Assembly: GCA_965116925.1 (NCBI GenBank)
Contig: OZ220744.1
Span: 448,001-512,000 of the forward strand
Source: Candidatus Poribacteria bacterium
GTDB lineage: Bacteria; Poribacteria; WGA-4E; PCPOR2b
Length of the DNA stretch: 64,000 nt
Direction of reading: 5' to 3'
Below the pieces are notes generated by a model. It was given only the letters and a program-made list of their open reading frames with translations. It was not told the origin of the DNA and searched no databases. Of this stretch, positions 1 through 64,000 are shown piece by piece. The position numbers were made by a program, and so were the translations under genes. Position 1 is the stretch's first letter. The number at the start of each line of letters is the position of its first letter.

Positions 1-174
1 ATCGCTGGTATCGTTTATTTTTTCTCCGCACTTACATTGAGTATCATCTTTCTTGGGTTCGGCGTTAACCTATCAATTTCTCGATCGACCATAGCAGCAA
101 AACGGTTGCTGTACGCCTCACTGATATACCTGCCGCTGGTGTTTCTGGCAATGGCACTCGACAGGTTGGCATAA
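1..174 (+). CDS. ctaB: Protoheme IX farnesyltransferase (heme o synthase), 3' fragment
   Basis: Frame 1 reads IAGIVYFFSALTLSIIFLGFG...AAKRLLYASLIYLPLVFLAMALDRLA*, typical of the CtaB/CyoE C-terminus; directly upstream of oxidase subunit III genes. Confidence 0.8.
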   Translation: MAGIVYFFSALTLSIIFLGFGVNLSISRSTIAAKRLLYASLIYLPLVFLAMALDRLA

Positions 175-197
175 TGGCATGGAGGCATTAAATCTAT

Positions 198-308
198 ATG
201 AGTGATAATGAAAAACGGAGTCACAACCGACGCATCGGTTGGTTCTTATTCGCGGTATTTATCGTCCTATTTATTTTTGCAACGATTCTCGCAATCGTCA
301 AAAACTAA
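198..308 (+). CDS. 36-aa single-TM peptide, putative oxidase-associated small protein
   Basis: MSDNEKRSHNRRIGWFLFAVFIVLFIFATILAIVKN*; GGAGG at 181-185; fills the gap between ctaB and subunit III. Confidence 0.6.
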   Translation: MSDNEKRSHNRRIGWFLFAVFIVLFIFATILAIVKN

Positions 309-337
309 CGTATTGTAATCAAGGGGTTTCACCGCCG

Positions 338-943
338 ATGAATGAAGTAGACCACACATCATACGAACATGCCGAAGGGGAAGATCGACCAATCAGCAAT
401 GCACGTTTAGCTGTGTTGGTACTCCTCGGTGCCGAAATCATGTTTTTCGCGGGGTTGATTGGCACATTCCTTGTATTCCGCTTGGGGAGTGTCACTTGGC
501 CGCCACCCTCACAGGCTGATGTCCGCTTGCCCATTGGTGTGACTGGACTGAACACAATCGTCCTGCTCTTGAGCGGCTATACGATGTTTCAAGGGCTGCG
601 AGCCATTCGGCAAGACCGTCAGAAAGAACTCAGAAACTGGCTTTTCGCCACGGGACTTCTTGGGGTAATTTTCCTTGTTGTGCAAGGTTCCGAATGGGTA
701 CGATTAGTGCAGCATGGATTTACGCTTTCGTCGGGAGTGTACGGCTCAGTTTTCTACGTCCTCATCGGTTGTCACGCCCTGCATGTTCTGATCGCAGTCC
801 TCTGGCTGTTAGCTGTTTTCGCTAGAGCAATGGCCGGTCGGTTTTCAGTGAACCACTACCTTGGGGTTGAAGTTTGTGCAATTTATTGGGCGTTTGTTGT
901 CGTGTTATGGCCCCTTCTTTATGTGCTTGTCTACTTAATCTAA
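338..943 (+). CDS. Heme-copper oxidase subunit III family protein
   Basis: AEIMFFAGL, NTIVLLLSG, FYVLIGCHALHV, YWAFV motifs; ATG 338 preferred over the ORF-track start at 239. Confidence 0.9.
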   Translation: MNEVDHTSYEHAEGEDRPISNARLAVLVLLGAEIMFFAGLIGTFLVFRLGSVTWPPPSQADVRLPIGVTGLNTIVLLLSGYTMFQGLRAIRQDRQKELRNWLFATGLLGVIFLVVQGSEWVRLVQHGFTLSSGVYGSVFYVLIGCHALHVLIAVLWLLAVFARAMAGRFSVNHYLGVEVCAIYWAFVVVLWPLLYVLVYLI

Positions 944-974
944 ATGGAGAAGAAAAACGCCGAGGAGATTTTTT

Positions 975-1229
975 ATGATTTGTCGATATTTTTCACTTAT
1001 AGTAGGGATTTTGGTTCTCGCATTACTCGTACCGGTAGTTGTGGAAGCCTGTCCCTCATGTAAAACGATTGATGACCCAATTGTTCAGGGCTTCAAGTGG
1101 AGTATTCTATTCCTTATGGCGATGCCCTATATTGTTTCCGGTCTAATTGGCGGTGGCGTGTTCTATGTATACTACCGCACACATCGGGCCGATAATCGTA
1201 AACCACCTTCTAATGTGAAAGGAGTGTGA
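975..1229 (+). CDS. Small membrane protein with signal peptide, CxxC (ACPSC) and C-terminal TM helix
   Basis: GAGGAG RBS; inside oxidase operon; SILFLMAMPY TM segment. Confidence 0.7.
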   Translation: MICRYFSLIVGILVLALLVPVVVEACPSCKTIDDPIVQGFKWSILFLMAMPYIVSGLIGGGVFYVYYRTHRADNRKPPSNVKGV

Positions 1230-1232
1230 AAA

Positions 1233-1877
1233 TTGGAAGAAACTACAACACTCGATCATTCCGCAGATGTCTACGAACCATCCCTCACGCCCGACAGTCT
1301 GGGCAAGTTGGGGATGTGGCTCTTTCTTATTAGCGATGCGATGTCGTTTGGCGCATTGCTCGCTGCCTATGGTGCTATACGCGCTGGCGCAGCGGAGTGG
1401 GTGCCGCCACCCGAAATACTCGGTATTAACCTCACAGCGGGTATGACCTTTCTGTTAATCTGTAGTAGTGTTACGATGGTCAAAGCCCTCGAAGCTATCC
1501 AGAACGGGAATCAACAGAGGATGTGTACCTTCCTCGGCTTGACCATTCTGGGTGGACTAATTTTCTTGGGACTCCAAGCATATGAATGGACTGCCCTGAT
1601 CAAGCACGGTCTCACCCTCACCACGATCCCTCATCACGGATTGTCTGGTGCTGAGATTTCCGGCTCGGTGCTCTTTGGTCCCACCTTCTACACCATTACA
1701 GGTTTCCACGGTGCCCACGTCACCGGTGGGGTCATCTACCTCATCGTTATCTTGATTAAGGGGCTGCGAGGAACGTACACAGCCGAGTATAACCACAAAG
1801 TCGAGATTTTGGGGCTATATTGGCACTTCGTTGACCTAATTTGGATCATGGTCTTTACTTTTGTTTATCTACTGTAA
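1233..1877 (+). CDS. Heme-copper oxidase subunit III family protein (second copy)
   Basis: GKLGMWLFLISDAMSF, FYTITGFHGAHVTGG, GLYWHFVDLIW. Confidence 0.93.
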   Translation: MEETTTLDHSADVYEPSLTPDSLGKLGMWLFLISDAMSFGALLAAYGAIRAGAAEWVPPPEILGINLTAGMTFLLICSSVTMVKALEAIQNGNQQRMCTFLGLTILGGLIFLGLQAYEWTALIKHGLTLTTIPHHGLSGAEISGSVLFGPTFYTITGFHGAHVTGGVIYLIVILIKGLRGTYTAEYNHKVEILGLYWHFVDLIWIMVFTFVYLL

Positions 1878-1897
1878 TCACCGAATGGAGAATCAAG

Positions 1898-2227
1898 ATG
1901 GAACACGCTCATAAAGAACATCCGAAATACATGAGAATATTTTGGATACTGCTTGCACTCACGGTCGCTGAAGTTGCTGTCGTCTACATGCCGCTTCCAA
2001 AAATTGTGATAGCACTTCTGCTGATTGGTATGGCATGTTCTAAGGCGCTTTATGTCGCGCTCTATTTCATGCACCTGAAATTTGAGCAGAAGACCTTGAT
2101 GGTCATTGCGTTGACACCTTTTATTATCTGTGTTTTTCTCGTGTTTATGCTGCTGCCAGATCTGATGGACGATGCTCGCCATGAGGGAGCTAAGGCGGAA
2201 TCGCAGGTCGTTGATACATCTCACTAA
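1898..2227 (+). CDS. Cytochrome c oxidase subunit IV family protein
   Basis: LLALTVAEV...KALYVALYFMHLKFE; GGAG RBS before ATG 1898. Confidence 0.88.
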   Translation: MEHAHKEHPKYMRIFWILLALTVAEVAVVYMPLPKIVIALLLIGMACSKALYVALYFMHLKFEQKTLMVIALTPFIICVFLVFMLLPDLMDDARHEGAKAESQVVDTSH

Positions 2228-2289
2228 TCTAAAAAGTAATGCGTGAAACGTGGTAAATTTTACGTTCCACGTCTTAGGGTTCATGCTGC

Positions 2290-2961
2290 ATGTCTATGGA
2301 AGCCGAAGTGAAATCTTCAGAACAGGACGCTAGACCCAGTGATCGCACGCTGCGCGGAATTCTCTGGGGTGTGTTAGCCCTCGTGATTGTTGGCATCTTA
2401 GGTGCCAATCTCTGGTCATTTGTTCACCAAAAGTCCGGCGCGACCACAGAGTCGACAAGTGCATTGTCGGAATTCGCAGTTCATCAACAACTGCCGGACT
2501 TTTCCTTGACAGATCAGTTTGGCACCTCCTTTGCTTCGTCCGATCTCCACGACAAAGTCTGGGTTGCAGATTTCATCTTTACCAGTTGTGCAACAATCTG
2601 TCCACCAATGACAGTTCAGATGGCAAGTCTGCAAGACGAGTTTGCGGGGGAGGCTGTCCATTTTGTCTCTTTTTCCGTTGATCCCGAACGAGATACGCCT
2701 ACAGTTCTCCGTCGTTATGCGGATAACTATGGGGCGGATGGTGGTCGTTGGGCATTCTTGACAGGGCAGAAAACGGCTATCTATCAGCTAGCTCACGAAG
2801 GTTTTAACTTAGCAACCGGTCACCGAGGAAGTGAAATTCTTCACAGCACTCGGTTTGTGCTCGTTGATCGAAATCAGCAGTTGCGAGGCTACTATGAAAG
2901 CCGAAGCCCGGGGTCGCTGCAGCAGTTGCGTAAAGATATAAGAACGTTGCTTGAAAAATAA
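2290..2961 (+). CDS. SCO/SenC copper chaperone
   Basis: N-terminal TM, FIFTSCATICP (CxxxC), SVDPERD, HSTRFVLVD. Confidence 0.92.
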   Translation: MSMEAEVKSSEQDARPSDRTLRGILWGVLALVIVGILGANLWSFVHQKSGATTESTSALSEFAVHQQLPDFSLTDQFGTSFASSDLHDKVWVADFIFTSCATICPPMTVQMASLQDEFAGEAVHFVSFSVDPERDTPTVLRRYADNYGADGGRWAFLTGQKTAIYQLAHEGFNLATGHRGSEILHSTRFVLVDRNQQLRGYYESRSPGSLQQLRKDIRTLLEK

Positions 2962-2972
2962 GGAGTCTGTTC

Positions 2973-3779
2973 ATGAATCATCCAGAATTAACTTTAACCG
3001 ATCGCCGATTCGGTCAAACTAGACGCCACGATGCTTGGTGGGTGCAACCGCTAGTGGTCTTTCTAGGATTATCTATTTTCGGTCTCTATGCAACATGGGC
3101 GGTCTTTCAGGGGGATCATTATCATCACGAGTCATATCTGTCTCCCTTCTATTCGCCGCTGCTATTTGATACCGCAGGACATGATTCAGGACATAGTTGG
3201 TTTGATGGTAAGCCCGACTGGTTGCCTCTCTGGTTTTCACCGGCAATTCTCATTCTTTGGGCACCGCTCGGTTTTCGTTTCACCTGTTACTACTATCGCG
3301 GAGCCTATTACAAAGCTTTTTGGGCGGATCCACCCTCATGTACTGTTAGTGAACCGCGCAAGGGATACCGGGGCGAAGGCTCATTTCCGCTCATTATTCA
3401 AAATGTGCATCGCTACTTCCTGTATCTTGCGCTCGTTTTCATAGTGATTCTTGCCTACGATGCTTGGACAGCATTATGGTTTGACGATGGGAGCGGTGGA
3501 AAATCGTTTGGTATCGGTATTGGTACACTAATATTGACAGGCAATGTTATATTTCTGGGTGGCTACACGCTCGGTTGCCACTCATTGCGCCATCTTGTCG
3601 GGGGCATCCGCGATAGGCTTTCAGGCGCACCCATTCGTCGAACTGCTTACAATTGCGTCAGTTGTTTGAATCGTCGCCACATGCTCTGGGCGTGGATGAG
3701 CCTATGCTGGGTAGGGCTTTCGGACGTTTATGTTCGGTTGTGTTCGATGGGAATCTTGTCGGACTGGAGGATTTTGTAG
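2973..3779 (+). CDS. Succinate dehydrogenase membrane anchor, Sdh1/type-F-like
   Basis: FRFTCYYYRGAYYKAFWADPPSC, QNVHRY, GCHSLRH, RHMLWAW; upstream of flavoprotein and Fe-S subunits. Confidence 0.85.
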   Translation: MNHPELTLTDRRFGQTRRHDAWWVQPLVVFLGLSIFGLYATWAVFQGDHYHHESYLSPFYSPLLFDTAGHDSGHSWFDGKPDWLPLWFSPAILILWAPLGFRFTCYYYRGAYYKAFWADPPSCTVSEPRKGYRGEGSFPLIIQNVHRYFLYLALVFIVILAYDAWTALWFDDGSGGKSFGIGIGTLILTGNVIFLGGYTLGCHSLRHLVGGIRDRLSGAPIRRTAYNCVSCLNRRHMLWAWMSLCWVGLSDVYVRLCSMGILSDWRIL

Positions 3780-5593
3780 TGGCACAATACGAAACGCATG
3801 AATATGATGTGTTAGTCATCGGGGCAGGCGGTGCAGGTCTGAGAGCTGCTATCGAAGCCTCGGCTGCCGGTGTGTCTGTAGGACTGATCTGTAAATCTTT
3901 GCTCGGCAAAGCGCATACGGTTATGGCGGAAGGTGGTGTTGCTGCAGCACTAGCAAATGTTGACGAGCGAGATGGATGGCGCGTTCACTTTGCTGACACC
4001 ATGCGAGGCGGTCAATATCTGAACAACTGGCGCATGGCAGAACTTCACGCCAAAGAAGCCCCGGACCGAGTCCACGAATTAGAAGCGTGGGGCGCACTGT
4101 TTGACCGGACGCAGGACGGACGCATCTTGCAACGAAATTTCGGTGGTCATCAATACCCTCGACTTGCTCATGTTGGGGATCGCACCGGGTTGGAAATGAT
4201 TCGTGTCCTGCAAGACCACGGTATCCATCAAGGTGTTGATGTCCACATGGAATGCACAGTCATATCGCTGCTGAAAAACGACGGTCGCGTTGTTGGAGCC
4301 TTCGGTTACGAGCGCGAGAAAGGGCGGTTCAAGGTGTTCTCCGCCAAAGCGGTTGTGCTTGCCACCGGTGGTGTGGGCAAGGCTTATAAAATTACGAGCA
4401 ACAGCTGGGAATATACCGGCGATGGACACTCGCTCGCCTACCATGCAGGTGCCGAATTAATTGACATGGAGTTTGTACAGTTTCATCCAACCGGCATGGT
4501 TTGGCCCCCCAGTGTGCGGGGTATACTAGTCACGGAGGGTGTCCGCGGTGAGGGCGGAATTCTGACGAATAGCGAGGGGCAGCGATTTATGTTTGACCAT
4601 ATACCGGAGCTTTATCAGAATCAAACCTCTGACGACCCAGAAGAAGGCTGGCGATATACACAGGGCGATCGAGATGCTCGCAGGCCTCCAGAACTCCTCA
4701 CACGTGACCATGTGGCTCGGTGTATTGTTCGCGAGGTACAAGAAGGGCGCGGAAGTCCGCACGGCGGTGTCTTTCTCGATATTTCATGGATCTCGGAAAA
4801 GATTTCCAACGCCGAAGAGCACATCAAACGGAAGCTACCCAGCATGTATCACCAATTTTCGCAGTTAGCGGATATTGATATCACCAAAGAACCGATGGAG
4901 GTGGGACCAACGACCCATTACATCATGGGCGGTATTCGGGTAGATGCCGACTCACAGATGACCTCGGTGCCGGGGCTTTTCGCGGGGGGTGAATGTGGTG
5001 CAGGATTGCACGGTGCGAATCGATTAGGCGGCAACTCGCTCTCTGACCTGCTGGTTTTTGGTAAGCGTGCAGGTGAGTACGCCGCACAATTTGCCAAAGA
5101 AAATGGTGCAGGTGAAGTAGACGCAGCGGAGATCGAGGAAGTTGCAAGTTGGGCGTTAAAGCCTTTCGACAACGCAGCGGGTGAGAATCCATTCCAAATT
5201 CAGTACGATTTGCAAGATATGATGCAAGATCTCGTTGGCATCGCTCGGAGCGACGAAGGGCTAAACAACGCCCGCGAAGAACTCCAGAAACTCACAGAAC
5301 GCTCCGACCAAGCGGGGGTCGTTGGGAATCGTGAGTATAATCCGGGTTGGCACACAGCACTGGATCTGCATTGCATGCTCACAATATCTGAAGCTATTGC
5401 GCTTGCAGCGTTGGAACGAAGGGCAAGCATCGGTGCCCATTCTCGTGACGATTATCCTGAGAAAGAGGAACCGGGGGCAGGTAGGTATAACACCGTCGTC
5501 CGCAAGAATGCAGATGGTGAAATGGAGGTCACTCGGGAGCCGATACCCGAAATTCGCGAAGACCTCCAAGCAGTGATAGAGGAGATGGGCTAA
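3779..5593 (+). CDS. sdhA: Succinate dehydrogenase/fumarate reductase flavoprotein subunit
   Basis: GAGGAG, HTVMAEGG, QFHPTG, TEGVRGEGG, HYIMGG, HGANRLGGNSL; GTG start overlaps upstream stop. Confidence 0.95.
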   Translation: MAQYETHEYDVLVIGAGGAGLRAAIEASAAGVSVGLICKSLLGKAHTVMAEGGVAAALANVDERDGWRVHFADTMRGGQYLNNWRMAELHAKEAPDRVHELEAWGALFDRTQDGRILQRNFGGHQYPRLAHVGDRTGLEMIRVLQDHGIHQGVDVHMECTVISLLKNDGRVVGAFGYEREKGRFKVFSAKAVVLATGGVGKAYKITSNSWEYTGDGHSLAYHAGAELIDMEFVQFHPTGMVWPPSVRGILVTEGVRGEGGILTNSEGQRFMFDHIPELYQNQTSDDPEEGWRYTQGDRDARRPPELLTRDHVARCIVREVQEGRGSPHGGVFLDISWISEKISNAEEHIKRKLPSMYHQFSQLADIDITKEPMEVGPTTHYIMGGIRVDADSQMTSVPGLFAGGECGAGLHGANRLGGNSLSDLLVFGKRAGEYAAQFAKENGAGEVDAAEIEEVASWALKPFDNAAGENPFQIQYDLQDMMQDLVGIARSDEGLNNAREELQKLTERSDQAGVVGNREYNPGWHTALDLHCMLTISEAIALAALERRASIGAHSRDDYPEKEEPGAGRYNTVVRKNADGEMEVTREPIPEIREDLQAVIEEMG

Positions 5594-6339
5594 TGGCAAC
5601 AGCAACGTTCAGAATATGGCGAGGCGACGCTAATGAAGGGAAATTCGTCGACTATGAAACAGAGGTCTCTGAAGGGATGGTGGTTCTCGATGTCGTTCAT
5701 AAGATTCAGGCGGAACAGGCGAACGATCTCGCAGTACGCTGGAACTGCAAAGCCGGGAAGTGCGGATCCTGTTCGGCAGAGGTCAACGGAAATCCCAAGT
5801 TGATGTGTATGACCCGGCTTAACGACATCCCGCTTGATGCGCCGGTGACGGTTGAGCCGATGCACGCATTTCCGCTCATCAAGGATTTGGTCACCGATGT
5901 TTCGTGGAACTTTGAAGTCAAGAAAAAAATTAAACCGTTCAATCCAAGACCACCTGACGCTGAAGACGGTACTTGGCGAATGGCACAAGAGGACATTGAT
6001 CGCGTACAAGAATTTCGCAAATGTATCGAATGTTACCTATGTCAGGATGTGTGCCATGTGCTGCGCGAGCATGATCTGCACGACAAGTTCATCGGTCCCC
6101 GATTTTTCGTTTACGCCGCGGCTCTGGAGATGCATCCTCTTGACAATGAGAATCGGCTGGAGGAATTGAAAGACACGGATGGCATCGGCTATTGCAACAT
6201 CACTAAATGCTGCACGAAGGTCTGTCCGGAACATATCACGATTACCGATAATGCCATTATTCCACTTAAAGAACGGGTTGTAGACCAATTCTATGATCCG
6301 ATCAAAAAGCTTTTCCGGATTTTTCGACCGCAGAAATGA
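5593..6339 (+). CDS. sdhB: Succinate dehydrogenase/fumarate reductase Fe-S subunit
   Basis: CKAGKCGSC..C, CIECYLCQDVC, CNITKCCTKVCP. Confidence 0.95.
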   Translation: MATATFRIWRGDANEGKFVDYETEVSEGMVVLDVVHKIQAEQANDLAVRWNCKAGKCGSCSAEVNGNPKLMCMTRLNDIPLDAPVTVEPMHAFPLIKDLVTDVSWNFEVKKKIKPFNPRPPDAEDGTWRMAQEDIDRVQEFRKCIECYLCQDVCHVLREHDLHDKFIGPRFFVYAAALEMHPLDNENRLEELKDTDGIGYCNITKCCTKVCPEHITITDNAIIPLKERVVDQFYDPIKKLFRIFRPQK

Positions 6340-6358
6340 TGTAGGTGTGGAGAGGTAA

Positions 6359-7747
6359 ATGCAAACAAGAACTGAATCAGACAGCATGGGGAAGATTGAG
6401 GTCCCAACAGATCGGTATTGGGGAGCACAGACCCAGCGTTCATTGCAAAATTTCAAGATTGGCGGGGAACGCTTCCCGCGTGAGATGATCTGGGCACTCG
6501 GCATCGTCAAGCAATCTGTCGCTGAGGTAAACGCAGGGTTGGGAACGCTAGACGCGGATCTGGCTGAAATTATCATCAAAGCCGCACAAGAAGTGATTGA
6601 GGGCGATCTGGATGATCACTTTCCGCTGGTCGTTTGGCAGACCGGCAGCGGCACCCAAACCAACATGAACGCCAACGAAGTGATATCGAACCGTGCCATT
6701 GAGATGCTTGGTGGCGTCCTCGGCAGCAAAGAGCCCATCCACCCTAACGATCACGTCAACAAATCTCAATCTACCAACGATGCCTTTCCAACAGCTATCC
6801 ATGTCGCTGTTGTTGACCGCATTCACAATCATCTCATTCCTTCGGTGACTGCTCTGCGCGATGCGCTTTCAGCGAAAGCCGAAGCCTTTAAGGATATCGT
6901 TAAAACCGGACGCACTCATCTCCAAGATGCCACCCCGTTGACATTGGGACAGGCGTTTTCTGGATATGTCACGCAATTAAATAATTCGCTCCGCGCAATC
7001 GATCATACGCTGCCACACCTGTATGAACTACCAATTGGTGGGACAGCAGTCGGCACCGGACTAAACGCCCATCCCGAATACGCGACAAAAGCTGCCGCCG
7101 CAATCTCGAAGCGTACCGGATTTTCCTTTGTAACTGCGCCCAACAAGTTTGAAGCTCTCGGTGCTAGAGATGCTATTGTCGAGGCAAGCGGTGCTATCAA
7201 AACCCTAGCATGTGCACTGAACAAAATAGCAAACGACCTCCGCTGGCTTGGCAGCGGTCCTCGCTGCGGCATTGGCGAACTTCTGTTGCCGGAGAACGAG
7301 CCGGGAAGTTCGATTATGCCGGGGAAAGTGAACCCGACACAATGCGAAGCCATGACAATGGTTTGCGCCCAAGTTATCGGCAGCGATACGACGGTTGCTA
7401 TTGCAGGTGCATCCGGCAATTTTGAACTGAATGTGTTTATGCCCGTCATCGCTTTTAACGCTCTCCAATCCATCCGGCTGCTTGCGGATGCCTGTGATTC
7501 GTTCAATGAAAATTGTGTCGTTGGTATTGAGCCGAATCAGGAGAAAATTCAGGAATACCTGAACGATTCACTGATGCTTGTCACCGCGCTGAATCCTTAT
7601 ATCGGCTACGACAACGCAGCGTTGGTCGCCAAAACTGCACATCAGGAAGGCAAAACGCTACGGCAGACTGTGGTCGAACTGAATCTGTTGAGTGAGGAAG
7701 AGTTTGACCGAGTTGTCGTTCCCAGCCAGATGATTGGCCCGAAGTAA
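6359..7747 (+). CDS. fumC: Class II fumarate hydratase
   Basis: [38 protein letters not shown]. Confidence 0.97.
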
Positions 7748-7792
7748 AGTTGACAATTAACACGGATAAAAGACATTATATTTGAAACGAAG

Positions 7793-7851
7793 AGAAACCG
7801 AGTTTTTTCTTGAAAACTCGGTTTCTGTTGCGCGCTTTCTCAACATGAGCC
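7793..7851. repeat. Palindrome (GAAACCGAGTTTT...AAAACTCGGTTTC) plus element end, family D
   Basis: Same palindrome at ~25996, ~26469, ~45162; end ...CTTTCTYAACATGAGCC shared with 16371-16484. Confidence 0.75.
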
Positions 7852-7896
7852 AAAAATATAATACGTTAATGGAAAATCGACATTGGAGGGAGAAGG

Positions 7897-9840
7897 ATGT
7901 ATAAAAAAATCTATGTACCGGTTGACAACTCGGACCATTCCGATGCAAGCGTCAATTTCGCTGTAGAGTTCGCCAAAAAATTTCAATCGCAACTCGTTGG
8001 CTCTCATGTCTATGCCGCGAAGATGCACGATGTTCGCTTCAAACAGATGGAGTACACGCTGCCCGAAGAATATCAAGACGAAGCTGAACTTGAGAAGCAG
8101 CGCCGAATCCATGACACATTGATTACGATGGGACTTCAGTTAATCTCTGATTCCTACCTAGAAGTCATGAAGAATAAATGCGCCGAAAATGACATCCCCT
8201 TTGAAGCCAAAATGCCTGAAGGCAAACACTTCATCAAGTTGGCGGAAGACATCCAGGCGAGCGATTACGACCTCGTGATCATGGGTGCTCTCGGTATGGG
8301 AGCCGTTAAGGATAGTCTACTCGGCGGCGTTGTTGAACGGGTTGTGCGGCGTATTGAGACTGATACCCTTGTAGTCCGAAATATAGAAGCTATGCACGAG
8401 CAGAAGGGGCATATTCTCGTTGGGATCGATGGCAGCCCTGAGTCCTTTGGTGGATTGAAAACAGCAATCCGGCTCGGCAAGGCGTTCGGTAGACAGGTTG
8501 AGGCAGTTGGTGTCTACGACCCGTATCTCCACTACGTGGTTTTCAATTCGGTCGTCAGCGTCCTGACAGAGCGAGCCTCCAAAACCTTCCGATTCAAAGA
8601 GCAGGAACAATTGCACGAAGAAGTAATTGACACCGGGCTTGCCAAGATCTATCAATCCCATCTAGAGATTGCCCGGACCATCGCCAAGGAAGACCACAAC
8701 TACGACCTCAAAATCACCTTGCTGGATGGCAAAGCGTTTGAGAAGATCCTGCAATACGCCCGAAAGACTGAACCGTGGATGTTGATGCTGGGCAGAATCG
8801 GTGTCCACAGCGATCCCGATATGGACATCGGCAGCAATACCGAAAACTTACTGCGCCTTGCCCCGTGTAATGTATTCCTGTCGAGCCAGCGGTACGTTCC
8901 CAAAGTTGATGTCAGAGCGGAGGAGACGGTGGTCTGGACACAGGAAGCCTTAGATCGGATGTCAAAAGCACCACCGCAGGTGCAGGGTATCGCACGCACC
9001 GCTGTTCACCGTTTTGCCATTGAACGCGGACACTCCGTGATTACCGAGAGCGTCATTGAGCAGGCGATGGAGACCTTTATGCCGGGACGCTCAGCGGAAC
9101 GGATGACCAAGGTTGCCAAAGAGATTGCAACGCAAACGGTTTTGGATTCCAATGCGATTAAGACCTACATCTGTGGCGATTGTGGTTATGCCGCCCGCGA
9201 CCAAGAGCCCGTGAAATGTCCCGTCTGCGGCGTGGACGGTGACCGATTCCAGATGGTCGATAAAGATTCGCTCCAGAGGGTTGCGGATCAGGAGGGCGGC
9301 GTGAGTGAAGAGCAAACCTTCGACGGTGTGCGCCTCCAGTGGTCAGATCAGGCGAAAAAGGCTTTACGGAATGTCCCACGAGGATATATGCGTCGCAACG
9401 TCAAAGCGCGAATCGAAAAATCGGCGCGTGTCCAGAAAATCGGTACAATCACCAACGATTTTGCGATGCAGATCATCAACGAGAGCATGGATCAGGCGTC
9501 CGCTGTCCGCGAAGACGCGCCCGAACTGAAAGCTGTCGCACAGTCCCGTGAGTCCGCTGATACCTCCCAAGAAGAAACATTTGAGAGTTCACTTGAATGG
9601 ATGCCAGATGCCCGTGCACGGTTGGATCTCGTGCCCGCTGGGTTTATGCGAAATATCACGCAATCCCGTGTCGAGCAGCGAGCGCAGGAAGCGAACCTCA
9701 CGACAATCAACCTAGATTTTGCAGCGCAGGTGATTGAGGAAGGACGGAGTCTGGACAATGAGGTGCTTGGGACATATTACCAACAGGCCGAACACCCTGC
9801 TGAAGCGGAGAGTGATGAAGAGGAGCCGACGCAAGCGTAA
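7897..9840 (+). CDS. Multidomain protein: 2x USP + PCP_red-like + rubredoxin-like + 2x PCP_red-like
   Basis: KKIYVPVDNSDHS/GALGMG..GGVVERVVR and ILVGIDGSPES/GSNTENLLR USP domains; CGDCGY-x10-CPVCG; three W(T/S/M)xxA...P...R...I(T/N) modules. Confidence 0.85.
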   Translation: MYKKIYVPVDNSDHSDASVNFAVEFAKKFQSQLVGSHVYAAKMHDVRFKQMEYTLPEEYQDEAELEKQRRIHDTLITMGLQLISDSYLEVMKNKCAENDIPFEAKMPEGKHFIKLAEDIQASDYDLVIMGALGMGAVKDSLLGGVVERVVRRIETDTLVVRNIEAMHEQKGHILVGIDGSPESFGGLKTAIRLGKAFGRQVEAVGVYDPYLHYVVFNSVVSVLTERASKTFRFKEQEQLHEEVIDTGLAKIYQSHLEIARTIAKEDHNYDLKITLLDGKAFEKILQYARKTEPWMLMLGRIGVHSDPDMDIGSNTENLLRLAPCNVFLSSQRYVPKVDVRAEETVVWTQEALDRMSKAPPQVQGIARTAVHRFAIERGHSVITESVIEQAMETFMPGRSAERMTKVAKEIATQTVLDSNAIKTYICGDCGYAARDQEPVKCPVCGVDGDRFQMVDKDSLQRVADQEGGVSEEQTFDGVRLQWSDQAKKALRNVPRGYMRRNVKARIEKSARVQKIGTITNDFAMQIINESMDQASAVREDAPELKAVAQSRESADTSQEETFESSLEWMPDARARLDLVPAGFMRNITQSRVEQRAQEANLTTINLDFAAQVIEEGRSLDNEVLGTYYQQAEHPAEAESDEEEPTQA

Positions 9841-9849
9841 AATCATGTC

Positions 9850-10731
9850 TTGAATATCAATTTAGATCGGAGTTTGCCAATGCACCCCAGAGATCCGTTA
9901 CATTTTGGGGAAATTCTTGTGTGTCTCGACGGCTCAAGCTATTCGCAGGCGGCGGTCGAATATGCCACGCAAATCGCTCTTGAACATAACGCCTCACTAA
10001 CCGGCATCGGGGTGATCGACCTACCGGGCCTTCAACGTGCAAGTGGGCCCGCACCGATTGGAGCGATGCACTACGATCAACTTGCTGACCAGCAGCACTT
10101 CCAAGAGACGCGAAAGATAGTGGCTAGTATCCTTAAAGACTTTGGGAACACCTGTCAGGAAAAGGGAATCCACCACTCCATCCATTCAGAGATGGGCAGC
10201 CCATTTCGGGAAATTATCGAAGAATCGAAATTCCACGATTTTATTATGATCGGGCAGAAGACCTTTTTTCGGTATAACGTCAGACACGAACCGGGGAACA
10301 CCTTAGACCGAATTCTTCATAACGGGCTGACCGCGGTCCTTGCAGTACCCGATTCTGTCAGACCGATTAAAAAAGTGCTCGTCGCTTATGATGGCAGCGT
10401 CCAAGTTACCAAAGCAATCCAGATGTTTCTCCTACTTCATATCTGGAATCAGTGCGACATCACCCTCCTGAATGTCAACAATAATGCCAGTCGTGGAATA
10501 CAGTTGCTCGGCAGGCTTGGTGATTACTTCCGTAGGTATGGGGTGCAGACCGAGAAGGTCCAATTGAAAGGGAGGACAGATGAAGCCATCCTGTCCTACA
10601 TCCAAGAACATGAAATTGATCTGCTCGTCATGGGAGCGTATGGGAAGCGAAGCGTATCCGAGTTCGTCTTCGGCAGCGTAACCAAATCCTTAGTAGCGCA
10701 GGCGGGTATTCCGTTGTTTATCTATCATTAA
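9850..10731 (+). CDS. Tandem universal stress protein
   Basis: ILVCLDGSSYS, KVLVAYDGS, LLVMGAYGKRSVSEFVFGSVT. Confidence 0.9.
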   Translation: MNINLDRSLPMHPRDPLHFGEILVCLDGSSYSQAAVEYATQIALEHNASLTGIGVIDLPGLQRASGPAPIGAMHYDQLADQQHFQETRKIVASILKDFGNTCQEKGIHHSIHSEMGSPFREIIEESKFHDFIMIGQKTFFRYNVRHEPGNTLDRILHNGLTAVLAVPDSVRPIKKVLVAYDGSVQVTKAIQMFLLLHIWNQCDITLLNVNNNASRGIQLLGRLGDYFRRYGVQTEKVQLKGRTDEAILSYIQEHEIDLLVMGAYGKRSVSEFVFGSVTKSLVAQAGIPLFIYH

Positions 10732-10740
10732 CCGAGATTT

Positions 10741-11625
10741 ATGAAAACCTATAAAGACCTCCCCGCCGATGGCGGCTCTAACATCGTTGAACAAGTAACA
10801 CAGCAAGTCAATCGTTTGCAAAAGCGACTTGCGTCAGTTGGTAATACTGTTGCTATCATGAGTGGAAAGGGTGGCGTGGGCAAGAGTTCAGTCACTGCAA
10901 ACCTCGCGTCGGCACTTAGGTTGCGCGGGCACACTGTTGGTGTGATTGATGCTGACATCAACGGTCCCTCGATTGCTAAAATGATGGGCGTCAGAGGACA
11001 GCAAATTGATTATGGAACTGACGGTGTTAAACCCGCTCTCAGTCCACTTGGGGTCAAGGTAATGTCGATGGATTTATTCCTCAAGGACGACGAAACGCCA
11101 GTTCTCTGGGAAGCCCAAACACAGAAGGATGCCTTCACTTGGCGGGGGACAATGGAAATGAGTGCCCTCCGCGAATTTCTCTCCGATACTGAGTGGGGAA
11201 CCCTTGACTATTTGTTGATCGATCTTCCCCCCGGTACTGACCGTTTGCCCAATCTCGTCGATCTCCTACCGAATCTTGGTGGTACAGTTGTTATTACAAT
11301 CCCTTCTGGGGTGTCGCAGCTTGTCGTAAAAAAGTCGCTGACAATGGCAAAAAAACTGCTCAACGCACCGGTGATCGGCGTCGTCGAAAATATGGCCGCT
11401 TATGTCTGCGCTGATTGTGGTAAAACCGAAGATCTGTTCCCATCGGGGCACACAGAGGAGATGGCACGTCAATTTGACGTTTCCCTACTCGGCAAAATCC
11501 CTTTCGATCCACGAATCTCTATTGCAGCGGATGAAGGCACTGTATTCGTCGATCAATACGGGGATACTCCCGCAGGACAAACATTTTTCGGCATCACAGA
11601 TAAAATTCGGATGTTCTTTAAATAG
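10741..11625 (+). CDS. Mrp/NBP35 (ApbC) family ATPase, Fe-S carrier-like
   Basis: SGKGGVGKS, DADINGPS, WRG, WGTLDYLLIDLPPGT, ENM..CADC. Confidence 0.92.
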   Translation: MKTYKDLPADGGSNIVEQVTQQVNRLQKRLASVGNTVAIMSGKGGVGKSSVTANLASALRLRGHTVGVIDADINGPSIAKMMGVRGQQIDYGTDGVKPALSPLGVKVMSMDLFLKDDETPVLWEAQTQKDAFTWRGTMEMSALREFLSDTEWGTLDYLLIDLPPGTDRLPNLVDLLPNLGGTVVITIPSGVSQLVVKKSLTMAKKLLNAPVIGVVENMAAYVCADCGKTEDLFPSGHTEEMARQFDVSLLGKIPFDPRISIAADEGTVFVDQYGDTPAGQTFFGITDKIRMFFK

Positions 11626-11628
11626 AAA

Positions 11629-11774
11629 TAGGAGTTACGCACTTCAGTTTGTAGTAGCGCAATTCATTGCGCGTTCTTCCCTCCCCCCGCTTGCGGGGGA
11701 TAGAGGGGGGGTGGGGATTTAGGGGGTTAAAAATAAAAAACTCGCCCCGCGTGCTAAATTTGCGTAAATCCTGA
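11629..11774. mobile_element. MITE-like element, family C
   Basis: TIRs TAGGAGTTACGCA / TGCGTAAATCCTG; related copies 26230-26446 and 27632-27673. Confidence 0.7.
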
Positions 11775-11792
11775 TATAAACGGAGTCAACCA

Positions 11793-12296
11793 ATGAAATT
11801 CTTATGTCTTGAATGCAACACAGCGATGGAATTTAAGGAAACAGCGACGCCGGATCAAGGTTCGTTGACGGCGATCTTCGAGTGCCCAGATTGCTTTGCC
11901 GAGTTCGCAATGCACATGAACCCGTGGGAAACCCAGATGCTAAAGTCCCTCGATGTTCAACTCGGTAGCAAGAGCGAAGCAGCACAGCCAATGCAAGTTG
12001 TACGTTCCTTCTTGAGTGAAAAGAACCCCGAAAATCTGACTGCCGATGCCCCAACAGTATCCGCCGAAGGCGGCGGGAAATGCCCGTTCACATCGGTTGT
12101 AGCGGAAGCATTTCAAGAGCCAGCGGAGGCGACCGGACCGGTATGGACACCGGAGGCGTTAGCGCGTTTGGAACGCGTGCCTAGTTTCGTCCGCTCGATG
12201 GCAAAGACCGGCATCGAAGAGTTTGCCCGCGAAAATGGGCACACCGAAATCACCGTCGAAGTAATGGATAGTGCCCGTGGTAACTTTGGAATGTAG
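11793..12296 (+). CDS. Zn-ribbon (CxxC...CxxC) protein with C-terminal PCP_red-like domain
   Basis: CLEC, CPDC, KCPF; WTPEALARLERVPSFVRSMAKTGIEEFARENGHTEIT. Confidence 0.82.
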   Translation: MKFLCLECNTAMEFKETATPDQGSLTAIFECPDCFAEFAMHMNPWETQMLKSLDVQLGSKSEAAQPMQVVRSFLSEKNPENLTADAPTVSAEGGGKCPFTSVVAEAFQEPAEATGPVWTPEALARLERVPSFVRSMAKTGIEEFARENGHTEITVEVMDSARGNFGM

Positions 12297-12308
12297 GAGC
12301 TTATCACA

Positions 12309-13739
12309 GTGGAAACAGAAGACATTCGTCTCACACAAGCCTCAATAGATCTACCATGGTATCCAATTTCACTGCCAGCCATATCAGCGAAGGTTGCCAA
12401 AAAAAATGGTAGGCGGAAACGCCCTGAGTATGATACACATCAACCGATGGAGGTTGTTCGGAGAATTGTGAATCCATTCGGCGAGGAAATTGTACAGGTC
12501 GATGGGGAAATTCCTGTGGAGCTGCCTGTTAATGATGGCGATAGATTTCTGTTTATTAGCTACGATCAGAGCCATCTCACTCACGGATTGCATAAGTATC
12601 CCGCCAAGTTTTTTCCCGAATTACCGCGATGGCTAATCAAACGGTATTCTCAAGAAAACGATATAATTCTTGACCCGTTTTCGGGGAGCGGGACCACAAA
12701 TGTTGAGGCACTCTTGCTAAAACGGCACTCTGTTGGTATTGATGTCGATCCATTTTCTCGTTTCATCTCAACAGTCAAGGTAAGGCCCTTAGCTGAAAAG
12801 GAACTCGTAGAAGCTCAAGAATCTCTGTTTAACGCTGTAGAAGCCTATCAACCCGCTTTGGTATTAGAATCGGATATACCGTCCTTCCCTTACAGGGATA
12901 ATTGGTTCAACAGAGAAATAACTCTAGAATTGGCTTACTTAAAAAAGGTTATTGAGTCCCTTGATAAGAGCGAGCGCGTTAAAGATTTCTTCAAAGTCTG
13001 TTTCTCCTCGATTATCCGTTCCGTGTCCAATGCTGATGATAATTGCACAAGGACTGTCATTCGCAAGGTACTGAAAAAGCAGGTCAATCCTTCCGATGCC
13101 CTGAGAAAATTTGTGGAAACGGTGCTAGTTAAAGTTCCCAAGATGATAGAATTTTCTCAAAACGTACCACAAGACATAACCGTAAGTTTTCCAGAAAACA
13201 TGGACGCACGGAATATCAGGTACGATGGAGGAACTTTTGACTTGGTTCTAACTTCACCGCCGTATGCAAATGCAGTTGATTATCCGAGAACCCATCAACT
13301 GGAGCTCTATTGGTTGGGATTTGCCGATGGTACTTTAACGCCATTAAAGAAACAGCATGTTGGAACAGAAAGTGTTTCATCACAGGATTATCGGACCCGA
13401 CATCAGATCGGTGTGAAGGAGGCGGATAGTGTCATTGAGAAGATTTTTGAACAGGATCCAAGACGGGCGTATATCGCTTTCAAATACTTAGACGATATGC
13501 GGAAAAATCTGTCCGAAGTTTATTCGGTGTTACGCGATGGAGGGCGATACATCATTGTCGTTGGCAATAATCGTATGCGTGGCCAGCTATTTGAAAGTTG
13601 GAAGTATCTGATGACGTTGGCAGAAAACATCGGATTTGAGATTGAAAACTATTTCGGTTCAGAAATTATCAAGCATTTTATTAAAGTCCCCAGAGCGGAA
13701 CGGATCAACACAGACTGGATTCTGGTACTCAGAAAATGA
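12309..13739 (+). CDS. Amino-group DNA methyltransferase (probably N4-cytosine)
   Basis: HKYPAKF, DPFSGSGT (motif I), long insert, TSPPY (motif IV). Confidence 0.9.
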   Translation: METEDIRLTQASIDLPWYPISLPAISAKVAKKNGRRKRPEYDTHQPMEVVRRIVNPFGEEIVQVDGEIPVELPVNDGDRFLFISYDQSHLTHGLHKYPAKFFPELPRWLIKRYSQENDIILDPFSGSGTTNVEALLLKRHSVGIDVDPFSRFISTVKVRPLAEKELVEAQESLFNAVEAYQPALVLESDIPSFPYRDNWFNREITLELAYLKKVIESLDKSERVKDFFKVCFSSIIRSVSNADDNCTRTVIRKVLKKQVNPSDALRKFVETVLVKVPKMIEFSQNVPQDITVSFPENMDARNIRYDGGTFDLVLTSPPYANAVDYPRTHQLELYWLGFADGTLTPLKKQHVGTESVSSQDYRTRHQIGVKEADSVIEKIFEQDPRRAYIAFKYLDDMRKNLSEVYSVLRDGGRYIIVVGNNRMRGQLFESWKYLMTLAENIGFEIENYFGSEIIKHFIKVPRAERINTDWILVLRK

Positions 13740-13748
13740 GATAGAAAC

Positions 13749-14270
13749 ATGAAGATAGCTGAAGAGAGAGGCCGACAAGCATCGATAGATGGCTTTGCAC
13801 ATGAGCACATTGTTGTTGGGCTTTTGATGAAAAGATACCAGAACGTTTCGTTAGTTGATTTGCCTCTATCAACCTATGATATAATCATCGTCCAAAAAGA
13901 TGAAGATGGAAATGATGATATTATTCGAGCTCAAGTCAAGACTGCGACTAGCAGTATTAGCTTTACTGGAGGTTCCAGAGGAGGCGTGGATAGGGAGTAT
14001 AAATCAGGAGTTAAAGAGTATATACAATCGCCAGAAACCGCAGATGTTGTAATTGGTGTTCATCCTATGAGCAACAATTCGTTTGGACTCTATTTTGTTC
14101 CAACTGTTCTTATTAAATCTCTGGATCAGAAAAGTATTTCCATTAACAAGATCAGTGATTTGAAGGAGAATTATTTTATTCTGGAGAACTGTAAAAATTC
14201 AGAGTTGATAATCAGGAAATGCGAAGAATACGGAATCCTCCAGAGGCGTGAACAATATACTCTCTATTAA
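13749..14270 (+). CDS. Putative PD-(D/E)XK endonuclease (candidate restriction enzyme)
   Basis: E...YDIII...RAQVKT; AT-rich; 9 bp after the methyltransferase. Confidence 0.65.
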   Translation: MKIAEERGRQASIDGFAHEHIVVGLLMKRYQNVSLVDLPLSTYDIIIVQKDEDGNDDIIRAQVKTATSSISFTGGSRGGVDREYKSGVKEYIQSPETADVVIGVHPMSNNSFGLYFVPTVLIKSLDQKSISINKISDLKENYFILENCKNSELIIRKCEEYGILQRREQYTLY

Positions 14271-14422
14271 TATCCAATCCTATCTATCTTTGTGGGAGAT
14301 ACATTTTCTGTTCACAGTCGCTCACTAGCTATGATGTGAAATGAGGTGTAAAAATAAAACCTCCCATTTGTAAAATCGTATAAAACGTGATAAGCGGTTT
14401 TGCCCTTACATTTCAATCACTT

Positions 14423-14932
14423 ATGGCTCTAATTGTCGAACTCTTCATCCGTTGGATACATCTTACTGCCGCAATCGTTTGGTTGGGCGGAATCTTTTTT
14501 TCTATCAGCGTTGCAACACCGATTTTGAGGAAGCGTTTTCAAATCCTTGAAAGCGTCCAACATGGGGCCGCGATCCGGAATCGTTTAAGGCATATTATCC
14601 GTTTCACAATCCACATACTCCTAATCACCGGCGCGATGAACCTGTTCATCGTCGGATTGAACACGCAGATGCGCTTTTCTCACGACCGTAGCTATTTTGT
14701 CGTTTTTATCATGAAACTTGCTTTTGTAGGATTGATGACGCTGTTTCATAGCCTGCATATCGCAGTCTTCAATCGAAGGTTAGAATCGGCGGTGGCAAAC
14801 CCGAACTTTGATGCCTCAGAGGTTGCCAAGTTACAAAGGAAAGTAGACCTATTCGGAATTTTTACTATCCTTGCTGGACTTGTTGTCTTTGCATGCGCCC
14901 TGTATCTCCGCCAGATAATAGGGGATCAATAA
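14423..14932 (+). CDS. Four-TM CopD/DUF4149-like membrane protein
   Basis: RWIHLTAAIVWLGG, LLITG, KL..V, HSLH. Confidence 0.7.
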   Translation: MALIVELFIRWIHLTAAIVWLGGIFFSISVATPILRKRFQILESVQHGAAIRNRLRHIIRFTIHILLITGAMNLFIVGLNTQMRFSHDRSYFVVFIMKLAFVGLMTLFHSLHIAVFNRRLESAVANPNFDASEVAKLQRKVDLFGIFTILAGLVVFACALYLRQIIGDQ

Positions 14933-15042
14933 GAATACAAATCACCTCGAAGCATGTGGGCTAGTGTAATCAAAAAAACTCTGCGCTCTCTGCGCCTCTG
15001 CGGTAAAATACATGACAGCATATCAAGCTTTAAGGAACGACC

Positions 15043-16344
15043 ATGGAAACAAAAGTCCAAGCCGTTTCATGGAATATCACACGGCTATGCAATCTCAAAT
15101 GTACACACTGCTATCTCCCCGCTGGGTTTGTGGATACCAACGAGTTTCCGAGTGGATATTATCGAGATACAGAGTTGACCCAATCCCAGTGTTTCCGCGT
15201 GATTGATGAGATTGCCGAAATCAATCCCAACATCCTCCTAATTCTCACAGGTGGCGAACCGCTGCTGCGGCCTGATATTTTGAAAATATCGGATTACGCA
15301 GCTCGAACCGGATTCTTGGTGGTGATGGGCACAAACGGCGTCCTGCTGAACGATGAAACGGTTCAGCGGATGAGCGACCACGGTGTCGCTGGCGCAGGCA
15401 TCAGTCTAGATGCTGTGGATCCGGTCAATCACGACAAATTCCGAGGTATGGACGGGGCTTGGGAAGGCACGATGAACGGCGTCGAAGCCCTCAAGCGGGC
15501 GAACCTCGATTTCCTCGTGCAGACCTCTGTGACCCAATGGAATTACGATGAAATTCCACAAATCGTTGATTTTGCCTATGAACTCGGTGCGAAGGTATTC
15601 AACCTCTATTTCCTTGTCAGAACCGGCAGAGGCAAAACGGTGATGGATATCACGCCAGCTCAATATGAACGTATGCTCTCAACGCTCTTTGAATTGCAAG
15701 CGAAATATCGAGGCAAAATGCTTGTTGCGGCGAAATGTGCGCCACACTACAAACGGGTCATCTATGAGCAACAATCGGATTCGCCTTTCTTGCAAGCCTA
15801 TCCGAGCGGTACATGCCCCTGTGGTATCTACTACTGCCGGATCACACCTGAAGGCGATTTGACACCGTGCCCATATATGCCGGTAAGCGTCGGCAATCTG
15901 AAGACTGAAAGTTTTGCGACCCTCTGGAATCAATCGAAGGTTTTTCATGAACTACGAGATCGGAAATTGTTGGAAGGTAAGTGTGGAGCCTGTGAATTTC
16001 GAGACGTTTGCGGCGGTTGTCGCGCCCGTGCTTATGCCCTCACCGACAACTATCTCGCTGAAGATCCATCCTGCGAATACCAACCGGGACAGGCAGGAAA
16101 TCAAAACATCCGTTTTGAAAAAACGACGCCCTTTGCAGCTGAAACCGACTACGAGTTACAATGGACAGATGCTGCACAACAAAGATTACAGCGTGTCCCC
16201 TCCTTTGCACGGGGGATGGTCACCAAAAGCGTCGAAAAATATGCCCGTGAGCACGGCTACAATGAAATCACGCCGGAAATCATGAAAGCTGTCAAGGATC
16301 GGTTTGATAAAACGGGCATTCCGTCCTTCAGACCCCGGCGGTAA
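15043..16344 (+). CDS. Radical SAM/SPASM protein (AhbD/NirJ-like) with C-terminal PCP_red-like domain
   Basis: CNLKCTHC, TGGEPL, CAPHY, CPCG..PCPY..CGACEFRDVCGGCRARA..C; tail WTDAAQQRLQRVPSFARGMV..YAREHG..IT. Confidence 0.88.
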   Translation: METKVQAVSWNITRLCNLKCTHCYLPAGFVDTNEFPSGYYRDTELTQSQCFRVIDEIAEINPNILLILTGGEPLLRPDILKISDYAARTGFLVVMGTNGVLLNDETVQRMSDHGVAGAGISLDAVDPVNHDKFRGMDGAWEGTMNGVEALKRANLDFLVQTSVTQWNYDEIPQIVDFAYELGAKVFNLYFLVRTGRGKTVMDITPAQYERMLSTLFELQAKYRGKMLVAAKCAPHYKRVIYEQQSDSPFLQAYPSGTCPCGIYYCRITPEGDLTPCPYMPVSVGNLKTESFATLWNQSKVFHELRDRKLLEGKCGACEFRDVCGGCRARAYALTDNYLAEDPSCEYQPGQAGNQNIRFEKTTPFAAETDYELQWTDAAQQRLQRVPSFARGMVTKSVEKYAREHGYNEITPEIMKAVKDRFDKTGIPSFRPRR

Positions 16345-16370
16345 ACTATACCTGACAGACATATTTCCAA

Positions 16371-16484
16371 GACTCATATAAAAAGAAAGTGCAAAATACC
16401 GAAGGAAGCCGTAGGCGGGGCATCTTGCCCCGCCCGTCCGTGCCAAAAACTTAGTTTCTGTTGCACGCTTTCTTAACATGAGCC
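16371..16484. mobile_element. MITE-like element, family D (complete copy)
   Basis: Imperfect TIRs GACTCATATAAAAAGAAAGTGCAA / TTGCACGCTTTCTTAACATGAGCC; flanks ATTTCCAA / ATTTTCAA (8 bp, 1 mismatch); internal GTAG hairpin. Confidence 0.65.
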
Positions 16485-16508
16485 ATTTTCAATTGAGGAG
16501 AGAAAATA

Positions 16509-16922
16509 ATGAGCAGTGAAAACAGAGTTGAAGAACGATTATCCGCGGTCGAAGACCGGTTGAATCGCTTAGAAGATCTACTAGTTGGTATCAGTCAGAA
16601 ACTGGATCAGAAACCTCAACCGACGGCAATTGATGAGGAGAAAGGGGAAGCACTCAAAGGTTGGGTGACCGATTACGTGTCCATGCGCTTGCAGCAACTC
16701 GTACCAGAGACGTGCGACCATCCCGCCGAAGCGAAAGCGGGAGAAGGTCCCTTTTTGGGTAACACCTCAATCCGTTGCACGGAGGAAGTCGTTCACCGTG
16801 TCAAGCGAATCCCCATCCCATTTGTTCGAGAGATGGTTATTCAGCGCGTTGCTGACAATGCCCGGCGTACGAATGTAGATGTGGTCGAAATTGATTTCTT
16901 TGAAAAAGCAGCAACCTTTTGA
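16509..16922 (+). CDS. Coiled-coil protein with divergent C-terminal PCP_red-like domain
   Basis: GAGGAG RBS; VEERLSAVEDRLNRLE; CTEEVVHRVKRIPIPFVREMV..ARR. Confidence 0.72.
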   Translation: MSSENRVEERLSAVEDRLNRLEDLLVGISQKLDQKPQPTAIDEEKGEALKGWVTDYVSMRLQQLVPETCDHPAEAKAGEGPFLGNTSIRCTEEVVHRVKRIPIPFVREMVIQRVADNARRTNVDVVEIDFFEKAATF

Positions 16923-17009
16923 CAATGCGAAGCAACGGAGGAGTTTCCTCTGCCACACTTCCACTGGGAGGATTTTTTAACATCCCCTCTTTGAGATGAT
17001 GCCGATCTT

Positions 17010-17504
17010 ATGTCAACATATCCACTCGATGAAAATCAACGGGAAGCCTATCAAGCCTTAGCCGCTCACATTGATTACGGAACTGAGCACGGGACAATCT
17101 GCCTCGTCGGGGAGTTTCAGTCCGGCAAAACAAACTTGGTTAAGCATTTACTCAATGAAAAATTTGGCAGCTCTACAGGTTATTACGTAAACCTGAATCT
17201 GTATCTGCTCGATGAATTAGACAAGCAGCGGGCATCAATCGCTTACACCGGCGCGAAAGCAAAGATACACCTCCTGATACAGATTGCTATTGAAGACCTA
17301 CTAGACAGGCATTTCCAAATACACAAATTCCTCGTCCTTGATGCTATCGAAATGATATACTCCTACGAACTCAATCTTGTTGCCATTACCGATCGCTTTG
17401 CCCGCGATGGCAAGTGCTGCATCATCTGCGTCCCTGAAAGCAAAAAGCATAATTACTACTTCGACTTTAGCTGGGAACTTGCAGAGGCGATCCGAATCAA
17501 CTGA
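17010..17504 (+). CDS. Small P-loop protein resembling BREX-3 BrxF
   Basis: LVGEFQSGKT (Walker A), VNLNL, FLVLDAIE (Walker B); 164 aa. Confidence 0.55.
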   Translation: MSTYPLDENQREAYQALAAHIDYGTEHGTICLVGEFQSGKTNLVKHLLNEKFGSSTGYYVNLNLYLLDELDKQRASIAYTGAKAKIHLLIQIAIEDLLDRHFQIHKFLVLDAIEMIYSYELNLVAITDRFARDGKCCIICVPESKKHNYYFDFSWELAEAIRIN

Positions 17505-17602
17505 AAATGGAATTGGGACTGTTTATGATGCTGCTGTGAGGCACCGGTAGAACCGCTCCTGTCCATCGCCCCAGTCTTTTTGCCTATTTGTAGGTTTATT
17601 TG

Positions 17603-17806
17603 TAGGGTTATTTAGTTTTCCATTTTTTGACCGTTCGGGCTGACCCAAACCCGTAGGCGAGGCATCTGGTCTCCCCACCGTTTGTAGTAGCGCAATTCAT
17701 TGCGCGTTCTTACGCCAACTGTCGATAGCATCTTTTATCTTTGTAATCGGTTAATCCGCGTCTATCCATAATTCAGACAATAATAGGGGAGAATTAAATG
17801 ACCCTA
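17603..17806. mobile_element. MITE-like element, family A, copy 1
   Basis: TIRs TAGGGTTATTTA / TAAATGACCCTA; 8-bp direct repeat TTTATTTG at 17595-17602 and 17807-17814; aligns end to end with 23797-24002. Confidence 0.85.
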
Positions 17807-17823
17807 TTTATTTGACTTTGGTG

Positions 17824-17852
17824 TTGACTGAAATTGCGAAATGTGATATAGT
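17824..17852 (+). promoter_or_regulatory. sigma70-type promoter upstream of TPR gene
   Basis: TTGACT-17 nt-TATAGT with TGn extension. Confidence 0.65.
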
Positions 17853-18033
17853 TATTTAGCAATGTTATAATTGATAACCTTCCTTGATATTGAGGTGGCT
17901 TGATACAGAGAGCAACGCGAGGACGACCTAAGTAAACTCCAAGAATTGGAGATAAGCTGTAAGCGATCGGATGCTCGTGAATGCTAACATCAAGCCTACA
18001 TAGCCCACCTATACCACCAGATTGGAAAGATTC

Positions 18034-18546
18034 ATGAGTAAGCAAGCTGAAATCGCCAACGACCGAGCCATTGAATATTGGAAACAGAATCGCTTTGACG
18101 AGGCAATTGCTCAATGGGAAGAAATCGTTCGTAAAGATTTGAATCTTGCGGAGATACACTATAACCTTGGAAATGCTTACATGCACCAAGGCAAAATTGA
18201 GAGTGCGATCGACGCATTTAAGCGAGCGCTATCTATCGATCCTACCCTGCCTGAAGCGTACAACAAGTTAGGGATTATCTGTTACAAGCAGGGCAATGCA
18301 GGACTGGCCTTCGCCTGTTGGAAGCAGGCATTAATGATTAATCCGGACTTTGAAGAAGCACGTCGTAATATTGGATTAATCCAGAACGCTTCCCAGTTTG
18401 ATGTAGAAGACGAAATACCTACTTACCAACATGTAGCAGAGGGTGATGCAGCAGGTGATGCAAACGCTGGCATTAAGGATAGCGACGACCTACCCACATG
18501 GAAAAATAAAATCCGTCAGGGGTGGGGCGCATTCCGAAAAAAATGA
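18034..18546 (+). CDS. Tetratricopeptide repeat protein
   Basis: AEIHYNLGNAYMHQGK..A, EAYNKLGII..QG repeats. Confidence 0.88.
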   Translation: MSKQAEIANDRAIEYWKQNRFDEAIAQWEEIVRKDLNLAEIHYNLGNAYMHQGKIESAIDAFKRALSIDPTLPEAYNKLGIICYKQGNAGLAFACWKQALMINPDFEEARRNIGLIQNASQFDVEDEIPTYQHVAEGDAAGDANAGIKDSDDLPTWKNKIRQGWGAFRKK

Positions 18547-18671
18547 AGCAGCTTCCATGATAAGAGAATAATCGAAACAAAATCTGCTGATTTGGATCGA
18601 TTGTTTAAGAGCAGCAGGAGCTTCTCAGCTAGTTTTCTGCTTTACCCTGCATTGATTTTGTCTAGCCCAAT

Positions 18672-18706
18672 AAAAAAAGCCCTCAATTACTTGAGAGCCT
18701 TTTTTT
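18672..18706. terminator. Probable bidirectional intrinsic terminator
   Basis: A7-GCCCTCAA ttac TTGAGAGC-CT7 between convergent TPR and cold-shock genes. Confidence 0.65.
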
Positions 18707-18738
18707 CCCCGGTTTTATTTTTGTGAACTTTATCTAAT

Positions 18739-18939
18739 TTAGATTTTTCTAACTTCTTCGGCTTGAAGTCCCTTCTCCCCTTCCACAACGTTGAACTCGA
18801 CCTCTTGTCCCTCATCAAGGGTTTTAAAGCCGGTTCCTTCAACGTTGGAATAATGGACGAAGACATCTTGTCCTTCATCAGTTACAATGAATCCGTAACC
18901 TTTCTGATCACTGAACCATTTCACGCGACCTGTTGCCAT
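18739..18939 (-). CDS. Cold-shock protein (CspA family)
   Basis: GRVKWF..KGYGFI..DVFVHYS. Confidence 0.96.
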
Positions 18940-19089
18940 CGGTGTGTACCTCCTTTCCTAAAGATTCAGAACTGCAAATGAAAATCAAGTTTTAGCGCTA
19001 AGAGGTACAAAATATAGCATAGGGCCGGGGAAATGCTTCCATTTGAACCTAACACCACTTCTTTAATCCATTGTACAGTTACGCCTAAA

Positions 19090-19118
19090 ATTATACTTTA
19101 TCTAAAAAAAGAATGCAA
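19090..19118 (-). promoter_or_regulatory. sigma70-type promoter of csp (long 5' UTR)
   Basis: TTGCAT-17 nt-TATAAT on minus strand, ~150 nt upstream of ATG. Confidence 0.6.
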
Positions 19119-19230
19119 GGAAGAATTCTAGTGAAAAATTGTCTGACAGTGAATTTCATCCTGAATTTACATGACACGAATAGTTTCTGCTTCTTTTTTC
19201 GTTGAAGCCCCCTATCAGATTTAGTCGTCC

Positions 19231-19992
19231 CTAATGTTGTAGTGTTTGGGAGATAAAAAGCTGGGTACGTTCATTCTGTGGATTATCGAAGAAAATCGCC
19301 GGTGCCGCTTCTTCCACAATTGCTCCTTCATCAATAAAAATTATCCGATCTGCCACCTCACGCGCAAACCCCATTTCATGTGTGACAACCAACATTGTCA
19401 TACCAGACGCAGCTAACTCGCGCATTACATCCAATACTTCGTTTATCATTTCAGGGTCAAGAGCACTTGTCGGTTCGTCGAATAGCATAATTTTAGGCTG
19501 CATCGCCAGAGCCCGTGCAATTGCCACACGCTGCTGTTGCCCGCCTGAAATCTGTGCCGGAAATTTGTGAGCATGTTCTTCGATACCTACCCGCTCTAAT
19601 AACGCTAAAGCCGCCGACTCCGCCTCGCTTTTTGCTGTCTTCTTCACCCAAATGGGGCTTAACGTTACATTCTGCAAGACGGTCAGGTGGGGAAACAGGT
19701 TAAACTGTTGGAAAACCATGCCGACTTCTTGGCGGATGCGGTCTATATTACGAAGGTCGTCGCTGAGCTCAATACCATCAACGATGATGCGACCCCTTTG
19801 GTGCACCTCCAAACGGTTTATAGTACGGATGAATGTAGACTTACCCGACCCTGAAGGCCCGCATATCACAACCTTCTCCCCTTTTTGGAACGTGGTGGTG
19901 ATCCCCTTCAGTACGTGGAAATCGTCGAACCATTTATGGACATCCTCACAGATAATAATCGAATCATCTGCGGTATTTTCAAGATCAGCCAC
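19231..19992 (-). CDS. aapP: Amino-acid ABC transporter ATP-binding protein
   Basis: [30 protein letters not shown]. Confidence 0.9.
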
Positions 19993-20036
19993 TTCTTTAT
20001 ATCTCCCTTCCTAGTATGTGCAAGGCAATTTCATTT

Positions 20037-21227
20037 CTACCCGAATCCGAGTTCCTCCTCAATTTCCTGGCTGACATAAGACATCAAGTAACTAAAAACA
20101 AAATAGACAACTGCTGCGAACAAATATACCTCCGCTTGCAGTCCCAACCAATCAGGGTTTGCAATGACCGCTTTGGCGATGCCCAGTAGATCTAGCAGCC
20201 CAATTACAGTAACCAGCGATGTATCCTTAAAGAGGCTGATGAACTGTCCAACAATTGCTGGAATAACCGAGCGAAGTGCCTGTGGTAAAATGATAAGTAA
20301 CGTCGTAAGCGGATAATTGAGCCCTAGCGCATGGGCAGCTTCATACTGTCCTTTTGGGATCGCTTGCAGCCCGCCCCGGACGTTTTCTGCCATGTAAGCC
20401 GCAGAAAAAAGTGTGATACCGACCATCGCCCGTAGGATTTTGTCAATGCGAAAATCAGGCAAGAAAATCGGGACCATAATCTGTGCCATGAACAGAATTG
20501 TTACCAAAGGCACACCGCGTACTGTCTCAATGTACGCTGTCGAAACCCATTTAATCGCAGGGAGACTGCTCCGCCGTCCGAGAGCTAAAAGAACGCCTAG
20601 CGGAAATGAGACAACGATGCCCACCGCTGCTAGAATCAGCGTTAGGAGAAGCCCACCCCAATTGCTTGTAAAAACAGTGGGCAAGCCTGCGAATCCGTGG
20701 AGCCATACCATCGTCCAAGGAAACGATAGCAACCAACCACCTATAACCCATCGACGTAACCCCTTTCTACCACGTCCCAAAAAAAGAGATGCTGCCAGCA
20801 ACGCCACCCCGCCTAACAAACCGAACCTATTCGAGAGGGTAGCGGGGAAAAGGGCTATAATAATCCCGATTCCTCCTCCTACACCTCCGATGACAAGGGT
20901 AAGCCGGAGGGCTAAACCGCCCCAAATTCCAGCACTCAACCCCAATAGGAGCCCCAAAGTATAAATCACAACCCATACACGCCATACCTCTGCTCTTGGA
21001 TAAGCACCAACTAGAAAAATTTGCAGATTAGCGGGGATAACCGCCCAATTTGCCTCAGTGAACGCCCAAGCTAAAATTCCCTTAAAGACAACGCATAAAA
21101 AAACAAAGGCTATAAGGGTGAAGAGTGCGTTATACCAAGTATTAAAAAGATTCTCCTTCAGCCACAGCAATATATTCTTCGATTCAGTCGGTGGTTTAAT
21201 TACTGGGATCGGTGCTTGCTCTTCCAC
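20037..21227 (-). CDS. aapM: Amino-acid ABC transporter permease
   Basis: WLKENLF, WGGLLLTL, RGVPL, GQYEAA. Confidence 0.88.
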   Translation of the reverse strand: MEEQAPIPVIKPPTESKNILLWLKENLFNTWYNALFTLIAFVFLCVVFKGILAWAFTEANWAVIPANLQIFLVGAYPRAEVWRVWVVIYTLGLLLGLSAGIWGGLALRLTLVIGGVGGGIGIIIALFPATLSNRFGLLGGVALLAASLFLGRGRKGLRRWVIGGWLLSFPWTMVWLHGFAGLPTVFTSNWGGLLLTLILAAVGIVVSFPLGVLLALGRRSSLPAIKWVSTAYIETVRGVPLVTILFMAQIMVPIFLPDFRIDKILRAMVGITLFSAAYMAENVRGGLQAIPKGQYEAAHALGLNYPLTTLLIILPQALRSVIPAIVGQFISLFKDTSLVTVIGLLDLLGIAKAVIANPDWLGLQAEVYLFAAVVYFVFSYLMSYVSQEIEEELGFG

Positions 21228-21242
21228 GCGATTTTTTTCCTC

Positions 21243-22427
21243 TCATCGTCCGATGCGGTTAATCCTGCGGTTGTACCAATTCATGTACGCCGATGTGGTC
21301 AAACTGATAATCAGATAACTCACCATAATCATCCCAAAAATCGGGATGGATTGTCCGGTTTGATTCATCATTGTATTACCGACGTTAAATAGATCTGGAA
21401 AGCCTATTGCAACAGCGAGACTGGAATTTTTAGTGAGGTTCAAATACTGACTAGTAAGTGGGGGCGCGATCACGCGCAAAGCTTGGGGCAGGATAACCAA
21501 CCTCAAGGACTGAAATTCACTGAGGCCTATCGCTTTAGCAGCCTCCCGTTGGCCCTGCGCCACGGACTGTATCCCACTTCTTACTACTTCAGCGATGAAA
21601 GCCCCAGTATAAATAACAAGTCCAATTAAAAGTGCCGAAAATTCAGGCGAAAGGTATATTCCACCAGCGAAGTTAAATCCCTTCAAAGCCGGTAGTTCCC
21701 AAGTAAATGGTCTACCCGGCGTCAGAAACCATCCCACAAAAGCGACCAACAGGAACGCCGGCAGTGCCCACTTGGCAGCAAAGCCGGGCTGTTCCATCTG
21801 TCGAAGCTTCCTCAACCGCACGAGATAGAGAACCAGTGCCAAAATAAGTCCCCCAGCGAGGTAGCCGAGCCAAGTATTTAAACTCGATGTGGGTTGAGGT
21901 TCAGGAAGATATACCCCCCGTTGGTTGATGAATACGCTTCCAAAGAATGCGAAGCTCCTCCGGACCGAAGGGAGTTGGAGGATTACCGCGGTATACCAAA
22001 ATAGAATCTGCAGCAGGAGGGGGATATTGCGAAAACATTCGACGTAAATCGCTGCTATATTTCTGACCAACCAATTACTTGAGAGCCGAGCGATACCGAC
22101 GACAAGCCCCAAGATTGTCGCGCACACAATTCCGATAATGCTGACCCTAATCGTGTTTACCACGCCTACCCAAAACGCTCTTAGATAGGTATCCGAAGGT
22201 TCATAAGCAATCCCTTCAGCGATCCCAAACCCTGCTTCATCATTAAGGAAATCGAGGTTCAAGGTCAAGCCAAGACCGCGGAGGCCCCTCAACATATTGC
22301 TGTAGAGAATGCCAGCTAACAGGAGGACTCCGACAAGGAAGATGACCTGAAACAGCACGCGCAGGACCCGAACATCCCGCCAGAAAGGGATGTTCTCTGA
22401 TACACTTTTAGGTGAGTTGTTTTCCAT
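21243..22427 (-). CDS. aapQ: Amino-acid ABC transporter permease
   Basis: AGFGI, FRNIPLLLQ, GFNF.GG, GQREAA, KNSSLAVAIG. Confidence 0.88.
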   Translation of the reverse strand: MENNSPKSVSENIPFWRDVRVLRVLFQVIFLVGVLLLAGILYSNMLRGLRGLGLTLNLDFLNDEAGFGIAEGIAYEPSDTYLRAFWVGVVNTIRVSIIGIVCATILGLVVGIARLSSNWLVRNIAAIYVECFRNIPLLLQILFWYTAVILQLPSVRRSFAFFGSVFINQRGVYLPEPQPTSSLNTWLGYLAGGLILALVLYLVRLRKLRQMEQPGFAAKWALPAFLLVAFVGWFLTPGRPFTWELPALKGFNFAGGIYLSPEFSALLIGLVIYTGAFIAEVVRSGIQSVAQGQREAAKAIGLSEFQSLRLVILPQALRVIAPPLTSQYLNLTKNSSLAVAIGFPDLFNVGNTMMNQTGQSIPIFGMIMVSYLIISLTTSAYMNWYNRRINRIGR

Positions 22428-22453
22428 GTTGTTGTGCGGTTTGAATGGTTGCA

Positions 22454-22629
22454 CTAGTACTCTGTCAAATAAATAGTGATAAGCCACTCACCGCTCGGCT
22501 TGGCTATGGCTATCCAAGCCGCTTTGTGGGGGAAGTATCTAAAGAAGGCTTTTGTACCACAATCTGTTAGATTGTGATCCGAGCCCGCAAACTAACAGTT
22601 TGCGCTACATTTATCTGACAATGCACTAA
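22454..22629. mobile_element. MITE-like element, family E
   Basis: CTAGTACTCTGTCAAATAAAT / ATTTATCTGACAATGCACTAA; same ends at 58245-58363. Confidence 0.65.
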
Positions 22630-22643
22630 GTTTATGAGACTCT

Positions 22644-23660
22644 TTAACGGAACGGCATCGCGTACAACAGCCCCCCTTGCGTCCAAGGCTTGTTGACGCC
22701 GCGTGGCAGACCAATAGGCGTGAGGTTGCGTTCAAAAATCTCACCATAATTGCCAACGGCAGCGATAACCTGACGCGCCCAATCTTGCGACAGACCAAGT
22801 TTACCTCCCATATCGCCTGTCTCGCCCAAGAAACGTCCAATCTCTGGGTTTTTGGATTCATAAGTGCTGACATTCGATTGAGTGATCCCATGCTCCTCGG
22901 CGAAGAACGTGGCATAAACAACCCAGCTTACGACATCGTTCCATCTGTTGTCTCCGTGGATAGTAACGGGTCCCAACGGTTCCTTCGAGATAGTCACATC
23001 AAGGATAGTGTGCTCCTCTGGATCCTTCAATACGTTACGACGGGCGGCTAGCTGCGATTTATCACTGGTAACGACATCACAACGTTCCTGCTCATAGCTG
23101 TTGTAAAGAGTATCAATCTCCTCAAAAACCACCGGCTTAAAATCTACTCCTAAAGCCCGCATTGTATCCGCGAGGTTTAGCTCAGTTGTGCTGCCAGCGG
23201 TGACGCAAATACTCGCCCCAGCCAAATCCTCTAAAGAGGTGATGCCGTGTTTTTTACGCAGCATGAATCCTTGCCCGTCGTAAAAGGTAGGCGGAGCGAA
23301 GTCTGCCCCTACTTGGGTGTCGCGGGTAAGCGTCCAAGTAGTGTTTCGGATCAAGACATCTATCTCCCCTGTCTGAAGGGCTGGAAAACGTTCCGGTGCC
23401 TTTAACGGCACGAATTCAACCTTATCTGGATCGCCGAGAATAGCTGCAGCAATTGCCCGACAATAATCCACATCGAAGCCACCCCATGTGCCATCTTGGC
23501 TGAGAAAACTAAAACCGGGCAACCCACCGTACACCCCACACACGAGCCTCCCTCTATTCTTTACTTTGTCTAAGACACTTTCCTGTCCGCTCGCTACTGG
23601 CGGGCCTACTAGTGAAATGGCTAGAACAAATACGAAAATGCTAATCCAAAACCTACACAT
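22644..23660 (-). CDS. aapJ: General L-amino-acid ABC transporter substrate-binding protein
   Basis: Signal peptide; GFDVDYCRAIAAA, RNTTWT..RD, ISKEPLGP, VGNYGEIF, GLLYAMPFR. Confidence 0.92.
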   Translation of the reverse strand: MCRFWISIFVFVLAISLVGPPVASGQESVLDKVKNRGRLVCGVYGGLPGFSFLSQDGTWGGFDVDYCRAIAAAILGDPDKVEFVPLKAPERFPALQTGEIDVLIRNTTWTLTRDTQVGADFAPPTFYDGQGFMLRKKHGITSLEDLAGASICVTAGSTTELNLADTMRALGVDFKPVVFEEIDTLYNSYEQERCDVVTSDKSQLAARRNVLKDPEEHTILDVTISKEPLGPVTIHGDNRWNDVVSWVVYATFFAEEHGITQSNVSTYESKNPEIGRFLGETGDMGGKLGLSQDWARQVIAAVGNYGEIFERNLTPIGLPRGVNKPWTQGGLLYAMPFR

Positions 23661-23749
23661 AAAATTCTCCTTTTTATTTTGGAATGAGGACCTGAAAATC
23701 CTTACCATCAGAAACTTGGAAAGCCTGAAATCGCTTATCTTCAACAAAA

Positions 23750-23778
23750 ATTGTAGCACAATTGCAAATTGCTGTCAA
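23750..23778 (-). promoter_or_regulatory. sigma70-type promoter of aap operon
   Basis: TTGACA-17 nt-TACAAT with TGn. Confidence 0.7.
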
Positions 23779-23796
23779 TCAATCTGCTACCAAAGG

Positions 23797-24002
23797 TAGG
23801 GTCATTTAGTTTTCCATTTTTTGACCGATTTCGGGGTGACACGAATCCGCAGGCGGCGCAGCCGGTCTCCCCACCGTTTGTAGTAGCGCAATTCATTGCG
23901 CGTTCTTGTGCCAACTGTCGATAGCATCTTTTATCCGTGTAATCTGTTAATCCGCGTCTATCCGTGATTCAGACAATAATATGGCAGAATTAAATGACCC
24001 TA
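23797..24002. mobile_element. MITE-like element, family A, copy 2
   Basis: Perfect 12-bp TIR TAGGGTCATTTA / TAAATGACCCTA; homologous to 17603-17806; no flanking duplication. Confidence 0.85.
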
Positions 24003-24019
24003 ATGCGATTGCCCTATAA

Positions 24020-24048
24020 TTGACACTACATCAAATTTTTGGTAAAAT
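24020..24048 (+). promoter_or_regulatory. sigma70-type promoter of VOC/aminotransferase genes
   Basis: TTGACA-17 nt-TAAAAT with TGn. Confidence 0.7.
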
Positions 24049-24105
24049 GTTCGGAGGTAGTGAATATATCAGTTACGCAATGACGTGTAACCTTGAGGAG
24101 GAAGC

Positions 24106-24567
24106 ATGAAAGTCACCGGCGCACATCACACTAGTTACACCGTTTCTAATCTTGAACGCTCGCTTGAATTCTATGTCGGATTGTTGGGCTGCGAGGTGAT
24201 TTGGCAGCGCGAAAACCGCGACCAATACTTCCGCGATATTGTAGGCTATCCTGATAGCGTCGCGAAGATGGCAATGTTGAGTATTCCCGGTTCAACTCAT
24301 GCCATCGAGCTAATTGAGTACGTCGTCCCGCGCGGTGTTTCTGCCGATGTTCGCACCAAAAATGTGGGCAGTTCACACATCGCATTTCTGGTTGATGACT
24401 TGCGGGCAGCGTATGAAGAATTGTGCGCTGCAGATGTAAAGTTTCGTTCACCACCTGTTGCGATTACAGCGGGTGCGAATAAAGGTGCTTGGGCAATTTA
24501 TATGACAGATCCGGATGGAATCACAATGGAGTTTTTCCAGCCACCAAAAACAGAAGCGAAGTTATAA
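24106..24567 (+). CDS. VOC/glyoxalase family protein
   Basis: HHTSYTV..LERSLEFY, IELIEY, HIAFLVDD, DPDGITME. Confidence 0.9.
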   Translation: MKVTGAHHTSYTVSNLERSLEFYVGLLGCEVIWQRENRDQYFRDIVGYPDSVAKMAMLSIPGSTHAIELIEYVVPRGVSADVRTKNVGSSHIAFLVDDLRAAYEELCAADVKFRSPPVAITAGANKGAWAIYMTDPDGITMEFFQPPKTEAKL

Positions 24568-24596
24568 TAAAAGTCAGCAGCAAATAAGGGGGTAGT

Positions 24597-25937
24597 ATGG
24601 ACAAGCAAGCATTACAAAATTCGTTGGAGGGCTTAATCACGGAATATGTGGCTAACAATCCTCGGTCAGGGGAGATGTTTGAACGGGCAAAGGAATCGTT
24701 GCCGGGGGGTAACACCCGCACCGGGGCGTATATGTCTCCCTTTCCGATATATATAGAGCGTGGTGAAGGTGTCTATTTCTACGACTTAGATGGTCACCGC
24801 TTGTTGGATTTTGTCAACAACAACACAGCTTTGATTCTGGGGCACGCTCACCCTGCGATTATCGAAGCACTTCAGGACCGGGTGGCAAAAGGAACGGCGT
24901 TTTCTCGACCGACAGCCCTTGAGGTCGAAATGGCGGAACTGTTGCGGGAGCGTGTGCCCTCCTTGGAACGAATTCGCTTCTGTAGCTCTGGAACGGAGGC
25001 GGTGTTGAACGCATTGAGAGTCGCTAGGGCTTTCACTGGTAAACGCAAAATTGCCAGATTTGAAGGGGCATATCACGGTGTGGGTGAATACGCGCTCGTT
25101 AGTTACGTTCCGCCATTGGGACCAGAGTTGGGACCTGCCGATCGCCCACGATCAGTTTCTTCGACAGCAGGCCTCTCACCAGCAGTTCTTGAAGAGGTGC
25201 TGGTATTGCCGTTCAACGACGCAGATGCTTGTGCAGAAATCATTAACGAAAATGCTGATGATCTGGCAGCGGTAATTGTAGACCCGTTGGCAACAGGAGC
25301 GGGCACCTGTGTCCCGGTAGACGGTTTTCTGACTCGTCTGAGAGAGCTGACAACGCAGATAAATGCGCTGCTAGTTTTTGATGAAATTATCAGCTTCAGG
25401 GCTTCCCCCGGTGGGGCACAGGAGCTTTACGGCGTGAGACCTGATTTGACGTGCATGGCAAAAGTCATTGCAGGCGGCACGGCGGGGGCTGCCTTCGGCG
25501 GACGCGCCGATGTGATGGAACTGTACAGTCCTATATCGGGAGCGAAGATTCCGCAGTCGGGAACCTACAACGCAAATCCTATCGCTACGGTCGCTGGACT
25601 TGTCACACTCCAAACGATGACGGCGGAGGCATACGACAAAATCGGTGCGTTGACGCAACAGTTGGGAGCAGAATTAGAAAGTGTGTTTGCTGAGGTAGAG
25701 GTCGAAGCCCAAGTCACCGCAGTTGGCTCGCTTTTCCGTGTCCACTTTCTACCTCGCCCCCCACGGAACTATCGAGAAGCTGCACAAGACGACAAGCTAT
25801 TACAGGATTATCTCTTTTTCTGGCTCTTGAACCACGGGATTCATTGGACAAGCGGTGGAAATGTGTCGCTTCCGATGACGGGGGAACATATTGACAGATT
25901 GGTATCCGAAGTTCGGGCTGCGTTTCAACAGTTCTAA
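24597..25937 (+). CDS. Class III PLP aminotransferase (GSA-aminomutase-like)
   Basis: SSGTEA, FEGAYHG, FDEIISFR, AKVIAGG, SGTYNANP. Confidence 0.9.
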   Translation: MDKQALQNSLEGLITEYVANNPRSGEMFERAKESLPGGNTRTGAYMSPFPIYIERGEGVYFYDLDGHRLLDFVNNNTALILGHAHPAIIEALQDRVAKGTAFSRPTALEVEMAELLRERVPSLERIRFCSSGTEAVLNALRVARAFTGKRKIARFEGAYHGVGEYALVSYVPPLGPELGPADRPRSVSSTAGLSPAVLEEVLVLPFNDADACAEIINENADDLAAVIVDPLATGAGTCVPVDGFLTRLRELTTQINALLVFDEIISFRASPGGAQELYGVRPDLTCMAKVIAGGTAGAAFGGRADVMELYSPISGAKIPQSGTYNANPIATVAGLVTLQTMTAEAYDKIGALTQQLGAELESVFAEVEVEAQVTAVGSLFRVHFLPRPPRNYREAAQDDKLLQDYLFFWLLNHGIHWTSGGNVSLPMTGEHIDRLVSEVRAAFQQF

Positions 25938-26043
25938 GCCACAGTAAAGGATTAGATAAATTTTTAATAGTTGAGCGGATCGATATCGTGTAACAGAAAC
26001 CGAGTTTTTGTCAAAAGCTCGGTTTCTCTCTGCGCCTCAATGA

Positions 26044-26228
26044 CTATTGATGCCAATTCGGTCCAAAGACTTTATCCAAGAATTCATTCCAATTTTTTAA
26101 GTTCGGATCTGCTTTGATTAATACCTTAATCCGTTTGACTTCGGCAGTCACTTGGGGATGATTTTTTGGAATCTCTTTTGAGAGAGCAGCTTCGATTTCA
26201 GCGGCCATTTCTATGTCTTGAGAAAGCT
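26044..26228 (-). pseudogene. Possible 3' gene remnant abutting a family C element
   Basis: Open frame KLSQDIEMAAEIEAALSKEIP...LDKVFGPNWHQ* running up to the element end at 26230. Confidence 0.35.
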
Positions 26229-26229
26229 T

Positions 26230-26446
26230 TAGGACTTACGCAGTTGAATACTCAAAGCCTCGTAGTTTGGTGATTTATTACCGAATAACACGACTCGTGA
26301 CACCCAATCAATTGTACAGCTACAGTAAATCCGTAGGTTTGTAGCAGGGCGATTTATCGCCCGGCTCCCCTCTATCCCCCACAAGCAGGGGGAGGAAAGA
26401 ACGCGCAATGAATTGTGCTACTGCAAACTGAAGTGCGTAACTCCTA
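26230..26446. mobile_element. MITE-like element, family C (inverted copy)
   Basis: TAGGACTTACGCA / TGCGTAACTCCTA; right part is the reverse complement of 11629-11705. Confidence 0.75.
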
Positions 26447-26593
26447 AAGAAAATACAAAAGGCAAAAAGAAACCGAGTTTTCAAGAAAAAAAACTCGGTT
26501 TCTTCGCACTAAATCTTAACATGAACGGGATTATTATCAGCATGATCTGCTGTTACCAACTTGTGATAAGCCGGTAACAGCAGATTCCAATGT

Positions 26594-26887
26594 TCATTTC
26601 TGTACGGTGACGGTTCGGGAATGAACGGAGATGACACCGGTGAAGAGACTGATGATGATATCGATCGCTTTTGCTTCGGTTCGGATTTCATAGTCGGTTG
26701 CTTCGCCCGCTATCGCGTTTGTATCCACTGCGTTGAGAGGCATATATCCAAACAGGATATACCATTGCCGTGCTTCGGTGACGGTATTGCCTTGTGGACC
26801 GTTCCCCACAGTGTGGACATGGGCAGAACAACCGATGATGAGCAGAACCCCAAGGATTAGCAGTACAGCAGAACATCGCTTTAACAT
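26594..26887 (-). CDS. Bor/Iss-like small lipoprotein
   Basis: Lipobox IIGC; RQWYILFG..PLN...RTVTVQK. Confidence 0.7.
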   Translation of the reverse strand: MLKRCSAVLLILGVLLIIGCSAHVHTVGNGPQGNTVTEARQWYILFGYMPLNAVDTNAIAGEATDYEIRTEAKAIDIIISLFTGVISVHSRTVTVQK

Positions 26888-26901
26888 AATTTCCTCCTAA
26901 T

Positions 26902-27522
26902 TTAAGGTGAATGATTGATTAAACTAAGAGAGCCAATTGATGATTCGATGGCTCGAAGCTCCTGTTTGTACACATCCCTCGGCACGACATAATCCACCTC
27001 GAACACGGGGGATTTGGGGGCATCGCAGATAAGTTTGATGAGTACAAAGTCGGTAGCAACAACGATTAATTGATGCACACGAAATGCATCTTTACGAAAG
27101 GTTGCACGCTGGACCTTCGCCATTGGGAACTGGCTACGGTAGGCACTCTCCAGCGTTTGTAATAAGGTTCCGTCGGGCGTGGCTTTCACAGCTTCTAACC
27201 TTGACACTACACACATCGCGCGCGTCGCTTCATTCAAGAAGACCCATTGAGGGGTCATCTGAAGCCCCTGCGTGAGGGTATCATCCAATTGGTCAATCAC
27301 TTGCGCGAGGGTTCCATCGTCGAGGACTGTCCACCCTTTTGGCGCGGCAATCTCTATCTTGAGCGTTGGATCCGTGATTGCGGGTTCGAGGCGTGTCTGA
27401 TCGACCTGAAAAACGAGCGATTCGTCGGGGGGCTTGGTGTTTTCACATCCGATCAGTCCGGACAGAATAATACCATACCAGAGAAAGATTTCTATATAGC
27501 TTTTTGAAGTATATAGAGTCAC
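26902..27522 (-). CDS. Hypothetical lipoprotein
   Basis: Lipobox LIGC; GGAG RBS. Confidence 0.65.
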   Translation of the reverse strand: MTLYTSKSYIEIFLWYGIILSGLIGCENTKPPDESLVFQVDQTRLEPAITDPTLKIEIAAPKGWTVLDDGTLAQVIDQLDDTLTQGLQMTPQWVFLNEATRAMCVVSRLEAVKATPDGTLLQTLESAYRSQFPMAKVQRATFRKDAFRVHQLIVVATDFVLIKLICDAPKSPVFEVDYVVPRDVYKQELRAIESSIGSLSLINHSP

Positions 27523-27631
27523 TCGTGTTATGTTCTCCTACACTGCCTGTGGGAAACACCAATTCCGAACTTGATTTTACCAACCGATTCTGTGGCTGTT
27601 CCCTTGAGGGTTGTGACGATTTTATTGATAA

Positions 27632-27673
27632 TACGACTTACGCATTTCAGCACAGTTGGCTGCGTAAGTCCTA
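27632..27673. repeat. Minimal family C element (ends only)
   Basis: TACGACTTACGCA-16 nt-TGCGTAAGTCCTA. Confidence 0.6.
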
Positions 27674-27689
27674 GATATCAACTCATGTC

Positions 27690-28931
27690 TCACGCCACAT
27701 ACTTTCGGACAGCAATGGATGTGTTATGTCCACCAAAACCGAAGGCGTTGGACAGTGCGACTTGAATATTTGCAGACCGTCCCTGATTTGGCACACAGTC
27801 TAAATCACACTCCGGATCGGGGTTTTCGTAGTTGATGGTCGGTGGGATATAGTCGTTTTCCATTGCACACAAGGTGGCAATCAACTCAACTGCCCCGGCA
27901 GCACCAAGCAGGTGACCTATCATAGATTTTGTTGCACTCATGGCAACACGATTGGCGTGGTCCCCGAAAAGCGACTTAACAGCCAGTGTTTCTGCAATAT
28001 CACCCGATGGCGTTGAAGTGCCGTGGGCATTGATATAATCTACGTCCTCCGGTGCGATTTGACCATCTTTGAGTGCTAACTCCATTGACTTGGCAGCACC
28101 CTCTCCATTTTCACTTGGGTGCACCATATCATACGCATCCGCACTCATCCCATAGCCAACAATCTCGCCATAGATAGGCGCATTGCGTTTCAAGGCGTGT
28201 GAGAGAGATTCCAAAACTAAGACACCTGCCCCCTCGCCCATCACAAACCCGTCGCGCTCTCTATCAAATGGACGGCTTGCCTGCTGCGGTTCGTTATTGC
28301 GCGTAGACATTGCACGCATGGCGCAGAAGCCGGCAAAACTTAGTGGGGTGATTGCGTCTTCTGAACCCCCGGCAAACATCACATCGGCATCGCCGCGCTG
28401 GATGATCTTGAACGATTCGCCAATCGCGTTGTTGGCGGTTGCACAGGCGGTAACAGATGCGAAATTGGGTCCCTTGAGTTTCAAATGAATCGAGATTTGC
28501 CCAGATGCCATATTGATAATCTCGTGAGGCACAAAAAACGGGCTGACTCTTCTCGGTCCTTTTTCAAGCAAGATCCGGTGATTTTCCTCTAGGACACTGA
28601 TGCCACCGATTCCGGATCCGACACCGACGCCAACGCGGTAAGGATCTACCGCAGAGAGATCGAGATCCGCATCCTGTTGGGCTTGGATTGCAGATACCAG
28701 TGCGTATTGGATAAACAGTGGCAAGCGCGCTACAGCCTTCCGTGGAAGATACGCTTCCGGCGCAAACCCTTTAATTTCGCCCCCAATTTGCGTACGAAAA
28801 TCCTCCGGATCAAAATGCGTAACCCGATCGATCCCGCTTTTGCCTACCGCAATTGATTCCCAAAATTCATCTTTAGTGTTGCCTACAGAACAGACAACTC
28901 CCATTCCAGTAATAACAACTCGATTCCCCAC
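27690..28931 (-). CDS. fabF: 3-oxoacyl-ACP synthase II
   Basis: [31 protein letters not shown]. Confidence 0.96.
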
Positions 28932-29166
28932 GAATATACCTCTTTCGTTTTAGAAATATAGCCAATGGTGATAGTTTCAGTTGTTGATACGTTCTCCGGT
29001 TAAAGACCAACAGTGAAACGTGATGCGTGAAACGTGAAAACAATTCGTTCATTGGTTCAAAGGTCAAGGACTCTCGGAAGAAGATGGCAGGGAGGAAGGT
29101 TGGAGGGCGAATCTTCCACCCTCCCAATCTTCCAACTTTCCAATCTTTATTGAGCCAACACACCCC

Positions 29167-29400
29167 TTAGGCATTCTCATCTAGGTAATCAAGTGCCTGT
29201 TGCACAGTGCGAATTTTTTCAGCTTCACTGTCTGGAATTTCAATATCAAATTCCTCTTCGAGTGCCATGATTAGTTCCACTGTATCCAACGAATCAGCAC
29301 CTAAATCGTCCATAAACGAGGCATCAGGTTTAACCTGCTCTTCGTCAATCTGTAACTGATCTGCAATCATTTTGATAATTTGATTTTGATCTATTGCCAT
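29167..29400 (-). CDS. acpP: Acyl carrier protein
   Basis: [12 protein letters not shown]. Confidence 0.97.
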
Positions 29401-29446
29401 TGATTTATTAACCTCCTAAGTTATTGAAAATTGTACATGGATTCAC

Positions 29447-30187
29447 TTACATAAACATACCACCGTCAACTTGGATAGCTTGTCCTGTGATGTATCGGGC
29501 GGCATCTGACGCCAAAAACAGAGCAGCTTCTGCGACATCTTCTGGTGTACCGAAACTGCCCGCTGGAATCATCTCTAACATTTTCTGTTGATCTGCTTCC
29601 GATATTTTTTCTGTCATATCAGTTGTGATAAAACCGGGGGTAATTGCATTCACCGTGATGCCGCGACTACCAACCTCTTTTGCTACAGACTTTGTCAAGC
29701 CAATGATTCCGGCTTTGGAAGCGGCATAGTTCGCTTGTCCGGCATTTCCTGCAACTCCCACCACTGATGAGATATTAATGATTCGTCCACTTCTTTGGCG
29801 CATCATCGATCGGATAACGGTCCGCATACAATACGCCGTTCCGGTGAGATTGGTCTGTAAAACCGCATCCCAGTCCTCATCCTTCATCCGCATAAACAAT
29901 GTATCACGGGTAATTCCGGCATTATTTACAAGGATGTCGACACGGTCAAATTCTTCCAACGTTAGATCCACAAGTGCCTCTACATCGGCTTTGTTGGAAA
30001 TATCAGCTTGTGTTGATTTTGCCTTTCCAACTTCATCTGAAAGGGATTCAACGATGGTAGCAACCGACTCAGCAGAACGTGAACAGAGCATCACAGATGC
30101 CCCTTCCTGACAGAATTTTCGAGCAATCGCTTCCCCGATTCCACGTGATGCCCCAGTAACAATTGCTACCTTGTCCTTAAGTATCAT
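29447..30187 (-). CDS. fabG: 3-oxoacyl-ACP reductase
   Basis: TGASRGIG, NNAGITRD, YAASK. Confidence 0.95.
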   Translation of the reverse strand: MILKDKVAIVTGASRGIGEAIARKFCQEGASVMLCSRSAESVATIVESLSDEVGKAKSTQADISNKADVEALVDLTLEEFDRVDILVNNAGITRDTLFMRMKDEDWDAVLQTNLTGTAYCMRTVIRSMMRQRSGRIINISSVVGVAGNAGQANYAASKAGIIGLTKSVAKEVGSRGITVNAITPGFITTDMTEKISEADQQKMLEMIPAGSFGTPEDVAEAALFLASDAARYITGQAIQVDGGMFM

Positions 30188-30191
30188 TTAA

Positions 30192-31169
30192 TCAACCTTT
30201 ATTGGCTAGTTCTATCACTTTATTGAGGCTCTTAGTATCCTCAACATTTAGGCAAATCGCGTCTGGAAGGGTACGACGGACCATCCCAGAAAGCACTGTT
30301 CCAGGTCCCACCTCTACAAAGTGTGGGATACCGGCAGCCCCAATAGTCCGTGTTGACTTTTCCCACTGAACGGCTGAGGTTACCTGCGCTATCAACAAAC
30401 GGCGAACTTCGTCCGCAGTTTGAACAAAGCTGCCCGTTACGTTAGCAGCCACCTGAATACTTGGATTGTTGAACTGGAAATCGTTGATTACAGTCTGAAG
30501 CTGCTCTTGTGCCGGTGCCATTAAGGAAGAATGAAACGCACCACTCACTTCAAGTTTGAGGGCACGTCTAGCATCTGCCTCCTTTGCGCTATCCATGACG
30601 CGCTCAACAGCAGCGGTATCGCCGGAAACAATTAGTTGCCCAGGACAATTGTAATTTGCGATTTGAACCACACCGTTCCTTGCATCCTGATCCTCATCAG
30701 ACGACGCAGCTTCGCAAAGCTCCTGTAACGTTGCTTCCTCCAAGCCCAAAATTGCAGCCATTGTGCAATCTTGTCGCTGGGAAGCCTCTGCCATGACTTG
30801 CGCCCGATATTCGACCAACTTCAGCGCATCCGCGAAGGTAAGCACATGCGCCGCAACGAGGGCGGAATACTCTCCGAGACTATGACCGGCAACCGCTTTC
30901 GGCGCAATCCCGTGTTCGTTCAAGACTCGCAACGCCGCAACGCTACATGTTAGAATCGCCAGTTGTGTATTTTCGGTCTGTTTCAGTGCTTCCGCGGGTC
31001 CTTCAAAGCAGAGCTGGCTTAACTTCCGGTTCAGGGTCGCGTCCGCCTCGTCAAAGACAGCACGAGCTGTGTCGTATTCTTGGGAAAGTTCCAAACCCAT
31101 TCCCACTTTTTGGGAACCTTGACCGGGGAAGAGGAAAGCAAATGCGTCTTTTGGCGATGATTCGATCAT
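30192..31169 (-). CDS. fabD: Malonyl-CoA:ACP transacylase
   Basis: FPGQGSQ, GHSLGEY, SGAFHS. Confidence 0.96.
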   Translation of the reverse strand: MIESSPKDAFAFLFPGQGSQKVGMGLELSQEYDTARAVFDEADATLNRKLSQLCFEGPAEALKQTENTQLAILTCSVAALRVLNEHGIAPKAVAGHSLGEYSALVAAHVLTFADALKLVEYRAQVMAEASQRQDCTMAAILGLEEATLQELCEAASSDEDQDARNGVVQIANYNCPGQLIVSGDTAAVERVMDSAKEADARRALKLEVSGAFHSSLMAPAQEQLQTVINDFQFNNPSIQVAANVTGSFVQTADEVRRLLIAQVTSAVQWEKSTRTIGAAGIPHFVEVGPGTVLSGMVRRTLPDAICLNVEDTKSLNKVIELANKG

Positions 31170-31200
31170 ATCAGATATACAACATAGATCTCTAGTTCGT

Positions 31201-32190
31201 TTAGAGCTTGATCAGGGTACTGCCCCATGTCAGACCGGCACCGAATGTAACTAGTAATACTAAGTCACCCGGTTTAACCCGTCCGGACTGAAGGGCTTCG
31301 TCAAGTGCAACAATCGTGGTAGCAGCAGAGGTATTTCCGTATTTATCAACATTGATATACACTTTTTCTGGATCGATCCCAATCCGCTCTCCGACGGCTT
31401 CGATGATGCGGATATTCGCCTGATGCGGGATAAGCAGATCGATGTCATCAACCGTTAGTCCTACCATGTCTAATGCGCGTTGTGCAGCTTCTGGCATAAT
31501 ACGGGTGCCGAGTTTGAACACCTCTCGTCCACGCATTTTAATCGAATGCATTCTGTTCTCAATGGTCTCATGACTTGCCGGAAGGCGTGTACCACCGGCG
31601 GGCATCCCAAGCAGATCTGTATCGGCATAATCACCATCGGATCCAATATAGGACGCTAGAATCCCCTTTGCTTCATCTGTTCCCTGCACGATTGCAGCAC
31701 CAGCCGCATCTCCGAACAAAACACATGTATTCCGGTCTTCCCAATCGAGAATTTTATTAAAAACTTCTCCACCGACGACTAGAATCGTTTGATAACGTCC
31801 GGACTGAATCATACCGTCGGCAAGGTCAAGTCCATAGATGAACCCTGCACAAGCGGCTGATAGGTCAAATGCACAGGCATTTTTTGCCCCAATGCCTTGC
31901 TGCACATAACATGCAGTTGAAGGAAAAAATGTATCAGGAGTTGCCGTACCAACAATGACCATTTCAACGTCGAGCGGATCGATATCAGCGGCTTTAATGG
32001 CTTGGCGGCCAGCTCGAACACATAAATCTGAGGTTGCCATATCAGGATCGGCGATACGCCGCTCAACAATACCAGTTCGTTGTCGAATCCATTCATCGCT
32101 AGTATCAACCCGTTTTTCTAGATCAAAGTTTGTTAAAATGTCCTCCGGCAGGTATGAACCTGTTCCGGTAATTGCTGCATGTCGAGCCAT
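31201..32190 (-). CDS. fabH: 3-oxoacyl-ACP synthase III
   Basis: AACAGF, PHQANIRI, GNTSAA, FGAGLTWG. Confidence 0.96.
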   Translation of the reverse strand: MARHAAITGTGSYLPEDILTNFDLEKRVDTSDEWIRQRTGIVERRIADPDMATSDLCVRAGRQAIKAADIDPLDVEMVIVGTATPDTFFPSTACYVQQGIGAKNACAFDLSAACAGFIYGLDLADGMIQSGRYQTILVVGGEVFNKILDWEDRNTCVLFGDAAGAAIVQGTDEAKGILASYIGSDGDYADTDLLGMPAGGTRLPASHETIENRMHSIKMRGREVFKLGTRIMPEAAQRALDMVGLTVDDIDLLIPHQANIRIIEAVGERIGIDPEKVYINVDKYGNTSAATTIVALDEALQSGRVKPGDLVLLVTFGAGLTWGSTLIKL

Positions 32191-32258
32191 TATGATAGCG
32201 TCCTTTTTGGTTACAACCGTTATTCAATCGCACAGTTGAAGCGGATTATAGCATTAGA

Positions 32259-32444
32259 TTAAACTTCTTCAACTGTTTTCACCACAACCCGCCCGTTATA
32301 GTATCCACAGCTCGGACAAACACGATGAGACAGGATTGTTTCTGAACAGTGAGGACATGTTGAAACAAATTTTTCCCCAAGTGCATGGTGGCTTCGTCGC
32401 ATTCGTTTTTTTGATTTTGAAGTTCTACGTTTTGGATGTGCCAT
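32259..32444 (-). CDS. rpmF: 50S ribosomal protein L32 (Zn-binding form)
   Basis: MAHPKRRTSK..RRSH, CPHC..HRVCPSCGYY. Confidence 0.96.
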   Translation of the reverse strand: MAHPKRRTSKSKKRMRRSHHALGEKFVSTCPHCSETILSHRVCPSCGYYNGRVVVKTVEEV

Positions 32445-32495
32445 AGGTCATCTCCTTATTACCATATAGTATTGTGTATTTTAGAATCAGAGAAA

Positions 32496-33041
32496 TCAGT
32501 TTTCAAGCGCGCGATCAGATTGATCTAATAGATCTGCCAAAGCAGCAAATGGAGAGGAGCTCTCTTGGGAAATCTGACAACCGCAATCAACGATGTTGAG
32601 GTTTTCTCCACATTGCGGACAGAGTCCTTGGCATTCCTCCGAACAGAGGGGCCAATTGGGAATTTCGAGTATGAGGCTTTGCCGAACTTCCTCAGATAAA
32701 TCGATTGTATCCCCCAGATAGTATCGTTCGCCGGTATCTGCTTGCCACGGATCTGAGGGAGTAGCCGCATCTGTCGGATAAAATTGGACTTCAATCTCGC
32801 CCCAAACACTCGTTGCAAACGGTTCAACACAGCAACGACACTCGACCTCAATCGATGCAGAAACACTCCCTTTCACGTAAACATCTTCCAATTGGCGTGA
32901 GAGTTGGAGATCTCCGTGAATATCTTCAACAAACTGTGCTTCTTCTAGTGCTAAGTCAATTTCTGCCGGAGGCACCCAAACCTCGTGTCGTGTGATTTGG
33001 TTGTCAGAAATTTCTCTAACAATGAATTCGAGGGTTTTCAC
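32496..33041 (-). CDS. yceD: DUF177/YceD family protein
   Basis: [19 protein letters not shown]; upstream of rpmF. Confidence 0.88.
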
Positions 33042-34261
33042 GAAGAGGTGCCTCCGAGTTCAAATCGATCGTGAATTGTACGCACGGCACGTTCCGTTTC
33101 ACTCTCATCAATGACACAAGAGATTGTGATTTCTGAAGAGCTGATCATCTGAATGTTGATATTTGCGTCAGCGAGGGCTTGGAACATTCGCGCAGCAATA
33201 CCGACGTGACTTTTCATCCCAATTCCGACTAATGATACCTGTGCAATGTTTTGGTCCGGGCTAACGCTGGCGAACCCAATTTCGCCTTTGAGTCCTTCGA
33301 TAATTTTAATTGTTGCCTGTAGGTCCTTCTCAGTTACCGTAAACGCTATGTCGGCAGTCCCTCCCGGATTTGTCGTCTGAATGACCATATCAATACTGAT
33401 GTGGGCATCAGCAACTGCCTGAAAGATGCGCGCTGCGATCCCCGGTTTGTCCGGTACACCGAGCAGCGATACCTTTGCCTGGTCTTTATCGGAGGTCACC
33501 GCGCTGACGACCACTTCTTCTATCATCTCGTCTTCCTTTACCACCATTGTGCCTTCGGCTTCACTGAAGCTAGAGCGGACGCACAGGTGAACATTAAATT
33601 TCTTCGCAAGCTCTACACATCGGGAGTGCAAGACCCGTGCACCGAGCCGGGCCATCTCAAGCATTTCATCATGGGTAACCTGATTGTGCTTTCGGGCATT
33701 TGGAACAACCCGTGGGTCTGCTGTGTAAACACCTTCTACATCCGTATAAATGTCACAACGGTCAGCCTCTAACGTTGCGGCAATGGCAACAGCAGTTGTG
33801 TCGGAGGCACCTCGTCCGAGGGTCGTAATCTCGTTATCAATAGTTACTCCCTGAAACCCCGCTAGTATGACAATTCTTCCACGCTCAAGTTCCGAGAGGA
33901 TGCGCTCTTTGTTGATGCTCTGAATTCGTGCATTGCTATAAAAGCCGCTGGTGATGATGCCGACCTGCGTTCCTGTGAGAGAGATTGCTTGGTGCCCAAG
34001 CTCGGAAACCGCCATCGCCAACAAGGCAATCGAGACCTGTTCACCGGTAGACAGCAGCATGTCGAGTTCCCGTTCAGGGGGATCTGCAGAGACATCGTGG
34101 GCAAGTTGAATCAGGTTATCGGTCGTATCTCCCATCGCAGATACAGCAACAACAACAGCGTGTCCACCCTCATGTGTTCGTGCGATTCGCTTAGCAACAT
34201 TTTTGATTTTTGTAGCATCTGCGACAGAACTCCCACCAAATTTTTGGACAATGATTCCCAC
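33038..34261 (-). CDS. lysC: Aspartate kinase
   Basis: [18 protein letters not shown], two ACT domains. Confidence 0.95.
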
Positions 34262-34333
34262 GCTTACTAACCTCTTTTGTAGCTCTGCATCAGGCCATGT
34301 TAAGGACTCGGTAGCGACTGTGTGTCACAACGC

Positions 34334-35395
34334 TCAAACTTCATAGACATACTTCAGGATTGCATCTTCGCTTGCAGACACGGTAATCGGCTTTCCCCCG
34401 ATCTCTCCTAGCGCAGTGTCCGGATCCTTCAAGCCATGTCCGGTTAGAATGCAGACAATTGTGGAACCCGGTTTGAAATATCCATTCTGATTCAATTTTA
34501 TGACACCGGCAACAGAAGCTGCCGAAGCGGGTTCAACGAACAACCCCTCTAATTTTGCGAGTATCTGATAGGCTTGCAAAATTTCGTCGTCGGATACGTA
34601 ACCGATTAATCCTTTCGATTCGTCCCGTGCTTCCTCCGCAGTCCGCCAACTTGCAGGATTTCCTATCCTAATTGCGCTCGCAACTGTCTGCGGTTCCTCA
34701 ATAGCATGTCCTAAAACTATCGGTGCCGCTTGGGCAGCTTGAAAGCCAAGCATTTTGGGAAGCATCTCTACCTTGCCACAGTCGTAATACTCTTTGTATC
34801 CCTTCCAATAAGCGGTAATATTCCCAGCATTGCCGACAGGCATCACTTGATAATCAGGGGCAAAACCAAGATGGTCAATGACCTCAAAGGCACCAGTTTT
34901 CTGTCCCTCGATCCGATAGGGGTTAAGTGAATTCACCAGATGAATCGGGTGCTTTTCGGTGATGTCTCGTACGAGTTGAAGCGCCTTGTCGAAATTTCCA
35001 TCAACCGCAAGCACCTTTGCGCCGTGCATCAACGCCTGTGCCAATTTCCCAAGGGCAATTTCCCCTTTGGGCACGAGCACAATACATCTCAGTTTCGCTT
35101 TAGCAGCGTAAGCAGCGGCAGACGCGGAGGTGTTGCCGGTTGAGGCACACATTACCGCTTGGGCGCACTCTTCAACGGCTTTGGAGATAGCAACGGTCAT
35201 CCCCCGGTCCTTGAAGGAGCTTGTCGGATTTAATCCTTCGTACTTTAGGAAGATACGCAGGTCGTTACCGATTACTTCATTTAAACTGGTCGCTTCAATG
35301 AGGGGTGTATTCCCTTCCTTGAGCGTAACAATCGGGGTCTCTGATGTGACCGGTAGATATGCACGGTAGTGAGGGATGACACCCTTCCAAATCAT
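34334..35395 (-). CDS. thrC: Threonine synthase
   Basis: [31 protein letters not shown]. Confidence 0.95.
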
Positions 35396-35410
35396 TCGCT
35401 TGCGATTTCC

Positions 35411-36733
35411 TTAGAATGCAACTTCCTCTTCAATACGGATCAGTCGGCTTGTCCCTTTGACAACATCGAGCGTATCAATCTCTTGAATCGCCATCTGCAT
35501 GTTTTTCTCAACAGCTTTGTGCGTTACGATTACAATTGAAGCAGTATCATCAATTTCATGTCGTTCTTTCTGGATGACAGATGCGATACTGATACGGTGT
35601 TCTCCAAGAATACTGCTAATCTGTGCTAATACCCCCGGTCGATCTAGGACAACAAGGCGGACGTAGTAACGGGTTTCAACATCATCAATGGGACAGAGAG
35701 AGATGTTGGCTTGTGATCCGGAAAGCCAACCGCGCGGGACTTGAGACCTAACCACCCCGCGAATTGATTTTGCAGCATCAATAATATCAGCAACGACGGC
35801 ACTCGCTGTCGGCATTTCGCCGGCACCTTGTCCATAGAAAAGGGTTGGACCAACGGCATCACCGATAACACAAACCGTGTTGAACGCACCGCCAACATTT
35901 GCGAGCATACTGCGAACGGGCACCAACGTCGGATGGACGCGGGTTTCAACCCTGTCCTGATTCAGTTTTGCAATAGCAAGAAGTTTGATCACGTATCCGA
36001 GTTCACGAGCGTACTGAATCTCATTGGGCGTGATATGTGTGATCCCTTCCGTATAAACCCCATCCATCGGCATGGCAAAGCCGTAAGCGAGGGAAGTGAG
36101 GAGGGTCAGCTTATGTGCGGCATCAATCCCTTCAACATCAAATGTCGGATCTGCCTCAGCATACCCCTTGGCTTGGGCATCTTTCAGCACTTCGTCAAAA
36201 TCGACTTCGTTTTCGTGCATCTCCGTCAAGATGTAGTTGCAGGTGCCGTTGATGATGCCGTAAATTGAATGGATACGGTTTGCGGCAAAGCTCTCCCGTA
36301 GGGTTTTGATTATTGGGATGCCCCCTGCGGCACTCGCCTCGAAATTCAGACTGACATTATGCTTATCAGCAAGTTGAAAGAGCTCGAATCCATGCGCTGC
36401 CAACAACGCCTTGTTTGCTGTCACAACGTGCTTGCCGTTACGAATCGCTTGACTGACTAAGAGACGTGCTTCATCGGTCCCGCCCATTAACTCTACAACT
36501 ATATCGACTTCAGGATTCTCGACAATCTCGGCGGGATTTGTCGTCAAACACTCCGCGCCCAGTTCGACCCCGGGACGAGATGCTGGCAGCGTACGTTTCG
36601 CAATTTTGATTAGACGCAATTGGATCCCGGCGTTCTGTTCAATCAGATTATTCTGATTGAGCAAAATCTTGGACACACCCGTGCCGACTGTGCCCCAACC
36701 AAGAAGTCCCACATTGATACTAGCGTTATCCAC
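35411..36733 (-). CDS. hom: Homoserine dehydrogenase with ACT domain
   Basis: GWGTVG, TANK, EAS..GGIP, GYAEADP; GTG start at 36733 after AGAGG. Confidence 0.94.
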   Translation of the reverse strand: MDNASINVGLLGWGTVGTGVSKILLNQNNLIEQNAGIQLRLIKIAKRTLPASRPGVELGAECLTTNPAEIVENPEVDIVVELMGGTDEARLLVSQAIRNGKHVVTANKALLAAHGFELFQLADKHNVSLNFEASAAGGIPIIKTLRESFAANRIHSIYGIINGTCNYILTEMHENEVDFDEVLKDAQAKGYAEADPTFDVEGIDAAHKLTLLTSLAYGFAMPMDGVYTEGITHITPNEIQYARELGYVIKLLAIAKLNQDRVETRVHPTLVPVRSMLANVGGAFNTVCVIGDAVGPTLFYGQGAGEMPTASAVVADIIDAAKSIRGVVRSQVPRGWLSGSQANISLCPIDDVETRYYVRLVVLDRPGVLAQISSILGEHRISIASVIQKERHEIDDTASIVIVTHKAVEKNMQMAIQEIDTLDVVKGTSRLIRIEEEVAF

Positions 36734-36754
36734 TACTACCTCTCTATACAAAAA

Positions 36755-36828
36755 TCGGGGCGACTGGATTTGAACCAGCGACCTCTTGAACCCCATTCAA
36801 GCACGCTTCCGGACTGCGCTACGCCCCG
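36755..36828 (-). tRNA. tRNA-Pro (GGG)
   Basis: CGGGGCGTAGCGCAG...CTTGA-ATGGGGT-TCAAG...GGTTCAAATCC..CGCCCCGA; CCA not encoded. Confidence 0.95.
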
Positions 36829-36859
36829 ACCATTATTCATTCGGATGAAATACGGCTAA

Positions 36860-36888
36860 ATGTTAGCATTCAGACCCCTAACTGTCAA
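36860..36888 (-). promoter_or_regulatory. sigma70-type promoter of tRNA-Pro
   Basis: TTGACA-17 nt-TAACAT with TGn. Confidence 0.65.
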
Positions 36889-36930
36889 GAAAAAAATCAG
36901 AAAAAGGGGAGAGATGAAGAGTTGATTCCA

Positions 36931-37725
36931 TCACACCAGAGTTGCAAACCAATCCCGCACCCGTACTTTATCTGCATCGTCCCCAAAACCGAGACTGAAC
37001 CAGCCCGAATAGTCCTCTGCTTTCAGCCTTGCGAACAGTGCTTCAAAGTCAATATTTCCCTGACCGGGGACAAGATGAACTTCATAGTCGCCTGTGTTGT
37101 CGTTGAGGCGTACCTGACCGATATTCTCCACACCGAACGCATCGAGGAACCCCTGCCAGCCTTCGGGAACGAGATGGCCGTGGGCGACATTAAACGCCCA
37201 TTTAAAGTACGGCGATTGAATCGCATCAAAGAACCAGTGCGTCTCTTCGACATTGTGCGGGAGGTAGTGGATTTCAGCATAATCGGGCTCTTTGTTGTGG
37301 TTCTCGAAGAAGATAGGGACGTCTGCTTGCTCTGCTCTGTCCACCAATCGCTTCATCCGTTCAACCGCCACTTCCCGTCGTCGCGAAATATCACCGAAAT
37401 GATAGCCTCCATGTCCGATGAGCCAGCCGCAGCCGAGGCGGGCGGCTAGGTCAAGGTTAGCAAACAGGTATTCGTCGACCGCTTCCGCCATGATAGGCAC
37501 ATACTCGGCGTTATTTATTGCAGACGATGGATGGATGCCGATGGCGATACCGTGTGTTGTGCAGAGATCTCGCACTCTCCGGACACGAGTCGTGTCGAAC
37601 GAGGCAATCTCATTCGGGGGCAAGTCTGCTTGAAAATCAATGTACCGAAAACTATTTTCCGATGCCCAGCGGATCAAGTCCTCAATCGGCTGACCTGAAA
37701 CGTCAAAACCGAAACGATTCATCAT
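36931..37725 (-). CDS. Sugar-phosphate isomerase/epimerase family (xylose isomerase-like TIM barrel)
   Basis: FENH, NVAH, RLNDN..EVHL.PG.G.ID. Confidence 0.8.
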   Translation of the reverse strand: MMNRFGFDVSGQPIEDLIRWASENSFRYIDFQADLPPNEIASFDTTRVRRVRDLCTTHGIAIGIHPSSAINNAEYVPIMAEAVDEYLFANLDLAARLGCGWLIGHGGYHFGDISRRREVAVERMKRLVDRAEQADVPIFFENHNKEPDYAEIHYLPHNVEETHWFFDAIQSPYFKWAFNVAHGHLVPEGWQGFLDAFGVENIGQVRLNDNTGDYEVHLVPGQGNIDFEALFARLKAEDYSGWFSLGFGDDADKVRVRDWFATLV

Positions 37726-37828
37726 TGCGCGTATCCCTCCTGATTATTGTGCAAAGAATTGGTCTATAAAAAACATAAGTGCAAAACGCAACGGACGTGA
37801 ACAGTGAAAACCCTTGGGCTCATGCCCG

Positions 37829-38917
37829 TTAGTGATCAACTCGATATTGATCAATCGCTTCCTCATCAAGCTCTATGCCCATCCCCGGTGCTTGGGGGAT
37901 TTGAACGCAGCCATCTTTTACCGTGTATAGTGTATCGGCTTTGACAAGCCTATTCAAAGGGGACCAAGCGTCCTCAGGGCGGATTGGTGGGGTTGTGTAA
38001 ACCAACTCTTGCATCCGGCATGTGCGGATGGTCGCAGCAACCTGCAGCGAATAGATTAGATCCATCCCGTGCGAACCGTGAAAAATACATTCCATGCCAA
38101 ACATCTCAGCCATACTTGCTACCCTCTTTAGCGTGGTGATTAGGTTGGCACAATGGGGTTGGACAATATCAAACGCTTCGCCTTGAACATATCCCCGATA
38201 TACCTCATCTGGTTGGTGCTCTCCGCCGGTAATAGCGATTTCTGTTTCTGCTCGCAGTCGGGCGTGCAGGTGTATGTCGCCGCGAGTGAACGGTTCTTCT
38301 AACCAGGTGGCATCAACTTCCTCCAATGCTCTGGCCGCACGAAGGGCAGTATCGTAATCCCAAGTGGACCCTGAGTATTCCCCCGTTCTATCCACCATTA
38401 CTTCTATTTTATCGCTGCCGCCAACCTGTTCACGAATTAACCGGATGGCTTCGACATCGTCCATCAGATCTGGCCGGAAAATGCGAATTTTGACGGCTTT
38501 CCACCCTTGCTCTGAATATCGCAATACATCTTCAGCCTGTTGTTGTGGTGTTACGTCGGTCTGATCCGCTGCGCCGGGCCAAACACAGGTTAGGTATAGC
38601 GGAATCTCATCACGATAGGATCCCATTAGCTTGTGCAGGGGGAGGCCTGCGGCTTTGCCTACTATATCCCACAGCGCGTTTTCTGCACCAAACCACTGAT
38701 TCAAACCGGCCTCAAGATGTCCCTCAATCTGAAATGGATCCGTTCCGACTAACAGTTGGCTGACAACATCGGCATCCACTGCCTCGAATCCGTAACCTGT
38801 GATCCCCTCATCGGTATGGATTCTTGTAATCGCCGAAGAATTGTAGTATCTCTTCTGTCGTTCCTCCTCAGATATTGGAACTTCAACACGAAAGCTCTCA
38901 ACTGAAGTTATTTTCAT
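37829..38917 (-). CDS. Mandelate racemase/muconate lactonizing enzyme family protein
   Basis: KAVKIR, MVD, WLEEP, GGE, PGMGIE. Confidence 0.88.
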   Translation of the reverse strand: MKITSVESFRVEVPISEEERQKRYYNSSAITRIHTDEGITGYGFEAVDADVVSQLLVGTDPFQIEGHLEAGLNQWFGAENALWDIVGKAAGLPLHKLMGSYRDEIPLYLTCVWPGAADQTDVTPQQQAEDVLRYSEQGWKAVKIRIFRPDLMDDVEAIRLIREQVGGSDKIEVMVDRTGEYSGSTWDYDTALRAARALEEVDATWLEEPFTRGDIHLHARLRAETEIAITGGEHQPDEVYRGYVQGEAFDIVQPHCANLITTLKRVASMAEMFGMECIFHGSHGMDLIYSLQVAATIRTCRMQELVYTTPPIRPEDAWSPLNRLVKADTLYTVKDGCVQIPQAPGMGIELDEEAIDQYRVDH

Positions 38918-38945
38918 AGCGCACCTCTTAAGGATTCAGCTGCAT

Positions 38946-40052
38946 CTAATAATCAGCGACTGAACCATCTTTCAATCGACTATCGGGCCAATCAAACTTC
39001 CGATCAGGGTCTTTTCCGGTCTCAATGACTGCTGCCTCATCAACTTCAACGCCCAAGCCGGGCCCCTCTGGTAGCGACACGTAGCCTTCCTCGTCCATCT
39101 CCCATGTCTTCCGCGCCACGCTCTCTGGCAAGATACCTTCGTAGCCTTCATGTATTAAGAAAAATGGGACGGACGCTGCCACATGTAGACTGGCAGTCAA
39201 TCCGAGATGGGACATTGTACAGTGTGGTGCAAGTGGAACGTGATGGGATTCTGCGAGGGCTGCGACCTTCTTCATTTGACTGATGCCCCCACCATGTCCG
39301 CAATCCGGCTGAAGGATGTCAATCACCTGCGCTTCGAGGATTTCACGCACCTCCCAGATAGTCCGATCGCGTTCTCCTGTTGCGAGTGGAACGGGAACGG
39401 ATTCGCGGATTTTCCGCATTACTTCAATGTTACCGGGCACCCACGCCTCTTCCAAGAAAAGCAGATCATCCGCTTTAAGGTAGCTCGCAAACTGTTTCAC
39501 AATAGGTGGCGGCAGACAGCTATGAGCATCAAACATCACAGCACCATCGGGTCCAACCTGTTCACGCGCATCCCGTACCCTCTGCACTAAATCTTCAATT
39601 TCCGTAGGTGTTCCGGCAAACGGTTTGGATCCGCCGGGACCCGTTTTGATGGCTTTGGGGCTTGGATACTTCCATATTTTGTCGCGGCATGGACCACCGA
39701 GTAAGCGGTAGACGGGAACATTCCAGAGTTTACCGGCGATGTCCCACAGTGCCATGTCAATCGCGGAAATGGTGTGTACCATCAGCCCGCCACCACGGAT
39801 GTTACGGTGGGCGCGAAAGAGGCGTTGCCAGTGATGCTCAATGCGAGTCGGGTTTTCACCGATAATTAGTTCTGAGAGCGATTCTGCGAGGCGGCAGGTA
39901 ACATTGTTTTCCATATTGTTGATCTCGCCCCAACCTGTGACTCCCATATTGGTCTCGATTTTGACATAGGCTTTGACGCCCATCGGGAAAGCGTGTAGCG
40001 CAGTAACTCTGATTTGAGATCCGCTATCTTCGATTTTTGGTTGATTTGACAT
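38946..40052 (-). CDS. Enolase-superfamily acid-sugar dehydratase (galactonate dehydratase-like)
   Basis: GWGE, SAIDMALWDI.GK, FDAH, LEE, TGER, QPD, APH. Confidence 0.85.
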   Translation of the reverse strand: MSNQPKIEDSGSQIRVTALHAFPMGVKAYVKIETNMGVTGWGEINNMENNVTCRLAESLSELIIGENPTRIEHHWQRLFRAHRNIRGGGLMVHTISAIDMALWDIAGKLWNVPVYRLLGGPCRDKIWKYPSPKAIKTGPGGSKPFAGTPTEIEDLVQRVRDAREQVGPDGAVMFDAHSCLPPPIVKQFASYLKADDLLFLEEAWVPGNIEVMRKIRESVPVPLATGERDRTIWEVREILEAQVIDILQPDCGHGGGISQMKKVAALAESHHVPLAPHCTMSHLGLTASLHVAASVPFFLIHEGYEGILPESVARKTWEMDEEGYVSLPEGPGLGVEVDEAAVIETGKDPDRKFDWPDSRLKDGSVADY

Positions 40053-40505
40053 GAAAGACTCCTTACCCTCGTATAATAAGCGTGAGATTAGATTATTAGC
40101 AGGATAACGCAAGTGCTAGTTGTCAGTTCACTGGAGCGAAGCATAATACCTAATGCGTAAGAAGAAACGGAACGCAGATTTGCGTTCTCTACGAAACTGA
40201 ATCGTTAGGGGCGGGCAAGATGCCCGACCTACGTTTATGTGTATAGGTCAGAACATATTCGGTTAGTAGGATAACATGATAGCATATCTGCCCCAAAAGT
40301 AGAACACAAAAACATATAACGCATAATGCTTTTCTGTTGACGCTCCGAATAAATTGTGATATAAGAATGGTGTTCTCCTACTTGATTCAGATTTCCGGCA
40401 GCGAGGATTGATAAGGAGTAGCTCTTCATGGCTGAAAAACAAGCGGTGGCTCTCGTGGATGAGAGAAATCCGGTCTTCACAACGAACGTCTCGGAGCAAT
40501 TGAAA

Positions 40506-42731
40506 ATGTCTAATACAGACATCCATCAACTGTACGGTGAAGTATGTCTTGAGCCGCAGGCTGAGGTGGTGGCGGGTAGTTACGGGACATGGATGCTGAC
40601 CTATACCGTAGGCAAAAAGGGGGTAGCAACGGGTGGGCGGATAAGGATTTACACTGATTCGGATTCAGATCGGGCGACACCACAGATGGACGATCCAGCA
40701 GGCGCAGATTATCTGACGATAGAAGCACCACAAGCAGCGCGGATAGGTGTGCTAGTACAAAGTGTACTGTCGGTAATGTTGGTCGTGAATGGTCGAGCAC
40801 TTGAACCAGGTGAGCAGGTGGTTGTGACCTACGGAGATCGAAGTGAGGGTGGACCGGGGTTTCGATCACAGACGTTTCAGGAGGCACGACACTATTTCTG
40901 GGTAGATGTGGACAGTGCCGGCGATGGAAATATCGTGACGCTGCCGGAGCCGCCGTACTTGAATATCGTCGGTGGGGCAGCGGAAAAACTGGTAGTGACC
41001 TTACCATCAATGGTTCTCACAGAAGAAGCGTTCCAGATCCAGATCAGGGCAGAGGATGTATGGGGCAATCCCGCCGCGGCGTACCGGGGGACGGTAGCAA
41101 TCCATTCAGAGAATGTGAGGGTTCCGACGGAGCGATTAACGTTTGGTGAAGGGAATAAGGGGGTACAGTGGATTGAAGGGTGCACTGTTACGCAGACGGG
41201 CATTCACCGACTGACTGTGATCGATGAAAAAGCTGGGTTGACCGCCCAGAGTAATCCAATGTTGTGCCAAGAAACCAAGGCACCCTATAACCTCTACTGG
41301 GGCGATTCTCACGGCGGGCAGGTAGCAATGGCAGAGAAGATTTCAGATTTCTTTCAGTACGCCCGACATGTTGCCGCAATCCATTTCGCAGGCTATCAAC
41401 GGAACGATCATGTGCTGTCCAAGCGAGACTGGGTACTACAACAGGCAGCTGAACGGGATTACGATCAACCCGGACGGTTTGTGGCTCTGCCCGGTTACGA
41501 GTGGTCAGCCAATACGAGCCGGGGCGGGCATCATAATGTGTATTTCCGGCGACATGACCAACCCATTCGGCGCTCCGACCACGGAGGACTGGAAGACAAA
41601 TCGGACGCTGATACGGATCTGTATCACATCCAAGATGTCTACGAGGCCTTCAGGAATTCTGACACAGTGGTTACCGCTCACGTTGGTGGTGAACACTCGG
41701 ATTTGACCTACCATGATCCCGCATTGGAGCCAGCAGTGGAGGTAACGTCCGACCATGGGACGTTCGAGTGGATTTTGGAAGAGGTGCTTGAGCGGAATTA
41801 TAAAATGGGCTTTTTCGGCGGCAGCGACAGTCACAATGGCCGTCCGGGCAATGATACGCCGGGCTTTCAACACCGGCGTTATGCCAAAGCCGGGTTGGCA
41901 GCTGTATATGCGCCCGAATTGACGATTTCGGCTGTGCTTTCGGCGTATAAAGATAGACGCATTTACGCAACAACGGGAGCACGGATTTTGATGTACACCG
42001 AAGCGGCAGGCCACTTGATGGGAACAGAGTTCATCACATCGGACAAACCGCAGATTTCCGCCTTTATTGCTGGCACGGCACCATTTGAATCGGTAGAACT
42101 ATTTCGGGGACTAGAACGCATTTACAGCCACCCCGTGGATTGCGGTGTGGACAGCAACCGTGTACGTATCCTTTGGGAAGGTGCCAGTCGCAAAAGTAGT
42201 TATTCGGGGGTAATCTGGGAGGGAAAATTGCGAGTCGCTGGTCGTCGTGTTGCAAACGTAGATAAGATTCGGTTCGACAGCCCACGCTCCCGGGTGTTCG
42301 ACGTGGAAGATTGTGGGTTGCGCTGGTATTCGGTGACCTGTGGCTACCGTAGCGGGATAATCTTGGATTTGACCGGGGAAGATGATGGAGAATTGGAGGT
42401 GGCGGTAAATACTTCGGTGATCACGGGACCACTTTACGGGGAAAGCGGCATTAATCCCCCTCGGCGGATGTCCTACGCCCCGGCGGAGAAAGTAGGGCTC
42501 AATATCAATCTGACTGAACTGAAGAAAGGTCCTGTGACGATGGAAATCGGCGGGTTAAATCGGCGGGTGACGATATCATTGGCACCTAGGTTACAGAAGG
42601 CTGGCGAGGTTAAATTCTCATTTGCCGACCCATCGCCAAACCCCGGCGTCAATCCTTATTGGGTGCGGGTCGTCCAGACGGACATGGAGATGGCTTGGAG
42701 CAGTCCGATTTACGTGGACTATGTAGCATGA
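40506..42731 (+). CDS. DUF3604/PHP-like metallohydrolase
   Basis: LYWGDSHGG, PGYEWS..GGHHNV, VEVTSDHG, GGSDSH.GRPG, YATTGARI, AWSSPI; start could be 40428. Confidence 0.78.
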   Translation: MSNTDIHQLYGEVCLEPQAEVVAGSYGTWMLTYTVGKKGVATGGRIRIYTDSDSDRATPQMDDPAGADYLTIEAPQAARIGVLVQSVLSVMLVVNGRALEPGEQVVVTYGDRSEGGPGFRSQTFQEARHYFWVDVDSAGDGNIVTLPEPPYLNIVGGAAEKLVVTLPSMVLTEEAFQIQIRAEDVWGNPAAAYRGTVAIHSENVRVPTERLTFGEGNKGVQWIEGCTVTQTGIHRLTVIDEKAGLTAQSNPMLCQETKAPYNLYWGDSHGGQVAMAEKISDFFQYARHVAAIHFAGYQRNDHVLSKRDWVLQQAAERDYDQPGRFVALPGYEWSANTSRGGHHNVYFRRHDQPIRRSDHGGLEDKSDADTDLYHIQDVYEAFRNSDTVVTAHVGGEHSDLTYHDPALEPAVEVTSDHGTFEWILEEVLERNYKMGFFGGSDSHNGRPGNDTPGFQHRRYAKAGLAAVYAPELTISAVLSAYKDRRIYATTGARILMYTEAAGHLMGTEFITSDKPQISAFIAGTAPFESVELFRGLERIYSHPVDCGVDSNRVRILWEGASRKSSYSGVIWEGKLRVAGRRVANVDKIRFDSPRSRVFDVEDCGLRWYSVTCGYRSGIILDLTGEDDGELEVAVNTSVITGPLYGESGINPPRRMSYAPAEKVGLNINLTELKKGPVTMEIGGLNRRVTISLAPRLQKAGEVKFSFADPSPNPGVNPYWVRVVQTDMEMAWSSPIYVDYVA

Positions 42732-42793
42732 TAGCCAAAATAGGCACAGACAAAATATAGATCACCCATAATATTCACATCGAACAGGAGGCT

Positions 42794-43648
42794 GTGATGT
42801 TTATCAGTGCCCACATAACTGAATATAATCAGGACGGATACACCGTTTGCCCAAACTTCTTGACCTTAGACGAAGTTACCCAGTTACTCGCTGAAACTGA
42901 GAAGATTATCAACGGCAATACGCTCGCGAATCACGATAAAGATCGGATGGAAATGGAGCCAGATCAACCACCAAACGGGACAAAGGTGCGTCGCCTTTAT
43001 GAACCGTGCAGCTATTACCCGCTGTTCAGGACGTTATCTGAATCCGACAAACTGCTGGACGCTGTGGAGGGTTTGATAGGTCCAAATATCCTGTATCACT
43101 ACAGCAAACTTAATATGAAACCACCCGAAATCGGTTCAGTTGTGGAATGGCATCAGGACCTCTCCTACTATCCCCTGACAAATCGAGACTCGCTCGCTGT
43201 ACTGTTTTACCTCGATGATGCCGACGCAGAAAACGGCTGCCTACAGATGTTACCCGGCCGGCACGAAGGGGATCTGCTTGCTCATACGCGCGAAGGGTAC
43301 TTTCAGGGTAGAGCTACAGAAGTGGTTGATAGCTCAGAATCGGAGTTGGCTGCGGGCAAAGCCGGCACAGCAACCTTCATGCACTGCATGACTCCACACG
43401 CCTCAGTTACCAACCGCTCAAATCGTTCACGACGTACGCTGATTCTCAGTTACCGTGCCGCTGATGCTTTTCCCATCTACTATGGAGAGATGACGAGTCA
43501 TGTGGAAACGCATACACGGTTGGTCCGTGGACATCGGGCACAGATGGCGCGCTTTACGATGAAAGAATTCCCTGTCCCATACTACAAGGAGAGAAGTGCG
43601 TCACTTTATGAGTTACAGGAACGATCGCGGAAAGGAGAAATCAGATAG
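42794..43648 (+). CDS. PhyH-family Fe(II)/2-oxoglutarate dioxygenase
   Basis: WHQD, NGCL..PG.H, TPHAS..N.S..SRR. Confidence 0.9.
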   Translation: MMFISAHITEYNQDGYTVCPNFLTLDEVTQLLAETEKIINGNTLANHDKDRMEMEPDQPPNGTKVRRLYEPCSYYPLFRTLSESDKLLDAVEGLIGPNILYHYSKLNMKPPEIGSVVEWHQDLSYYPLTNRDSLAVLFYLDDADAENGCLQMLPGRHEGDLLAHTREGYFQGRATEVVDSSESELAAGKAGTATFMHCMTPHASVTNRSNRSRRTLILSYRAADAFPIYYGEMTSHVETHTRLVRGHRAQMARFTMKEFPVPYYKERSASLYELQERSRKGEIR

Positions 43649-43715
43649 CTGAGACGAGTTGCAGTGAAGTCGACCAATCACGCCCTCCTGTCAGGATTCT
43701 ATCTACGGAAAACAG

Positions 43716-44954
43716 ATGTCAATCCAACTCATCCGACAAGTCTTCAACGGTAACCGACCACCGCCGAGAATGTGGCACTCACATGAACTGAAAGAACAGT
43801 ACGATGTCGTTATTATCGGTGGTGGGGCACATGGACTTGCCTGTGCCTACTATCTCGCCGAAGAGCACGGCATTACCGATGTGGCAGTGCTAGAAAAAAG
43901 CTACATCGGTGCAGGCGGCAGCGGCCGTAACACCGCAATTATCCGCAGCAACTACCTAACCCCAGAGGGTGTACGCTTTTACGACGAAAGCGTTAAACTC
44001 TATGAACAACTGTCGGATGAACTCAATTTCAATGTGATGTTCAGCCAACGGGGGCACCTGACACTCGCCCATACCGATGGCGGGGTAAATACCATGCGGC
44101 GGCGGGCGGAGGTCAACCAGATTGAAGGCGTTGATTCGCGGCTGATTTGGCCTGACGAAATCAAAAGTCTCTGTCCCTATCTCGATGTAAGCGACCATCC
44201 TCGCTATCCCATTTTGGCGGCACTCTACCATCCGCCCGGCGGTATCATCCGCCACGATGCGGTTGTCTGGGGTTATGCCCATCAAGCGGACGCGCGGGGA
44301 GTCCACATTCATCAAAACACAGAAGTAACCGGGATCAAGGTCAAGCGCGGAAAAGTGACCGGTGTGGAAACAAGCCGTGGTCCCATCAAAACCGGGACAG
44401 TTCTCAACGCGACTGCCGGCTGGGCTTCGACAATCACGGCAATGGTGGGGGTTAATCTGCCGTTGACCACTATCCCCTTGCAAGCCTGTGTGACTGAACC
44501 CCTCAAGCCGTTCTTGGATGTAGTTGTTGTTTCCGGCAGCCTGCACGTCTATATCAGTCAAACTGATCGGGGGGAGTTAGTGATGGGGGCAAGCGTAGAT
44601 CCTTTTTCCTCCTATTCGATGGCGGGTTCCCTCACATTCCTTGAGGGTATCGCGGGGCACGTCCTTGAACTTTTCCCGTCTCTGAGTCATGTCCGTATCC
44701 TGCGCCAGTGGGCTGGTATTTGCGAAATGCCTCCTGACTACAGCCCAATCATGGGGTTCACACCTGTCAATGGATTTCTGATAGATGTTGGTTGGGGCAC
44801 TTATGGTTTCAAGGCGTCCCCCATCGCCGGCAAGACCTTGGCAGAGTTAATCGCCACAGGCAAGACTCCAACTCTCATCGCCCCTTTCCGATTATCCCGT
44901 TTTGAAGAAAATGATCTGGTCGGTGAGAAAGGGGCCGCAGCGGTGGGGCACTAA
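43716..44954 (+). CDS. soxB: Sarcosine oxidase beta subunit-like
   Basis: GGGAHG, GRNTAIIRSNY, RHDAVVWGYA, GWGTYGFKA. Confidence 0.88.
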   Translation: MSIQLIRQVFNGNRPPPRMWHSHELKEQYDVVIIGGGAHGLACAYYLAEEHGITDVAVLEKSYIGAGGSGRNTAIIRSNYLTPEGVRFYDESVKLYEQLSDELNFNVMFSQRGHLTLAHTDGGVNTMRRRAEVNQIEGVDSRLIWPDEIKSLCPYLDVSDHPRYPILAALYHPPGGIIRHDAVVWGYAHQADARGVHIHQNTEVTGIKVKRGKVTGVETSRGPIKTGTVLNATAGWASTITAMVGVNLPLTTIPLQACVTEPLKPFLDVVVVSGSLHVYISQTDRGELVMGASVDPFSSYSMAGSLTFLEGIAGHVLELFPSLSHVRILRQWAGICEMPPDYSPIMGFTPVNGFLIDVGWGTYGFKASPIAGKTLAELIATGKTPTLIAPFRLSRFEENDLVGEKGAAAVGH

Positions 44955-45025
44955 TAAGACACTTTTATTTTTAACGCAAGGTCGCAAAGAAAAAATATTA
45001 AAAAATCTTTGGCATGATGAAATTA

Positions 45026-45124
45026 TAGTGAATTCAAAAAATAAAGAAACACTTGCGCCCCCCCGGTAGGTGCGGTTTGTAACCGCACCGGTTTGGCGTG
45101 TCCCATTAATTCTAAAATCTACTA
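45026..45124. mobile_element. MITE-like element, family B
   Basis: TA|TAGTGAATTCAAAAAATAAAGAAACACTTGCGCCCCC...CATTAATTCTAAAATCTACTA|TA; second copy 56991-57093. Confidence 0.8.
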
Positions 45125-45206
45125 TAAAAGACTTGGCGCATGTTAAGAAATTGTGTAATAGGAACCGAGTTTTGAACAAAAAACTCGGTTTCTTATGGAG
45201 ATCAAT

Positions 45207-45473
45207 ATGTTACTTTTGACCTGTCCTAATTGTGGGGATCGAAATGTCAGCGAGTTCCGCTTTGGTGGAGAGCTCAGTTCGCGTCCCAAAGATCCTTCGG
45301 CCCTCAGCGATGCAGAATGGGCAAACTATCTGTACATGCGCAAGAATGTCCTGGAGGTGCAAACGGAGTGGTGGCATCATAACGCCGGATGCGGTCTATG
45401 GTTTCTAGCTGAACGGCACACACTGACCAATGAAGTGCTAAAGACTTACCCTTACGTGAAAAGGGAGGCGTGA
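45207..45473 (+). CDS. soxD: Sarcosine oxidase delta subunit-like
   Basis: CPNCG.R...EF, EWWHH..GC, RHT.TNE. Confidence 0.88.
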   Translation: MLLLTCPNCGDRNVSEFRFGGELSSRPKDPSALSDAEWANYLYMRKNVLEVQTEWWHHNAGCGLWFLAERHTLTNEVLKTYPYVKREA

Positions 45474-45533
45474 AACGTGATGAGATATATCCCCATTGCG
45501 TCGTTCCCATGAAGCATAATAACTGGAGAATTA

Positions 45534-48467
45534 ATGCGAACTGAACAAGATACACTAACAATTAACCCTAATCGACTTCAGCCGAAGCAAGGTGAGGTGA
45601 TCGATCGCTCTACCACGATTCAATTCACTTTTGATGGAGTGGAATATACCGCCCACCCCGGCGATACTGTTGCTTCAGCTCTGACGGCAGCGGGTGTTAA
45701 AGTCTTGAGTCGCTCGTTTAAGTATCATCGTCCGCGTGGGCTGCTATGTTGTTCTGGACACTGTCCCAACTGTCTGGTGCAGATTGGAGATGAACCAAAT
45801 GTTCGTGCTTGTACCAGACCTGTCGAAGCGGGGATGGAGGTCCGGGCACAGAATGTTTGGCCCTCGCTTAATCGCGATCTGCTTTCGCTGACTCAACTGG
45901 GATCGCGTTTTATGCCGGTTGGGTTTTATTATAAGTCCTTCATCCGTCCCCAAAAGCTGTGGCCCCTTTACGAGCATACCTTACGCCATGCCGCTGGTTT
46001 GGGCGAGGTTGATATTGATACGCCCCTAGGCGTGTTTGACAAGCAATATCTGCATACCGATGTTGTCGTGGTCGGTGGTGGACCGGCAGGCATTAGTGCG
46101 GCATTGAGTGCAGCCGAAGCCGGTGCACAGGTGTTGCTTTTCGACGCGAACCCAGCCCTCGGGGGGCATCTTCGCTTCACTATTCCTCTGGAATCTGCCT
46201 CAACTACACAAGCATCCAAAGATTTACCGGAGTTATTAGAAGCAGTTAATCGGCAACCGAATATCACGGTTTTTACCGATACGAGTGTTCTGGGTTGGTA
46301 TCAGGACAACTGGCTTTGTGCTGTGAAGGCAGCACGTCTTTTTAAGATACGGATGAAATCGGTGGTTGTGGCGACCGGTGCCTATGAAACGCCGCTTATT
46401 TTCGATAATAACGATCTGCCGGGCGTTATGTTGGGGAGTGCCGTGCAGCGTCTACTTCACCTTTTCGGTGTCCTGCCCGGCGGACAGGTTGTGATTGTAA
46501 CTGCCAACGAGGATGGTTGGGATGTAGCCGCCGACCTTCAGTCGTCGGGGGTAAATGTGGCAGCGATCGTGGACGAGCGTGAACCCAACGCTTGTTTCAG
46601 TCCATACCGGGAGGGACTGACGAACGCTGGTATCCCGGTATTTTATCGACACACCATCCTTGAGGCTCTTGGTTCAAATGCAGTAAGAGGCGCGAAGATT
46701 GTGCGTCTCGACGAACGAGGTGAAATTATCCTCGCGACAGCACAATCGTTGCAGTGCGATCTTATCGTGACGAGCATGGGTTGGACGCCTGCTACTGAAC
46801 TTGCTTATATGGTGGGTGGAAAATCAGCATACGATGAAGATCGAGCGGAAACAGTACCGGTGTCTACCCCACCGGGCATCTATGTGGTAGGACGAGCAGC
46901 GGGCACACACGCCGTTGATTCCCAGATTGCTGAAGCACAGCAGGCAGGATCGAGTGCGGCTGCTTTTACGGGGTTCGGCGAATTCGATGAATTAACAGTA
47001 CAATCGTCTAGTGTTTCGGGACCGCGCCGTACCTCTGATCGGGTGTGCGTACCCGGCAAAAAGAAGGGATTCGTGTGTTATTGCGAAGATGTCACCGACG
47101 AAGACGTGGAAACAGCGATTGCGGAAGGTTACAATAGCATAGAGCTGCTCAAACGATACAGTACCATCTCAATGGGACCTTGTCAGGGTGCGATGTGTTC
47201 GATGAACACCATCCATCTCTGTGCCCGTGCCAACGGTTGGACAGTGCAAGAGACCGGCACCACCACTGCGAGACCGCCCACTACGCCGGTGACACTAGGA
47301 GCTTTGGCGGGACAAAACATGGAGCCCGTACAGACGACTCCGATTCATCAATGGCACCTGGATCACGGCGCAGAGATGATGGTCGCGGGGCTTTGGCTCC
47401 GTCCAAACCACTACGGTGATCCAGCGGCAGAAGCAATATGTGTTCGCGAACGGGTTGGTCTCATCGACGTAAGTCCGTTGGGAAAATTGCAGCTTACCGG
47501 TCCTGGTGTGCCTGAGCTACTGGAACGCATCTATACCAACCAGTGGGACAACCTCCGTGTGGGACGGGTGCGCTACGGTGTGATGTGTAACGATGAAGGT
47601 GTTGTGCTGAATGATGGAGTCTGTGCACATCTGAACGACGAAACGTGGTATATGACCACCACATCTACCGGTGCAACAACGATTTTTGAATGGCTGCAAT
47701 GGTGGTTGCAATCGGGATGGGGCGAAGGTATTCACTTAACCGACCTGACGGATACTTATTCCGCTTTCAACTTGGCGGGCCCTCAATCACGAGGGGTGCT
47801 AGAGAAATTAACAGACCGAAACCTCGCCAACAAGCCCTTCCCTTACATGCGCATCCGTTCCGCCAAGATCGCAGGTGTATCGTGTCGATTACTTCGGATC
47901 GGTTTCACCGGTGAGCTCTCCTATGAAGTTCACTGTCCGTCCGGTTATGCGCTGCATGTCTGGGAAGCGTTGATGGACGCGGGAAAAGAGTTTGGCATTG
48001 CCCCATTTGGTGTGGAGGCACAGCGCATATTGCGATTGGAGAAGGGGCACATTATCGTTGGACAGGATACCGATGCGATGTCCGATCCACTCTCCGCCAA
48101 TATGGCGTGGGCGGTGAAATTGAACAAGCCCGATTTTCTGGGAAAACCTTCACTGATGCGAATCTCTGCTGAAGGACCGAAGCAGCTTCTGGTAGGCTTC
48201 AAGATGGTTGACCCCGATGTTGTTCCCGCTGAAGGGTTACAGATTGTTGAGTCCGAAGCGGATGGACAGTTGAAAATTGTTGGCTGGGTCACTTCTAGTC
48301 GATTCAGTCCGACTCTTGAGGAGTCAATCGGACTCTGTTGGCTGCCGCCAGATATAGCATCTCAGAACGGTGCCTCCTTCACGATTCGTATGGACGGGCA
48401 TCTAGCAGAGGCGCGTGTCCATCACAGTGCCTTTTACGACCCCGACGGAGAAAGGTTACGCATGTGA
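45534..48467 (+). CDS. soxA: Sarcosine oxidase alpha subunit-like with Fe-S ligand motifs
   Basis: SRSFKYHRPRG, GGGPAG, GcvT-like C-terminal half (DVSPLGK, GFTGELSYE, LRLEKG). Confidence 0.88.
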   Translation: MRTEQDTLTINPNRLQPKQGEVIDRSTTIQFTFDGVEYTAHPGDTVASALTAAGVKVLSRSFKYHRPRGLLCCSGHCPNCLVQIGDEPNVRACTRPVEAGMEVRAQNVWPSLNRDLLSLTQLGSRFMPVGFYYKSFIRPQKLWPLYEHTLRHAAGLGEVDIDTPLGVFDKQYLHTDVVVVGGGPAGISAALSAAEAGAQVLLFDANPALGGHLRFTIPLESASTTQASKDLPELLEAVNRQPNITVFTDTSVLGWYQDNWLCAVKAARLFKIRMKSVVVATGAYETPLIFDNNDLPGVMLGSAVQRLLHLFGVLPGGQVVIVTANEDGWDVAADLQSSGVNVAAIVDEREPNACFSPYREGLTNAGIPVFYRHTILEALGSNAVRGAKIVRLDERGEIILATAQSLQCDLIVTSMGWTPATELAYMVGGKSAYDEDRAETVPVSTPPGIYVVGRAAGTHAVDSQIAEAQQAGSSAAAFTGFGEFDELTVQSSSVSGPRRTSDRVCVPGKKKGFVCYCEDVTDEDVETAIAEGYNSIELLKRYSTISMGPCQGAMCSMNTIHLCARANGWTVQETGTTTARPPTTPVTLGALAGQNMEPVQTTPIHQWHLDHGAEMMVAGLWLRPNHYGDPAAEAICVRERVGLIDVSPLGKLQLTGPGVPELLERIYTNQWDNLRVGRVRYGVMCNDEGVVLNDGVCAHLNDETWYMTTTSTGATTIFEWLQWWLQSGWGEGIHLTDLTDTYSAFNLAGPQSRGVLEKLTDRNLANKPFPYMRIRSAKIAGVSCRLLRIGFTGELSYEVHCPSGYALHVWEALMDAGKEFGIAPFGVEAQRILRLEKGHIIVGQDTDAMSDPLSANMAWAVKLNKPDFLGKPSLMRISAEGPKQLLVGFKMVDPDVVPAEGLQIVESEADGQLKIVGWVTSSRFSPTLEESIGLCWLPPDIASQNGASFTIRMDGHLAEARVHHSAFYDPDGERLRM

Positions 48468-49150
48468 GCACCTCCAAAAACCCCATCAAGTTGACCCCTT
48501 TACACTCCATCGCCCAGCACTTGGGCGCGACGTTCACCGAACAGCGCGGTTGGCGTATTCCAGAGGTTTATACGACATCGGAGGCGGAAATTGCCGCCGC
48601 CCAAGGGAGCCTTGCCCTTGCTGATGAAACGCCGAATGGGAAACTGCTGCTTGAAGGAGATCAAGCCGAATCTGTATTGATGGATACTTTCGATTTAGAC
48701 TCCCTCAAAATCAACGAAGGATGCGATGGAATCTATCGCTTGCGAAATGACGTTTTTTTTATCAGTACGCCGCCCGGCAGAGAGGTTCGCACCCAGAGAA
48801 AGTTGACGACCACATTAAAAGCATCTGAACAGTTTGTCACAGTCACCGACATAACGCACGGACGAGCGGAGATCCGGGTGATTGGTCCTGATAGTCAGGA
48901 GCTTTTGAGTAAGGTGTGTGGATTGGATTTCCATCCTTCGGTGTTTCCAAATGAAACGGCGAAACAGAGCAGTCTCGCTAAGACAACACAGCTGATTATT
49001 CGCTGCGACATCGATGAATTAATGGCATTTTCCATTATCGGCACCCAGTCGTTGGGTCCCTATGTTTGGAATACTATGATGGAGGCGGGCAGAGAATTTG
49101 GAGTTGTCCCGATTGGCACGGCAGCGTTAGCTGCGCTGGCAGAGAAGTAA
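48464..49150 (+). CDS. soxG: Sarcosine oxidase gamma/GcvT-like subunit
   Basis: GTG overlaps soxA stop; TDITHG...GP...LLSKVC.LDF. Confidence 0.75.
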   Translation: MSTSKNPIKLTPLHSIAQHLGATFTEQRGWRIPEVYTTSEAEIAAAQGSLALADETPNGKLLLEGDQAESVLMDTFDLDSLKINEGCDGIYRLRNDVFFISTPPGREVRTQRKLTTTLKASEQFVTVTDITHGRAEIRVIGPDSQELLSKVCGLDFHPSVFPNETAKQSSLAKTTQLIIRCDIDELMAFSIIGTQSLGPYVWNTMMEAGREFGVVPIGTAALAALAEK

Positions 49151-49169
49151 ACAGGGAGGGAGACCGCCT

Positions 49170-51200
49170 GTGATGGCAAGGCAACTGACATGTGAAAACC
49201 TCACTGAATGTGGTTTGGACAGACTGACATCGGAGCAGCTGTTAGAGCGTATCAATCCGTTACTCGCATTGCGGACCGCCGCAGCATGTTGGGAGAAAAT
49301 TTCGCAAACCGTTTTAACCCCTGACCACCCATTTGCCCTTCATCAACTTCTCCACAATACAGTTTTTGCCGATTGGAAGGGACAGGCTGCCCCTGCTTGG
49401 TTTCCGGCGGAAGATAAAATTGAGAAAACAAACATCGCGGCGGTTATGCGGGAGTTAGATCTCGACTCTTATGAATCGCTCCATTCGTGGTCGGTGCACC
49501 ATCGCGCCGATTTTTGGGAATTGATGATTGAGCGGCTTGGGATTCAATTTCATCGGAAATTTAGTCAAGTGGTGGATGTGTCTAAGGGGGATGAATTTCC
49601 CAAGTGGCTTGTGGAGGCACGGCTTAATATCGTCGAGAGCTGCTTTAACGCACCAAGCGATGCTACGGCGATTGTGTTTCAGTCAGAGGACTCGACGCTT
49701 TCGACGATGACTTACGGCGAACTCAACGGATTGGTCAATCGGGTTGCCAACAGTTTGATGAACGCTGGCTTCCAGCCGGGCGATCCTATCGCCGTAAATA
49801 TGTCAATGCACCCCGAATCGGTCGCAGCCTATCTCGGTATCATCAAAGCGGGTTGCGTCGTGATTGCGATTGCGGACAGTTTTGCACCAGATGAGATCCA
49901 GATGCGTCTGCGTATTGCAAACGCGAAAGGGATTTTTACGCAAGACTATATCCGCCGTGCTGGAAGACAATTGTCGTTATATGCAAGGGTGGTTGACGCT
50001 AACGCGCCAAAAGCGATTGTCCTTTCCCGTGGGGAAGAGCATCAGATTGAATTGCGAAACGGTGATTTGACTTGGGAGGGGTTTCTTAGCGATAGGGACC
50101 GGTTTGATGCAGTTGACTGTGATCCGCATGATCACACGAATATTTTGTTTTCTTCGGGGACAACCGGAGAGCCCAAAGCGATTCCGTGGACACAAACCAC
50201 GCCGATTAAATGTGCCACAGATGCGTACCTACATCACGATATTCAGCGCGGAGATGTGTTGGCTTGGCCCACCAATCTTGGATGGATGATGGGGCCGTGG
50301 CTCATCTACGCGAGTTTGATCAACCAGGGTACGATTGCGTTATACGATGGCACCGCAACGGAAAGGGAATTTGGCGAGTTTGTGCAAAACGCTCGTGTTA
50401 CAATGCTCGGTGTCGTACCAAGTATAGTGAGGGCTTGGAAAAATAAGGATTGTATGAAAGGGCTTGATTGGCAGGCTATCAAAGCCTTCAGCTCCACAGG
50501 TGAGTGTTCTAACACGGAGGATATGCTGTTTCTGATGTCCACCGCGGGCTACCGTCCAATTATCGAGTATTGTGGCGGAACAGAGATAGGCGGCGGTTAT
50601 CTCACTGGCACGACTATCCAACCTGCCGCTCCGGCGACCTTTACCACGCCTGCTTTAGGATTGGATATAGTCATCTGTAATGAAGAAGGTCAACCAACGG
50701 ATAACGGAGAGGTTTTTGTGACATCGCCTTCTATTGGGCTTTCCACCGAGTTGCTAAACAGAGACCATCACGAGGTGTACTTTGAGGGAACTCCTCAACT
50801 ACCGAAGCTGCCGCCTCTTCGTCGTCATGGGGACGGGGTAGAACGGTTGGCTGATGGCTACTACCGCATCCACGGGCGCGTGGATGATACGATGAATCTC
50901 GGCGGTATCAAGATTAGTTCAGCAGAGATCGAGGGGGTTCTCAATTCGGTAAGTGGGATTCAGGAGGTTGCAGCGATTGCCGTGCCACCGCCCGACGGCG
51001 GTCCCAGTCAGCTGGTCATTTATGCTGTGTTGCTGCCGGGTGCAGATACCAATTTGCTGACCAATTCCCTACAATCGGCGATTCGAGAGCATCTCAATCC
51101 GCTGTTTCGGATTCATGATGTCGTTGTTGTTGATGCCCTGCCCCGAACCGCCTCCAACAAAATTATGCGCCGTATTTTGCGCGATGAGCGGGCCTGTTAA
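49170..51200 (+). CDS. AMP-forming acyl-CoA synthetase
   Basis: FSSGTTGEPK, GGTEIGG, HGD, GRVDD, LPRTASNKIMRR. Confidence 0.92.
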   Translation: MMARQLTCENLTECGLDRLTSEQLLERINPLLALRTAAACWEKISQTVLTPDHPFALHQLLHNTVFADWKGQAAPAWFPAEDKIEKTNIAAVMRELDLDSYESLHSWSVHHRADFWELMIERLGIQFHRKFSQVVDVSKGDEFPKWLVEARLNIVESCFNAPSDATAIVFQSEDSTLSTMTYGELNGLVNRVANSLMNAGFQPGDPIAVNMSMHPESVAAYLGIIKAGCVVIAIADSFAPDEIQMRLRIANAKGIFTQDYIRRAGRQLSLYARVVDANAPKAIVLSRGEEHQIELRNGDLTWEGFLSDRDRFDAVDCDPHDHTNILFSSGTTGEPKAIPWTQTTPIKCATDAYLHHDIQRGDVLAWPTNLGWMMGPWLIYASLINQGTIALYDGTATEREFGEFVQNARVTMLGVVPSIVRAWKNKDCMKGLDWQAIKAFSSTGECSNTEDMLFLMSTAGYRPIIEYCGGTEIGGGYLTGTTIQPAAPATFTTPALGLDIVICNEEGQPTDNGEVFVTSPSIGLSTELLNRDHHEVYFEGTPQLPKLPPLRRHGDGVERLADGYYRIHGRVDDTMNLGGIKISSAEIEGVLNSVSGIQEVAAIAVPPPDGGPSQLVIYAVLLPGADTNLLTNSLQSAIREHLNPLFRIHDVVVVDALPRTASNKIMRRILRDERAC

Positions 51201-51224
51201 AACACGGCACACAGCGTGTGCCTA

Positions 51225-51692
51225 CTACTTTAGGATGAGCATCTTGCGGGTGGCGGAAAAATCGCCTGCCTCCAACTGGTAGAAATAGATGCTGCTTCCC
51301 ACTAGTTCGCCTAAGTCGTTGCGTCCATCCCAATGCGCTGCTTTTGTCCTTTCCGTGTAGTATCCTGCCTACTGATACCCCAAAGAGAGTTGACGGACGA
51401 CCATGCCTTTTGCATCACAGATGGTAAGCGTTACATCGGCAGCGTGGGCAAGGTGATAGGGGATCCATGTCTCCGGGTTAAACGGATTGGGATAGTTTGC
51501 GAACAAAACAGTTTCGGTGGGTGGGGAGCGCAGATCTGCGTTCTCTACGTCCGAGAGCAGACGGTAGAGATTCGCAATACCACGTTGGAAGATGGGCGAA
51601 CCGTCATCCGCTGTATGAGCCATGTCAATCCAGTTTTGAATGGTTGCGGCACGGAGTGCTGATGGATACCACACAAGATCGCTAGGTGCCAA
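51225..51692 (-). pseudogene. Truncated C-terminal FlgD/T9SS-sorting-like module with internal amber stop
   Basis: NYPNPFNPETWIPY...LGYQ*AGYY..AAHWDGRNDLGE..IYFYQLEAGDFSATRKMLILK*; in-frame TAG 51369-51371; no N-terminal cargo. Confidence 0.8.
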
Positions 51693-51882
51693 AGGAACTG
51701 TTGATTCGCCCTAGACTTAATGCAGAATCGATCTCTGTGGCTAGGCCTGGGTTGAAGTCTGAGCAAAAGGAGGAGAGAAAAATCAACATCCATAGAGCAC
51801 AACGACACACAACCGCCTCCGATTTGGCATCAGGAACACGATTAGCAGATTTGCACCACTCATGCACACTTTTCATTTCTTT

Positions 51883-52668
51883 TCAATTTCCATTCCCATC
51901 TGGTTGCCGCAACAGTTCAATCAGCGATTCACGTTCTTGCTCGCTGAGAGTAGATGCGTCGAGGTTTTGGATGATTTTTTCCCAGCCAATGGCCTGGATG
52001 ACCTGTTCCGGCGGGAACAGGTCTAAAATGGCGGGTAGGTCAAGGTCAAAACCGCGTAGGCTTTCGAGATTCATTTCTTGTAACACCTCCTTGATAGCTT
52101 GGGGATGTAAGATGCTGATGAAGTTTCTCATCTCACCTAGCTCGTGATAATTTTCAACCAAAGACCGCACAATTTCCCTTTCACGCGCTAGGTCGCCTTT
52201 GTAAACCATCAACAGCGGAAGGGTTGCTGACGTAATTGGGAGGGTTGCGAGATCAATTTGATAGATTGGGAAGCGAGCGAGTGTGCCGCGCTGAACTCCC
52301 GGGCCAATTGGTATCAAGTCGTCGATGTAGAGCGGAAAATTACCGGCAAATTTGCTAGCAATGACCCACAGTGTGATTTGGTTACGGTCAACAATTTTCT
52401 GTTGCATCTGGTATAAGCAAGCATAGCTTTCGATTTGAGCAACAGTCGTCCAATTTGCCGTATCTCCCGCTCCTTTGAATTCCCCGATTGTCGGTTGTCC
52501 GAGATGGTTATACGGGTATGGAAGCGATTGAATCGGTACGCTCGGTTGAAACAGTAGATCCATTTCAAGCGGCATTTGTCCAAGTGAAATCGAGTCCTGT
52601 ATCTGGATTTGGTCGCTCAGAGAGTGTCGAAGAAATTGAGCGAGCAGCGGATGCCACTGGATAGCCAT
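51883..52668 (-). CDS. Hypothetical Rpn-like/PD-(D/E)XK-fold protein
   Basis: WH..., EMDLL...GEFKG...YACLY pattern, helical tail. Confidence 0.5.
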   Translation of the reverse strand: MAIQWHPLLAQFLRHSLSDQIQIQDSISLGQMPLEMDLLFQPSVPIQSLPYPYNHLGQPTIGEFKGAGDTANWTTVAQIESYACLYQMQQKIVDRNQITLWVIASKFAGNFPLYIDDLIPIGPGVQRGTLARFPIYQIDLATLPITSATLPLLMVYKGDLAREREIVRSLVENYHELGEMRNFISILHPQAIKEVLQEMNLESLRGFDLDLPAILDLFPPEQVIQAIGWEKIIQNLDASTLSEQERESLIELLRQPDGNGN

Positions 52669-52800
52669 CTTTTCGTTTTGATCGAACCTAAGAAGTGTGT
52701 AAGGGAGGGCACCGCTCCCCAGGGTCATTTAATCGGGCGGGGAAACCAGATGCCCCGCCTACGATTTCTATTGTATGATTTTTTAACATAAGCCAATAAA

Positions 52801-52840
52801 AAACCGGTAGAAGCAGGTTGTGTTATGCTTCTACCGGTTT
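52801..52840 (-). terminator. Intrinsic terminator of Mo-hydroxylase operon
   Basis: 15-bp stem AAACCGGTAGAAGCA / TGCTTCTACCGGTTT followed by a T-run on the minus strand. Confidence 0.7.
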
Positions 52841-52845
52841 TGCTT

Positions 52846-55146
52846 CTACTTCCCGTTGCCGTGCAACGCGTCTACAACCTTCTCCGGTTTCATTGGAAGT
52901 TCGGTAATCCGGATACCAACCGCGTCGGCGACAGCGTTTGCCATCGTTGCCAGCGTTGGGGTGATTGGCGGTTCACCGACACCCTTTGCACCGAATGGAC
53001 CATCGGGTGCTTCTACTTCGACGATCACTGACTCAACGGTGGGGAGATCCGCGGTGGTTGGCACACGATAATCGACGAAGCCCGGATTCACGTTGCCTTC
53101 CTCGTTATACTGCATCTCCTCCATGGTCGCCCAAGCGTAGCCTTGCACAGCACCCCCTTCAATCTGTCCTTCAACCGCCATCGGGTTGATAGCGAAACCG
53201 ACATCCTGTGAGGCTGCCATCTTCAGCACCTTGATCCTGCCGGTCTCTGAATCGATTTCGACTTTAGCGATTTGTGCGGCAAGGGCAGGTGTCGAAGGCT
53301 TTCGAGCAAAGGAGCCTTTGCCGACGATGGGTCCACCTGTTGTTGAGAGGCTGTATGCTGCCAATTCACCGAATCCGATTGACTTCGGTGGGTCGCCCAC
53401 GACGGTTGAAACCTTACCATCTTTGAGTTCGAGGGATTCAACGTCGGTGTTCAACCGCTCGGCGGCGAGTTCAAGGAGGCGTCTCCGCGTATCCTCTGCA
53501 GCGAGCTTGGCGGTATTGCCCATTGTAAAGGTGACAACACTGCCGCCGGAACCTGTGGCATAGGGTGCTGAATTGGTGTCACCGCGCGAGATTGTGACCT
53601 CCTCATAAGGAAGGGTCAGGATTTCGGCGACAATTTGGGCAAGTGCCGTATCTGTGCCGGTGATATCCATCGAGCCGTGGAAGATTCGTGCGCTTCCATC
53701 TTCGTGGATAGAGACGAACATCCCACCGGGCCCACAACCGTTTGTCCAATCACCAATTGCCACGCCCCACCCTTGATTGGGTCCTTTCGTGCGGTTCTTC
53801 CAATCCACCGCATCGGCGACCGCTTGTAGGGTTTCCTTATAACCGACCTTTGGCTCATTCGGTCCTGCGGGCACTGGGTCACCCTCGACCCGCATATTTT
53901 TGAGGCGAAATTCAACCGGATCTAGGTTGAGTTTACGGGCGATATCGTCAAGCTGGGATTCACCGGCAAACGCGACCTGCGGCGTTCCTGGTGCGCGATA
54001 AGCAGCGGTGCCGGACTTATTTGTGTAGACACCATACGCATCAACCTTCAGGTGGGGGAACTTATAGACGCCACGCAGGCGGATGGTGCTACCGATTGAG
54101 GCTCCCGATACGGAACCGGAATCCCAGAAAGCCAGTCCTTCGCGGGCGAGGATTGTGCCGTCGTTCTTCACGCCGGTCTTCAACTTAATCACACAACCCG
54201 GTGCCGGACGACCATCGGTAAACTCCTCTTCGCGGGTCATCTGAATCTTCACTGGACGACCTGTCTTTTGGGAGAGGAGAACAGCGGGAACATGCGTCAA
54301 CGCGACACCAAAGCGTCCACCAAACCCACCGCCCATTGTCGTCGCAACGACATTAATCTGATTGAGCGGAATGCCGAGTGTGCCTGCGATACCGGATCGG
54401 ATGGCGAAGGGACCTTGGGTGCTTGCCCAAACTGTTACTTTTCCAGTGGAATCGGCATCAGCAACAGAAACGTGTGGCTCCATGTAGGTCTGATGTACCC
54501 GTGGGATGACATACGTATCTTCCACAACCAGATCCGATTCTGCGAAGCCTTGTTCTATATCCCCGGCGGCGGAGTGCGTTTCGGCAGAGATATTGTAATA
54601 GACATCGTCTTCAGTGGCTTCCAACTGTGCGTTTAACTCAGCAATCCTTGCGCTGTGGTCTGCTGGCGACTTATCCCGCTCAAGTTTTCTCAATTCGGCT
54701 CTAATCGCTCGCCGGGCGGGTCCATCCTTCGTATCATCGCTCTGTAGGCGTGGCGCGCCCGGCTGAATGGCTTCCATCACATCCTGAACGGCGGGCAGCA
54801 CTTCGTAGTCGATTTTGACCAGATCCGCAGCTTCTTCCGCAATGTCCGGATCCGTTGCTGCAACGGCTGCAATCGGTTCACCGAGATAGAGGACTTTGTC
54901 GGTAGCAAAGACTCGTCGTCCGCTCTCGACATCATCTTGGGTGACAATCGCTCGTACGCCGGGCAGTTTTTCAGCTTCGCTCGTATCAATATTTAGGATC
55001 TTTGCGTGTGGATGTTCGCTGCGCACAAATTTACCGTGAAGCATACCGGGCAGATTGACATCTCCCCCATACTGCGCCGCACCGGTCACTTTTTCAAGTG
55101 CGTCAACTCTCGGTACTCTTTTACCAAGAACTGTATATTCTGACAT
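52846..55146 (-). CDS. Xanthine dehydrogenase-family molybdopterin-binding large subunit
   Basis: KVTG.A.Y, GGGFGG, AYRAPG, SGGS, GAKGVGE. Confidence 0.92.
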   Translation of the reverse strand: MSEYTVLGKRVPRVDALEKVTGAAQYGGDVNLPGMLHGKFVRSEHPHAKILNIDTSEAEKLPGVRAIVTQDDVESGRRVFATDKVLYLGEPIAAVAATDPDIAEEAADLVKIDYEVLPAVQDVMEAIQPGAPRLQSDDTKDGPARRAIRAELRKLERDKSPADHSARIAELNAQLEATEDDVYYNISAETHSAAGDIEQGFAESDLVVEDTYVIPRVHQTYMEPHVSVADADSTGKVTVWASTQGPFAIRSGIAGTLGIPLNQINVVATTMGGGFGGRFGVALTHVPAVLLSQKTGRPVKIQMTREEEFTDGRPAPGCVIKLKTGVKNDGTILAREGLAFWDSGSVSGASIGSTIRLRGVYKFPHLKVDAYGVYTNKSGTAAYRAPGTPQVAFAGESQLDDIARKLNLDPVEFRLKNMRVEGDPVPAGPNEPKVGYKETLQAVADAVDWKNRTKGPNQGWGVAIGDWTNGCGPGGMFVSIHEDGSARIFHGSMDITGTDTALAQIVAEILTLPYEEVTISRGDTNSAPYATGSGGSVVTFTMGNTAKLAAEDTRRRLLELAAERLNTDVESLELKDGKVSTVVGDPPKSIGFGELAAYSLSTTGGPIVGKGSFARKPSTPALAAQIAKVEIDSETGRIKVLKMAASQDVGFAINPMAVEGQIEGGAVQGYAWATMEEMQYNEEGNVNPGFVDYRVPTTADLPTVESVIVEVEAPDGPFGAKGVGEPPITPTLATMANAVADAVGIRITELPMKPEKVVDALHGNGK

Positions 55147-55183
55147 GAACAATCTCCTTTTTAGAATGGAACGTGATGAGTGA

Positions 55184-55263
55184 GGTATCGGGATTTGGAA
55201 ATCCCTCCTACAGAAAGACTAAATGACCCTAATGGGTATTGGGATTCGGAAATCCTTCCTACA
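55184..55263. repeat. Two tandem GTAG-type hairpins around a solo family A end
   Basis: GGTATCGGGATTTGGAAATCCCTCCTACA and GGTATTGGGATTCGGAAATCCTTCCTACA with CTAAATGACCCTA between. Confidence 0.65.
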
Positions 55264-55293
55264 TAAAACCTCACCCTTAACGGGCAGTGGGCA

Positions 55294-55770
55294 TCATGAA
55301 TTGCGCATAACTTCCGCTGCACTCATCACAGCTTCAATGATCTTCGTATACCCTGTGCACCGGCAGATGTTGTTACCAAGTGCGTGTCTTATCTCTGCTT
55401 CGGTCGCGTTGGGATTTTCATCGAGAAATGCTTTGGACGCTACGATGAATCCCGGCGTGCAGAAGCCACACTGGTATCCCCCTTTGTCCATAAACGCTTG
55501 CTGGATGGGGTGCAGTTCATCTCGGCTTGCCAGTCCCTCTACCGTTGTGATTTCCTTGCCGTTGGCACTGACACCAAGCATCATACAAGATGTTACCGCT
55601 TTTCCGTCTACAATGACTGTACACGCACCACAATCGCCGGTACTACACCCTTCTTTGGTACCCGTTAAACCGATTGTGTCACGAAGGGTCGCTAACAATG
55701 TTTTTCTCGGTTCAATCAACAGATCATATGTATCAGTGTTGACTGTTAAACTCACTGGATGCTTCTTCAT
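55294..55770 (-). CDS. Mo-hydroxylase small [2Fe-2S] subunit
   Basis: GCSTGDCGACT, QCGFCTPG, NICRCTGY. Confidence 0.94.
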   Translation of the reverse strand: MKKHPVSLTVNTDTYDLLIEPRKTLLATLRDTIGLTGTKEGCSTGDCGACTVIVDGKAVTSCMMLGVSANGKEITTVEGLASRDELHPIQQAFMDKGGYQCGFCTPGFIVASKAFLDENPNATEAEIRHALGNNICRCTGYTKIIEAVMSAAEVMRNS

Positions 55771-55885
55771 AGGGTTATCCTTTCTGTTCTTCAAATAAGG
55801 CTCGGGAATGAGTCTAAAATAGATATGACATTCTGATTTTTTACACGTCCGATAAATTGGGCTTTCGCTGAACTTAACCTGCTGA

Positions 55886-56752
55886 TTAGCCTTGTGCGCG
55901 GTCGGCTGCGGCTTGAAGTGTCCGCCGGGTTAAAACACCAACCATTTCTCGACGATGTTCTGCCGAACACCGCAAGTCTGAAATGGGGCTCGATTGCGCT
56001 GAAGCAGCTGTAGCAGCTTGTTCTAACAGTTCTGCTGTCAGGGAATTTCCATTTACAATAGCTTCTGCATCGGTAGCTCGGAGCGGTGTGGGGGCAACAG
56101 CGGCAAGACCGATCTTGACATCTGATACGGTGCCGTTATTGGTTTTCGCGGATGATGCCACGCCGACGAAGGCAAGATCCATCACCTCTCTGATTTTCTG
56201 CTTGATGTACTGTGAACCTTCATTCGTACCGCGGGGCGGACATTCAAACCCTGTAACAATCTCCCCAGTTTCTAATACGGTTTGCCCTGGACCTAAAAAG
56301 AAGGTTTCAATGGGCACAGTACGCTCACCATCGGCACTAGCAATACTAACCTGTGCGCCAAGTGCTAGCAGGGGTGCTGCAGTATCTGCAGCGGGGGAAC
56401 CGTGACTAATGTTACCTCCTATTGTTGCAAGGTGGCGAATCTGGACACCGCCAACCTCACCGGCACCTTCGGCAAGGGCAGTATAGCGTTCACGGATTGT
56501 TGGATCTTTTTCGAGTGTGCGCATCTTCGTTAGTGCCCCGATTCGTAGGCCAGTTCCTTCATCGTAGTCAATGCCCACCAATCCGGGAATTTTTTCTAAG
56601 CTAATAACATACTCAGGCATCGCTGTCCGTGCCTTCATTTCTATAATGAGATCTGTTCCACCGGCTAAGAGCTTCGCTTTGCCGGTGTATTGTGTCAGCA
56701 GGGCTGACGCTTCCTCAATAGTTGTTGGTTCAAAAAACTCAAAGTTCCTCAA
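55886..56752 (-). CDS. Mo-hydroxylase FAD-binding medium subunit
   Basis: AGGTDL, ATIGGN, SPAAD; TTG start after GGAGG. Confidence 0.92.
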   Translation of the reverse strand: MRNFEFFEPTTIEEASALLTQYTGKAKLLAGGTDLIIEMKARTAMPEYVISLEKIPGLVGIDYDEGTGLRIGALTKMRTLEKDPTIRERYTALAEGAGEVGGVQIRHLATIGGNISHGSPAADTAAPLLALGAQVSIASADGERTVPIETFFLGPGQTVLETGEIVTGFECPPRGTNEGSQYIKQKIREVMDLAFVGVASSAKTNNGTVSDVKIGLAAVAPTPLRATDAEAIVNGNSLTAELLEQAATAASAQSSPISDLRCSAEHRREMVGVLTRRTLQAAADRAQG

Positions 56753-56831
56753 TGTGATGACCTCCCTGAAAATACGAGGCATCCCGCGCCTCGCAAAATG
56801 GTTGACCCTGAACATAGTTTGACATGACTAA

Positions 56832-56860
56832 AGCATACCAAATCTGGTTGGGGTTGTCAA
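56832..56860 (-). promoter_or_regulatory. sigma70-type promoter of Mo-hydroxylase operon
   Basis: TTGACA-17 nt-TATGCT with TGn. Confidence 0.7.
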
Positions 56861-56878
56861 CTCTTTAATAGTTGCATC

Positions 56879-57105
56879 TAGGGTCATTTAATTCTCCCGT
56901 AGTTCGATCTCCCGGTCAAGGTTACAGCGGGGCAAGATGCCCCGCCTATGGGTTCGAGTCATTCCAAAATCAGCCAAAAACCAAAAACTATAGTGAATTC
57001 AAAAAATAAAGAAACACTTGCGCCCCCATGTTTGGTAGGCGCTGTTTTCAACTGCGCCGATTTGGAGTGTCTCATTAATTCTAAAATCTACTATAAATAA
57101 CCCTA
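56879..57105. mobile_element. MITE-like element, family A, copy 3 (inverted) with nested family B element at 56991-57093
   Basis: TAGGGTCATTTAATTCTCCC...AATAACCCTA; 9-bp direct repeat AGTTGCATC at 56870-56878 and 57106-57114. Confidence 0.85.
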
Positions 57106-57121
57106 AGTTGCATCGGTTTAC

Positions 57122-58102
57122 CTATTCAATGATTAATTGATGACGATCTTTCGGTGATTCAGCAGGACAGTCTGTGTCAGCCAACCGAACTGAATTTCCG
57201 TCAAACTCAATATGTTGCTGCGTCGTAAAAATAGCACACTGATCCTCGCGTTTCAACAGATGCACGTGAATGCATCCGGAAATTCCGTAGATATTAATGA
57301 AATCATAGATAATTTTGGTTGCCTGATCTAGCTCGCTATGTTGATGGGGCGTGTACGGTCCAACCAAGACCGGCGAGCGTCCTTTGAACGTACCGAGGGA
57401 CGCCTTAGGGCGAGAATCACGAAAAAGATGTAACACACTCTTATTGGGGGGGGGGAACAGTTTATTCCAAGCCCTTTTTAAGCGACGAAACGATCCAGAT
57501 GGCGGTGCAACATAAGAGGAGAGAGAATAGGTGATATTGGTTGGTGGATCGGTGTCCGGAGGGATATACCGGCAAATGAGAAGCGGCTTTGATTTGAACG
57601 ATGCTAAAAAGTAAGCATAGCGCGCCGGTTTTTCAACGAACAAGTCGAGAAATTCCGAAAAGCTTGAAAGTTCGCGTGATTTCTGCTCTTCGCGTTGATC
57701 TCCTGTTTGAAAAGAATGTAGCCAGAATTTGAAGCGGGCGTTAATACTAGTGCGAGTTTCGCCAATGACATTTATGAGCTCGATAGCGTGTAGGTACGCG
57801 TCTTCGATAGTGCTAGCGAGATACCGGTGATTTTCGGCTGCGCGTTGTGTGATTACTTCGAGATTTTCAATGAGGCGTCTTATCTTTCTTTGGAATATAT
57901 CAAACTCCAGAGGTGCCGCGATTAAATGTTCAATCTGATCCACAAAATTATCAGATTTTTCAAAATCTTCTGCCAACAGATTCAACTCTGACAGAGTCCT
58001 TTTAAGAGCGTCCGAGGTCAACTGAGTTATTTCTGTTATTGACCTATGAGTTAATAATTGCTGAGAATTATCTGTTGCCGCTAAATTCTTCTTTTCTTTC
58101 AT
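57122..58102 (-). CDS. Hypothetical protein (helical N-terminal half)
   Basis: 326-aa ORF, no recognised motif. Confidence 0.7.
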   Translation of the reverse strand: MKEKKNLAATDNSQQLLTHRSITEITQLTSDALKRTLSELNLLAEDFEKSDNFVDQIEHLIAAPLEFDIFQRKIRRLIENLEVITQRAAENHRYLASTIEDAYLHAIELINVIGETRTSINARFKFWLHSFQTGDQREEQKSRELSSFSEFLDLFVEKPARYAYFLASFKSKPLLICRYIPPDTDPPTNITYSLSSYVAPPSGSFRRLKRAWNKLFPPPNKSVLHLFRDSRPKASLGTFKGRSPVLVGPYTPHQHSELDQATKIIYDFINIYGISGCIHVHLLKREDQCAIFTTQQHIEFDGNSVRLADTDCPAESPKDRHQLIIE

Positions 58103-58244
58103 GTGAAGTTGTGCTATAATAGATTACTTATTTTAATAAGAAATAGGCTGTTCAAATGTTTCCGTCAATTGTAGCTATCAGCTGTGGAAATTATACACTA
58201 TATTGATTGAAAATAAAACAACAATTTCAACGGCACTGTTCAAC

Positions 58245-58363
58245 CTAGTACACTGTCAGGCAAATTATGATTGTCTATATGGATTGAGACTCATAATACT
58301 TCGTAGGGGTCGGGTCACCCGATCCCCTTGTTGATATGCAAAACTTATCTGACTGAGTACTAG
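58245..58363. mobile_element. MITE-like element, family E
   Basis: CTAGTACACTGTCAGGCAAATT / AACTTATCTGACTGAGTACTAG; internal GTAG hairpin. Confidence 0.65.
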
Positions 58364-58471
58364 TGGGATTATTGACTGCGACTAGATTCATGATGATTCT
58401 TTAGTTATCTGTTAAAACGCTTTATTTTTAGGATAATCTGTCATTATAAATAAAGATTTTAAGGAGACAAC

Positions 58472-60607
58472 ATGGCAAATTGGAGTGAGTATATTGCGAG
58501 CACGCTGGATCGCCTGTCAGGCAAGCAAAAGACTTCAACACTTCCGCAAATCAGTCTGCAACCGCCCGAAACTTCTGAGGAGATCGCTATCTATGAAGGA
58601 AGGGAAACACGGCGTGAAAAGCAGGTTAAAGAACGCTTGTCGTATCAACTGTTTGAGAAAATGAGACGGCGCACCTTCAGTTGGAAATCGTATTACTACT
58701 ACGATGCGTATGATATTCCACGGATTGCAATTACAAACGAAAACGCAACGGGAACACATATTATCGAACGCCGTCACTTCCTTCCAGAGGACCGGATCAT
58801 CGAAGCGAACTTTTATACGAATTCCAATACTTCTGCCATCCTTATTGATGCTAATGATCTAGCACGCGTGAGTCAGGAATTGTTTGATCAACTCAACACT
58901 AGATCTATCAATTTCCAAATTTATAACCAGACCTATCCTTTGGAAATCTGGTTTGATAGTAATCAGAAGCAGGCCAACAAGTTTTTTCCGCTTGGTCAGC
59001 ATAAAATCTGTATAGTCGATCAACGAGCATACCTGCTGCGCCCGTTCCGGAATCTGGGTGCCGATGGGTTTACCGCTCTGTCGAATCGATTACTCGCACA
59101 AGAAGGTATCGCGGTCGATCCGAAAAGCACTATCGAATCATTGCTGATTGAGCTCGGTAGTGAGGAGCTGCTATACCACTACCAAGACGCTCTCAATCTA
59201 TATCACCAAAAAACTTCAAGGCGCCGATCTGCCGGTTCGTACGAAGATGAAGAGCAGCCCTTAATTATCACGAAAACGCGCCAACGTGGGCGTAGAGGAG
59301 ATGTGAGTCACCATTCCACTGTCGATAAAAACCGCCCTGACCCGATGCCGGATGAAATGTATGAGATGCTAGCCTTCGCTTTTGAGAAAAATTTTCCAGA
59401 AATTGAAGAGGATTTGATGCACATCAGTCTAGCAGCGTTGAGTTTGGATCGAGGAGCAGTCACTGATGGTTGTGCAATTTTGAGGGATAAGCTGTGCTCC
59501 TATACAGAGGCATCGGTGCTAGAAGAACATCAACTTGAATATCTCTATCAGTTCGTACAAAGGCTACTAGATGAAGAAGAGGAACAAGAAGAAGAGGTAT
59601 ACTCGCCCCTCGAAGATCAAGCGTATGAAGAAATCCTCGTCGAGTTGTTGGAGGGAATCCGTGACATTACAACAGATTTTCGCTACCTCCACTATCCCCC
59701 CATTACTACCCAAGTCGATTTGCTTCAAGAATCTGTCCAATCACTTTCACAAGCGTTCGAGGATGCCGAAGATAAACAACGCCGTCGTGAAATCAGCGAC
59801 AAACGTGAGATCCTGACGAAGAAAGCGTTTGAAGTTCCTAACCCCCGTACCTACACCCTTGATAGCACAAAGGAAAAAATTAGCTTTTACGGGCGGTTGT
59901 TGGAGATCCAGAAAACTGTTCACGATGTTCAAGAGCAAGCTAGCAATTCCGCTCATGATGTTGCTTTTAGTTTGGCAAAGTCTGCTTACATTTTAGTTCA
60001 ACTTCATTTGAAAGAGTTTCCAGATCTGCGCGATATTTCTAATCAACTGATCGAACTGATGCAGCGGGAATCGGACGACAATTATAAGGAATTTGAGCTT
60101 GAATTCACCAAAACGCTTGTGCAGCTTGCTACTACCCTCCATGAGAACATCAAAATCGCTCTATCGAACCAGCTAATGAAGATAACAAGCAAGTTGGAAA
60201 AGCTTTGTACCGCTAACGAACAATTCAACGAAAACAATTGGAATACAGTTTATACAGAGTTTGTCCATAGCGAGGTCGCAGCGTTTAATGATAAGGCGCG
60301 TGAGTCTGCAATTGAGAAATATGATCAAATTGCCGAACAAATTGATTACCAACTGGAGTTGATTGAAATTTTTATCAGCGGTATTAATGTTCCCGCATTG
60401 TTACCAGCACAATTGCACGAATCAGGAAAAGGGTTGCAGACCTTCCTCGTGGAACAACTGAAGAAATACTTGAACACACAAAACCTGCAACTTCAGAGTG
60501 TCCCAGGGCGTGAACATCAACTCAGATCGCTCATTAATGAGTTGATGCCTATGCAATTGGATACTCCACTTGAGCAATTGGAGTATTTTTTTAGAAGCAC
60601 TGCTTAA
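58472..60607 (+). CDS. Hypothetical acidic, largely helical protein
   Basis: 711-aa ORF, AAGGAG RBS, poly-Glu tract, no recognised family. Confidence 0.8.
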   Translation: MANWSEYIASTLDRLSGKQKTSTLPQISLQPPETSEEIAIYEGRETRREKQVKERLSYQLFEKMRRRTFSWKSYYYYDAYDIPRIAITNENATGTHIIERRHFLPEDRIIEANFYTNSNTSAILIDANDLARVSQELFDQLNTRSINFQIYNQTYPLEIWFDSNQKQANKFFPLGQHKICIVDQRAYLLRPFRNLGADGFTALSNRLLAQEGIAVDPKSTIESLLIELGSEELLYHYQDALNLYHQKTSRRRSAGSYEDEEQPLIITKTRQRGRRGDVSHHSTVDKNRPDPMPDEMYEMLAFAFEKNFPEIEEDLMHISLAALSLDRGAVTDGCAILRDKLCSYTEASVLEEHQLEYLYQFVQRLLDEEEEQEEEVYSPLEDQAYEEILVELLEGIRDITTDFRYLHYPPITTQVDLLQESVQSLSQAFEDAEDKQRRREISDKREILTKKAFEVPNPRTYTLDSTKEKISFYGRLLEIQKTVHDVQEQASNSAHDVAFSLAKSAYILVQLHLKEFPDLRDISNQLIELMQRESDDNYKEFELEFTKTLVQLATTLHENIKIALSNQLMKITSKLEKLCTANEQFNENNWNTVYTEFVHSEVAAFNDKARESAIEKYDQIAEQIDYQLELIEIFISGINVPALLPAQLHESGKGLQTFLVEQLKKYLNTQNLQLQSVPGREHQLRSLINELMPMQLDTPLEQLEYFFRSTA

Positions 60608-60786
60608 CCTCCATACCTAAAAAAAATAGCAAAAACTTCAAAAAAAGAACCAAAAGTGTGAAACGCAATCTGTTTTCTTTGCGTTTGATATGCGGATAGG
60701 GTCTATTATGGGCTCTTAAGGAGTTAATGAATGGAATAACAGCTCGATTTTAATCCCCCGCCCTTACTTTAACTACTTGGAGGATC

Positions 60787-62277
60787 ATGGACTTGTTACC
60801 GAAGAAATTAGAAACCTACCCCGTTAAGCCATACTTCTCTGAACAGCAGGAGCTAAATGAACGTTTGAGTGAGATTCTCCCGCCCTATATATCGGAAACA
60901 CCTCTCACTGCGCGAGGGAAGCGTCTGTTTCGGATCTTTGCCCGAATCACACTGATCATTTGTCTTCTATCTTTTTTGACACTGTGTGGATTCTTAGCGC
61001 ATCGCGCGGTGAAGGAGAAAGATACGTTCTGGTACTACCTCACAAAAAATCACAGCATTGTCCTCACCCTGACGCAAGGGAAGAAAGTACAGGACACCGC
61101 AACCTATGGTGTTCTGGAAACACTCACAACCTCCGGTAAAACAATGGAAGAGCGGCTGATTCAACTTCAGCTAGACGGATATACCCAAAGCACCGCGCAA
61201 CAAATTCCTATCATTTACGACCTAGGGGCGCAGGCGAATCACAAGAAGATCTACGAACAAGCAATTCAACCGGCGTTTGAACAAGCCTATCGAATTTGTA
61301 ACAATTTTAATCAGAAAACTGAGCAAGAAGTATACGGGATTACCACGAATGAACTGATATATCAAAAAGGATTGAGTGTCCCCGGATACAATCCGAAGGC
61401 ATTGGAACAGGTGTTATTTAATGCACGACGTTACTTCCCATTCGCGCTAATTGCCGGACGAGTTGCTGACATAGACCCATTGCTTCTGCTGAAGATTTTT
61501 GAAATTGAGACCCAATTTAATGAAATCCTGGTAGGTCCCAGTCAAACCGAAGATGGCGAAGATGATATTGGCATTGCTCAGAATAATCTTGCCGTTTTAC
61601 CTAACCTGATTCGTCATATCCTAGATCCGAGTATGCCAGCATACTCTCCCTTTTTTGAATTTCTCAGTCCTGGAGAGGAGTGGGAAACGGGAAAACAACT
61701 CACTTGGAATGAGTATTTGCCCCTATTAGAAGAAGAGCTAGCAGGGACCTACGATCATCAAAAAAATTCGACGGGCAAATATTACACGAATCTTCTGAAA
61801 GCTCCTCATATCGGCGCGCTCTTGGCAGCCTACCACATAAAACGTGATAAGACCTATCGTTTCGACGAATGTTTGGATTTTTACAGGAAAAATGCCAAAG
61901 CTCTCAAAGTTGAGCTCGATCTTAAGCAAGATCTACAGCCGTATCATTGGGCGTATTATACCTTTTACAACGGCGGGCCCAAGCGCTGGCATGTGATGAG
62001 AACATATTTGGAGATGCGCCAAAATCAAGAGTTGATTCCACCTGAGCTTCAGGAAGCTGTGGATACTATAAAGCGGCGTAACATGCAGGCACAACGGATT
62101 GGGGCTAAAAATCAATATCTGAAAAATCTCGCGTTCGACCACACTGAAGGCAAGATCGTTCAAAATGATGGACTGCTTGATTATGGTCTGTACGATTTCT
62201 CGCCAAATTTCAAACCTCGAGAGCTGATGTCTGGGCTTCCTCCCAACCTCGCTATGGCAAAAAAGATTGACGATTAG
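60787..62277 (+). CDS. Membrane-anchored protein with divergent lytic transglycosylase (SLT)-like domain
   Basis: TM helix near N-terminus; IDPLLLLKIFEIETQFN, DIGIAQ, YNGGP correspond to SLT motifs ES, GLMQ, YNAG. Confidence 0.6.
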   Translation: MDLLPKKLETYPVKPYFSEQQELNERLSEILPPYISETPLTARGKRLFRIFARITLIICLLSFLTLCGFLAHRAVKEKDTFWYYLTKNHSIVLTLTQGKKVQDTATYGVLETLTTSGKTMEERLIQLQLDGYTQSTAQQIPIIYDLGAQANHKKIYEQAIQPAFEQAYRICNNFNQKTEQEVYGITTNELIYQKGLSVPGYNPKALEQVLFNARRYFPFALIAGRVADIDPLLLLKIFEIETQFNEILVGPSQTEDGEDDIGIAQNNLAVLPNLIRHILDPSMPAYSPFFEFLSPGEEWETGKQLTWNEYLPLLEEELAGTYDHQKNSTGKYYTNLLKAPHIGALLAAYHIKRDKTYRFDECLDFYRKNAKALKVELDLKQDLQPYHWAYYTFYNGGPKRWHVMRTYLEMRQNQELIPPELQEAVDTIKRRNMQAQRIGAKNQYLKNLAFDHTEGKIVQNDGLLDYGLYDFSPNFKPRELMSGLPPNLAMAKKIDD

Positions 62278-62337
62278 TGCAGATGGATAGGCTTGTTGAG
62301 GATACTCCTTCCCCTCTGCAAGCCCGCTTAAATATCT

Positions 62338-64000
62338 ATGCTAAGAAAATACGATTTAACGCCCTCTGTCCTACTGCTCCTCCTACCAATTATTTTCTTT
62401 TTCTTCGTCTTTCTGATATACCCTCTCCTGTACATTTTCAAAGAATCTTTTTGGATTAACAACCGTCTGAGCATTGAGTATTTCAAGCTGATGGTTACGG
62501 ATGAAAGTATCCGGAAGTTGGTCGTCAATAGTTTCAATATGGGTATTGTGGTAACACTGACGACAACACTGATCACCCTGCCACTCGCCTATTTTCTCAC
62601 CCGTTACCGTTTCCCCGGACGTAACCTTCTACAAGGGGTTATCCTGATTCCGATTATCATGCCACCTTTCGTTGGAGCGATAGGTATGAAGCAGCTTTTC
62701 GGTCTGTACGGTAGCGTGAACATTTTTTTCAGCAAGATTGGGCTGATCGATTTGGCATCACCAATCGATTGGTTCGGTAGCGGTTTTTGGGGAGTGATTC
62801 TGCTGTCCACTTTGCATCTCTATCCGATAATGTATCTCAACGTCGTCGCGACACTGGCAAATGTAGACCCCAGTTTAGAGGAAGCAGCAGAAAACATGGG
62901 GGCATCACGCTTTACGCTTTTCCGGACGGTAACGCTTCCGCTCATGCTCCCCGGATATTTCGCCGGTGCCATTCTCGTGTTTATTTGGGCATTCACTGAT
63001 TTGGGTACACCGCTGATTTTCAACTATAATGAAGTTATAGCTGTCCGAATCTTTCGCCAAGTTACCGATGCCAACGTCAACCCGATGGGGTATGCACTGG
63101 TCGTCTTGATTATTGTGCTGACCGCCCTCGCATTTTACATCTCTAAGCGTTGGACTGGCACCGGACGGTATGAGATGCTCGGACGCGGGCATGTCGGTTC
63201 ACGTGAGATTCAAGCAAATCGCTGGATGTGTACCATTATCTATTGCTTCGTGGGATTCATTGTATTCATGGCGCTCTTGCCGCATATCAGTATCATCTTG
63301 ACATCGTTGACCCCTGACGCGAGTCAATGGCGCCTGAGTGTGCTGCCTCAGAGTTATACGCTGCAGCATTATTCAGAGGTTTTTAGCCATGAGAGCAAGC
63401 TGGAAGACACGCTGCTAAGTATCAAGAATAGTTTATTTTACAGTGTGTTCAGCACGCTGCTCGCGTTTCTCCTCGGAATTATACTCTCGTACCTTCTCAC
63501 CCGAAGGCGTATTCCCTTCAAGAACCTGCTCGATGCCATCGCCATGTTACCTTTAGCCCTGCCCGGTGTTGCACTCGCTTTTGGCTATGTGGGTAGTTTT
63601 GCGGATACGACGCTTTTACTCCGTCACTTGCCCCAGTCCATCGTATCCATCTTAGATCCTCGACAAAATCCGATTGTACTGCTAATCGTCAGTTACGCGG
63701 TGAGGCGTTTACCGTATATGCTTCGATCAATTTATGCGGGGCTTCAGCAGACTAGTGTTACATTGGAAGAGGCATCACAGAATCTTGGTGCTAACTCGGT
63801 ACGAACGTTGTACAAAATTACACTGCCCCTTGTAATTGCCAATATCATCGCCGGCTCAATTCTCGTGTTCTCGTTCTCGATGCTGGAAGTTGCTGACAGC
63901 TTGATCCTTGCGATGCGGGACCAGTATAATCCGATCACCAAAGCGATTTGGAATCTGTCCCAACGTCCAGTTGGCGGGGCGTATATTGCTTGTGCATTGG
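62338..64000 (+). CDS. Fe(III)/thiamine-type ABC transporter permease (FbpB-like), runs off window
   Basis: MLRKYDL...PPFVGAIG, two EAA loops (LEEAAENMGAS, LEEASQNLGAN); absent from the ORF track because it has no stop in the window. Confidence 0.88.
   Translation, partial: MLRKYDLTPSVLLLLLPIIFFFFVFLIYPLLYIFKESFWINNRLSIEYFKLMVTDESIRKLVVNSFNMGIVVTLTTTLITLPLAYFLTRYRFPGRNLLQGVILIPIIMPPFVGAIGMKQLFGLYGSVNIFFSKIGLIDLASPIDWFGSGFWGVILLSTLHLYPIMYLNVVATLANVDPSLEEAAENMGASRFTLFRTVTLPLMLPGYFAGAILVFIWAFTDLGTPLIFNYNEVIAVRIFRQVTDANVNPMGYALVVLIIVLTALAFYISKRWTGTGRYEMLGRGHVGSREIQANRWMCTIIYCFVGFIVFMALLPHISIILTSLTPDASQWRLSVLPQSYTLQHYSEVFSHESKLEDTLLSIKNSLFYSVFSTLLAFLLGIILSYLLTRRRIPFKNLLDAIAMLPLALPGVALAFGYVGSFADTTLLLRHLPQSIVSILDPRQNPIVLLIVSYAVRRLPYMLRSIYAGLQQTSVTLEEASQNLGANSVRTLYKITLPLVIANIIAGSILVFSFSMLEVADSLILAMRDQYNPITKAIWNLSQRPVGGAYIACAL

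Follow-up and report, generated by a model that had tools for sequence, protein, structure and literature searches.

A PCP_red-bearing gene cluster of Candidatus Poribacteria linked to the OR-N family of cytochrome bd-like enzymes, with a possible role in cofactor maturation

Why would a bacterium without the DPOR core carry six copies of PCP_red, a domain that in DPOR has been pictured as a lid over the pigment pocket? The question is raised by a 64,000-nucleotide stretch of DNA (hereafter the window; window coordinates are G000 positions minus 448000) from Candidatus Poribacteria, a sponge-type bacterium with a 6.47-Mb, 99%-complete genome. A preliminary description of the window had placed six PCP_red-like modules on four proteins, co-oriented with a USP, an Mrp ATPase and a CopD-like membrane protein and accompanied by a radical SAM enzyme, and had proposed that the module is a shared docking tag in metal-cofactor maturation or redox sensing, perhaps on behalf of the oxidase and SDH encoded just upstream. 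The modules and the shared orientation are borne out, all genes of the set lying on the + strand. Maturation of a metal cofactor, haem in particular, is still the best reading, but aa3 and SDH are not supported as its clients. The data point to OR-N, a family of the cytochrome bd superfamily (bioRxiv 10.1101/2021.01.16.426971, accessible text).

Matches to PF08369 were obtained at all six segments and nowhere else in the genome, and the only positive among 14 control genomes was a cyanobacterium. Five modules (34.3-73.1 bits) exceed the Pfam gathering cut-off of 32.5 bits: three in the first protein of the cluster (8935..9066, 44.1 bits; 9340..9459, 34.3 bits; 9598..9720, 35.2 bits), one at the C-terminus of a four-cysteine protein (12144-12278, 73.1 bits) and one at that of the radical SAM enzyme (16162-16296, 66.3 bits). 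The sixth (16782-16910), at 22.1 bits, falls below it, and a profile-profile comparison aligned it to 50 radical-SAM-fused modules (97% probability, E 8e-11). As pairwise identity among the six is 16-49% and no DNA-level repeat was found among them, they appear to be old paralogues without recent duplication. The expectation of a common PCP_red fold held for module 1, whose model (residues 339-400) superimposes on the NMR structure 2kru of DPOR subunit B (Z 9.3, rmsd 2.4, 59 residues aligned), a three-helix fold, and on the stand-alone Asr4154 (2l09, Z 7.0). Sequence likeness extends to BchB/ChlB (2xdq, 2ynm; E 1.9e-8 to 2xdq_B). In contrast to DPOR, PCP_red occurs here in 1-6 copies, its carriers being USP, radical SAM and four-cysteine proteins of non-phototrophs, and this genome has no nitrogenase-like component: the DPOR core, already noted as absent from the window, gave 0 PF00148 matches in the whole genome, with 3 of 14 controls positive. 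The module is not OR-N-specific: it is also found outside the system, on DPOR subunit B and on an Fe-S protein of NIR_SIR type whose gene neighbours a sirohaem decarboxylase pair in anammox-type genomes. Modules per USP vary from 0 to 6 across homologues, the core being retained regardless. A Cys-Pro motif comes before the module of the four-cysteine protein, and 9 of 87 USP tails likewise have such motifs ahead of modules.

The first gene (7897..9840) encodes 647 aa, arranged as a tandem USP (residues 1-335), PCP_red module 1, a rubredoxin-like CxxC...CxxC knuckle (residues 424-451) and modules 2 and 3; the tandem USP and the knuckle of this protein were absent from the preliminary description. 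PF00582 matches in two stretches, and the AlphaFold model of residues 1-400 (pLDDT 94.5, pTM 0.90) resembles the tandem USP Rv2623 (3cis; Foldseek E 4e-17, Z 29.5). With this and other known tandem USPs such as TTHA0350 (3ab8) and UspE it shares the fold (Z 24-29.5, 13-22% identity) and the ATP-loop glycines. In alignments, G130/G133/G143 and G299/G302/G312-S313 are invariant or nearly so, and both domains keep the G-2x-G-9x-G-(S/T) loop pattern of the ATP-binding USP class; in the window protein, residue 144 of domain 1 is G instead of S. Unlike in known tandem USPs, both domains are extended by a long helical insert that bears a conserved pair of His (H44/H72 in one, H212/H240 in the other), a PCP_red tail follows, and occurrence is strictly tied to OR-N. 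These four pseudo-symmetric His are near-invariant (kept in 85-87 of 88 diverse sequences); two more, making six near-invariant His in total, occupy ordinary USP core or ATP-loop positions. Beyond USP matches, fold searches returned nothing for the His-bearing inserts, and an ESM Atlas search returned generic USP clusters only. In several lineages the USP has a PNPOx-like split barrel (weak Pfam matches) as fusion partner or neighbour, and anammox-type USPs sit, by gene order, at the kustd1706 position of NXR clusters. Prediction of a complex of the USP core, haem and the radical-SAM PCP module (50-row alignments) scored 0.00 twice, which is evidence neither way.

A free-standing, ordinary tandem USP (9850..10731; PF00582) comes next; found at only 8 of 16 Poribacteria loci, it is classed as a variable accessory or passenger. 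The Mrp/ApbC-type Fe-S carrier ATPase (10741..11625), without the N-terminal extra domain, has a deviant P-loop, DLPPGT and a C-terminal CxxC conserved in 47 homologues. It scores far over the cut-off for PF10609 (257 bits) and under the equivalog cut-offs (ApbC 181 of 348, MrpORP 259 of 450). It differs from the Mrp/ApbC/NBP35 carriers in its own N-terminal motif and in its pairing with the four-cysteine PCP_red protein; a second Mrp elsewhere in the genome is 38% identical, and the cluster copy is a dedicated paralogue. The four-cysteine protein (11793..12296) joins a Zn-ribbon-like domain and a conserved CPF motif to its C-terminal module. It travels with Mrp, the pair occurring unlinked in Nitrospira too. 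Of 59 USP-positive genomes, 24 have its N-domain and 35, including 9/9 of anammox type, lack the protein; the N-domain was found in 0 of 21 genomes without the USP. The membrane protein (14387..14932), with four hydrophobic segments read as four helices and a conserved W-x-H-L motif, is of CopD/DUF4149/UPF0093 type: it scores under the cut-off for PF05425 (26.9 of 32.1 bits) and for NF033808 (28.1 of 195 bits), and a homologue also weakly matches UPF0093. At 26 of 28 Nitrospirota loci its gene and that of the radical SAM enzyme are neighbours. With this qualification for the CopD-like protein, Pfam matches agree with the identities first given to the USP, Mrp, CopD-like and radical SAM genes. 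The last gene (16509..16922) encodes a 137-aa protein with an N-terminal coiled coil predicted from sequence, a conserved middle motif and the divergent module; it is found mostly in Poribacteria, with look-alike clusters from Poribacteria and Rokubacteria.

Two genes inside the span had gone unmentioned, a DNA methyltransferase (12309..13739, + strand; PF01555; GC 43%) and a probable restriction nuclease (13749..14270, + strand; labelled from context, no family match; GC 38%). Since they are found at 2/16 and 1/16 Poribacteria loci and their GC compares with about 50% around them, they are inserts, outside the system. A promoter and terminator scan gave 10 and 12 sites, where 16.3 and 13.3 would be expected. 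Twelve RNA runs have matches, as contigs only; of the four examined, two look like DNA carry-over, and contig-only data of this kind give no information on transcription, strand or operon structure.

Which enzyme does the cluster accompany? Service to the adjacent aa3 oxidase and SDH is rejected in view of the persistence of aa3 without the cluster, the decay of the cluster in one genome (G020) and the variability of SDH. COX1 is present in 40 of 41 Poribacteria genomes, including all six without modules, and OR-N is missing from exactly those six; sdhA occurs at 3 of 16 loci, SDH and fumC being variable inserts (neighbour-gene counts come from profiles run over all ORFs of each locus). In G020, OR-N is absent and the aa3 and Rieske/cytochrome b genes are kept, and only relics of the cluster survive, on an N-free contig: USP residues 1-44, Mrp residues 1-133 and a piece of the radical SAM gene with a frameshift. 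The USP gene directly follows sco in several locus maps.

In the genome studied, an OR-N-type bd-like CydA gene lies 22.7 kb upstream of the USP gene, and this subunit and three c-type cytochromes are encoded 15-23 kb upstream, outside the window (G000:C1:431384-437340); c-type cytochromes adjoin the CydA-like gene in OR-N likewise. The subunit matches PF01654 over residues 53-305 only (65.9 bits), with a CydA-like N-terminus, no Q-loop match and about 13-14 membrane helices. Its 13 hydrophobic segments compare with 14 helices for N1/N2, and placement among subfamilies N1-N5 is indirect. Against solved CydA, only the N-terminal 190-270 positions of the OR-N profile align, with both haem-ligand His kept; strong matches were found to the multi-copy bd-like genes of Nitrospira. 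No solved OR-N sequence was found among the PDB matches, and an AlphaFold model from 8 sequences was unusable (pLDDT 50.7).

The preliminary description had made its case depend on co-occurrence of the genes in other genomes, and this is seen across many phyla. Among 664 genomes of four groups, USP-PCP and OR-N occur together in 123 (4 of them centre genomes picked for USP presence), USP alone in 2, OR-N alone in 0 and neither in 539. In the Poribacteria order PF08369 is found in 35 of 41 genomes and OR-N in the same 35; in Chloroflexota USP-PCP is found in 20 of 221 and in Planctomycetota in 25 of 281, OR-N being in the same 20 and 25. Of 121 Nitrospirota genomes, 45 have USP-PCP and 43 OR-N, all 43 among the 45; the two exceptions are fragmented assemblies, G271 with OR-N fragments at contig ends and G287 with none. 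These counts include kin that are not independent (5/6 Poribacteria negatives belong to one family, most Planctomycetota positives to one anammox-type group), and come from searches with E-value thresholds varying from 1e-10 to 1e-40, in which only top first-look candidates were scored. USP and OR-N are linked in many genomes and could move as one block; mere linkage is nevertheless not the explanation, since a single USP gene lies >230 kb from four OR-N paralogues on the one contig of G367, and about 515 kb from OR-N in G350. USP-PCP is a near-obligate genetic partner of OR-N, and we consider it very probable that the cluster as a whole is genetically linked to that family. As a separate matter, replacement of complex III by OR-N in Poribacteria, an idea suggested by G020 and G027, was rejected because cytochrome b is present in 40 of 41 genomes; cytochrome b is also encoded upstream of the OR-N genes in this genome, and a search of it for an NrfD-type alternative complex III found none.

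The radical SAM enzyme (15043..16344) has the CxxxCxxC core and SPASM cysteines of AhbD, NirJ2 and NirJ (PF04055 and PF13186 both exceed their cut-offs, and 74 sequences conserve the cysteines). Its best NCBIfam matches are tetrapyrrole enzymes, namely AhbD (TIGR04545, 324 bits against a cut-off of 500; full-length orthologues 294-336), NirJ2 (TIGR04055, 304 of 500), TIGR04053 (275) and NirJ (TIGR04051, 191 of 515), and peptide maturase profiles give 162 bits or less. In contrast to the AhbD and NirJ groups, it is under all cut-offs, carries a C-terminal PCP_red, stands separate in the tree and decays with OR-N loss. In that tree, a quick one of 35 rows with long outgroups and no bootstrap, 8 AhbD-like paralogues group alone (SH-aLRT 94) with none of the 25 PCP-bearing rows inside. 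A separate AhbD of 440-527 bits (>500 in G384 and G271) is often found beside the PCP-bearing enzyme in the same genome, and this co-existence and the tree disfavour a housekeeping AhbD. The orthologue was not found in 20/20 OR-N-positive Chloroflexota, nor in G049 and G050, so not every OR-N enzyme can rely on a haem made by this radical SAM enzyme. The enzyme accompanies cytochrome-c-linked OR-N (N1/N2-like), not the Rieske/cytochrome-b-linked Chloroflexota pairs.

On balance, the sequences favour a dedicated OR-N cofactor-maturation kit that most likely handles or modifies haem. The cluster would be the cytoplasmic accessory kit of these membrane enzymes. The tandem USP would bind ATP and hold haem, or a modified haem, in a pseudo-two-fold four-helix bundle through H44/H72/H212/H240 before passing it to apo-OR-N; the same four His would suit Cu or Fe just as well. 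The radical SAM enzyme may trim or modify side chains of a haem-type tetrapyrrole for OR-N alone, and Mrp with the four-cysteine protein may reload its Fe-S clusters in aerobes, the latter protein forming a further layer in only a subset of USP-positive genomes. The PCP_red modules may present an exposed R-[VI]-P-x-F-x-R face and act as small lids on a tetrapyrrole pocket or as hand-over domains; a role as the shared docking tag first proposed is conceivable as well. More tentatively, the USP may be a universal OR-N haem chaperone or insertase with an ATP-gated four-His pocket, the new radical SAM clade may convert haem into an undescribed tetrapyrrole cofactor in cytochrome-c-linked types, and PCP_red may be a general hand-over domain borrowed by DPOR.

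Other explanations have been considered. It is unlikely, though worth weighing, that USP-PCP is an ATP- and redox-sensing regulator of OR-N assembly or activity and not a cofactor maker, its USP domains sensing ATP and its His bundle or rubredoxin-like knuckle sensing O2 or redox state. USPs are generally regulatory, the fold matches include tandem USPs that form regulatory tails of cation-chloride transporters, and module number varies without core loss; UspA proteins, not necessarily of this family, are also described, in the accessible text, as up at low O2 in N. marina (PMC8115632). A regulator would, however, leave the dedicated radical SAM enzyme, Mrp paralogue, membrane protein and joint decay at OR-N loss unexplained, and near-perfect retention from strict anaerobes to aerobes better fits an indispensable factor. 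Quite unlikely is a copper or iron insertion kit in which copper enters through the CopD-like protein and is bound by the six USP His, Mrp and the four-cysteine protein together furnishing a metal site of OR-N. Copper sites are proposed in one bd-like subunit (PMC8115632, accessible text) and an ABC-2 exporter occurs at many loci, but the CopD match and two of the six His carry the reservations given above, and the radical SAM enzyme belongs to a tetrapyrrole-modifying group. SPASM enzymes often act on peptides, and this one has PqqE and SkfB as closest solved structures (no AhbD-type entry among the matches), so that cross-linking or residue conversion of the OR-N protein itself, with USP-PCP as substrate-presenting chaperone, could be imagined. 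Formylglycine-enzyme-fold genes between OR-N genes in Nitrospira would agree with it; we think it improbable, as profile scores favour tetrapyrrole enzymes by >140 bits and genomes with OR-N pairs of the Chloroflexota type lack the enzyme. Finally, general haem supply, with the enzyme as the lineage's AhbD haem b synthase making haem b from Fe-coproporphyrin III for aa3, SDH and cytochromes and the rest as helpers, is highly improbable. In its favour, AhbD is the top family match with no closer AhbD in this genome, ctaA/ctaB/cox genes precede the cluster at every Poribacteria locus read, a chlorite dismutase/ChdC-like gene lies downstream in several, and 28 of 80 distant loci have cox1 (these being the 80 best among at least 591 in a scan with a 22-row alignment, biased to close relatives). 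Against it, aa3 persists where the kit is absent or decayed, genomes with the PCP-bearing enzyme often have a separate AhbD that groups apart in the tree, this genome has HemE, ferrochelatase and a ChdC-like gene, and no cox1 lies near USP in 28 Nitrospirota loci.

CtaA/CtaB/Sco serve aa3 and Nir genes serve cd1, and we know of no recognised oxidase maturation set that includes an ATP-binding USP and PCP_red modules. In role, as a dedicated haem-supplying set travelling with one terminal enzyme, the proposed kit would be the OR-N counterpart of CydDC for canonical bd, of NirJ for cd1 and of CtaAB for aa3; it has no proteins in common with these sets. CydDC is described as the haem-related maturation set of canonical bd in the accessible part of PMC13337084. 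For Kuenenia, the accessible text of PMC6423088 lists kustd1706 only as a stress-protein homologue, 'similar to UspA', and gives kustd1712 as the bd-like gene, our comparison point for OR-N. OR-N is given no accessory or maturation factor in the accessible parts of that paper and of bioRxiv 10.1101/2021.01.16.426971, and neither the kit nor its proposed OR-N role was found in the literature searched. The occurrence of OR-N in anammox NXR clusters leaves its reaction ambiguous, and according to PMC12342949 (accessible text) its oxygen affinity is still unknown.

OR-N is the still unpurified, proposed oxygen-reducing enzyme of nitrite oxidisers; how oxygen is reduced in Nitrospira and other nitrite oxidisers, and what the bd-like gene does in the anammox NXR cluster, are long-standing questions. 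The USP core provides a single-copy marker for OR-N in genomes. If the proposed reading is true, a 'stress protein' family would gain a specific biochemical job, possibly with a new haem derivative, and PCP_red, known only from chlorophyll synthesis, would gain a general role. If OR-N needs USP-PCP, and the radical SAM enzyme in many lineages, this could be the reason for a possible failure of plain expression, and would name the genes for co-expression with OR-N.

A six-frame PF08369 search of the whole host genome returned six matches, all within this span, which bears out the preliminary description of six PCP_red-like modules on four proteins. Five score above the Pfam cut-off; the divergent sixth, on the 137-aa protein (16782-16910), falls below it (22.1 vs 32.5 bits) and matches radical-SAM-fused modules at 97% in profile-profile comparison. 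Three modules belong to the 647-aa USP protein (7897-9840), in which a tandem USP (residues 1-335) is followed by a module (8935-9066), a rubredoxin-like knuckle and two further modules (9340-9459 and 9598-9720); the others lie on the four-cysteine protein (12144-12278) and the radical SAM/SPASM enzyme (16162-16296). Pairwise identity among the six is 16-49%. Their nearest solved sequences are subunit B of dark-operative protochlorophyllide reductase and Asr4154, whose fold the predicted model of module 1 shares in structure comparison, and a search of the host genome detected no nitrogenase-like component. The window is assigned to Ca. Poribacteria by its named homologues.

The USP gene is followed by an ordinary USP, an Mrp ATPase with P-loop and CxxC intact (38% identical to a second Mrp elsewhere in the genome), the four-cysteine protein with its CPF motif and single module, a methyltransferase/nuclease insert, a four-helix CopD-like membrane protein, the radical SAM enzyme and the 137-aa protein. 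Mrp was found in 15 of 16 Poribacteria loci, as was the four-cysteine gene; 13 loci have the radical SAM gene and 13 the gene for the 137-aa protein, eight the second USP, three sdhA and two the methyltransferase. The loci span 16-20 kb, so that some misses are genes beyond range or split off. The insert (12309-14270) encodes a low-GC DNA methyltransferase and a probable nuclease; because other Poribacteria carry different passengers at this site and in neighboring gaps (GmrSD, Nmad3, a PQQ-type propeller, Bmp, OsmC, PhyH), it marks an insertion hot spot. A succinate dehydrogenase/fumarate-reductase-like operon with fumC (2973-7747) precedes the USP gene in only some Poribacteria; its 268-aa membrane subunit is unclassified, with no Pfam match, and the host genome has another sdhA at a different site, 31% identical to this one. 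The small P-loop protein at 17010-17504, present in 3/16 loci, weakly resembles BREX-3 BrxF, with no other BREX genes beside it. Elsewhere in Poribacteria the cluster is followed by a gene block (124-aa hypothetical, HEAT protein, DUF420, chlorite dismutase/ChdC-like) that in the host genome is displaced by 3.9 Mb (L150, G000:C1:4397000-4399300). An intergenic palindromic repeat (7790-7852, 16446-16485 and around 11630-11770) has 373 BLAST matches in the genome, 314 of them at least 35 nt long, and behaves like a mobile REP/MITE-type element, since some of these intergenic stretches are missing in related strains.

Folds and conserved residues could be established for the kit proteins. The predicted model of USP protein residues 1-400 is confident (pLDDT 94.5, pTM 0.90); a fold search matched it to tandem USPs sharing 13-22% identity, and each of its two domains has a long helical insert. 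ATP-loop glycines are conserved in both domains, and 85-87 of 88 diverse USP sequences carry H37, H44, H72, H212, H240 and H304; the pairs H44/H72 and H212/H240, each with a spacing of 28 residues, correspond in position between the two halves.

Against the USP protein, 328 cluster representatives scored E 1e-30 or better; 44 of the 47 inspected carry one to six modules. Only four of 130 USP ORFs are module-less, and a module-bearing radical SAM gene adjoins all four. Of at least 591 GTDB loci, the best 80 are spread over Nitrospirota, Rokubacteria, Rhodothermales, Calditrichia, Latescibacterota, Tectomicrobia, Binatia, Chloroflexota, Dormibacterota, Planctomycetota, TA06 and Actinomycetes. 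Co-occurrence of the kit genes in other genomes was confirmed by these neighborhoods, which among the best 80 hold radical SAM (58), CopD-like (36), Mrp (33) and four-cysteine genes (23), together with cytochrome c associated with OR-N, a bd-like respiratory enzyme family (29), cox1 (28) and a bd-like subunit (24). In 13 loci, from several phyla, USP is flanked by a member of an unnamed family with weak matches to PNPOx-like split barrels (e.g. L128:9195-9932, L121:11560-12291, L047:7889-8689), and three representatives (P0133, P0174, P0186) carry the two as a fusion; the family is absent from the host genome.

Upstream of the window, 22.7 kb before the USP gene, lies a 607-aa CydA-like membrane protein (G000:C1:431384-433207), accompanied by three c-type cytochromes, an ABC-2 exporter and the aa3 oxidase genes. 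It fits the OR-N family as defined in bioRxiv 10.1101/2021.01.16.426971. Cytochrome b is encoded twice in most Poribacteria searched, with one copy upstream of the OR-N cluster (in the host, G000:C1:419256 and G000:C1:5993443). With an OR-N profile, full-length genes scored E <1e-96, weaker matches (1e-22 to 1e-25) being taken as other CydA types, and all ten distant USP-bearing genomes had an OR-N gene. In the Poribacteria order, PF08369 and OR-N occur in the same 35 of 41 genomes, and COX1 in 40, including all six negatives. USP and OR-N likewise share the same 20 of 221 Chloroflexota and 25 of 281 Planctomycetota, and in Nitrospirota the 43 OR-N genomes nest within the 45 USP genomes (of 121); the two that lack a full OR-N are G271, with OR-N fragments at contig ends, and G287, with none. 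Summed over the four groups, 123 genomes have both, two USP only, none OR-N only and 539 neither, counts in which related genomes are not independent, the four centre genomes were picked as positives, thresholds differed between searches and top candidates only were scored. Physical linkage accounts for part of this pattern. It does not explain Nitrospira, where hundreds of kb separate a single USP gene from as many as four OR-N paralogues (four in genome G367, one in G350). Natural loss also supports dependence: genome G020 is without OR-N, has kept Rieske/cytochrome b and aa3, and retains only relics of the kit (USP residues 1-44, Mrp residues 1-133 and part of the radical SAM gene with a frameshift), on a contig free of Ns. 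The kit is genetically coupled to OR-N.

The kit is layered in composition. The USP core accompanies each type of OR-N encountered, among them the Rieske/cytochrome-b-linked pairs of Chloroflexota and Dormibacterota, and occurs in anammox-type NXR clusters with the gene order of Kuenenia kustd1700-1713, where it takes the place of kustd1706, a transcribed gene entered as 'similar to UspA' in a table of PMC6423088. Radical SAM orthologues, 43-56% identical outside Poribacteria, are found in cytochrome-c-linked lineages and in none of 20 OR-N-positive Chloroflexota. The four-cysteine domain was found in 24 of 59 USP-positive vs none of 21 USP-negative genomes (80 hand-picked of 153 intended), and in none of nine anammox-type genomes. 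Nitrospira has 12 modules in total: three on USP, one on radical SAM, two on an unlinked Mrp/four-cysteine pair, and the others on a two-module protein within an OR-N operon and a four-module protein. By sequence, the latter, a stand-alone protein, resembles the C-terminal extension that the radical SAM enzyme has in anammox-type genomes (L141:5423-6418, L145:7421-8401, L192:8402-10288), a likeness that likely reflects gene fission or fusion. A Chloroflexota multi-pass membrane transporter, MFS-like by sequence, ends in a module (L149:276-1874). In anammox-type genomes, a fusion of PCP_red with a NIR_SIR/ferredoxin Fe-S protein is encoded immediately before the pair of sirohaem decarboxylase (AhbA/B-type) genes (L193:8665-10563, L195:6695-8549, L196:5890-7765), perhaps as a sirohaem-handling partner.

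The kit radical SAM enzyme matches best the haem b synthase AhbD (324 bits), NirJ2 (304) and TIGR04053 (275), all below cut-offs, vs at most 162 bits for peptide maturase profiles. It is the only AhbD-like protein in the host genome, where no strong AhbC-like paralogue was found. In five genomes the module-bearing enzyme coexists with a paralogue that reaches 440-527 bits against the AhbD model, and a quick tree places these paralogues in a separate group; the host encodes HemE, ferrochelatase and a chlorite dismutase/ChdC-like protein (given no assignment by NCBIfam). It is therefore unlikely that the module-bearing enzyme serves as the housekeeping haem b synthase.

Several indirect pointers suggest haem: the relatives of this enzyme, the NIR_SIR fusion beside the sirohaem decarboxylase pair, the PNPOx-like barrel fused to some USPs, and the putatively haem-binding Cys-Pro motifs of kit proteins. 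Regulation, copper insertion and protein modification are each possible alternative roles for the kit. In the haem-based reading, the USP core would act as an ATP-gated chaperone holding haem via four symmetric histidines, the radical SAM enzyme, its Fe-S clusters maintained by Mrp and the four-cysteine protein, would alter a haem destined for cytochrome-c-linked OR-N, and the modules may cap tetrapyrroles or pass them on. That a new haem derivative is involved seems rather unlikely, if still a tentative option. A literature search with limited coverage of subscription journals turned up no paper that connects OR-N with a USP, a PCP_red protein or a radical SAM protein. The cluster is real and conserved, and apparently undescribed; its client enzyme family, OR-N, is itself uncharacterised. 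It probably works like an oxidase cofactor-maturation set, but one assembled from parts unfamiliar in that role.
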